The translations under genes and the position numbers were made by a program. DNA of 24,000 nt. Source: an uncultured Ignavibacteriaceae bacterium (GTDB lineage Bacteria; Bacteroidota; Ignavibacteria; UBA10030). The stretch spans positions 23,021 through 47,020 of the forward strand of contig CAZTKU010000003.1 in the NCBI GenBank assembly GCA_964614245.1, in the 5' to 3' direction. Below, one piece after another: positions 1-24,000 of this stretch. Numbering within the stretch: the first letter of the stretch is position 1; the number at the start of each line of letters is the position of its first letter. The notes under the pieces are model-generated. The model was not told the DNA's origin and did not search any database. It worked only from the letters and a program-made list of their open reading frames with translations.

Positions 1-210
1 AAAATTCCCTTCAATCCGAAAACCAAGCGACACGAATGTACACTTTCTTGACCGAGAGAAGCAAGATATTTTGCCTCGTCATTGTTCCAAAACTGAGAAG
101 CGAAGGGAGCGATGCTTGACATTCGACGGGAAATTCTCAATCTTTTTTGCGACTCTGCTGGAATGAGAACTCACCCTACGCCTCTCTCCACAATCCGGAG
201 GTAACTCAAC

Positions 211-1950
211 ATGCTGCGTAAATGGATTCCCCCCTTAGTTGTTGCATTCTGTGCAGTTGCAGTTTTGCTGTTACTGGGCTCAACTCAGGAACGACCCGCT
301 GATCTCGTGGTCCGGAACGGGAAAATCCTCACAATGGATGTAAGTAAACCCTTGGCACAGGCGTTGGCAGCGCGTGGTGAGGTGATCGTGGCTGTCGGAA
401 CCGACGAAGAAATCCAGCCATACGTTGGTCCAACAACCACGGTGATCAATCTGAATAGGAAGCTTGCGATTCCCGGGTTCATCGATGCGCACGGTCACTT
501 CATGGGGATCGGGCAAGCGAAGATGAATCTCGACCTGACGAAGGTGAAGAACTGGGACGAGATCGTGGCGATGGTGACGGAGGCCGTCAAAAAGGCGAAG
601 CCAGGCCAGTGGATTCTGGGCCGAGGTTGGCATCAGGACAAGTGGAACAGAAGACCAAATCCTAACGTCGAGGGATTCCCGACGCACGAGTCGCTGAGCA
701 AGGCATCCCCAGGCAATCCCGTGATGCTGACGCACGCGAGCGGCCACGCCGGTTTCGTGAATGCAAAAGCGATGGAGTTAAGTGGCATTACAAGTTCAAC
801 ACCAAACCCATCCGGAGGCGAGATCCTAAAGGACAAGGAGGGTAATCCGACGGGGCTCCTTCGAGAAACCGCGCAGGGACTTGTCTCACGGGCGATTGCG
901 AAAGCGCGCGCAACCATGACACCCGAAGAACTCGAGGCGCAAGCCCGAAAACAGGCAACGCTGGCCGCAGAGGACTGTTTGAAGAAGGGTGTGACGACCT
1001 TTGAAGACGCCGGCTCTTCCTTCTCGACGATCGATCTCTTCAAGAAGATGGTTGAGGAGGGGAAGATGGGGATTCGGCTGTGGGTGATGGTGAGGGAGGG
1101 TAATGATCAGCTGAAAGACAAACTCGCACGCTACAAGATCATCAACTTCGGTGACAAGCACCTGACGGTACGGGCCATCAAGCGGGCAATGGATGGTGCT
1201 CTCGGTTCGCGAGGAGCGTGGCTGCTGGAACCGTACAGCGACTTGCCAACCAGCACCGGTTTGAATACGACGTCTGTGCAGGATATCACCGAGACGGCCA
1301 AGATCGCGATGGACCACGGATTCCAGCTTTGCGTCCATGCTATAGGCGATCGGGCGAACCGCGAGACCCTGGACATTTATGAGTCGATCTTCAGGGCGAA
1401 TCCGGGGAAACGGGATCTCCGATGGCGAATTGAACACGCACAGCATCTTCATCTGAGCGATATTCCTAGATTCGGGCAGCTCGGAGTGATAGCGGCCATG
1501 CAAGGGATTCACTGCACCTCAGACGCTCCGTACGTCATTGCACGACTTGGCGCAAAGCGAGCAGAGGAAGGGGCCTACGTCTGGCAGAAGCTGATGAAGT
1601 CAGGCGCGGTTATCGCGAACGGAACGGATGCTCCAGTTGAAGACGTAGACCCGATTGCGAGTTTCTATGCGAGCGTGTCGAGAATGCTGAAGGATGGCTC
1701 GAGGTTTTATCCCGACCAGCGGATGAGCCGGGAAGAAGCGTTGAAGTCGTACACGCTCAACGCTGCATACGCTGCATTTGAGGAAGACATCAAAGGCTCG
1801 CTCACGCCCGGCAAGCTCGCTGACATTACCGTGCTTTCCAAAGACATTATGACCATTCCGGAAGATGAAATCCCCAGTGCGGAGGTGCTCTACACAATCG
1901 TCGGCGGAAAGGTGATGTATGAGAAGGACGAACGACAAGGTAAGAGGTGA
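211..1950 (+). CDS. YtcJ-like amidohydrolase (Amidohydro_3-type metal-dependent hydrolase) with N-terminal signal/anchor
   Basis: 579-aa ORF. ATG at 211 lies 9 nt after GGAGG (197-201). Hydrophobic N-terminus (PPLVVAFCAVAVLLLLG). Metal-ligand motif PGFIDAHGHF, with later HAIGD, EHAQH and NGTDAPVED motifs typical of this amidohydrolase fold. Family call is from motif recognition only. Confidence 0.85.
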   Translation: MLRKWIPPLVVAFCAVAVLLLLGSTQERPADLVVRNGKILTMDVSKPLAQALAARGEVIVAVGTDEEIQPYVGPTTTVINLNRKLAIPGFIDAHGHFMGIGQAKMNLDLTKVKNWDEIVAMVTEAVKKAKPGQWILGRGWHQDKWNRRPNPNVEGFPTHESLSKASPGNPVMLTHASGHAGFVNAKAMELSGITSSTPNPSGGEILKDKEGNPTGLLRETAQGLVSRAIAKARATMTPEELEAQARKQATLAAEDCLKKGVTTFEDAGSSFSTIDLFKKMVEEGKMGIRLWVMVREGNDQLKDKLARYKIINFGDKHLTVRAIKRAMDGALGSRGAWLLEPYSDLPTSTGLNTTSVQDITETAKIAMDHGFQLCVHAIGDRANRETLDIYESIFRANPGKRDLRWRIEHAQHLHLSDIPRFGQLGVIAAMQGIHCTSDAPYVIARLGAKRAEEGAYVWQKLMKSGAVIANGTDAPVEDVDPIASFYASVSRMLKDGSRFYPDQRMSREEALKSYTLNAAYAAFEEDIKGSLTPGKLADITVLSKDIMTIPEDEIPSAEVLYTIVGGKVMYEKDERQGKR

Positions 1951-1967
1951 GGAGACGGCAGAATAAG

Positions 1968-2144
1968 GATGTAGCCTCGGACTTCAGTCCGAGAGAAAAA
2001 AAAAGTCAGGACTGCAACGCGACAGGCAAGAAGTGGAAAAGAGATGTAGCCCCGGACCTCAGTCCGTGAGAAGGAAAATGTGAGAATCGAAAGGTGACAA
2101 GTAAAAAACAGAAAAGAGATGTAGCCTCGGACTTCAGTCCGAGG
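1968..2144. repeat. Three-copy hairpin repeat array with exact 75-bp period
   Basis: GATGTAGCCTCGGACTTCAGTCCGAG-like units start at 1968, 2043 and 2118. Copies 1 and 3 fold as (C)CTCGGAC-TTCA-GTCCGAG(G). The middle copy is degenerate (CCCCGGACCTCAGTCCGTGAG). Spacers are strongly purine-rich on the + strand. The array lies in the 348-bp gap between convergent stops at 1950 and 2299. Confidence 0.75.
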
Positions 2145-2298
2145 AAGAAGTAGAAAAGTAAGCGGCCCCCTCCTGGGAAATGCTCAGGTTCCGCCCTGCA
2201 CGGAGAGAGCTTTCAGACGAGACGAAGAGAAAAGGGCAGATTTGCCATCTGACTTCTTCTCATTCCTTTAGATGCAGTCGCGATTTGTTCCAGACACC

Positions 2299-3807
2299 TC
2301 AGGTAAATTTGAACCACTGCTTGACCGCCTGCTGCAATTCGCCACGGTCGTCCTTGTGCCGAAACTCGTTCGTGTGTGAATCGTACGTGTACACTTTCTC
2401 CCACTCCCCGGCATTCTTTTCGATCTCGCGCAGGGCGTTTAGAATGAATTCGAGCTCCCGATCTGTTGTCGTTGGATGAAGAGAAAGCCGAACCCAGCCT
2501 GGTTTCGTTGACAAATCACCCCCATCAATCTTGTCGGTAATTCGTTTCGACGTATATTGATCGACGTGGAGCAAATAGTGGCCGTACGTTCCGGCGCACG
2601 AACAACCGCCGCGCACTTGAATGCCATAGCGATCATTAAGCAGTTTGACCACAAGATTGTAGTGTATCTTCTCGAAATAGAAGGAAATAATGCCCAGACG
2701 GTGTTGGAGGTTGTCTGCCAGAATCGTCAGGCCGGGGATTTGTCGCAATCCGTCAAAGGCCTTCTGCACCAATTGTTGCTCGCGCTGCAGCATGAGCTCC
2801 GAATTCATCTGCTCTTTCAATTCAACAGTGAGAGCAGCTCGAATAGCTTGAAGGAATCCAGGCGTTCCGCCGTCTTCGCGCTCCTCGATGTCGGGTTTAT
2901 ACCGGTATTTTCCCCACGGATTGGTCCATAACACCGTTCCGCCCCCAGGCTGATCGGGCGAGCGAAGGTGGTAGAGTTGAGAGTCGAAGATCAGCACACC
3001 GGACGATCCCGGGCCACCGAGAAATTTGTGGGGAGAAAAAAAGATGCCATCCAGCTTCTCCATCGGATCAGCGGGATGCATATTTATGGGCACATATGGC
3101 GCGGAGGCCGCGAAATCGACGAGGCAAATGCCATCGTGCTCATGCATCAGTTTTGCCATTTTGTGGTATGGCGTGCTGATGCCGGTAACGTTTGAGCATG
3201 CGGTGAACGATCCGATCTTCAGCTTCCGATTTCTGTATTGTTGGAGCAGTGCCCCAAGGTCGTCCAGATCGACAAGCCCCTGATCCGTTGGCTTGATCAC
3301 ACAGACATCGGCAATTGTTTCGTACCAGGCAGTCTGATTGGAGTGGTGCTCCATATGAGTCAAAAAAACAACCGGCCGGAGTTCTTCAGGGAGCGTGCAA
3401 TGTTCTTTGAACCGTTCATGGATTTTCAGCCCAAGGATGCGCTGCAGCTTGTTGATCGCCGCCGTCATGCCGAAGCCGACAAAAAGAAGGGCGTCACGCG
3501 GACCCGCGTTCAAGTGCTTCTTGATAATCTGATGTGCAAGGTGGTAGGCATGGGTCATCGCCGTGCCGGTGATGCTCGACTCGGAATGAGTGTTTCCAAC
3601 CAATGGTCCGAACTCATTGAGTAGCCGTTCTTCGACGGGTCGATACAAACGCCCACTGGCAACCCAGTCAGCGTAAACCAACTCCTTTGCTCCACAAGGT
3701 GTCTGGACAGGATGATGGTGTCCGATGATTTGCTGGCGGAACCGGCCGAAATACTCATCAAGGTTTTTGTACTGCGAATCCTGCGATGCTGACTTCACGA
3801 TGGCCAT
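2299..3807 (-). CDS. Class-V aminotransferase-fold PLP enzyme (cysteine desulfurase/selenocysteine lyase-like, long form)
   Basis: The track ORF 2299..3828 starts at a TTG. I prefer the ATG at 3807 (MAIVKSAS...), which lies 5 nt after GGAAGGAG. PLP-lysine context FSPHKFLGGPGSSG and a C-terminal RGGCSCAGTYGHY motif. Last gene of the dsrC-containing operon. Confidence 0.8.
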   Translation of the reverse strand: MAIVKSASQDSQYKNLDEYFGRFRQQIIGHHHPVQTPCGAKELVYADWVASGRLYRPVEERLLNEFGPLVGNTHSESSITGTAMTHAYHLAHQIIKKHLNAGPRDALLFVGFGMTAAINKLQRILGLKIHERFKEHCTLPEELRPVVFLTHMEHHSNQTAWYETIADVCVIKPTDQGLVDLDDLGALLQQYRNRKLKIGSFTACSNVTGISTPYHKMAKLMHEHDGICLVDFAASAPYVPINMHPADPMEKLDGIFFSPHKFLGGPGSSGVLIFDSQLYHLRSPDQPGGGTVLWTNPWGKYRYKPDIEEREDGGTPGFLQAIRAALTVELKEQMNSELMLQREQQLVQKAFDGLRQIPGLTILADNLQHRLGIISFYFEKIHYNLVVKLLNDRYGIQVRGGCSCAGTYGHYLLHVDQYTSKRITDKIDGGDLSTKPGWVRLSLHPTTTDRELEFILNALREIEKNAGEWEKVYTYDSHTNEFRHKDDRGELQQAVKQWFKFT

Positions 3808-3830
3808 GCCCACTCCTTCCCTATACAATT

Positions 3831-4997
3831 CTAATTCTTCCTGATCTCAGCGATCTCTTTCACTGCCTCAATGGCGTTGTCGATATGCTTGTCGGTATTG
3901 AAAGGACCGATGCTGAGACGGACTGTGCCATGAATCTTGTCAGTGCCTAACCCGACATGCGCTTTCGGCGCACAGTGTAATCCGGTACGGCATGCGATGT
4001 TATGATCCACATCGAGCATCGTGCCAACGTCCCCCGCGTCAAAGTTTTTGATATTGAAGCAGAGTACCGGGTTGTGATTTTCCGAGCTCTCCGCGCAGTA
4101 CGTTACGACGTTTTCGATGCTTTGAATGCCCTTCCGGAGCTTGTCCCACAGCATCATCTCTTTGGCATGCATCTGTTCCAGCCCGTTCTCAAGGACCCAT
4201 TTCACTCCCGCGTGCAGCCCTGCAACACCAAGCAGGTTGAGCGTACCGCACTCAAGGCGATAGGGAAACTCTTCGAGATGAGTCAATTGTGCCGAGCGCA
4301 CTCCCGTGCCGCCAAACCGGGTATACTTAACCGGTACATTTTCCATCACATATGAGCCCCCGATTCCGGTTGGCCCCATGAGGCATTTGTGCCCGGTGAA
4401 CACGACCACATCGATTGCCATCCTCTGCATATCAATTGGCACCGTCCCGGCACTTTGGGTGGTATCCACGATGAACCAGACACCAGCTTCTCTGCAGATC
4501 TTCCCGATCTCAGCGATTGGCTGGATCGTGCCAATGACGTTGGAGCAATGATTCACCACAACCATTTTCGTGTTCTTCTTGATGGCACGCCCGATGTCAT
4601 GGGGGTGAACATATCCATGCTCGTCAAATATGACATGGGTGACCTCAATGACCCCATTCATCTCCAGATGGTGTAGGGGTCGTAGGACCGAATTGTGTTC
4701 CAGCATCGTTGTGACAACATGATCACCCTTTTCGGCCAGCCCCTGGATGATCATATTCAACGAATCGCTTGCGTTGTAGCTGAAGGTCAGTCTGTTGGGG
4801 TCGCCTCCGCCGTGAAAGAACTCAGTCAGGAGTTTTCGAGTATCCATGACGATCTCTTCTGCTTCCAAGGCTGCATCAAACCCTGAGCGGCCCGGGTTTA
4901 CACCATGTTTGCGGTAGAAACTGTTCATGAAGTCGTAGACAGCATCAGGTTTGGGAAACGACGTTGCGGAATTGTCAAGGTAGATCAATGTGCTCAC
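3831..4997 (-). CDS. Cysteine desulfurase family protein (class-V PLP, SufS/CsdA-like active-site loop)
   Basis: 388 aa with a GTG start at 4997 giving MSTLIYLDNSATSFP, the typical desulfurase N-terminus. PLP lysine in FTGHKCLMGPTGIGG. Catalytic-cysteine loop ACRTGLHCAP resembles the SufS RTGHHCA loop. Confidence 0.85.
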   Translation of the reverse strand: MSTLIYLDNSATSFPKPDAVYDFMNSFYRKHGVNPGRSGFDAALEAEEIVMDTRKLLTEFFHGGGDPNRLTFSYNASDSLNMIIQGLAEKGDHVVTTMLEHNSVLRPLHHLEMNGVIEVTHVIFDEHGYVHPHDIGRAIKKNTKMVVVNHCSNVIGTIQPIAEIGKICREAGVWFIVDTTQSAGTVPIDMQRMAIDVVVFTGHKCLMGPTGIGGSYVMENVPVKYTRFGGTGVRSAQLTHLEEFPYRLECGTLNLLGVAGLHAGVKWVLENGLEQMHAKEMMLWDKLRKGIQSIENVVTYCAESSENHNPVLCFNIKNFDAGDVGTMLDVDHNIACRTGLHCAPKAHVGLGTDKIHGTVRLSIGPFNTDKHIDNAIEAVKEIAEIRKN

Positions 4998-5036
4998 GGT
5001 ATTCTATTCATTGTAGTGAATCGGGGAAAGAATGGA

Positions 5037-6335
5037 CTATGCAAGCACCAAGGCATCGGCGACAACTTCTGCCAGCGTCTTGATGTTCACGCCGAGCTTG
5101 AACTTGTTGTTGATCTGAATCAACTGGTCGACGCAGTTGTGACAGGGTGTTACAACCGTCGAGGCACTCGTTTTCCGAATCTGATCCGCCTTGATCTCGG
5201 CGATTTTCATCCGCCGGTCTCCATACTCACTCATGGAAAGCTGACCGCCACCGCCGCCACAGCAGAAATTATCGACACCGTGTGGCGTCATCTCGACAAG
5301 CGTGCTGGCCGCATGGCTTAGGACGAACCGCTGTTCGTCAATGACACCCCCTTCTCTCACGAGGTTGCATGGATCGTGCAACGTCATCACCTCCTGGTTC
5401 TTCTTCTTGTCGAGCGTGATCTTCCCGTCCCGAACATATTCGGCGAGGAGTTCTACCGAAGTGATGGTATTGAAAGAAAACGGGCGTTGAAGGTAGTTCG
5501 GTGCCTCCCAGCGAAAAGCCCGCGAGCCGTGACCACACTCAGCGAGCACACATCGTTTTGCCCCGATGGTTTCCATCTCATCGTGGAGCCTCTGAGCGAT
5601 GATGACTGCTTCTTCCAGGTTGCAGGAGAAATATGCATAGTTTGTGACGTCATACATGGACGTCGACAGCGTCCAGCTCTCTTTTGCGGCATAGAAAACC
5701 TTTGCCATCGCTGAAATCGAGAGGGGGAAGAACTTCGGTTCCCGCGGATTGAGAGTGTACAGAATCTTCGCCCCGACCTGATTGAGTGGGATAGACGCCT
5801 TTGGGTCGTTCACTTCGTCTCTGAGTTCATCCTCCAGCCACGAGATTGTGCTGACAAACTCATCGGTCGGAATAGCCATGTTGTTGCCGGTTTGAAGAGC
5901 GGCGTTGACGGTCGACTGCAGGGTTGCAGGCACGAGCGACATCGCGGCAAGCATTGCTCTCCCCGTTCGTACGACGTACGTAATGTCGACACCGATGGAA
6001 CAATGCATCGTGCATCTTCCACATAATGTACACGAACCGAACAACAAGTCGACCATCTCGTTTACTGTTGCATCGTCGAGCTCACGGGCACCAACAAGAC
6101 GAGGAAACACCCTGCCAGTGAAAGTGCAATAGCGCTGGTAGATGGAAGAGACGAGGGCAACTTTTGCCGCAGGAATAAATCGTTCGTCTTTCATGGCAAG
6201 ATAGTACATACAGCTTTCCGCACACAGTCCGCAGTGAACGCAGCTGTTCAGGTGCGACTCGAGTTGGCTATCCTTCGGCTCAGCGAGAATCCTGAGGGCC
6301 TTTCGGTGTTCCGCGGAAAGATCGCTCATACGCAT
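5037..6335 (-). CDS. DsrK/HdrD-like (Fe-S)-binding protein with CCG domain (heterodisulfide-reductase-type catalytic subunit)
   Basis: 432 aa. Two ferredoxin-type CxxCxxCxxxC motifs (CVHCGLCAESC, CTLCGRCTMHC). C-terminal CCG signature DPCNL...NFCCGGGGG...TPCHNC. The ATG lies 3 nt after the stop of the upstream membrane-subunit gene. Confidence 0.8.
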   Translation of the reverse strand: MRMSDLSAEHRKALRILAEPKDSQLESHLNSCVHCGLCAESCMYYLAMKDERFIPAAKVALVSSIYQRYCTFTGRVFPRLVGARELDDATVNEMVDLLFGSCTLCGRCTMHCSIGVDITYVVRTGRAMLAAMSLVPATLQSTVNAALQTGNNMAIPTDEFVSTISWLEDELRDEVNDPKASIPLNQVGAKILYTLNPREPKFFPLSISAMAKVFYAAKESWTLSTSMYDVTNYAYFSCNLEEAVIIAQRLHDEMETIGAKRCVLAECGHGSRAFRWEAPNYLQRPFSFNTITSVELLAEYVRDGKITLDKKKNQEVMTLHDPCNLVREGGVIDEQRFVLSHAASTLVEMTPHGVDNFCCGGGGGQLSMSEYGDRRMKIAEIKADQIRKTSASTVVTPCHNCVDQLIQINNKFKLGVNIKTLAEVVADALVLA

Positions 6336-6338
6336 CGT

Positions 6339-6959
6339 TCACGATTTCTTGAGAGGCCAGACTCCACGCCAGCCATAGAACAGGCCAAGATGATACCGCG
6401 CGGCAAAGAAATAGAGTGCATGTTTCAACTTCCCAAGGGGGAGGTACAGCAACAGGAGGCTCGCGGAAACGAAATAGAATGGTGCAAAGGCCCCTGAGAC
6501 CAGCATAACCAGGGTGGATATCTGGAGGAGCGTCACAAGGACATTCGATACGTAGTCATCAAGGTTAGACAGACCCCTGAGTTTCGGGAGTACCATTCTC
6601 TTGGTGAGTATCCCGATCCCGCTGAGCCCTGACACTGCGAGAATGCCGGTCACGCTCCACAGTAAAAACCCCTCAATGTGCGCATTCAGGAGCAGCGGGA
6701 AGAAAAGTCCGACGGAGACAAATGTCCCGGCGTGGTATAGCAACCCTGCCGTATACGTTGGCAGATGGAGATAGGCAGACTCTTTCTTTCCCGGGCTCAT
6801 CGCTCCCAGGAAAGAGTAGGTGATCGCGGGCGCCAAATTGCCTCTGCGCTGGGAAAAATCTTTTGGAGGTCCCAAGCGGACAATCCTGACAAAATGATAG
6901 AACAGGCTCGTCAGGCAGAGGAAAAGGGCGGTTAGTGCGAGATAGTGGTACCAGGACAT
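6339..6959 (-). CDS. Polytopic membrane protein, NarI/DsrM/HdrE-like putative heme-b subunit
   Basis: 206 aa with about 5 hydrophobic helices and several membrane-embedded His residues. Positioned directly between dsrC and the DsrK-like gene, as DsrM/HmeC-type partners are. The assignment rests on context plus topology rather than a diagnostic motif. Confidence 0.6.
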   Translation of the reverse strand: MSWYHYLALTALFLCLTSLFYHFVRIVRLGPPKDFSQRRGNLAPAITYSFLGAMSPGKKESAYLHLPTYTAGLLYHAGTFVSVGLFFPLLLNAHIEGFLLWSVTGILAVSGLSGIGILTKRMVLPKLRGLSNLDDYVSNVLVTLLQISTLVMLVSGAFAPFYFVSASLLLLYLPLGKLKHALYFFAARYHLGLFYGWRGVWPLKKS

Positions 6960-6974
6960 GCAGGTTTGATCCCC

Positions 6975-7292
6975 CTAGACACAACCGTCTGGCTTCGGCA
7001 GGCCCGCAACCCGACACGCTCCGCGCGCCGGGCCAAGCGGGAACAGCTGGTAAATCTCCTTGAGCTTTATGCCAGTTACCTGGCAGATCGACCGGATCAT
7101 TGGCGCCATCCCCTTCTCTTCCCAGTTCTTGCGGATATACTTCACGATCGCCCAGTGCTTATCGTTCATCTCTGTAATGCCGTCGTGCTTCGCGATGAGC
7201 CGGGCGACCTCCTCATTCCAAAGGTAAGGGTCTGACAGAAAACCGTCGCCATCTACCTCAAAAACTCTTCCGTCGATTTCCATGGTTGACAT
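6975..7292 (-). CDS. dsrC: DsrC-type sulfur-relay protein (TusE/DsrC/DsvC family, two-cysteine C-terminal arm)
   Basis: 105 aa. The C-terminus ...ARGACRVAGLPKPDGCV carries both conserved cysteines (the penultimate Cys, and a second Cys 10 residues upstream in the C-x10-C-V pattern). This distinguishes DsrC from single-Cys TusE. Confidence 0.9.
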   Translation of the reverse strand: MSTMEIDGRVFEVDGDGFLSDPYLWNEEVARLIAKHDGITEMNDKHWAIVKYIRKNWEEKGMAPMIRSICQVTGIKLKEIYQLFPLGPARGACRVAGLPKPDGCV

Positions 7293-7310
7293 AAGAATAC
7301 TCTCGCTCGA

Positions 7311-7565
7311 CTAACGACCTTCATCCGAAAGTCTATCAAATTCATCAATGATTTCTGAGGGTGAAAGCGGGGAATCGGGCAGAACAAAATCAGGGCAGAG
7401 ATTCAGGGCGTTTTTCGCGATGTAACGCTTGCAGAGGCTATAGGCTTCGATACCGCGGAGACAATAGACGTCGAGGAAGAACTGCTTCTTCTGCGGATCA
7501 GAGATGATGCTCGTTGTCTGAACGAGCTGGCAGGCGCTGTAGTTCGGACAGTGTGGGTCTTCCAT
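7311..7565 (-). CDS. Small Cys-rich hypothetical protein, first gene of the dsrC operon
   Basis: 84 aa with an ATG start and a GAAGGGA Shine-Dalgarno-like element 2 nt upstream. Five Cys residues (HCPNYSAC...YCLRG...LCKRY...LCPDF) and an acidic C-terminal tail. Sits 18 nt upstream of dsrC. I recognise no family. Confidence 0.5.
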   Translation of the reverse strand: MEDPHCPNYSACQLVQTTSIISDPQKKQFFLDVYCLRGIEAYSLCKRYIAKNALNLCPDFVLPDSPLSPSEIIDEFDRLSDEGR

Positions 7566-7781
7566 ATCCCTTCACGGCGAAAGCATTCCGCTGAGTACGA
7601 CATACTAAGTTAGAGGTTGAAGCCTAAAAATCAAGGCTTCCCGCCCGAGAATTCAAAGCGTTGGGAACACAATGCTGCAGGATGCAGAATCCCGATTTCA
7701 TCGTCGTCCCGCGGACTGGGCGGACAAGCGACGGCAATCCAGGTGATCGAGCGAACTCTCATGACTGCATGTTGTACCTGC

Positions 7782-8567
7782 TCACTTCGTCGCCGGAGAG
7801 GTTCGGTGAACGAGTGTTGTGGATGCCTGGTTGGTCGGCAGAATGATGAGTTCTGCAATCTGCACGTGGGGTGGCCGTGTTGCGCAAAAAAGAACAGCGT
7901 CTGCTACATCAGAACCTGTCAGGGGAGTGAGATTCTGGTACACCGTTTTTGCCCTTTGCTCATCGCCGCGGAAGCGGACCATGCTGAACTCTGTCTCAAC
8001 AAGACCGGGATCGACGGTGCAAACGCGAATCGGTGTGTCAACGAGATCGTGGCGCAATCCCCTGGTCAGCGCATCAACTGCGAACTTCGTCGCACAGTAA
8101 ACGTTTCCTCCTGGATACACCTCGTGGCCAGCGATCGAGCCGATATTGATAATTGTGCCGTGGCCGCGGGCAACCATGCCGGGGATAACCGCGCGACTCA
8201 CATAAAGCAATCCCTTCACATTCGTGTCGATCATCTCCTCCCAATCTTCAATCTTCCCTTCGTGGAGCTTATGAAGACCGCGGCTGAGCCCGGCGTTGTT
8301 CAGAAGCACCTCAATCTCCTGCCACTCTTTCGGGAGGTTTTTGACTGCGGTTTTCACGTCCGGTTGTTTGCGGACATCGAGCTGGATCGCATAGACATCC
8401 GTGCCGTGTTTTGCCTTGAGTTCTTTCGCAAGGGCATCGATGCGTTGTTTGCGGCGCGCTGCGAGAATGAGGCGCGCGCCTTCCCGCGCAAACGCGTGCG
8501 CACAGGCGAAGCCGATACCGCTGCTCGCACCCGTGATGAGAACAAGCTTCTTTGTAAGAGAGATCAT
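7782..8567 (-). CDS. ydfG: Short-chain dehydrogenase/reductase, YdfG-like NADP-dependent 3-hydroxy-acid/serine dehydrogenase
   Basis: 261 aa. TGASSGIG Rossmann motif, NNAG, and catalytic Y-x3-K (NVYCATK). From memory, it aligns end to end with E. coli YdfG (DWEEMIDTNVKGL..., VRFRGDEQRAKTVYQ...). The 318-aa + ORF 7617..8573 is its antisense shadow. Confidence 0.85.
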   Translation of the reverse strand: MISLTKKLVLITGASSGIGFACAHAFAREGARLILAARRKQRIDALAKELKAKHGTDVYAIQLDVRKQPDVKTAVKNLPKEWQEIEVLLNNAGLSRGLHKLHEGKIEDWEEMIDTNVKGLLYVSRAVIPGMVARGHGTIINIGSIAGHEVYPGGNVYCATKFAVDALTRGLRHDLVDTPIRVCTVDPGLVETEFSMVRFRGDEQRAKTVYQNLTPLTGSDVADAVLFCATRPPHVQIAELIILPTNQASTTLVHRTSPATK

Positions 8568-8618
8568 GTCTGAGTAATGGGCTTAGGCGGAAAAGGTGAA
8601 TCTTACCAAACGGCAGGC

Positions 8619-8647
8619 AAATTACAAAGCAGCAGCTGGAATGTCAA
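8619..8647 (-). promoter_or_regulatory. Sigma70-like promoter for the SDR gene
   Basis: Minus strand reads TTGACA (8647-8642), a 17-nt spacer, then TAATTT (8624-8619), about 50 nt upstream of the ATG at 8567. Preceded by T7 and GGTTATA heptamer repeats. Prediction from sequence only. Confidence 0.5.
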
Positions 8648-8678
8648 CAACCTATAACCTATAACCTACAAAAAAAAC

Positions 8679-9824
8679 CTACACCCTCCCCCGCAAGATC
8701 TTCCACTGGTCAACGATCTCCTCACCTCTGACAACGTAGTACCGATCGAAGTTCGCTGCGGTCAGGCAAGAATGGTGTTCGAGGATCCGAAGCCTGTCCC
8801 CAACCTTGAATTTTCCTTCAATGAATCGCGGATCGACCGTGACGACCTTGCCATGCTCCTGTGAGAGGGTTCTGTAGTGGATATGGGGATGGAGCCGTCT
8901 GCGCTCGTAGTCCTCGTAGATGATGCCCATATCCATGTCGTTTCTGATGTGCGTGGGACCCTGATCTTTCGACAGGGCGAGCGCGCCGGCATCCGTGATG
9001 AAGTAGGAGGCTCCCGGTTGATGCGAGATCACCGAAGAAAGCACGGTCAACGCGCACTCGGCTATCCCACAGCTGCCGAGCATGACCTGTGTGTAATCAT
9101 AGAACGCATAATTTCCCGGCCGCGCCTCATCAATGCCTTTGAGACTTTCGGCGACCGACAGTACAGGGGTCGAGCCGATGCTGATCATGGGGATGTTGTA
9201 CCCTTTGTCTCTCATCCTCTCGGCAAACTCGATCATAATGAACCGCTCTTGCTCCGCGTACGCAAGGATCTCTGCGCGGTTGTGCGCGCTGTACGACTGC
9301 CCGGAATGGCTCAGGATTCCATCAAAGATAAGCGTCTTCGATTCACTCAGCGAACGAAGAAGTTCCTCCGCCAGCGAAGAACGGGGGTCAACACCCGCGC
9401 GATGAAACCCGCAGTCAACCTTGAGCCAGACGTGAATCCGCTGGCCGGTTACCTGCGCAATGTGGTCGAGATGGCCGTGTGCTTCCAGACTATCAACCAC
9501 GACCCGAATCCGCGACTTCTCGTACAGTTCTGCAACCTTTGATGCATAGATCGGAGGAAGAGGAAAAGCCCACGTGATGTCGTTGAATCCCGCCGCTGCA
9601 AACTGCTCCGCCTCGTAAAACGTTGAAACGGTGACTCCGCGAGCCCCGAGCTCCAATTGGTGGTTTGCGATTTCGATGCACTTGTGCGTCTTGATATGAG
9701 GCCGCAGTGCGACACCAAGGGTGTTCGCCCGGTCCTGCATCGCGGTGAGGTTGCGCTCGAGAATGTCGTGATCAATCAAGAGCGCAGGAGTCGGAAGTTC
9801 ATGAATGCTGGTTACTGTGCCCAT
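8679..9824 (-). CDS. PLP-dependent D-threonine aldolase / D-serine dehydratase (DSD1)-family enzyme (alanine-racemase-N fold)
   Basis: The track ORF 8679..10034 starts at a GTG, and its first 70 residues are Arg/Ser-rich and not protein-like. I call the ATG at 9824 (MGTVTSIHELPTPALLIDHDILERN...), the typical family N-terminus. PLP-lysine motif RPHIKTHK. Confidence 0.8.
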   Translation of the reverse strand: MGTVTSIHELPTPALLIDHDILERNLTAMQDRANTLGVALRPHIKTHKCIEIANHQLELGARGVTVSTFYEAEQFAAAGFNDITWAFPLPPIYASKVAELYEKSRIRVVVDSLEAHGHLDHIAQVTGQRIHVWLKVDCGFHRAGVDPRSSLAEELLRSLSESKTLIFDGILSHSGQSYSAHNRAEILAYAEQERFIMIEFAERMRDKGYNIPMISIGSTPVLSVAESLKGIDEARPGNYAFYDYTQVMLGSCGIAECALTVLSSVISHQPGASYFITDAGALALSKDQGPTHIRNDMDMGIIYEDYERRRLHPHIHYRTLSQEHGKVVTVDPRFIEGKFKVGDRLRILEHHSCLTAANFDRYYVVRGEEIVDQWKILRGRV

Positions 9825-10306
9825 AGCATTAAGGGAAAGTAAGCAAGAGTTGGAGTCAGTACGCTCTTGACGGGTTCGGTTTGTCCGCGAACCTGCTCGG
9901 TGCGAGGAACCGTCTCTGAGATTCTGTGTGATGCAGCACGGGAGTCTCGAACGGACCTGAGCGTGTAGCCGGCATATCGAGACGCGGAAACCGCCCCTCC
10001 TGAATGGCGGTTGCGATTCCACCGCCAAATCCACCGGCTAGTGTTTTCGTGCAACACAAAGCATCGCCCCGCGTTCTCCACTACAACGGCCTCCATGAGC
10101 TTGTCCTGCAGGTGCAACGTACGGAGGTCGAACAAGTCGATACTAGGATAGCGGATTTCCGGGACATTCTCATTGACCCAGTGCACACCAAGCCCAAGAG
10201 TTACAGCGGTCACGTCGGATCCTTCCTGTGCAATCCAAGCCCGTCTAGCTGGAGCTTGTCGTAATCGCCGGAGATATGCCCTTCAATGATGCAGAAAGTT
10301 GATCAG

Positions 10307-10335
10307 AAAAAAAAGATCGCCCCAAAAGGGCGATC
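10307..10335 (-). terminator. Rho-independent terminator of cassette A
   Basis: Minus strand reads GATCGCCC-TTTT-GGGCGATC followed directly by T8, about 40 nt downstream of the TGA at 10377-10379. Confidence 0.8.
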
Positions 10336-10376
10336 CGTGTAACAGCGTGTATGTCTACAAGAGGATTTAGACAAGC

Positions 10377-11600
10377 TCACTCAAACCATGAAACGATCTC
10401 ATAGTTACCCGTCGTGGGGAAGAACGGCGGCGCGTCAAACATCAGTCGCTCGTCATACAGATAGTTCTTGAGAAAACCGTCCTCCAGACTCGGTGGGCTG
10501 CCGCTGAAGGTTCCAACAGCCCCTCTCTTATTTTGCTGGATCCCTCCCAGCAGCTTGATCCTTCCCTCCACACCACGCGAGCCATATTTCTCTGCAGTAA
10601 AACCACCAGAGCGGGAGAAGGTCGAAGCGTGGAGATTGAAATCATTTGCATTGTTCGCGGTGTTGTTGGCTATCAGGATGTTGTTCTCTGCTACGAGACC
10701 ACAAATGTCATCAGATGGACCCAGGAGAGGATTTTGTTCATACACCAGGTCGTCATCAAGAAAGATGTTCCCTCTGGTGTTGGAGCCCGTGGTCCCACCC
10801 GCACCAAGAGTGACCCTGCCGTTGACAGTGCCCCAGGTGTGAACGTTTGTCCCGTTGGCATAGATAACACCGTTCGGGGCGAACGTCGAGAGGGGCTCTT
10901 CGCTCCAGGAGGAACTGACACCCTGTTTCCACTTCACATTTCCGTTGCTCTTGAATTCTATGTAGACAGAATCCGGACCGGTGAAGAGTTTTCCTCCATT
11001 GTTGGCAGCTGTCAGAAGGGGATCGAGGTTTGCTGGGAGGCTGACGCTGACACCGCTCTCGTATCCGCCCAGGAATTGTGGTTTGTCGACCGAGGGGCCG
11101 GTCTTGTAAATAATGGTTTTCAATGATGTGGTCCGTTGCTCGAAGACAGGTTTGCCCGCCACGCGCAGGTTGTCCTGTGTGTGCATGGGCCCCCATACCG
11201 TATCGCCCGTGATCCACCAGATTTCCCCCTCAATGTTACTGTAATAACCGAATCGTGAGAAGCTGCTCGGTTGGAGGAGGACGGCGACCGTGGAGAGATG
11301 ACCCATAAAACTGGCCGTTGTGACAACCTTGATCTGATTGACGTCGGCATCCGACACTCGTGCATTGAACGTGCCGCCCATGAAGGCTTTGTTTGCGAAT
11401 CCACCCCTCCAGGCAAAGTTTTCCCACAGTGCTCGAGCAGCCATATTCGTTCCAGCTGCAGCAATACTGTGTGCCTCACTTCCCTTATAGTAGCCAAGGT
11501 AATTGTCCATCGCTGAGCTGGAAACCTTGGAGATGTTCGAGCCTATCATCAGCAACGCAGTGCTGAAGCCCATAACCATGAGTAACGCCGCTTTTCCCAT
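10377..11600 (-). CDS. Large PilX/GspK-like pseudopilin-like protein (copy A)
   Basis: 407 aa with an ATG 8 nt after GGGGGAGGA. The N-terminus MGKAALLMVMGFSTALLMIGSNISKVSSS...AHSIAAAGTNMAARAL resembles the PilX_N pattern: a hydrophobic helix followed by an Ala-rich helix. The rest is Gly/Asn/Thr-rich and predicted beta-rich (GRVTLGAGGTTGSNTRGNIFLDDD, NNILIANNTANNAND), ending in ...YDERLMFDAPPFFP.... The function is an inference. Confidence 0.65.
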   Translation of the reverse strand: MGKAALLMVMGFSTALLMIGSNISKVSSSAMDNYLGYYKGSEAHSIAAAGTNMAARALWENFAWRGGFANKAFMGGTFNARVSDADVNQIKVVTTASFMGHLSTVAVLLQPSSFSRFGYYSNIEGEIWWITGDTVWGPMHTQDNLRVAGKPVFEQRTTSLKTIIYKTGPSVDKPQFLGGYESGVSVSLPANLDPLLTAANNGGKLFTGPDSVYIEFKSNGNVKWKQGVSSSWSEEPLSTFAPNGVIYANGTNVHTWGTVNGRVTLGAGGTTGSNTRGNIFLDDDLVYEQNPLLGPSDDICGLVAENNILIANNTANNANDFNLHASTFSRSGGFTAEKYGSRGVEGRIKLLGGIQQNKRGAVGTFSGSPPSLEDGFLKNYLYDERLMFDAPPFFPTTGNYEIVSWFE

Positions 11601-11616
11601 GACAAGTTCCTCCCCC

Positions 11617-12264
11617 TTATCGGTTTCGTAAGTTTCGTGACGCCAGGCGAATCTGCCGCCAATACACCTTGAAATCTGCCGAGTCCGCTGCCTCTGATGT
11701 ATACTCCACCTTCATCAACGGCGCCGGGCTCTCCAGTGAAATGTTGATCTCCATCGTATAGATCAACCTGGGATCAGGGACCGGAAACGGAATGGTGTCT
11801 CCCAGGGCATCGTAATAACGAAGGCTGAACTGTGTTACCCCAAGGTTCCATCCCTTTGCCGCATTGCCGTTGACGATGCGATACAGATACCGGTCGTGCG
11901 GATTCGGAGTGCTGGACAACTCAGAGGTGTCTCCCAGAGAGTAATAAATCGTATCCACAACACCATCACCGATATCACCGGGACTGCTTGGGATATCGGT
12001 CAAGAACTTGATGGCGTGGGAATCGGCACTGACAATCGCCGTGTTGGGTGGTTGGATCTTTTTGTAATCCTTGCAGTAGCCGATCTTGCGGAAGTCGGAT
12101 TCGACAACATCGACTAATGCCACAATGCTTTGCTGGAGGTTGAGATTGTTCTGGTAGACGGCGTTGGTTTCAATGGCCTGAGCATTCAGGCGCAACGCCA
12201 TCAGCAGAAGCACAGAGCCAACAACGGTGGCGCTGACGATATCGAAGATAGTACTAGCACCCAT
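11617..12264 (-). CDS. PilW/GspJ-like pseudopilin-like protein (copy A)
   Basis: 215 aa with an ATG 5 nt after GAGGTGA. N-terminal hydrophobic segment MGASTIFDIVSATVVGSVLLLMAL. This is followed by AVYQNNLNLQQSIVALVDVVESDFRKIGYC, which resembles the conserved helix-to-globular junction of PilW/GspJ-type minor pilins (recalled pattern ...Q..L....aR.al..l..DlR.AGY). Confidence 0.65.
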   Translation of the reverse strand: MGASTIFDIVSATVVGSVLLLMALRLNAQAIETNAVYQNNLNLQQSIVALVDVVESDFRKIGYCKDYKKIQPPNTAIVSADSHAIKFLTDIPSSPGDIGDGVVDTIYYSLGDTSELSSTPNPHDRYLYRIVNGNAAKGWNLGVTQFSLRYYDALGDTIPFPVPDPRLIYTMEINISLESPAPLMKVEYTSEAADSADFKVYWRQIRLASRNLRNR

Positions 12265-12272
12265 GGTTCACC

Positions 12273-12764
12273 TCACCGGAATGACCAGTAGCTGAAAATG
12301 TAAGACATCTTCACCGTGTCCTGAGCGTTATCCGCTTTGACAAACACCGTGAGCTTCTTGTTCCATGTGCGACCGCTGGCTGTGCCGTTGGGATCAGATG
12401 TGTCAGTATACGCAACCGTGCCCCATCTCTTGAAAGCGTCGACACCCTGGATGTGAACAGTATCCGTCCAGCCATTATAGTCGTCGAAGTCGTCAAAGGT
12501 ATCACGCGTTGTCTCACCCGCCTCCTTGCCGAGCGTCGAACTCAACTCATTCGTGCTCAAGGCGAGGCTGTCAAGGGTATTCTTGTCATACGCCTTACCC
12601 TGCGACTCTTCAATGATGGACATACCGAGTGAGATGCCGAAGATACCGATCTCGGTTTGTTGAAGGATCACGCCGTGCTGGCTGAACGTCCGGTTGATGC
12701 TGACGACGTTCGATCCCAGCAACACAATGGCAATGATGGTCAGAAGCGTTTGACCCGTATTCAT
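12273..12764 (-). CDS. Small PilV/GspI-like pseudopilin-like protein (copy A)
   Basis: 163 aa. The N-terminus MNTG-QTLLTIIAIVLLGS resembles a class-III (prepilin) signal, G then Q-T-L-L, but has Thr instead of Glu at +5 and only a 4-residue leader. AGGAAGG lies 9 nt upstream of the ATG. Confidence 0.65.
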   Translation of the reverse strand: MNTGQTLLTIIAIVLLGSNVVSINRTFSQHGVILQQTEIGIFGISLGMSIIEESQGKAYDKNTLDSLALSTNELSSTLGKEAGETTRDTFDDFDDYNGWTDTVHIQGVDAFKRWGTVAYTDTSDPNGTASGRTWNKKLTVFVKADNAQDTVKMSYIFSYWSFR

Positions 12765-12867
12765 AGCAATGCACCTTCCTGCAAGTCAGACCGAAGTGAC
12801 TGCTGTGCGGTACGAAATTCTTAGGTGTGATAACAAGGTCTGGCGACTCAATCCAACATCTCCACCT

Positions 12868-12896
12868 ATTATAACCGATTTTGAGAATAAGGTCAA
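12868..12896 (-). promoter_or_regulatory. Near-consensus sigma70 promoter for cassette A
   Basis: Minus strand reads TTGACC (12896-12891), an exactly 17-nt spacer (ttattctcaaaatcggt), then TATAAT (12873-12868). The predicted transcript start is near 12861, giving a leader of about 95 nt before the ATG at 12764. Confidence 0.6.
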
Positions 12897-13153
12897 ATGA
12901 TCCCCATCACCGGAGCCCTGCAAGTTGACGAGCTTGACCGCAGGCCGGTCTCCGTGGATAAGGCAATAAAGCCAAGAGGCTGCAAATGACCCCGAAAAAC
13001 ACAGCTTTCTGTAGCAGGTGGGAATTGTGAATGTTTGCGCTTCGGGGGCTCTGGGCAAAACCTGGTGGTCAATGCAAACAGCAAGGGTGGTTAAAGCCCG
13101 GAGGAAAAGGGCATCAGGTCAGAGTGAAGGAGTTTTGGCGGACTTAAAGCAGT

Positions 13154-13191
13154 GTGCCCGCTTCGGGTGATGCTTCCGCTGAAGCGGGCAC
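13154..13191 (-). terminator. Strong hairpin downstream of cassette B (candidate terminator)
   Basis: GTGCCCGCTTC (13154-13164) pairs with GAAGCGGGCAC (13181-13191): an 11-bp perfect stem with a 16-nt loop, 62 nt downstream of the TAA at 13254-13256. There is no U-tract on the minus-strand side. The T-rich run (gagattttatt) is on the + side, so its role is uncertain. Confidence 0.4.
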
Positions 13192-13253
13192 GAGATTTTA
13201 TTCAACGGGTGGAGAAACCCTTCTTTGGATCTAGGATAGACGTCCCTCCTTTA

Positions 13254-14477
13254 TTACTCGAACCATGAAACGATCTCATAGTTACCCGTTGTGGGGAAGA
13301 ACGGCGGTGCGTCAAACATGAGTCGGTCATCATACAGATAGTTCTTGAGAAACCCGTTCTGCAGGACTGGTGGGCTGCCAGAAAACGTACCCACAGCGCC
13401 TCTCTTGTTTTGCTGGATCCCTCCCAGCAGCTTTATCCTTCCCTCTACATTGCGCGAGCCGTATTTCTCTGCAGTAAAACCACCAGAGCGGGAGAAGGTC
13501 GAAGCGTGGAGATTGAAATCATTTGCATTGTTCGCGGTGTTGTTGGCTATCAGGATGTTGTTCTCTGCTACGAGACCACAAATGTCATCAGATGGACCCA
13601 GGAGAGGATTTTGTTCATACACCAGGTCGTCATCAAGAAAGATGTTCCCTCTGGTGTTGGAGCCCGTGGTCCCACCCGCACCAAGAGTGACCCTGCCGTT
13701 GACAGTGCCCCAGGTGTGAACGTTTGTCCCGTTGGCATAGATAACACCGTTCGGGGCGAACGTCGAGAGGGGCTCTTCGCTCCAGGAGGAACTGACACCC
13801 TGTTTCCACTTCACATTTCCGTTGCTCTTGAATTCTATGTAGACAGAATCCGGACCGGTGAAGAGTTTTCCTCCATTGTTGGCAGCTGTCAGAAGGGGAT
13901 CGAGGTTTGCTGGGAGGCTGACGCTGACACCGCTCTCGTATCCGCCCAGGAATTGTGGTTTGTCGACCGAGGGGCCGGTCTTGTAAATAATGGTTTTCAA
14001 TGATGTGGTCCGTTGCTCGAAGACAGGTTTGCCCGCCACGCGCAGGTTGTCCTGTGTGTGCATGGGCCCCCATACCGTATCGCCCGTGATCCACCAGATT
14101 TCCCCCTCAATGTTACTGTAATAACCGAATCGTGAGAAGCTGCTCGGTTGGAGGAGGACGGCGACCGTGGAGAGATGACCCATAAAACTGGCCGTTGTGA
14201 CAACCTTGATCTGATTGACGTCGGCATCCGACACTCGTGCATTGAACGTGCCGCCCATGAAGGCTTTGTTTGCGAATCCACCCCTCCAGGCAAAGTTTTC
14301 CCACAGTGCTCGAGCAGCCATATTCGTTCCAGCTGCAGCAATACTGTGTGCCTCACTTCCCTTATAGTAGCCAAGGTAATTGTCCATCGCTGAGCTGGAA
14401 ACCTTGGAGATGTTCGAGCCTATCATCAGCAACGCAGTGCTGAAGCCCATAACCATGAGTAACGCCGCTTTTCCCAT
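13254..14477 (-). CDS. Large PilX/GspK-like pseudopilin-like protein (copy B)
   Basis: 407 aa. Identical to copy A through residue 342. Differs at G343N, S371V, E373Q, D374N and E384D. Confidence 0.65.
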   Translation of the reverse strand: MGKAALLMVMGFSTALLMIGSNISKVSSSAMDNYLGYYKGSEAHSIAAAGTNMAARALWENFAWRGGFANKAFMGGTFNARVSDADVNQIKVVTTASFMGHLSTVAVLLQPSSFSRFGYYSNIEGEIWWITGDTVWGPMHTQDNLRVAGKPVFEQRTTSLKTIIYKTGPSVDKPQFLGGYESGVSVSLPANLDPLLTAANNGGKLFTGPDSVYIEFKSNGNVKWKQGVSSSWSEEPLSTFAPNGVIYANGTNVHTWGTVNGRVTLGAGGTTGSNTRGNIFLDDDLVYEQNPLLGPSDDICGLVAENNILIANNTANNANDFNLHASTFSRSGGFTAEKYGSRNVEGRIKLLGGIQQNKRGAVGTFSGSPPVLQNGFLKNYLYDDRLMFDAPPFFPTTGNYEIVSWFE

Positions 14478-14493
14478 GACAAGTTCCTCCCCC

Positions 14494-15141
14494 TTATCGG
14501 TTTCGTAAGTTTCGTGACGCCAGGCGAATCTGCCGCCAATACACCTTGAAATCTGCCGAGTCCGCTGCCTCTGATGTATACTCCACCTTCATCAACGGCG
14601 CCGGGCTCTCCAGTGAAATGTTGATCTCCATCGTATAGATCAACCTGGGATCAGGGACCGGAAACGGAATGGTGTCTCCCAGGGCATCGTAATAACGAAG
14701 GCTGAACTGTGTTACCCCAAGGTTCCATCCCTTTGCCGCATTGCCGTTGACGATGCGATACAGATACCGGTCGTGCGGATTCGGAGTGCTGGACAACTCA
14801 GAGGTGTCTCCCAGAGAGTAATAAATCGTATCCACAACACCATCACCGATATCACCGGGACTGCTTGGGATATCGGTCAAGAACTTGATGGCGTGGGAAT
14901 CGGCACTGACAATCGCCGTGTTGGGTGGTTGGATCTTTTTGTAATCCTTGCAGTAGCCGATCTTGCGGAAGTCGGATTCGACAACATCGACTAATGCCAC
15001 AATGCTTTGCTGGAGGTTGAGATTGTTCTGGTAGACGGCGTTGGTTTCAATGGCCTGAGCATTCAGGCGCAACGCCATCAGCAGAAGCACAGAGCCAACA
15101 ACGGTGGCGCTGACGATATCGAAGATAGTACTAGCACCCAT
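14494..15141 (-). CDS. PilW/GspJ-like pseudopilin-like protein (copy B)
   Basis: 215 aa, 100% identical to copy A at both nucleotide and protein level. Confidence 0.65.
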   Translation of the reverse strand: MGASTIFDIVSATVVGSVLLLMALRLNAQAIETNAVYQNNLNLQQSIVALVDVVESDFRKIGYCKDYKKIQPPNTAIVSADSHAIKFLTDIPSSPGDIGDGVVDTIYYSLGDTSELSSTPNPHDRYLYRIVNGNAAKGWNLGVTQFSLRYYDALGDTIPFPVPDPRLIYTMEINISLESPAPLMKVEYTSEAADSADFKVYWRQIRLASRNLRNR

Positions 15142-15149
15142 GGTTCACC

Positions 15150-15641
15150 TCACCGGAATGACCAGTAGCTGAAAATGTAAGACATCTTCACCGTGTCCTG
15201 AGCGTTATCCGCTTTGACAAACACCGTGAGCTTCTTGTTCCATGTGCGACCGCTGGCTGTGCCGTTGGGATCAGATGTGTCAGTATACGCAACCGTGCCC
15301 CATCTCTTGAAAGCGTCGACACCCTGGATGTGAACAGTATCCGTCCAGCCATTATAGTCGTCGAAGTCGTCAAAGGTATCACGCGTTGTCTCACCCGCCT
15401 CCTTGCCGAGCGTCGAACTCAACTCATTCGTGCTCAAGGCGAGGCTGTCAAGGGTATTCTTGTCATACGCCTTACCCTGCGACTCTTCAATGATGGACAT
15501 ACCGAGTGAGATGCCGAAGATACCGATCTCGGTTTGTTGAAGGATCACGCCGTGCTGGCTGAACGTCCGGTTGATGCTGACGACGTTCGATCCCAGCAAC
15601 ACAATGGCGACGATCGTGAGCAGTGTCTGGCCAGTGTTCAT
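15150..15641 (-). CDS. Small PilV/GspI-like pseudopilin-like protein (copy B)
   Basis: 163 aa with one replacement relative to copy A (I11V). Codons 2-9 all differ from copy A at the synonymous third position. GGAGAAAGG lies upstream of the ATG. Confidence 0.65.
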   Translation of the reverse strand: MNTGQTLLTIVAIVLLGSNVVSINRTFSQHGVILQQTEIGIFGISLGMSIIEESQGKAYDKNTLDSLALSTNELSSTLGKEAGETTRDTFDDFDDYNGWTDTVHIQGVDAFKRWGTVAYTDTSDPNGTASGRTWNKKLTVFVKADNAQDTVKMSYIFSYWSFR

Positions 15642-15818
15642 TGCTAGTCCTTTCTCCGCTTCGTTGATTTCTCTTCAACGAGATGTTAAAGAAGTGCAGA
15701 AGATTCCTTGTTGATAACCTCAAAGGGCGTACCAGCGACAAGTTTGACGAACTCTGGAGGAAATTCTGGCTTTCTCAGAAACGACTCAGTTCAGACTCTT
15801 TGTAGGACGGAATCAAAC

Positions 15819-15833
15819 CGAGACAGTGTCTCG
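15819..15833. promoter_or_regulatory. Perfect 15-bp palindrome (possible operator) upstream of cassette B
   Basis: CGAGACA-G-TGTCTCG: 7-bp half-sites around one central base, about 180 nt upstream of the cassette B start codon in an ORF-free region. The function is speculative. Confidence 0.25.
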
Positions 15834-16140
15834 ATCAGCTACACACGCCGATGGGGGCAACGAAAGGTTTAGCTCGGCAGTATCATCCTCCGGGTTGCTG
15901 TGAAAAGTGTCATTTTGTAGAATCTTCACTTTGAGCATTCTCCGTCAGTTGAGGTCTCAGATCAAGCAGGGAACGAGCTACTCTCTCCGAGACGCAGCCC
16001 AAGCGCCATGAACGAGCTTTGTGCCAACCTGAACAATCAACTACGGCGCGACTCTTCTTGAGAGGTCTTTGAGGTGGGAAAAATTGAACGCTTTGAACCG
16101 GAGCGACAGAGAGAGAGAAAAACGAGGGAGATTATTCTTT

Positions 16141-16182
16141 GAGGCGATTCGACCCTGATGTCCAGTTGAGCGGAATCGCCTC
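16141..16182 (-). terminator. Hairpin immediately after the aminopeptidase gene (candidate terminator)
   Basis: GAGGCGATTC (16141-16150) pairs with GAATCGCCTC (16173-16182): a 10-bp stem with a 22-nt loop, starting 8 nt after the TGA at 16190-16192. There is no adjacent U-tract. A pyrimidine run (ctccctcgtttttctctctctct) follows about 10 nt later on the minus strand. Confidence 0.3.
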
Positions 16183-16189
16183 AGGAGCA

Positions 16190-17650
16190 TCACTTTACTA
16201 TTTCCGACGGCGGATAACGCTGCAGCATTCCTTCCTCACGCATCAGCTTCTCGATTGCATCAAGCTCCATCGGGACGAAATTGGAAACAATCTCTGCACC
16301 CTTGTCGGTGATGACGATGAGATCCTCGAAGCGGATATTCAGTCGCTCTTCGGGAACGCGAAGAGCAGGTTCGATGGTAAACACCATACCGGGACGGAGA
16401 GGGCCCGTGTCGATTCCCACATCGTGTGTGGCCATCCCCACCCAGTGACCAAGGGTGGCTCGCGGGTTGCTTGCCGATCGGCGATAATTCTCGACGAATC
16501 CTCCTGCTGCCTTTTCGTATATCGGCTTGGAAAATCTCGAAGAAACGATCACCTTATCCATCTTGCTCACAGCTTCCTGCAGAATGATCTGCGCTGTGAC
16601 ACCTGGACGTATGGCCATGAGAACGGCACGATAGCAGTCGATGTAGAATCTGAACAATTCGCGCTGCGCCGGGCTGAACTTCCCATTGACCGGCCACGTC
16701 CTTGTGAGGTCGCTCATGTAGTAGCCCACGTCGGGTCCAAAATCCATCAAGACAAGATCACCATCCTGCATCAGTCGCTTGCCGGCATTGTAGTGTGCGA
16801 TCATCGCATTTGGACCGCTGGCGACGAGAGAGTAGTACGCTTCACCCTGCGCCCCGTTCCGGAAGTAGACATACTTTGCTACGGCATCAAGCTCGTACTC
16901 CATGATGCCCGGTGTTGTTGAACGCATCGCCTCCATCAAGGCTAACCCGGAAAGGACGGTAGCTCTCTTGATTGTAGCGATCTCGCGCGGGCTCTTGATC
17001 AATCGCAGGTTGTCCAGCGTTGAAGTGAGGTCACGTATCTCAAACTGGGGAAAACGAGATCGAAGGAGCTGGATGAAGTGGCCTTCCCGGGAGGCACGAC
17101 CGTCAAAGGGGTCGGCAGCTGCATCCCCAACAGCGCGCACAGCAAGGTCACGGCTTGTTGCTGCTCCTTCGGAAGGGCTGAATGGCGTGAAAACAGCTCC
17201 TGTCGCACTGGTTCGAGCATAACGGGCGAGATGTTCGGAGAGAAGATCAAGACCAAACACCGCATCAACACCCGAAAGCTGTTTTACCAGCGCCTCATCT
17301 TCCGCGGCGAGCGATTTGCCCTCACTTCGTTCGCGCCCCTCGTTGCGATGAGGAAGATAGAGCGATGTGCGTCGCTGGGTCGCATCAAGCAGGAGATACG
17401 CGTGAGGAACCTCAATCCCAGAAAGGTAGTAAAACTCATTCGTCTGCCGGAACCGAACGTAGCCTGCCGGGCTCGGTGCCCCCTGAATGAGCGCGATGGC
17501 GGCCGTTCCAATGGCATCATAGACCTTCGAGCGACGCGCTGTAAACTCCTCGGGAGGGAAATCTTTCGTGAAGGGCGAGAATCCCTCTTGCGACCACACG
17601 ATCAGCGGGAGGAAGGAAAGAAGGGCGGCGAAGACTCTTGGTCTCATCAT
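16190..17650 (-). CDS. Xaa-Pro aminopeptidase (M24B, aminopeptidase P family) with signal peptide
   Basis: The track ORF starts at a TTG (17689) that overlaps sppA. The ATG at 17650 gives MMRPRVFAALLSFLPLIVWSQ, a signal peptide. AMP_N-type segment FRQTNEFYYLSGIEVPHAYLLL. M24 C-terminal motifs HWVGMATHDVG, PGMVFTIEP, IRFEDLIVIT. Confidence 0.85.
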   Translation of the reverse strand: MMRPRVFAALLSFLPLIVWSQEGFSPFTKDFPPEEFTARRSKVYDAIGTAAIALIQGAPSPAGYVRFRQTNEFYYLSGIEVPHAYLLLDATQRRTSLYLPHRNEGRERSEGKSLAAEDEALVKQLSGVDAVFGLDLLSEHLARYARTSATGAVFTPFSPSEGAATSRDLAVRAVGDAAADPFDGRASREGHFIQLLRSRFPQFEIRDLTSTLDNLRLIKSPREIATIKRATVLSGLALMEAMRSTTPGIMEYELDAVAKYVYFRNGAQGEAYYSLVASGPNAMIAHYNAGKRLMQDGDLVLMDFGPDVGYYMSDLTRTWPVNGKFSPAQRELFRFYIDCYRAVLMAIRPGVTAQIILQEAVSKMDKVIVSSRFSKPIYEKAAGGFVENYRRSASNPRATLGHWVGMATHDVGIDTGPLRPGMVFTIEPALRVPEERLNIRFEDLIVITDKGAEIVSNFVPMELDAIEKLMREEGMLQRYPPSEIVK

Positions 17651-17666
17651 GGTCTTGCACTCCTTA

Positions 17667-20087
17667 TTAGTACATTCGAGTGAAATCAATATCTTCGATC
17701 GGCAGGATCGGCATCGGTTGGCCGTTGTGCTGAAGGAGAAATCTCAAATGTTCAAGAATTGGGTCTTTTTGCTTCACCTCCACCCCGATCAGCTTTGGCA
17801 TGAACTGGCTGAAATCGATCAGTCCTTTCTTTGGCAGCTCGAGGATGGTAACTTCTTCATCTTTCCGAATGCCCGCTTTCTCTTTCGCAACGGTGATCGC
17901 CGTCTCCAGGCCGCCGAGGATGTCCACTAATCCATTCTGCAATCCATCGTAGCCGGACCACACTCGGCCCTGAGCAATTGCATCAACGGCATCGCTGTCC
18001 CGCTTGCGCCCGGAAGCAACCTTCCCAACAAATTCTCTATACATAGTCTTGATGGCATACTCCATGCGAGTTCGTTCTACATCAGTCATAGCACGATCGG
18101 GCAGGCCGAGCCCGATGAAGGGCAGGGTAAATCCAAACCCAAGGTCAGCGTGGTCGCCGACCTTCACAAGATCCGTGGACATTCCCAGCTTCTCTTTGAT
18201 TCCCTTGTTGTAAGCCCATCCTCCAATGACGCCAATTGAGCCTGTAACGGTGTTCGGTGCGGCAACGATGGTATCCCCGTACATCGAAAGCCAATAGCCG
18301 CCCGAGGCAGCAACCGCTCCCTGGGAGACGATAACCGGCTTCTTTCCTTTTGCTTTCTTGAGGGCTTCGGCGATGTAGTCTGATGCCATCGGGTCGCCGC
18401 CGGGAGAGTCGACTCGCAGGACAATGGCTTTGACGCTCCGATCCTCCACGACGGCCTGAACATCGTAAACGAGCTTGCGGGCCGTGATGCCCTCATCCAT
18501 AGCACATGCTCCTAACGCGTAGACAATGGCAATCTTTGGCGGCTCGCTCCAGCGGTTGTCGGTGGGCTGAATGAAAGCCTCGAGTGAACCGGTGCCGGCA
18601 TACCTCTTCTCGGTTCCCTCAAGATTCTTGATAACTTCCTTGACGGTTTCCCACCGCCCAAGTGTATCCACAAGACCCTTAGCAAGAGCATCCTGTGCGA
18701 GATAGGCAACCTCGTTGTTCACCATGTTGTCGAACTGCTCGGGTGTAAGACGACGGCTATCGCAGATATCAGATTTGACAAGCCTGTAGGTGTTGTCCAG
18801 GAGCCTCTGGCGTTGCTCGCGGTCGGCATCGGACATCTTGTCGCGAGAAAGGTTTTCATACGCCGATTTATACTTGAAGAATCGCCACTCGTCATACCCA
18901 ATGCCGATCTTCTCGAGCATGCCCTTCAGGAATGTTCGGCCGGCCACATATCCGCCAATCTGGATCAAGCCCTGCGTATCCATCACGATCCGGTCAGCGA
19001 CCGAGGCGAAATGGTACTGGTTCATCCCGGCTTTGTCGATGAAGATGATCACGCGCTTGCCGCTCGATTTGAAATCCTTCAGCTTCTCCCGGACTTCCCA
19101 GAGCATCTCTCCGTCAGCCGCCAGACCCGAGGTGTTGATGGCAATTCCTGCAACGCTTGGATCCTCTTTGGCTGCCCCAATCGCCGCTAGGAGATCCAAC
19201 AGCGTGTGCACGTTGTCGAGGAACCGGAATCGCTGATACTTCACCGGCCCGGACATCGTGATGTTGACGTAGCTGTTCCTTCGTCCTTTCAGCATCGTCC
19301 GATCGAACGCACCAATGCGGATGCCATACGTATTGTAGCTGTGCTTCCCGTCCTCTTCGTAGTGTGCCTGCGTCGTGAGCCCCAAGCGGCCGAGGCTGAG
19401 TTGGATGCCGACAGTAAAGCCTTTCGTGTCAAAGAAGCGGCCGGTAATCCGCACGCCGGGCATTGCTTCCACAGCCGCGCCCGCGCTCCAACGCCCGTCG
19501 GCGAAGGTCTGTTTGGTCTGCAGGGCGTAGTCGCCGAAGATAGTAACAGACTCGTTGCCAAATGGTCGCGCTGCAAGATCGATGACGCCCTCGTTGTTAC
19601 TGCGGCTTTGGGTGCTCAACGTGCCGACAAGACCGAGCGAGAGATAGGGATTTGGACGAAAGAGAGTTCCAACCATCACAAGATTTGAACGATTGAACGT
19701 CTTCGTATGACCGCTGGACCATCCATAGCCAAGGCCGTAGCTGACCGTTCGATTGCCAGCCGCCAGAGAGAGCCGATAGTCGGTAACGCTGAGCGAACCG
19801 ACCTTCTGATGGATCATACCGAATCCAACGTTTGGGGCGGCGGCAAACAACCCCCATCGGTTGAAATCACTCCACCTGCCGAGTTCATCAGACCACAGGA
19901 AAGAAAAATCGGGCTCGTGGAGAAGGGAAGGGAGCGCGGGGTTGTCGTACCCATACAGGCCGAATTTCATCGCGCCGGGCGATGTGAGAAGGAAACTGTT
20001 CTGAGAGTGATACGACGGATACGTTTCCTGTCCAATAAGGATGGCAGGAAGGAACAATACGATGAGGACAAGCGCGCAGAGCTTCAT
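17667..20087 (-). CDS. sppA: Signal peptide peptidase SppA (S49, two-domain 67K type) with extra ~250-aa N-terminal beta-rich domain
   Basis: The track ORF starts at a GTG (20192). The ATG at 20087 lies 3 nt after AGGAGGA and gives MKLCALVLIVLFLPAILIGQ, a signal peptide. Two S49 repeats are present. The second has RVDSPGGD and the catalytic-Ser context GAVAASGGYW. Confidence 0.85.
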   Translation of the reverse strand: MKLCALVLIVLFLPAILIGQETYPSYHSQNSFLLTSPGAMKFGLYGYDNPALPSLLHEPDFSFLWSDELGRWSDFNRWGLFAAAPNVGFGMIHQKVGSLSVTDYRLSLAAGNRTVSYGLGYGWSSGHTKTFNRSNLVMVGTLFRPNPYLSLGLVGTLSTQSRSNNEGVIDLAARPFGNESVTIFGDYALQTKQTFADGRWSAGAAVEAMPGVRITGRFFDTKGFTVGIQLSLGRLGLTTQAHYEEDGKHSYNTYGIRIGAFDRTMLKGRRNSYVNITMSGPVKYQRFRFLDNVHTLLDLLAAIGAAKEDPSVAGIAINTSGLAADGEMLWEVREKLKDFKSSGKRVIIFIDKAGMNQYHFASVADRIVMDTQGLIQIGGYVAGRTFLKGMLEKIGIGYDEWRFFKYKSAYENLSRDKMSDADREQRQRLLDNTYRLVKSDICDSRRLTPEQFDNMVNNEVAYLAQDALAKGLVDTLGRWETVKEVIKNLEGTEKRYAGTGSLEAFIQPTDNRWSEPPKIAIVYALGACAMDEGITARKLVYDVQAVVEDRSVKAIVLRVDSPGGDPMASDYIAEALKKAKGKKPVIVSQGAVAASGGYWLSMYGDTIVAAPNTVTGSIGVIGGWAYNKGIKEKLGMSTDLVKVGDHADLGFGFTLPFIGLGLPDRAMTDVERTRMEYAIKTMYREFVGKVASGRKRDSDAVDAIAQGRVWSGYDGLQNGLVDILGGLETAITVAKEKAGIRKDEEVTILELPKKGLIDFSQFMPKLIGVEVKQKDPILEHLRFLLQHNGQPMPILPIEDIDFTRMY

Positions 20088-20124
20088 ACATCCTCCTGAA
20101 GTTCGTTCAAGGCTGAGATGGAAT

Positions 20125-20844
20125 TCAACGGGGTTTCCGCACCAGACGCAGCATGTCGCGGACCGCGCGATCAAGACCGACCATGAGTGCACGAGTTATG
20201 ATGGCGTGGCCGATGCTCAGCTCATCGATTTCCCTGATTGAAGCAATCGGCGTGACGTTGGCATAGTTCAATCCGTGGCCGGCGTTCACACCCAGGCCCA
20301 GGGATTTTGCCAGTTTCGCTGCTCGCCGGATGCGCCTCAATTGTTCTTGCTGCTCCCGCTTGGTATGCGCTTCGGCATATTCTCCCGTGTGGATTTCGAT
20401 CATGTCGGCTCCAATTTCCTTCGAGGCTTCAATCTGCGCATCGAAGGGATTCACAAAAAGGCTGACAGCAATGTTGTGTTGATGGAACATCCGAACGACA
20501 TCCTCCAACCGCCGCTTGTTTGCCCTGACATCGAGTCCGTCCTCTGTCGTGAGCTCTTGTCGGTGTTCGGGGACGAGGGTCACAAAATCGGGAAGAACGT
20601 CGATTGCGATCGCGATGATTTCATCTGTTGCCGCCATTTCGAGATCGAGCCTCGTCTTGAGGGTCTTGCGCAAGGTTCTGACGTCCTGATCGCGAATGTG
20701 CCGACGATCCTCGCGCAAATGGCAAACAATCCCGAGAGCCCCGGCGGCCTCACATACCCTCGAGGCCTCAACGGGATCGGGCTCCTTTCCTCCCCGGGCA
20801 TTCCGAAGAGTAGCGACATGATCAATATTGATGGCCAAACGCAT
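20125..20844 (-). CDS. pdxJ: Pyridoxine 5'-phosphate synthase
   Basis: 239 aa. MRLAINIDHVATLRNARGG..EPDPV, HLREDRRHI, VNAGHGL and IGHAII motifs are colinear with E. coli PdxJ as I recall it. Confidence 0.92.
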   Translation of the reverse strand: MRLAINIDHVATLRNARGGKEPDPVEASRVCEAAGALGIVCHLREDRRHIRDQDVRTLRKTLKTRLDLEMAATDEIIAIAIDVLPDFVTLVPEHRQELTTEDGLDVRANKRRLEDVVRMFHQHNIAVSLFVNPFDAQIEASKEIGADMIEIHTGEYAEAHTKREQQEQLRRIRRAAKLAKSLGLGVNAGHGLNYANVTPIASIREIDELSIGHAIITRALMVGLDRAVRDMLRLVRKPR

Positions 20845-21031
20845 ACGCGCTCCAACAAAACCGTGTGTAGTGTGTGCTGGTCAATATAAGAAAATTCCCA
20901 ATGTTTAGAAATTTCACCATGTTTGTGTGGGCCTTGTCTTCGGAAACAAGTATCGGTATCGCTCGAGCTGAAACTTTTCAAGCAAAGCCAGCGTAGTTTC
21001 CAGGAGACAGGACTATTCTATAGGTGAGGTT

Positions 21032-22720
21032 ATGAAAACAATCGTTAAGGCTCTCATCCTGGCATCATGCGTACTCTTGTACACGGCGGAGGCTGATGCG
21101 CAGTCGAAGAAGCGGGTTAGCTCAACCCGGAGCAGTCATGAGGACCTCGGGGAGCGCATCGAAGCGATCGTTGAGGACGTGATTGGCAAGATCAGCAAGG
21201 GGTTCTCGCGCTATGAGTACGACGACGATGTATTTGCGGGCGACACCCTCCTGCCGAAGCGAGCGAAGAAAGATCGGCGCGCCGCGCCCATACGGGAAGA
21301 TAACAACCTTACCTATGAAGGGGACGCCGTCATTGAGGAGGAGGACACGCTCAATGCCAACGTGGTTGTCAAGGCAGGCGACCTGACGGTGTACGGGAAG
21401 GTCGTCGGCGACGTTCTCGTCGTGGGTGGCAATCTGTACGTAAAAGACAATGGATACATTACCGGCAACGCAAAAGTCATTAACGGCGACGTCTTCAAAG
21501 ATGAGGTGGCACGCATCGATGGGTACATCGACAAGACGAGTTCAGCGGCGAATTCGTACCGCGAGAACGAGAAGAAGTTCACCCGATCATCAACACGACT
21601 CAATGCAAACTGGATCAGCGAGACAACGAATCTCGACAACTTCATCTTTCGCTACAACAGGGTTGAGGGTTTGTTCCTTGGCACGGGCTCCGACAAACGA
21701 TACTACTGGGATGGCAGAAAAAGCTACAGCATATTCGGTTCCTTCGGCTATGGGTTCAAGGCGCGAGAGTGGAGAGGCAATCTCGGACTGAGTCGTCAGT
21801 TTGCGTTCAATGATGGTCAACTCATTGAGATTGGCCTCGAAGGCCATAAGCTCACAGACAGCAAGGACAATTGGATCATCGGTGTTCATGAGAACACGGC
21901 AGCAGCGATTCTCATCCATGAGGACTTTCGTGACTACTACCGTCGCATAGGGATGGGCTTTAACGCGGGGTATGCACTTCAGCAGGACTACGTTACGGGT
22001 CAAGTGCGTGTTGAGTACTTGATCGATGACTATAAGTCGATGGAAAACCGCACCGAGTGGTCGATCTTTGGAGGGGATAAGACATTTCGCCTGAACCCAT
22101 CAATCGACGAGGGACAGATGCGAAGCATCCTGACATCAGCCGGGTTAAGCACGGTAACGAAGACCATGTACGGCCCGGAGGGGTGGAGCATCTTTGCAAC
22201 AGCGGAATTTGCTGATAAAAATTTCGGCGGCGAGTTTGGCTTCAATCAATACGTCCTTGACGTTCGCAGGTATCAGCCGCTTGGTCGGTACGACAACCTC
22301 AATGTCCGCCTGCGCGCGGGAACCTCGGAAGGCTCACTTCCGGTGCAAAAGATCTTCGAGATAGGCGGCCTGAGCACGCTGCACGGATTTCCCTTCAAGT
22401 CTCAGGCAGGCAACCGGATGATCCTCGTGAATGCTGAATACATCGTCAACGGGGATTTCCTTGGCGAATTGGAGTTTTGGCCAAGCTGGCTGATGAGCGG
22501 CATCAACTTCCTGGTGCTGGGCGATGCTGCGGTTTTGCGCAGCGAGGTGTCCGGTACCTCGTGGAATAAAGGCTTCAGCGGTATCAGGTTCTCCGAGTTC
22601 AGGCACGATGTGGGTGTGGGGGTGGCATCGCGCAGTGGATCGTTCCGGTTAGCCTACGTCTGGCGGACCGACCAAAGAGAGCCGGCGCGGTTTATCTTCC
22701 GCTTTGCAAGACCGTTCTGA
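21032..22720 (+). CDS. Outer-membrane Omp85/surface-antigen-type beta-barrel protein with bactofilin-like N-terminal segment
   Basis: 562 aa. Signal peptide MKTIVKALILASCVLLYTAEADA. Residues ~95-168 are a V/G-rich repeat (VVVKAGDLTVYGKVVGDVLVVGGNLYVKDNGYITGNAKVINGDVF) like the bactofilin beta-helix. The C-terminal half has alternating beta-strand patterns, an L6-like motif EIGGLSTLHGFPF, and a terminal ...RFARPF (aromatic C-terminus). Confidence 0.65.
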   Translation: MKTIVKALILASCVLLYTAEADAQSKKRVSSTRSSHEDLGERIEAIVEDVIGKISKGFSRYEYDDDVFAGDTLLPKRAKKDRRAAPIREDNNLTYEGDAVIEEEDTLNANVVVKAGDLTVYGKVVGDVLVVGGNLYVKDNGYITGNAKVINGDVFKDEVARIDGYIDKTSSAANSYRENEKKFTRSSTRLNANWISETTNLDNFIFRYNRVEGLFLGTGSDKRYYWDGRKSYSIFGSFGYGFKAREWRGNLGLSRQFAFNDGQLIEIGLEGHKLTDSKDNWIIGVHENTAAAILIHEDFRDYYRRIGMGFNAGYALQQDYVTGQVRVEYLIDDYKSMENRTEWSIFGGDKTFRLNPSIDEGQMRSILTSAGLSTVTKTMYGPEGWSIFATAEFADKNFGGEFGFNQYVLDVRRYQPLGRYDNLNVRLRAGTSEGSLPVQKIFEIGGLSTLHGFPFKSQAGNRMILVNAEYIVNGDFLGELEFWPSWLMSGINFLVLGDAAVLRSEVSGTSWNKGFSGIRFSEFRHDVGVGVASRSGSFRLAYVWRTDQREPARFIFRFARPF

Positions 22721-22747
22721 GGTGTCATTGACATTGTGAGGCTTGGG

Positions 22748-22783
22748 GAAAGGTCGGAATCACTCTCCGACCTTTCTTCTTGT
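22748..22783 (+). terminator. Rho-independent terminator after the Omp85-like gene
   Basis: GAAAGGTCGGA (22748-22758) pairs with TCCGACCTTTC (22766-22776): an 11-bp stem with a 7-nt loop, followed by TTCTTGT. Starts 28 nt after the TGA at 22718-22720. Confidence 0.65.
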
Positions 22784-22868
22784 ACGGGGAGGTGCGCTTT
22801 TGGCAATTTCGATTTATCTTCATGCGTGTTCGCATCAAGAGCACCACAGTTCTTCACAGGCGCACGGA

Positions 22869-24000
22869 ATGAATCGGAAAGTGCCCAATATGCTTCCACC
22901 CATGCTTACTGTCTTATGGATCATTCTCATGGCGATCACAACCTCATCCAGCTTTGCGCAAGAGCAGGCAAATATTGCGCGCGAGCTCTATGACTCTTAT
23001 TCAAAGTATCAAGTGGCAGAAATTACCTCGCGCAGGTTCACACAGGGAGACATGCTGCGGTGGTTGAAGCTGCCGCAGGAGCAACGAGTGTTCGAGACGG
23101 TGCCAGCCGGTAAATCTGCGGAGGGGCGTGACATTTGGCTGCTGAAGGTCGGACGCGGCAAGACGAGCGTCATGCTCTGGTCCCAGATGCATGGTGATGA
23201 GGCCACGGCAACGATGGCCATTGTGGATATGATGAACTTCTTTGGATCGTCACCAAACCATCCTGTGGTAAAGATGATCACGGAGCAACTGACGCTCCTC
23301 ATCATTCCGATGTTAAACCCTGACGGAGCAGAGCGATTTCAGCGACGGACCGCCCAGCTGATTGATATGAACCGGGACGCGCTCTTTCTCGGAACTCCAG
23401 AGGCCCGGGTATTGCGGGGAGCCTGGGAACGTTATCGGCCGCACTTCGGCTTCAATTTGCATGACCAGGACCCGCGGACAAGCGTTGGGAACACGAAAAA
23501 AGTGAGCACGATTGCCCTTCTCGCCCCAGCGTATGATGAATCGCGATCGGATAACGACGTGCGCCGGCCAGCGAAGCAAGTTGCCGCCACGTTCGCGACC
23601 GTGATGAAGCAATTCATCCCCGGAAACGTCTCGAAGTATGACGACACGTTCGAGCCTCGCGCGTTCGGAGATAACATCCAGAAGTGGGGGACGAGCACCG
23701 TGCTCGTCGAATCCGGTGGATGGCCCGGCGATCCCAACAAGATGTTCATCCGGAAACTCAACTTTGTCGGCCTGTTGACAACGCTTTACGCCATCGGAGG
23801 CGAACAGTACCAGCATGCGGATCTTCAAGCGTATGAACAACTCCCGTTCAACACGATGTATTTCTTCGACCTTATTCTGCGCAATGCGCTCTTGCAGGTC
23901 AATGATCGCATGCCATCCATCACCGTGGATATTGGAATCAACATCGATGAGGAACTCGACTCATCAATAGGGTCACTCACCCTCGTAGGGAAAGTGATGG
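22869..24000 (+). CDS. M14-family zinc carboxypeptidase, secreted (3' end beyond window)
   Basis: Not in the ORF track because there is no stop in the window. My own translation from the ATG at 22869 gives MNRKVPNMLPPMLTVLWIILMAITTSSSFAQ (signal peptide) ...VMLWSQMHGDEATATM (HxxE zinc motif) ...IIPMLNPDGAERF...GFNLHDQ...LVESGGW. The frame is open to base 24000. An alternative start exists at 22890. The minus ORFs at 23313..23840 and 23432..23761 are shadows. Confidence 0.8.
   Translation, partial: MNRKVPNMLPPMLTVLWIILMAITTSSSFAQEQANIARELYDSYSKYQVAEITSRRFTQGDMLRWLKLPQEQRVFETVPAGKSAEGRDIWLLKVGRGKTSVMLWSQMHGDEATATMAIVDMMNFFGSSPNHPVVKMITEQLTLLIIPMLNPDGAERFQRRTAQLIDMNRDALFLGTPEARVLRGAWERYRPHFGFNLHDQDPRTSVGNTKKVSTIALLAPAYDESRSDNDVRRPAKQVAATFATVMKQFIPGNVSKYDDTFEPRAFGDNIQKWGTSTVLVESGGWPGDPNKMFIRKLNFVGLLTTLYAIGGEQYQHADLQAYEQLPFNTMYFFDLILRNALLQVNDRMPSITVDIGINIDEELDSSIGSLTLVGKVM

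Follow-up and report, generated by a model that had tools for sequence, protein, structure and literature searches.

An Ignavibacteria operon joining DsrC, a DsrMK-like pair and cysteine desulfurase-type enzymes: a candidate DsrAB-independent, quinone-linked sulfur-reducing module

The operon described here comes from an uncultured Ignavibacteria bacterium (genome 93% complete) and may encode a DsrAB-independent, quinone-linked sulfur-reducing module, a reading to which we give a roughly even chance. Its core joins DsrC to a NarI/DsrM-like membrane protein, a DsrK/HdrD-like Fe-S protein and a cysteine desulfurase, an arrangement that suggests an undescribed route by which cysteine sulfur is turned into sulfide with electrons drawn from the pool of respiratory quinones. 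No published description of this module was found in the literature. A first reading of the locus, given in an earlier note made from the sequence, is largely supported by the results below. Throughout, the window is the whole stretch of DNA that was analyzed (24,000 nt).

Operon organization and recurrence

The six genes (Table 1) are co-directional and are separated, in operon order, by gaps of 18, 15, 3, 39 and then 2 or 23 nt. The last gap depends on the start of PLP509, being 2 nt with the TTG start (509 aa) and 23 nt with the ATG start used in database record P0004 (502 aa). The earlier note had described six co-directional genes with these gaps, and an ORF check confirmed the coordinates.

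Table 1. Genes and upstream element of the operon, with positions in the window.
Feature	Position	Strand	Description
g84	7311..7565	-	84 aa; first gene of the operon; accessory module member
DsrC	6975..7292	-	105 aa; two-cysteine DsrC; PF04358 and TIGR03342 matches
M206	6339..6959	-	206 aa; five-helix NarI/DsrM-like membrane protein; fold match
K432	5037..6335	-	432 aa; DsrK/HdrD-like cytoplasmic Fe-S protein; CCG and Fer4 domains
CD388	3831..4997	-	388 aa; type II (SufS-like) cysteine desulfurase, EF2568 family; TIGR01977
PLP509	2299..3828	-	502-509 aa; SufS-like class-V PLP enzyme with insertions; facultative sixth gene
Inverted repeat GAAGCCT-N8-AGGCTTC	7619..7640	-	in a conserved stretch ~55-75 nt upstream of g84

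Genomic neighborhood analysis reveals that DsrC, the NarI-like protein, the DsrK-like protein and an EF2568-type desulfurase are encoded together and co-linearly in ~70 of the 80 related loci compared, which belong to Ignavibacteria and Bacteroidales. An arrangement that recurs to this extent is not a product of chance, and the synteny first noticed in a single stretch of DNA is thereby extended to other genomes. The same four genes are found in other orders in more distant relatives, whose DsrK-like proteins are 41-49% identical: the desulfurase gene is convergent in loci L104 and L105 and stands first in the operon in L107, and in one relative the DsrK-like protein is fused to a DsrC-fold domain.

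DsrC and its predicted docking on K432

The 105-aa protein matches both DsrC profiles well above their cut-offs (PF04358, 117.4 bits, cut-off 24.9; TIGR03342, 99.5 bits, cut-off 53.5) and is the product of the sole DsrC-family gene in the source genome. As defined by DiSCo (PMC8477390), a DsrC carries CysB ~10 residues before the penultimate CysA, together with an AGLPKPTGC-type arm. Both C-terminal cysteines (CysB = C93, CysA = C104) and the arm are present here, and the C-terminus, GACRVAGLPKPDGCV, is near-canonical, lying one residue apart from the A. fulgidus DsrC peptide DACRIAGLPKPTGCV (PMC10861901). C70, C93 and C104 are invariant among 75 homologues, and the protein shares 39% identity with the DsrC encoded in a dsr locus of the Chlorobiaceae type. 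The initial assignment of this protein to DsrC is thus upheld.

K432 contains two CX2CX2CX3C motifs, one full CCG motif (C323, C358, C359, C398, C401) and an ECGH motif with a non-ligating C267 and H269. Alignment with true DsrKs shows E266-C267-G268-H269 to be invariant, and C267, C323, C358, C359, C398 and C401 are likewise invariant across 80 homologues. The combination of a single CCG motif with ECGH has been described for DsrK, HmcF and TmcB (PMC10861901; bioRxiv 10.64898/2026.08.25.746951), Cys329 and His331 of the A. fulgidus DsrK ECGH motif being a conserved non-ligating Cys and His (PMC10861901). K432 therefore bears this hallmark of DsrK. Its best NCBIfam matches are TmcB (282 bits), HmcF (277 bits) and DsrK (NF045796, 229.6 bits), all under the equivalog cut-offs (735 and 750 bits for TmcB/HmcF, 400 bits for NF045796), compared with 724 and 712 bits against NF045796 for two true DsrKs from Chlorobiaceae-type dsr loci. 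The last cluster ligand of the DsrK type is missing, since K432 reads C398-H-N-C401 at the position of C-A-I-D in true DsrKs; the A. fulgidus paralogues of the dsrMK type likewise carry a Cys there (PMC10861901). Judged by these motifs, the CxxC of K432 points to the two-subunit kind of complex and is compatible with membership of the wider DsrK family.

Structural modeling places DsrC's C-terminal arm on K432. The predicted DsrC-K432 complex reached an ipSAE of 0.78, against 0.00 for the best control (in calibration, 55 of 80 solved complexes attained this mark, as did 3 of 110 mismatched pairs). The predicted interface sets DsrC residues 100-105 against K432 residues 197-205, 366-373 and 400-410.

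The membrane subunit M206

M206 has no Pfam match, including to PF02665 (Nitrate_red_gam). It matches HmcE at 31.4 bits (1.4e-7; cut-off 275) and TmcC at 19 bits (cut-off 240), and comparison with a true DsrM by hhalign (E 0.0018, probability 15%) spans the P-x-x-K-L-x-H helix. Structurally, the top eight PDB matches of its AlphaFold model (pLDDT 90) are all NarI (TM 0.45-0.54), and its Atlas neighbors carry the name nitrate reductase gamma subunit. H22, H65, H76 and H180 are 95-100% conserved, so that the modeled five-helix NarI fold offers conserved histidines able to ligate two hemes, and M206 is presumed to be a diheme b quinol-oxidizing anchor. The family assignments of the earlier note were thus borne out by profile matches for DsrC (PF04358), K432 (CCG) and the PLP enzymes (TIGR01977/Aminotran_5), and by the NarI fold for M206. 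A marker of the futalosine pathway for menaquinone synthesis was found in the source genome; MenA was not.

The PLP-dependent enzymes

With 430.7 bits, CD388 clears the TIGR01977 cut-off of 377. Its PLP lysine (K204) and its catalytic cysteine (C342, in RTGLHCA) both align to desulfurase structure 5B7S and are invariant among 69 homologues. This combination of TIGR01977 match, PLP lysine and HCA-loop cysteine identifies it as a type II desulfurase of the EF2568 family. The source genome also encodes other desulfurase paralogues and SufB, and CD388 is therefore not the housekeeping enzyme. An assignment to SufS proper was rejected for both PLP enzymes of the operon, with TIGR01979 scores of 238 bits for CD388 and 138 bits for PLP509 (cut-off 475) and SufB located on another contig.

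PLP509 matches Aminotran_5 at 150 bits; its PLP lysine is K268, and C411 occupies the position of the catalytic cysteine of SufS (GCSCA). K268, C409 and C411 are invariant among 11 orthologues. It adjoins the module in 14 of the 80 loci; in Ignavibacteria it lies downstream, in Bacteroidales upstream. Elsewhere, where the module is lacking, it neighbors a Cys_Met_Meta_PP gene. Within the order, it occurs in 10 of 60 genomes, none of which carries the module. The earlier description of the operon as hard-wired to two desulfurases was therefore overstated: the core has one, and the 500-aa enzyme is facultative.

Independence from DsrAB and comparison with known systems

None of dsrAB, dsrJOP, dsrEFH and tusBCD is encoded within the window. 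Searches for dsrA were negative in all 46 module-bearing genomes (the source genome and 45 others), whereas the same search, as a positive control, recovered dsrA from 65 of the 87 genomes in a Chlorobiaceae-like family; dsrB had no match in the whole source genome. The co-occurrence with DsrAB expected of a DsrC thus fails here, and the earlier view that this is not an ordinary dsr locus holds, dsrAB being found neither nearby nor elsewhere in the genome. With no DsrAB found in the 46 carriers, sulfite cannot be the source of the sulfur that DsrC bears.

The M206-K432 pair resembles the two-subunit DsrMK that accompanies DsrC in Gram-positive and archaeal sulfite/sulfate reducers (DsrM-1 type; A. 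fulgidus AF0544, AF0547), likewise a NarI-like protein paired with a DsrK-type protein without J, O and P. Both have a single CCG motif with the T/G/A-ECGH cysteine, a last cluster ligand that is Cys and not Asp, as in the A. fulgidus dsrMK paralogues (PMC10861901), and a two-cysteine DsrC alongside, whose arm is here predicted to insert. Unlike that system, the module has a cysteine desulfurase in the genomic place of DsrAB in its 46 carriers, K432 reaches 230 bits against a DsrK equivalog cut-off of 400, and M206 is shorter and without a Pfam match.

DsrMKJOP, a menaquinol:DsrC-trisulfide oxidoreductase (PMC10861901; bioRxiv 10.64898/2026.08.25.746951), follows the same catalytic logic, in which DsrC docks on DsrK and electrons arrive via a diheme membrane subunit. 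The non-ligating Cys329 there corresponds to C267 here, with a His two residues later, beside one non-cubane cluster. The present module, however, has no DsrJ, DsrO or DsrP subunit, so that quinol oxidation would fall to the NarI-like subunit, and it has CxxC in place of CxxD (Asp500) at the cluster. Because the Asp at the DsrK cluster has been linked to an oxygenated (perthiosulfenate) substrate (bioRxiv 10.64898/2026.08.25.746951), a plain persulfide or disulfide is a plausible substrate for K432. The Hmc and Tmc complexes of Desulfovibrio (HmcE/HmcF, TmcC/TmcB) provide the closest NCBIfam matches and share the ECGH and single-CCG architecture (PMC10861901), but the scores here are far under the cut-offs and neither a cytochrome c nor any other Hmc/Tmc subunit is encoded adjacent to the module.

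On the desulfurase side, CD388 has the same SufS-type PLP lysine and short catalytic-cysteine loop as the enzymes of the SufS-SufE/SufU and CsdA-CsdE systems. Enzymes of the SufS/CsdA kind normally pass their persulfide to a partner protein. In contrast to these desulfurase-acceptor systems, the window encodes no homologue of SufE, SufU, CsdE, TusA or DsrE, and tblastn found neither TusA nor DsrE_2 in the source genome. DsrC has been shown to accept persulfide from DsrEFH in Allochromatium vinosum, where it forms part of a TusA-DsrEFH-DsrC relay (PMC3397948), and a subset of Bacteroidales relatives of the module encode DsrE_2 and TusA sulfur carriers directly 3' of the desulfurase. No description of DsrC as a direct acceptor of a desulfurase was found in the literature, and the predicted CD388-DsrC complex scored 0.07, which lends no support.

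Proposed mechanism and alternative readings

In the sulfur-reducing module as proposed, CD388 would convert L-cysteine to alanine, leaving a persulfide on Cys342, and PLP509 may carry out the same desulfuration in the source organism. The sulfane sulfur would pass to CysA (C104) of DsrC, either directly or, here, via g84; TusA and DsrE-like carriers may mediate this transfer in some Bacteroidales. CysB (C93) would then yield a trisulfide, or a disulfide and H2S. Electrons would be supplied by menaquinol oxidized at the NarI-like diheme protein M206, a step that matches what has been proposed for two-subunit DsrMK complexes and is better supported than the loading steps. The net reaction would be cysteine + quinol -> alanine + H2S + quinone, possibly serving anaerobic degraders of peptides and amino acids as a sink for electrons or as a terminal reaction that conserves a modest amount of energy. 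The earlier proposal of sulfur loading followed by reduction at the membrane is thus supported in its second half, from DsrC through the DsrK-like to the NarI-like protein, by motifs, fold and a docked model. Its first half was not supported by the CD388-DsrC model, and the loading of cysteine sulfur onto DsrC is therefore suggested by gene neighborhood, along with the TusA and DsrE-like genes of some relatives. Also counting against the sulfur-reducing reading are the NCBIfam scores of K432 and M206 below every equivalog cut-off, the lack of a Pfam match for M206, the patchy occurrence of the module, the weak trace of expression and the failure to find MenA.

Unlikely, though with several observations in its favor, is a role in sulfur trafficking or thiol homeostasis, in which DsrC would be a TusE-like carrier serving tRNA or cofactor thiolation or Fe-S assembly, or would remove persulfides, and the DsrMK-like pair would only keep DsrC reduced using quinol. 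In E. coli, a member of the TusE/DsrC family works in the IscS-TusA-TusBCD-TusE relay, and the TIGR03342 match places the present DsrC in that family. The TusA/DsrE-like genes after the module in some Bacteroidales fit such a role, as does a paralogous M-K pair in same-family genomes that adjoins a MerR regulator and a CMD/AhpD-like thiol protein, implying that M-K pairs can serve other thiol partners. However, the 105-aa protein was rejected as a TusE (equivalog NF008562, 63.7 bits, cut-off 191), its CysB is invariant whereas TusE has none, and the flanks of the 80 loci contain no recurring thiolation enzyme or Fe-S scaffold. Moreover, when 401 genomes of the phylum were sampled, an orthologous K protein turned up in 2, a patchy, accessory distribution that indicates a dispensable module and misfits housekeeping thiolation.

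A module running in the oxidative direction is harder still to credit. The DsrMK-like proteins would then withdraw two electrons from DsrC, in its persulfidated or reduced state, and deliver them to menaquinone, so that cysteine sulfur would supply the respiratory chain with electrons and leave in zero-valent form or as DsrC trisulfide. The same protein families act oxidatively in sulfur oxidizers, as proposed for DsrMKJOP, and electron transfer from a dithiol to menaquinone should be thermodynamically downhill. Variants of DsrM have been discussed (bioRxiv 10.64898/2026.08.25.746951). Against this direction, rDsrAB, DsrEFH and DsrL, which would pass the trisulfide onward, were not found in the source genome, the conserved core of the 80 loci encodes no outlet for oxidized sulfur, and the carriers originate in anoxic habitats, namely soils, sediments and wetlands.

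Selenium handling, with CD388 as an SclA-like selenocysteine lyase and with DsrC and DsrMK processing selenium for selenoprotein or selenium-cofactor synthesis, is highly improbable: CD388 does fall in TIGR01977, the family of Enterococcus SclA, and relatives of the 500-aa PLP509 (not of CD388) bear the generic JGI label 'selenocysteine lyase/cysteine desulfurase', but CD388 was rejected as an SclA at 324.9 bits against NF040779 (cut-off 525), and the source genome has no SelD over the cut-off and hence no known use for selenide.

Beyond the DsrAB-independent sulfur reduction proposed for this operon, a wider proposal is offered tentatively and is more doubtful: that cysteine sulfur is a terminal electron acceptor in many DsrAB-less anaerobic Bacteroidota and in relatives from other lineages, passing from the desulfurase to DsrC and on to a minimal DsrMK-type complex that uses menaquinol, thereby conserving energy or disposing of reductant. 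If true, this would be a respiration of organic sulfur that supplies sulfide in sediments, soils and wetlands, a source so far overlooked and invisible to dsrAB surveys, and the ligation of the K432 cluster by cysteines throughout would be the sign of a DsrK reaction specific for persulfide.

Accessory and upstream features

Homologues of g84 are encoded directly 5' of dsrC in 29-40 of the 80 loci. The protein has no Pfam or NCBIfam match, and in the Atlas it falls only in unnamed Bacteroidota clusters. It has a conserved FCPDFVLPD motif and five cysteines (C6, C12, C35, C45, C57) that are invariant in alignments of 34 and 21 sequences. Structurally, it is predicted to be all-helical (pLDDT 79), with no fold match in the PDB.

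Short metatranscriptome contigs from near relatives provide a weak trace of expression, in which DNA carry-over is possible. The region upstream of g84 contains no significant sigma-70 consensus, and the stretch around the inverted repeat has no Rfam match. The repeat itself, a candidate operator or promoter element, also occurs in the nearest relative, L010, and L004, L011 and L012 keep part of the block around it.

Operon layout and family assignments

The six co-directional ORFs reported in the earlier note all lie on the minus strand, exactly where it had placed them, with intergenic gaps of 18, 15, 3, 39 and then 2 or 23 nt, and profile searches uphold its family calls for DsrC, K432, CD388 and PLP509. 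The top NCBIfam matches of K432 are TmcB (282 bits), HmcF (277 bits) and DsrK (230 bits), all below the equivalog cut-offs. A promoter and terminator scan gave no signal above shuffled expectation, and an Rfam search of the DNA upstream of g84 returned no match. Short contigs in one metatranscriptome (90-97% identical) cover PLP509, K432, M206 and DsrC, one of them spanning the DsrC/M206 junction; co-transcription is not counted as proven, given the uneven coverage, the origin of these contigs in relatives and the possibility of DNA carry-over.

Genes of the six-gene operon, with window coordinates and family assignments
Gene	Coordinates	Strand	Protein	Assignment
g84	7565..7311	minus	84-aa five-Cys protein	ORF; no Pfam or NCBIfam match
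DsrC	7292..6975	minus	105-aa two-Cys protein	PF04358, 117 bits; TIGR03342, 99.5 bits; both above cut-offs
M206 (M)	6959..6339	minus	NarI/DsrM-like membrane protein	ORF; no Pfam match
K432 (K)	6335..5037	minus	DsrK/HdrD-like Fe-S protein	CCG and 4Fe-4S dicluster domains
CD388	4997..3831	minus	cysteine desulfurase	TIGR01977 (EF2568-type cysteine desulfurase family), 430.7 bits (cut-off 377)
PLP509	3828..2299	minus	SufS-like class-V PLP enzyme	Aminotran_5 member; 502 aa from the ATG of the database record

A recurrent DsrC-M-K-desulfurase cassette

At least 565 species genomes gave a match to a profile built from K432 relatives, and the best 80 loci were analysed. These loci (63-85% identical) belong to Ignavibacteria and to MAGs of Bacteroidales that carry the labels Prolixibacteraceae, Lentimicrobiaceae and Rikenellaceae. 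The synteny proposed earlier recurs in other genomes in the form of a four-gene core: DsrC, M, K and CD388 are co-linear in ∼70 of these 80 related loci, the exceptions being mostly truncated contigs. Clustering of the flanking ORFs recovered K in 78 loci, M in 75, CD388 in 67, DsrC in 66, g84 in 29 (∼40 by tblastn) and PLP509 in 14. Any neighbor outside these six occurs in at most 8 of the 80 loci, and the recurring unit therefore represents a self-contained cassette in varying surroundings. Its distribution is patchy: among 401 genomes sampled evenly across the phylum, an orthologous K occurs in only two (the window's genome and one other).

More distant K relatives (41-49% identical) keep the four genes together but arranged differently: at L104 and L105 the desulfurase gene is convergent with DsrC-M-K, and at L107 the order is desulfurase-DsrC-M-K. 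On a 7.4-kb JGI metagenome contig that carries no desulfurase gene (L106:1322-4081), the C-terminus of a K432 relative (44% identical) continues into a DsrC-fold domain that is devoid of cysteines, the terminal ones included; a Pfam-recognizable NarI-like gene precedes the fusion and a free DsrC gene follows it. A partnership that outlasts rearrangement, together with the existence of a fusion between K and a DsrC fold, provides the strongest genomic arguments for a functional unit.

Paralogous M-K pairs occur in two genomes of the same family as the window (L093:6787-11010 in G201 and L092 in G281; 28-30% and 38% identical), with DsrC and desulfurase genes absent from the examined stretch in both. 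The G201 pair adjoins genes for a MerR regulator, a CMD/AhpD-like protein and a MobA-like transferase. Pairs of this type may work with thiol partners other than DsrC.

Independence from DsrAB and genomic context

Neither dsrA nor dsrB gave a match anywhere in the window's genome (3.0-Mb assembly, 93% complete). This rules out an ordinary dsr locus just beyond the window and confirms that the module, i.e., the DsrC-M-K-CD388 core, is not part of a dsrAB locus. A search for dsrA in 45 other carrier genomes, including three complete chromosomes, was likewise negative (0/45). As a positive control, the same search recovered dsrA from a Chlorobiaceae-like family (65 of 87 genomes) and from one member of the window's class, which indicates that the method works. 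In a DsrAB-bearing member of that class (L095/L097, G361:C8:74299-84311; dsrA model 588 bits), a DsrK-like gene (31% identical to K432, DsrK model 275 bits) is encoded ∼6 kb from dsrAB on the same strand.

The window's genome encodes a single DsrC-family protein, and a search for a second good DsrK relative found none. Its class-V desulfurase-like genes number six, and SufB is encoded on another contig. The MqnA/MqnD family, a marker of the futalosine pathway of menaquinone synthesis, is present; MenA was sought in the genome and not found. Homologues carry the names Ignavibacteria, Ignavibacteriales or Bacteroidota, and near-identical DNA is found in metagenomes of soil, freshwater sediment and wetland.

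DsrC and its predicted membrane partner complex

The DsrC assignment of the earlier note is borne out: the protein passes the PF04358 and TIGR03342 cut-offs, and both C93 (CysB) and C104 (CysA) are invariant in 75 homologues. Its C-terminus, GACRVAGLPKPDGCV, differs by one residue from the A. fulgidus peptide quoted in PMC10861901.

K432 was aligned with two true DsrKs, which score 724 and 712 bits against NF045796 and were taken from dsr loci within the phylum. An invariant E-C-G-H motif is common to all three and contains the counterparts of the non-ligating Cys329 and of His331, both strictly conserved and located next to the one non-cubane cluster (PMC10861901; preprint 10.64898/2026.08.25.746951). 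K432 contains one complete CCG motif. Unlike the true DsrKs of DsrMKJOP, which have C-x-x-D (Asp500), K432 has C398-x-x-C401. The A. fulgidus paralogues of two-subunit dsrMK arrangements have the same cysteine at the position of C401 (PMC10861901), which places K432 with the DsrMK type rather than the DsrMKJOP type. The aspartate has been argued to suit an oxygenated perthiosulfenate intermediate (preprint 10.64898/2026.08.25.746951). The all-cysteine site of K432 would fit a plain persulfide or disulfide, the form that a desulfurase would supply. Searches of the PDB with the K432 sequence and profile found no DsrK structure, matching only a 1042-aa ‘iron-sulfur-binding reductase’ (9OJN) and, marginally, HdrB and HdrC.

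M206 was modeled with a pLDDT of 90, and its eight best structural matches in the PDB are all NarI (TM 0.45-0.54); a sequence search against the PDB gave no match. Four histidines are 95-100% conserved, and the C-terminal helix aligns weakly with true DsrM over P-x-x-K-L-x-H. The third helix is glycine-rich and devoid of arginines, broadly resembling the quinol-oxidizing DsrM-1 and NarI as described in preprint 10.64898/2026.08.25.746951.

All three runs for the complex of M206, K432 and DsrC gave an interface score (ipSAE) of 0.78, and the highest-scoring of three controls gave 0.00. In the calibration, 55 of 80 solved complexes and 3 of 110 mismatched pairs attained this mark. The modeled contacts of DsrC residues 100-105 (the CysA arm) are with K432 residues 197-205 (the invariant LNPREPKFF stretch), 366-373 and 400-410, the last adjoining cluster ligands. 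The docked arm supports DsrC as a probable substrate of K432, the score being the model's own confidence.

The desulfurase and the proposed sulfur relay

Structures of SufS-type desulfurases align with CD388 from end to end, and its PLP lysine K204 and catalytic C342 (in RTGLHCA) are invariant. A role in selenium handling is disfavored, as CD388 scores below the SclA cut-off and no SelD above cut-off was found in the genome. The predicted complex of the CD388 dimer with DsrC scored 0.07, which speaks neither for nor against docking.

Five extended Bacteroidales loci encode a DsrE_2 protein directly after the desulfurase. Four of them (L035:4117-17290, L037, L041 and L043; L048 is partial) also carry TusA, an MvhD/FlpD-like protein, two HdrA-like flavoproteins (915 and 667 aa) and a ferredoxin. 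Upstream lie a Crp/Fnr regulator (5/5) and a NifX-like protein (3/5). The order at L035 is Crp/Fnr, NifX-like, PLP509 orthologue, DsrC-M-K-CD388, DsrE_2, TusA, MvhD/FlpD-like, the HdrA-like pair and ferredoxin. TusA and DsrE-family proteins are established persulfide sulfur donors to DsrC (PMC3397948), and their position beside the desulfurase supports the reading of a sulfur relay. The Hdr-like extension hints at a second, cytoplasmic electron input. In the window's genome, tblastn with extended-locus queries found neither TusA nor DsrE_2.

Accessory genes

The claim that two desulfurases are hard-wired into the operon fails as a general rule. PLP509 aligns with SufS, with insertions, and has K268 and, at the catalytic position, C411. 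It adjoins the module in 14 of the 80 loci, downstream in the window's lineage and upstream of dsrC in a group of Bacteroidales, which suggests more than one juxtaposition event. Elsewhere it adjoins a Cys/Met-metabolism PLP gene with no DsrC nearby, and within the order it was found in 10 of 60 genomes, all of them lacking the module. The spacing between it and the desulfurase gene is ∼380 nt in L004, a close relative. PLP509 is therefore a facultative partner.

The g84 product is a conserved small protein, predicted to be helical, with five invariant cysteines and an FCPDFVLPD motif; it matches no Pfam, NCBIfam or PDB fold, and its Atlas clusters are unnamed. Being absent from many loci, it is dispensable to the core. 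Possible identities are a metal protein, an Fe-S protein or a sulfur carrier from CD388 to DsrC.

Proposed function and significance

DsrC and DsrMK are regarded as accessories of dissimilatory sulfite reductase, and in environmental surveys dsrAB stands for Dsr-type sulfide production. The best-supported conclusion here is that a minimal DsrMK-type complex, anchored by a NarI-like subunit, acts on DsrC as its substrate and operates independently of DsrAB. The sulfur on DsrC would derive from cysteine via CD388 and be reduced to sulfide with quinol, for a putative net reaction of cysteine + quinol → alanine + H2S + quinone. Rival readings are that the module serves as a biosynthetic or persulfide-homeostasis relay, or that it runs in oxidative mode.

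Under the reductive, cysteine-fed reading, the input to the DsrC cycle would be new, an amino-acid persulfide rather than sulfite; cysteine degradation would be tied to the quinone pool, and an unrecognized source of sulfide would be added to anoxic habitats. The module would also allow the DsrK reaction to be studied in a simple natural setting from which DsrAB is missing. A DsrC/DsrMK half-pathway coupled to a cysteine desulfurase and conserved in hundreds of species without DsrAB touches on the evolution of sulfite respiration, because DsrMK and DsrC may have functioned before or apart from DsrAB. No account of a module combining DsrC, DsrMK and a cysteine desulfurase turned up in a full-text literature search; the closest arrangement in print, dsrC-dsrM2-dsrK2, lies within the dsrAB locus of Ca. 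Thermonerobacter (PMC6338057).

Surroundings of the module in the window

The module is flanked by genes for an amidohydrolase (211-1950), a short-chain dehydrogenase (7782-8567) and a D-serine-dehydratase-like protein (Ala_racemase_N and D-ser_dehydrat domains, 8679-10034). The amidohydrolase gene and PLP509 are convergent, and the gap between them includes positions 1968-2144. All three flanking genes stay beside the module in the nearest relatives (L004, L010-L012), whereas more distant relatives lack this linkage; a connection with amino-acid catabolism is possible, though without support. Farther along the window, a three-gene unit (407, 215 and 163 aa, without Pfam matches) is duplicated in tandem (10377-12764 and 13254-15641).

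Follow-up and report, generated by a model that had tools for sequence, protein, structure and literature searches.

In the 24,000 nt of DNA from an uncultured Ignavibacteriaceae bacterium analysed here (hereafter the window), two tandem three-gene cassettes with pilin-like products are probably an old operon pair whose interiors have been repeatedly homogenised by recombination. Each cassette contains three minus-strand ORFs (163, 215 and 407 aa), and the two share, at an offset of 2,877 bp, a 2,147-nt core without a single mismatch in the assembled sequence, whereas their outermost coding edges are diverged. The phenomenon is a known one, concerted evolution, and the window holds a clean but ordinary case of it in a new, uncharacterised gene family.

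Two cassettes with an identical core and diverged edges

The upstream cassette (c1) and the downstream cassette (c2) are 98.4% identical overall and 100% identical over the core in the window assembly (Table 1); the offset and the perfectly identical core of the original prediction were both reproduced. The 208-nt 3′ coding edge carries 29 mismatches and the 30-nt 5′ coding edge (12732-12761 vs. 15609-15638) carries 10, and both recounts agree with the numbers given before. The differing stop codons of gene 3 and the small number of amino-acid changes at the 3′ edge are likewise confirmed: the 407-aa proteins differ at five residues, all of them C-terminal; the sole change in the 163-aa protein is I11V; and the two sets of proteins differ at 6 of 785 residues in total. 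The eight codons said to differ only at third positions are codons 2-9 of gene 1. Outside the cassette limits, where the sequences had been called unalignable, identity indeed drops to ~25% per 30-nt window, and no 11-mer is shared among the three intergenic flanks of the cassettes. Composition is host-like.

The contrast between edges and core, described in the original prediction as non-uniform divergence, is not due to chance: the confinement of all 39 differences to the 238 edge positions has P ~1e-39 under uniform placement, and an identical run of at least 2,147 nt arose in 0 of 100,000 permutations. By Nei-Gojobori counting, the 3′ edge has a pS of 0.39 (dS 0.56) and a dN of 0.06; the 5′ edge is saturated, with nine synonymous changes on 8.5 synonymous sites; and the core has none on ~490 synonymous sites. 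Among homologues with identities as low as 38%, the N-terminus of gene 1 and the C-terminus of gene 3 vary little or not at all, and because the edges encode these termini, their divergence lies almost only at synonymous sites.

Table 1. Coordinates of the two cassettes, their edges and their predicted flanking elements in the window
Feature	Coordinates	Strand	Remarks
c1 (upstream cassette; copy B of the original prediction), gene 1	15150..15641	-	163 aa; I11V only vs. c2
c1 gene 2	14494..15141	-	215 aa; GspJ/PilW-like pseudopilin (from models); same as c2 copy
c1 gene 3	13254..14477	-	407 aa; ComZ-like large pilin (from models); TAA stop
c2 (downstream cassette; copy A of the original prediction), gene 1	12273..12764	-	163 aa
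c2 gene 2	11617..12264	-	215 aa; GspJ/PilW-like (from models)
c2 gene 3	10377..11600	-	407 aa; ComZ-like (from models); TGA stop
Identical core, c2 copy	10585..12731	.	2,147 nt; 0 differences from 13462-15608
Identical core, c1 copy	13462..15608	.	matches 10585-12731
c2 3′ edge, haplotype B	10377..10584	-	29 differences vs. c1 edge
c1 3′ edge, haplotype A	13254..13461	-	commoner haplotype
c2 5′ edge (first 11 codons)	12732..12764	-	downstream-type; identical to L041_c2
c1 5′ edge (first 11 codons)	15609..15641	-	upstream-type states Val11, CAG, ACA
Spacer between cassettes	12765..13253	-	unique, 489 bp; 90% conserved in independent contig L041
Putative sigma-70-like promoter	12868..12896	-	TTGACC-17-TATAAT; 11/12 matches; ~100 nt upstream of c2
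Hairpin after c1	13154..13191	-	-24.7 kcal/mol; z -4.8; weak U tract
Predicted canonical intrinsic terminator after c2	10314..10336	-	10-bp GC-rich stem, then U8
c1 upstream intergenic region	15642..16189	-	unrelated to spacer

Age of the pair and probable conversion of its interior

Two tandem cassettes are also found at the syntenic loci of related Ignavibacteria (L001/L002, L008/L024 and L003), in the shared order PdxJ-SppA-M24 peptidase, cassette 1, cassette 2, D-Ser-dehydratase-like, SDR. The two cassettes of these relatives are only 70-72% identical in nucleotide sequence along their whole length, with no homogenised tract; the pair is therefore an ancient duplication in these uncultured Ignavibacteria. 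A neighbour-joining tree of gene 3 separates an upstream-type orthologue clade (182/200 bootstraps) from a downstream-type one and places both copies of the window in the downstream-type clade (183/200 bootstraps); genes 1 and 2 are of ambiguous type. The divergence of the syntenic pairs and the separate clades bear out the earlier claim that the cassettes are old paralogues. The two paralogues of the window resemble one another more than either resembles the orthologue at its position in relatives, and both lie 6-9% from every sister-strain cassette, about equal to the divergence of the flanks. Recent homogenisation of the interior by recombination, also part of the original prediction, is supported by the downstream type of both gene-3 copies, by an upstream-type relic at the 5′ end of c1 and by the level of identity in the relatives.

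We infer that one cassette was repeatedly overwritten by the other through RecA-type homologous recombination between the direct repeats, by non-reciprocal gene conversion or by cycles of unequal crossing-over. An older event would have turned the cassette at the upstream position downstream-type, a direction indicated by gene 3 only, and a very recent event would have produced the 2,147-bp difference-free tract. As a tract can neither start nor stop outside homology, conversion would reach the outermost 33 nt and 208 nt least often, so that older haplotypes persist there.

The closest long contigs (L020, 83 kb, and L004) contain one cassette only; copy number is thus polymorphic, and a history of duplication and deletion is inseparable from pure conversion. 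One could therefore propose a recent tandem duplication of a single cassette such as that of L020 or L004, whose edges and spacer were later replaced from divergent alleles of other strains, with no old converted pair at any time. The strongly mosaic alleles of the population, which show that imports occur, and the downstream type of both 3′ edge haplotypes would fit this proposal. We nevertheless consider it very unlikely: a recent duplication should have duplicated the junction too, yet the three flanks have no common 11-mer; the same spacer (90%) is present in a strain with 7% diverged flanks; the 5′ edge of c1 carries upstream-type states; and the site is occupied by two cassettes in more distant relatives as well.

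Edge haplotypes and tract boundaries

The first 33 nt of c1, the only part of the upstream copy in which upstream-type states are retained, have Val11, CAG and ACA in common with L001_c1, L008_c1, L025 and L030; the 5′ edge of c2 agrees with downstream-type sequences. At the 3′ end, the two haplotypes are real alleles segregating in sister strains: haplotype B is present at the downstream position in L044 and L039/L038, and haplotype A in L041_c2, L043, L020 and L004 and largely in L040_c1. The downstream 3′ edge of L044 has 10 mismatches to c2 of the window vs. 28 to c1, and that of L043 has 14 to c1 vs. 25 to c2. The two 3′ edges of the window do not date back to the earliest separation of the paralogues: they are 86% identical (vs. 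~60% in relatives), both are downstream-type, and they also segregate in sister strains, which implies several nested conversion events. The reading of the edges as remnants of the old paralogues stands for the 5′ edge of c1 and needs this refinement for the 3′ edges.

The original prediction had also called for a comparison with relatives in search of tract boundaries at other positions. The first difference between c1 and c2 of L041 comes just ~22 nt from the stop, which puts the 3′ boundary of that strain at another position; the start of Logan contig L042 (95.7% identity) coincides exactly with the 5′ core boundary (15608/12731). Strain mixtures in those metagenomes could alternatively be the cause of the contig ends of L041 and L042.

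Alleles among strains are block-wise mosaics; two to three different cassettes lie side by side in related Ignavibacteria; and in L039 a distantly related cassette, in inverted orientation, is fused to the final 150 nt of gene 3. A broader reading, which we find unlikely, makes the interval from the M24 peptidase gene to the D-Ser-dehydratase-like gene a hot spot of recombination at which a pilus-tip-like complex is diversified. The 5′ end of gene 1 and the 3′ end of gene 3, both invariant, would then serve as built-in homology arms; whole cassettes would be gained, lost or swapped between strains (one in L020 and L004, two in the window and L041, inverted in L039); and variable gene-internal blocks would be shuffled between tandem copies by segmental conversion. 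If this were so, two operons under different regulation would be engaged in a continuing donor/acceptor exchange, with the perfectly homogenised pair of the window as one of its extreme outcomes, and the locus would correspond to pilin cassette variation on the scale of a whole operon, for which the phylum has no described example.

Support for the two-copy layout and the identity of the core

Two contigs from other samples bear on whether the tandem arrangement is real: L041 (~93.5% identity) covers the terminal 56 nt of c1, the same spacer and c2 and reaches into the downstream gene, and L040 links the core of c1 with the initial 45 nt of the spacer. For the two-copy layout, and for it only, these independent contigs exclude the assembly artefact that the original prediction had named as its alternative. 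As the spacer is 90% identical in L041 with flanks that are 7% diverged, the two-copy layout predates the identity of the core. A wholly artefactual second copy, made by a chimeric join of two strains' contigs or by a mis-scaffolded repeat, could be suspected in a metagenome bin, given that single-cassette strains coexist in similar habitats; in view of L041 and L040, and of the two-cassette layout kept in several related genera, we regard it as extremely improbable.

It is also unlikely, in our judgement, that both cassettes are real and that sparse differences in the core were erased during assembly or polishing, the true identity being ~98-99%. The repeat could have been collapsed to one graph edge used twice, SNP bubbles could have been popped, or polishing could have relied on multi-mapped reads; de Bruijn-graph collapse or short-read polishing of a long-read assembly would also leave 2.1 kb without a mismatch. 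The window comes from a metagenome-assembled contig; the end points of the identical tract coincide with the first mismatches, as they would for a shared unitig; and related short-read assemblies break in the cassette or at its ends (L040, L041, L042, L043, L044, L005 and L006), so that the repeat is clearly hard to assemble. However, an assembler is not able to collapse sequences that are 14% or 30% diverged, and the fall from 14-33% divergence in the edges to ~0% in the core is therefore largely real; moreover, the two-copy layout and the spacer are seen in an independent sample, and the deposited genome holds both distinct gene-3 products.

Predicted products of the cassettes

Gene 1 is predicted to encode a small protein with a degenerate prepilin-like N-terminus: its sequence begins with the invariant MNTGQTLLTI, followed by a putative hydrophobic helix, and MNTG/QTLLT resembles G/FTLIE. 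The AF2 model of gene 2 has a helix at residues 3-59 and a sheet (pLDDT 71) and matches EpsJ (3CFI), XcpW (3NJE/6UTU/5VTM) and TTHA1219 (5G23) with E values of 2e-3 to 2e-2 and probabilities of 0.90-1.0; that of gene 3 has a helix at residues 3-60 and a beta-rich domain (pLDDT 90) and matches ComZ (6QVI) with an E value of 1e-8 and a probability of 1.0, but a TM score of only 0.30-0.38. The models thus resemble a GspJ/PilW-like pseudopilin for gene 2 and a large ComZ-like pilin for gene 3. The name PulJ given by JGI to homologues of gene 2 is an annotation label, not a test.

Sequence profiles gave no significant match to a curated pilin family in Pfam, NCBIfam or PDB profiles. Genes 1 and 2 had no Pfam match even at E 10; gene 2 reached 22 bits (E 8e-5) against the NCBIfam prepilin peptidase-dependent protein family, the cutoff of which is 120; PDB profile searches were empty; and gene 3 scored 19.6 bits (E 0.0012) against Pfam DUF4900 (PF16241), below the gathering threshold of 29.4. 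Many homologues have a precomputed PF16241 match, often weak or faint. Class III signal peptides combine a basic leader with Gly at -1, a hydrophobic residue at +1 and Glu at +5. A glycine is conserved in each protein of the cassette (G4 in gene 1, G2 in the other two); the leaders differ from class III signal peptides in having one to three residues with no basic residue, and in having Thr, Phe or Leu, not Glu, at position +5. GspK/PilX-type subunits are also known to lack Glu+5. The 24-kb window contains no type IV filament machinery genes (PilB/C/D/M-Q or Gsp). We infer that the three proteins most likely form the minor-pilin tip or priming complex of a type IV filament.

Comparison with known systems

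Gene conversion and the resulting concerted evolution of bacterial paralogues have been surveyed in prokaryotes (PMC6053082), and gene conversion rates are available for the E. coli rrn operons (PMC8022953). As for tufA/tufB and the rRNA operons, paralogues in one genome are closer than orthologues between genomes, and an identical tract with sharp ends inside homology lies between diverged flanks, with purifying selection on coding sequence. The window differs in its unit, a whole three-gene operon with two intergenic junctions, repeated in direct tandem 489 bp apart, and in its products, non-housekeeping surface-type proteins with a copy number that is polymorphic among close strains.

Among tip complexes, GspI-GspJ-GspK (XcpV-W-X; PDB 5VTM/6UTU), EpsI-EpsJ (3CFI) and ComZ-PilA2 share with the cassettes a triad of small, medium and large proteins with hydrophobic N-terminal segments and, in the gene 2 and gene 3 models, a helix of nearly 60 residues; the modelled folds are like those of GspJ-type pseudopilins for gene 2 and of ComZ for gene 3. 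ComZ of Thermus thermophilus (ComZ-PilA2, 6QVI) is a pilin with an inserted beta-solenoid that is thought to be located at the pilus tip (PMC6561018). Unlike these complexes, the proteins of the window have no similarity to pilin profiles, short leaders and no Glu+5, and the cassettes have no adjacent assembly genes.

Myxococcus xanthus has multiple alternative minor-pilin/PilY1 gene sets per genome (clusters 1-3; PMC7541494, PMC9109919). Here as there, several complete sets each have their own upstream region, which suggests differential expression. The sets of M. xanthus are diverged and functionally distinct, whereas those of the window are almost identical in protein; with so few amino-acid differences, the two sets probably differ mainly in regulation or dosage.

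Neisseria pilE/pilS is alike in the non-reciprocal transfer of pilin-gene segments between linked copies and in the block-wise mosaic alleles among strains. The Neisseria donors, however, are silent, promoterless and partial, whereas each cassette of the window is complete and apparently expressible, having start codons, an upstream region of its own and a terminal hairpin; and the outcome in the window is homogenisation, not diversification. Programmed pilin variation of the Neisseria type was considered and rejected, as both cassettes are complete and no G-quadruplex (G4) motif is present anywhere in the 24-kb window.

Candidate regulatory elements

No consensus promoter was found in the upstream region of c1 (15642..16189), whose initial ~474 bp, counted from the M24 gene, also occur in the single-cassette relative L020. 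The candidate promoter of c2 lies within a 33-44-nt motif that is conserved upstream of the downstream-type cassettes of relatives. The hairpin after c1 is possibly a terminator or an attenuator. In L013, the cassettes follow genes for a PilS/PilR-type pair of histidine kinase and sigma-54 response regulator, an arrangement that is suggestive only.

Results

The original prediction described a three-gene cassette duplicated in tandem, with an identical core, diverged coding edges and unrelated flanks. Base-by-base comparison of the upstream cassette (c1) and the downstream cassette (c2) at the 2,877-bp offset bore this out in full: the core has 0 mismatches in 2,147 nt; the 3′ and 5′ coding edges carry 29 and 10 mismatches, respectively; and identity just beyond the start and stop codons drops to ~25%, as for unrelated DNA, with no 11-mer common to the three intergenic flanks. 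The gene-3 copies end in different stop codons (TGA in c2, TAA in c1), and their 407-aa products differ at five residues, all of them C-terminal; gene 1 differs between c1 and c2 at third positions only in codons 2–9, and the 163-aa products differ solely by I11V. Uniform divergence is ruled out, as predicted (P ~1e-39 for uniform placement of the differences); the observed identical run was reached in 0 of 100,000 permutations. The 3′ edge has a dS of 0.56 and a dN of 0.06, the 5′ edge is saturated at synonymous sites, and the core shows 0 changes at ~490 synonymous sites. Edge divergence is almost purely synonymous because the bases concerned specify two protein ends, MNTGQTLLTI, which is invariant, and the C-terminus ...DAPPFFPTTGNYEIVSWFE, which is nearly so.

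The two-copy layout is real rather than an assembly artefact: among contigs of related Ignavibacteria, L041, from another sample, covers in turn the c1 end, the same spacer at 90% identity, c2 and the downstream gene; L040 has the c1 core linked to the spacer start; and the deposited NCBI contig (49,753 bp) bears both gene-3 variants. The perfection of the core is a separate matter, as true cores differing at a few sparse sites would look just the same after an assembler had walked one collapsed repeat edge twice, or after polishing with multi-mapped reads, and related short-read assemblies do break up at the cassette locus. However, neither process can merge sequences that are 14–30% diverged, and therefore the sharp divergence step, which is the biological point, stands. 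The core is 100% identical as assembled, and the true cores may differ at a few sparse sites.

Related genera (L001/L002/L023, L008/L024 and L003) have the same synteny with two tandem cassettes, whose copies are only 70–72% identical and lack a homogenised stretch; the duplication is therefore ancient. In the gene-3 tree, the upstream copies of related genera form one clade (182/200 bootstraps; upstream-type), and their downstream copies group with both window copies and close relatives in the other (183/200; downstream-type). The window's upstream-position gene is therefore not orthologous to the upstream gene of the other genera; its sequence indicates that it has been overwritten by downstream-type sequence. 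Upstream-type states are left in c1 only within the first 33 nt (Val11, CAG and ACA). Both halves of the earlier interpretation are supported, old paralogues by the two-cassette synteny at 70–72% identity, and an interior homogenised by recombination by the sharp divergence step together with the conversion of the upstream gene 3 to the downstream type. Genes 1 and 2 are too conserved for such typing, with sliding-window differences of ≤4 points, and we dropped a clean chimera of upstream gene 1 and downstream gene 3 for this reason.

The 3′ edges of c1 and c2 are 86% identical and both downstream-type by protein sequence, and so are younger than the original duplication. Strains whose flanks share ~93% identity with the window have both edge haplotypes again: L044 has haplotype B, the c2 edge, in its downstream position (10 mismatches to c2 vs. 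28 to c1), and the gene-3 remnant of L039/L038 has it too; haplotype A, the c1 edge, occurs in the c1 of L040 and at the downstream position in L041, L043, L020 and L004. The simplest account is that A is the native c1 edge and B the native c2 edge in this clade, and that longer tracts moved A into c2 in some strains. Joint import of the c2 3′ edge and downstream flank from an L039-like strain was unsupported, the window flank being equidistant (~93%) from all relatives. In L041, the c1 and c2 ends first differ ~22 nt from the stop, and its 3′ boundary is therefore unlike that of the window, at 208 nt; L042, a Logan contig (95.7% identity), has its first base exactly equivalent to 12731/15608. 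Tract ends may thus fall at different positions in different strains, and the 5′ boundary appears stable; both points are contig-end arguments and suggestive only, as strain mixtures also break contigs.

The cassette varies between strains as a mosaic of blocks (the window and L042 are 100% identical over ~300- and ~600-nt stretches and 76–86% identical between them), which points to frequent recombination. Close-strain mosaic blocks are 74–86% identical, vs. 96–100% in adjoining stretches, and seem to have two alleles each, independently shuffled. L020 (an 83-kb contig) and L004 bear a single cassette, so cassette copy number changes in the clade; apart from the promoter motif, the region upstream of their cassette resembles neither of the two in the window, and simple deletion from a window-like genome therefore does not explain them. 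These are the closest long contigs (91–95% DNA identity), with one cassette between the M24 peptidase and D-Ser-dehydratase-like genes; the ~420 bp upstream of it share 85% identity with the corresponding region of L027, which is far more distant.

Each cassette looks like a separate transcription unit. A predicted strong σ70-like promoter precedes c2, and a canonical terminator lies 3′ of it; c1 has a stable hairpin at its 3′ side and an upstream region unrelated to that of c2. The c2 promoter lies within a 33–44-nt motif with TTGACC-17-TATAAT that recurs ~100 nt upstream of downstream-type cassettes in relatives' genera, where coding identity is only ~75%; its conservation is unusually strong for an intergenic site. 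A σ54 promoter search gave 19 matches vs. 12.7 expected, none convincing upstream of c1 or c2, and no RNA family was detected when the window and L020 were scanned against Rfam.

On the minus strand, PdxJ, SppA and M24 aminopeptidase genes precede c1, and c2 is followed by a D-Ser-dehydratase-like gene, an SDR gene, then DsrC and others. Starting at GTG, the longest D-Ser-dehydratase-like ORF (451 aa) is ~70 residues longer at the N-terminus than its relatives (379–381 aa), and its true start is probably Met at residue 71, about window 9824. The sulfur-related cluster has no relation to the cassette finding.

Coordinates of features in the window and on related contigs
Feature	Location	Strand	Details
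c1	15641-13254	-	ORFs of 163, 215 and 407 aa (genes 1, 2 and 3); gaps 8 and 16 nt
Spacer	12765-13253		489 bp
c2	12764-10377	-	same three ORFs and gaps
Core, c1	13462-15608
Core, c2	10585-12731
3′ edge, c2	10377-10584		counterpart in c1 at 2,877-bp offset
5′ edge, c2	12732-12761		counterpart in c1 at 2,877-bp offset
σ70-like promoter (predicted)	12896-12868
Promoter motif, window	12867-12910	-
Promoter motif, relatives	L001:8190-8222; L008:6707-6739; L020:6698-6730
Mosaic blocks	12365-12464; 11865-11964; 11265-11564; 11065-11164		cassette columns ~301-400; 801-900; 1201-1500; 1601-1700
D-Ser-dehydratase-like gene	8679-10034	-
Sulfur-related cluster	2299-7565	-
DsrC-like protein	6975-7292	-	sulfur cluster
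CCG/4Fe-4S protein	5037-6335	-	sulfur cluster; HdrD/DsrK type
Two class-V aminotransferase or cysteine-desulfurase-like genes	2299-4997	-	sulfur cluster
Single-cassette loci	L020:6417-9224; L004:435-3429
L039 insert locus (also L038)	L039:1339-5331		joined to last ~150 nt of gene 3 (window 10377-10528)
L013 cassettes	L013:3725-14615		166/208/400, 205/193/377 and inverted 191/195/349 aa
Extra gene-3 paralogue	L007:1674-2918; L009:5192-6436; L010:5218-6447		410-415 aa

None of the three proteins matches Pfam at default thresholds, and no useful link to pilins came from relaxing Pfam to E 10 or from PDB profile searches with each of the three genes; gene 3 has only a sub-threshold match to DUF4900, and gene 2 a weak match to a prepilin-peptidase-dependent protein model. 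Scored homologues numbered 858 for gene 3 and 603 for gene 2; the source-labelled ones come from Ignavibacteria or Bacteroidota metagenome bins, and many gene-2 homologues are named “PulJ” by JGI. The AlphaFold model of gene 3 (61 input homologues; pLDDT 90) is helical at residues 3–60, followed by a beta-rich domain, and its only significant PDB matches are three ComZ chains of Thermus thermophilus (E 1e-8, prob 1.0; TM 0.30–0.38). The pilin ComZ carries a beta-solenoid insertion and has been proposed to be located, with PilA2, at the tip of the competence pilus (PMC6561018). The model of gene 2 (pLDDT 71) follows the same plan of helix plus sheet, and its best ten PDB matches are all pseudopilins or pilins, namely EpsJ, XcpW (alone and in the XcpVWX ternary complex) and TTHA1219. 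Gene 1 products share one N-terminus throughout the family, MNTG|QTLLT, which looks like a degenerate form of the prepilin motif G|FTLIE; an hhalign comparison of genes 1 and 2 and an NCBIfam scan of gene 1 homologues were negative. On the models of genes 2 and 3, the triad looks like a ComZ-like large pilin, a GspJ-like pseudopilin and a small partner. We infer that the cassette may encode a minor-pilin-like triad analogous to GspI-J-K or ComZ-PilA2, with the caveats that the cassette proteins have no Glu+5 and very short leaders, and that no filament machinery is encoded within the 24-kb window.

Discussion

We regard the locus as a genuine example of concerted evolution, unusually clean and on the scale of an operon; such events are known, and this one affects a new, uncharacterised gene family. 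Homogenisation is best explained by homologous recombination between direct repeats 2.9 kb apart, either as gene conversion (non-reciprocal) or through repeated unequal exchange between sister chromatids; concerted evolution is known to arise by both routes. Conversion endpoints require flanking identity, and under homology-dependent recombination the outermost homology is converted least often, diverges and blocks later tracts. Gene conversion and concerted evolution have been surveyed in prokaryotes (PMC6053082), and rates are available for E. coli rrn operons (PMC8022953). Programmed or site-specific recombination was rejected, given the lack of G-quadruplex motifs and of flanking direct or inverted repeats indicating a mobile element; foreign origin of the cassettes was rejected on host-like GC and GC3.

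In contrast to pilE/pilS variation, both window copies are complete, no G4 motif is present, and the outcome is homogenisation. The arrangement recalls M. xanthus (PMC7541494), which has several minor-pilin sets in its genome; unlike the M. xanthus sets, the two putative sets of the window are near-identical in protein and differ mainly in regulatory flanks. Our work reveals no new mechanism, but documents well a natural example of concerted evolution at whole-operon scale, in which comparison with other genomes gives the age of the duplication and the paralogue types, and suggests strain-dependent tract ends. It also offers a first, model-based structural annotation for a set of three genes abundant in Ignavibacteria and hitherto labelled hypothetical or DUF4900, and its practical value lies in caution in assembling and binning such repeats and in a lead on type IV filament tips in the phylum.

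In another sub-clade, an extra gene-3 paralogue, 48–53% identical to the window protein, lies just upstream of the cassette, at the cassette 1 gene-3 position; a tblastn search with the window proteins (>60 bits) revealed no relative of gene 1 or gene 2 ahead of this paralogue (L007 has only ~1.7 kb upstream on the contig).

Cassette content at the locus varies between close strains. In L039 (also L038), with flanks 93–94% identical to the window, a different insert replaces both cassettes, an inverted and distantly related three-gene cassette (193, 214 and 343 aa; 27–31% identity). This inverted cassette and the multi-cassette loci of L013 raise the unproven possibility of a hot spot at which cassettes for a pilus-tip complex are swapped. 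In L013, a more distant relative, three different three-gene cassettes adjoin one another, directly downstream of a histidine kinase and a σ54-dependent response regulator of the PilS/PilR type.
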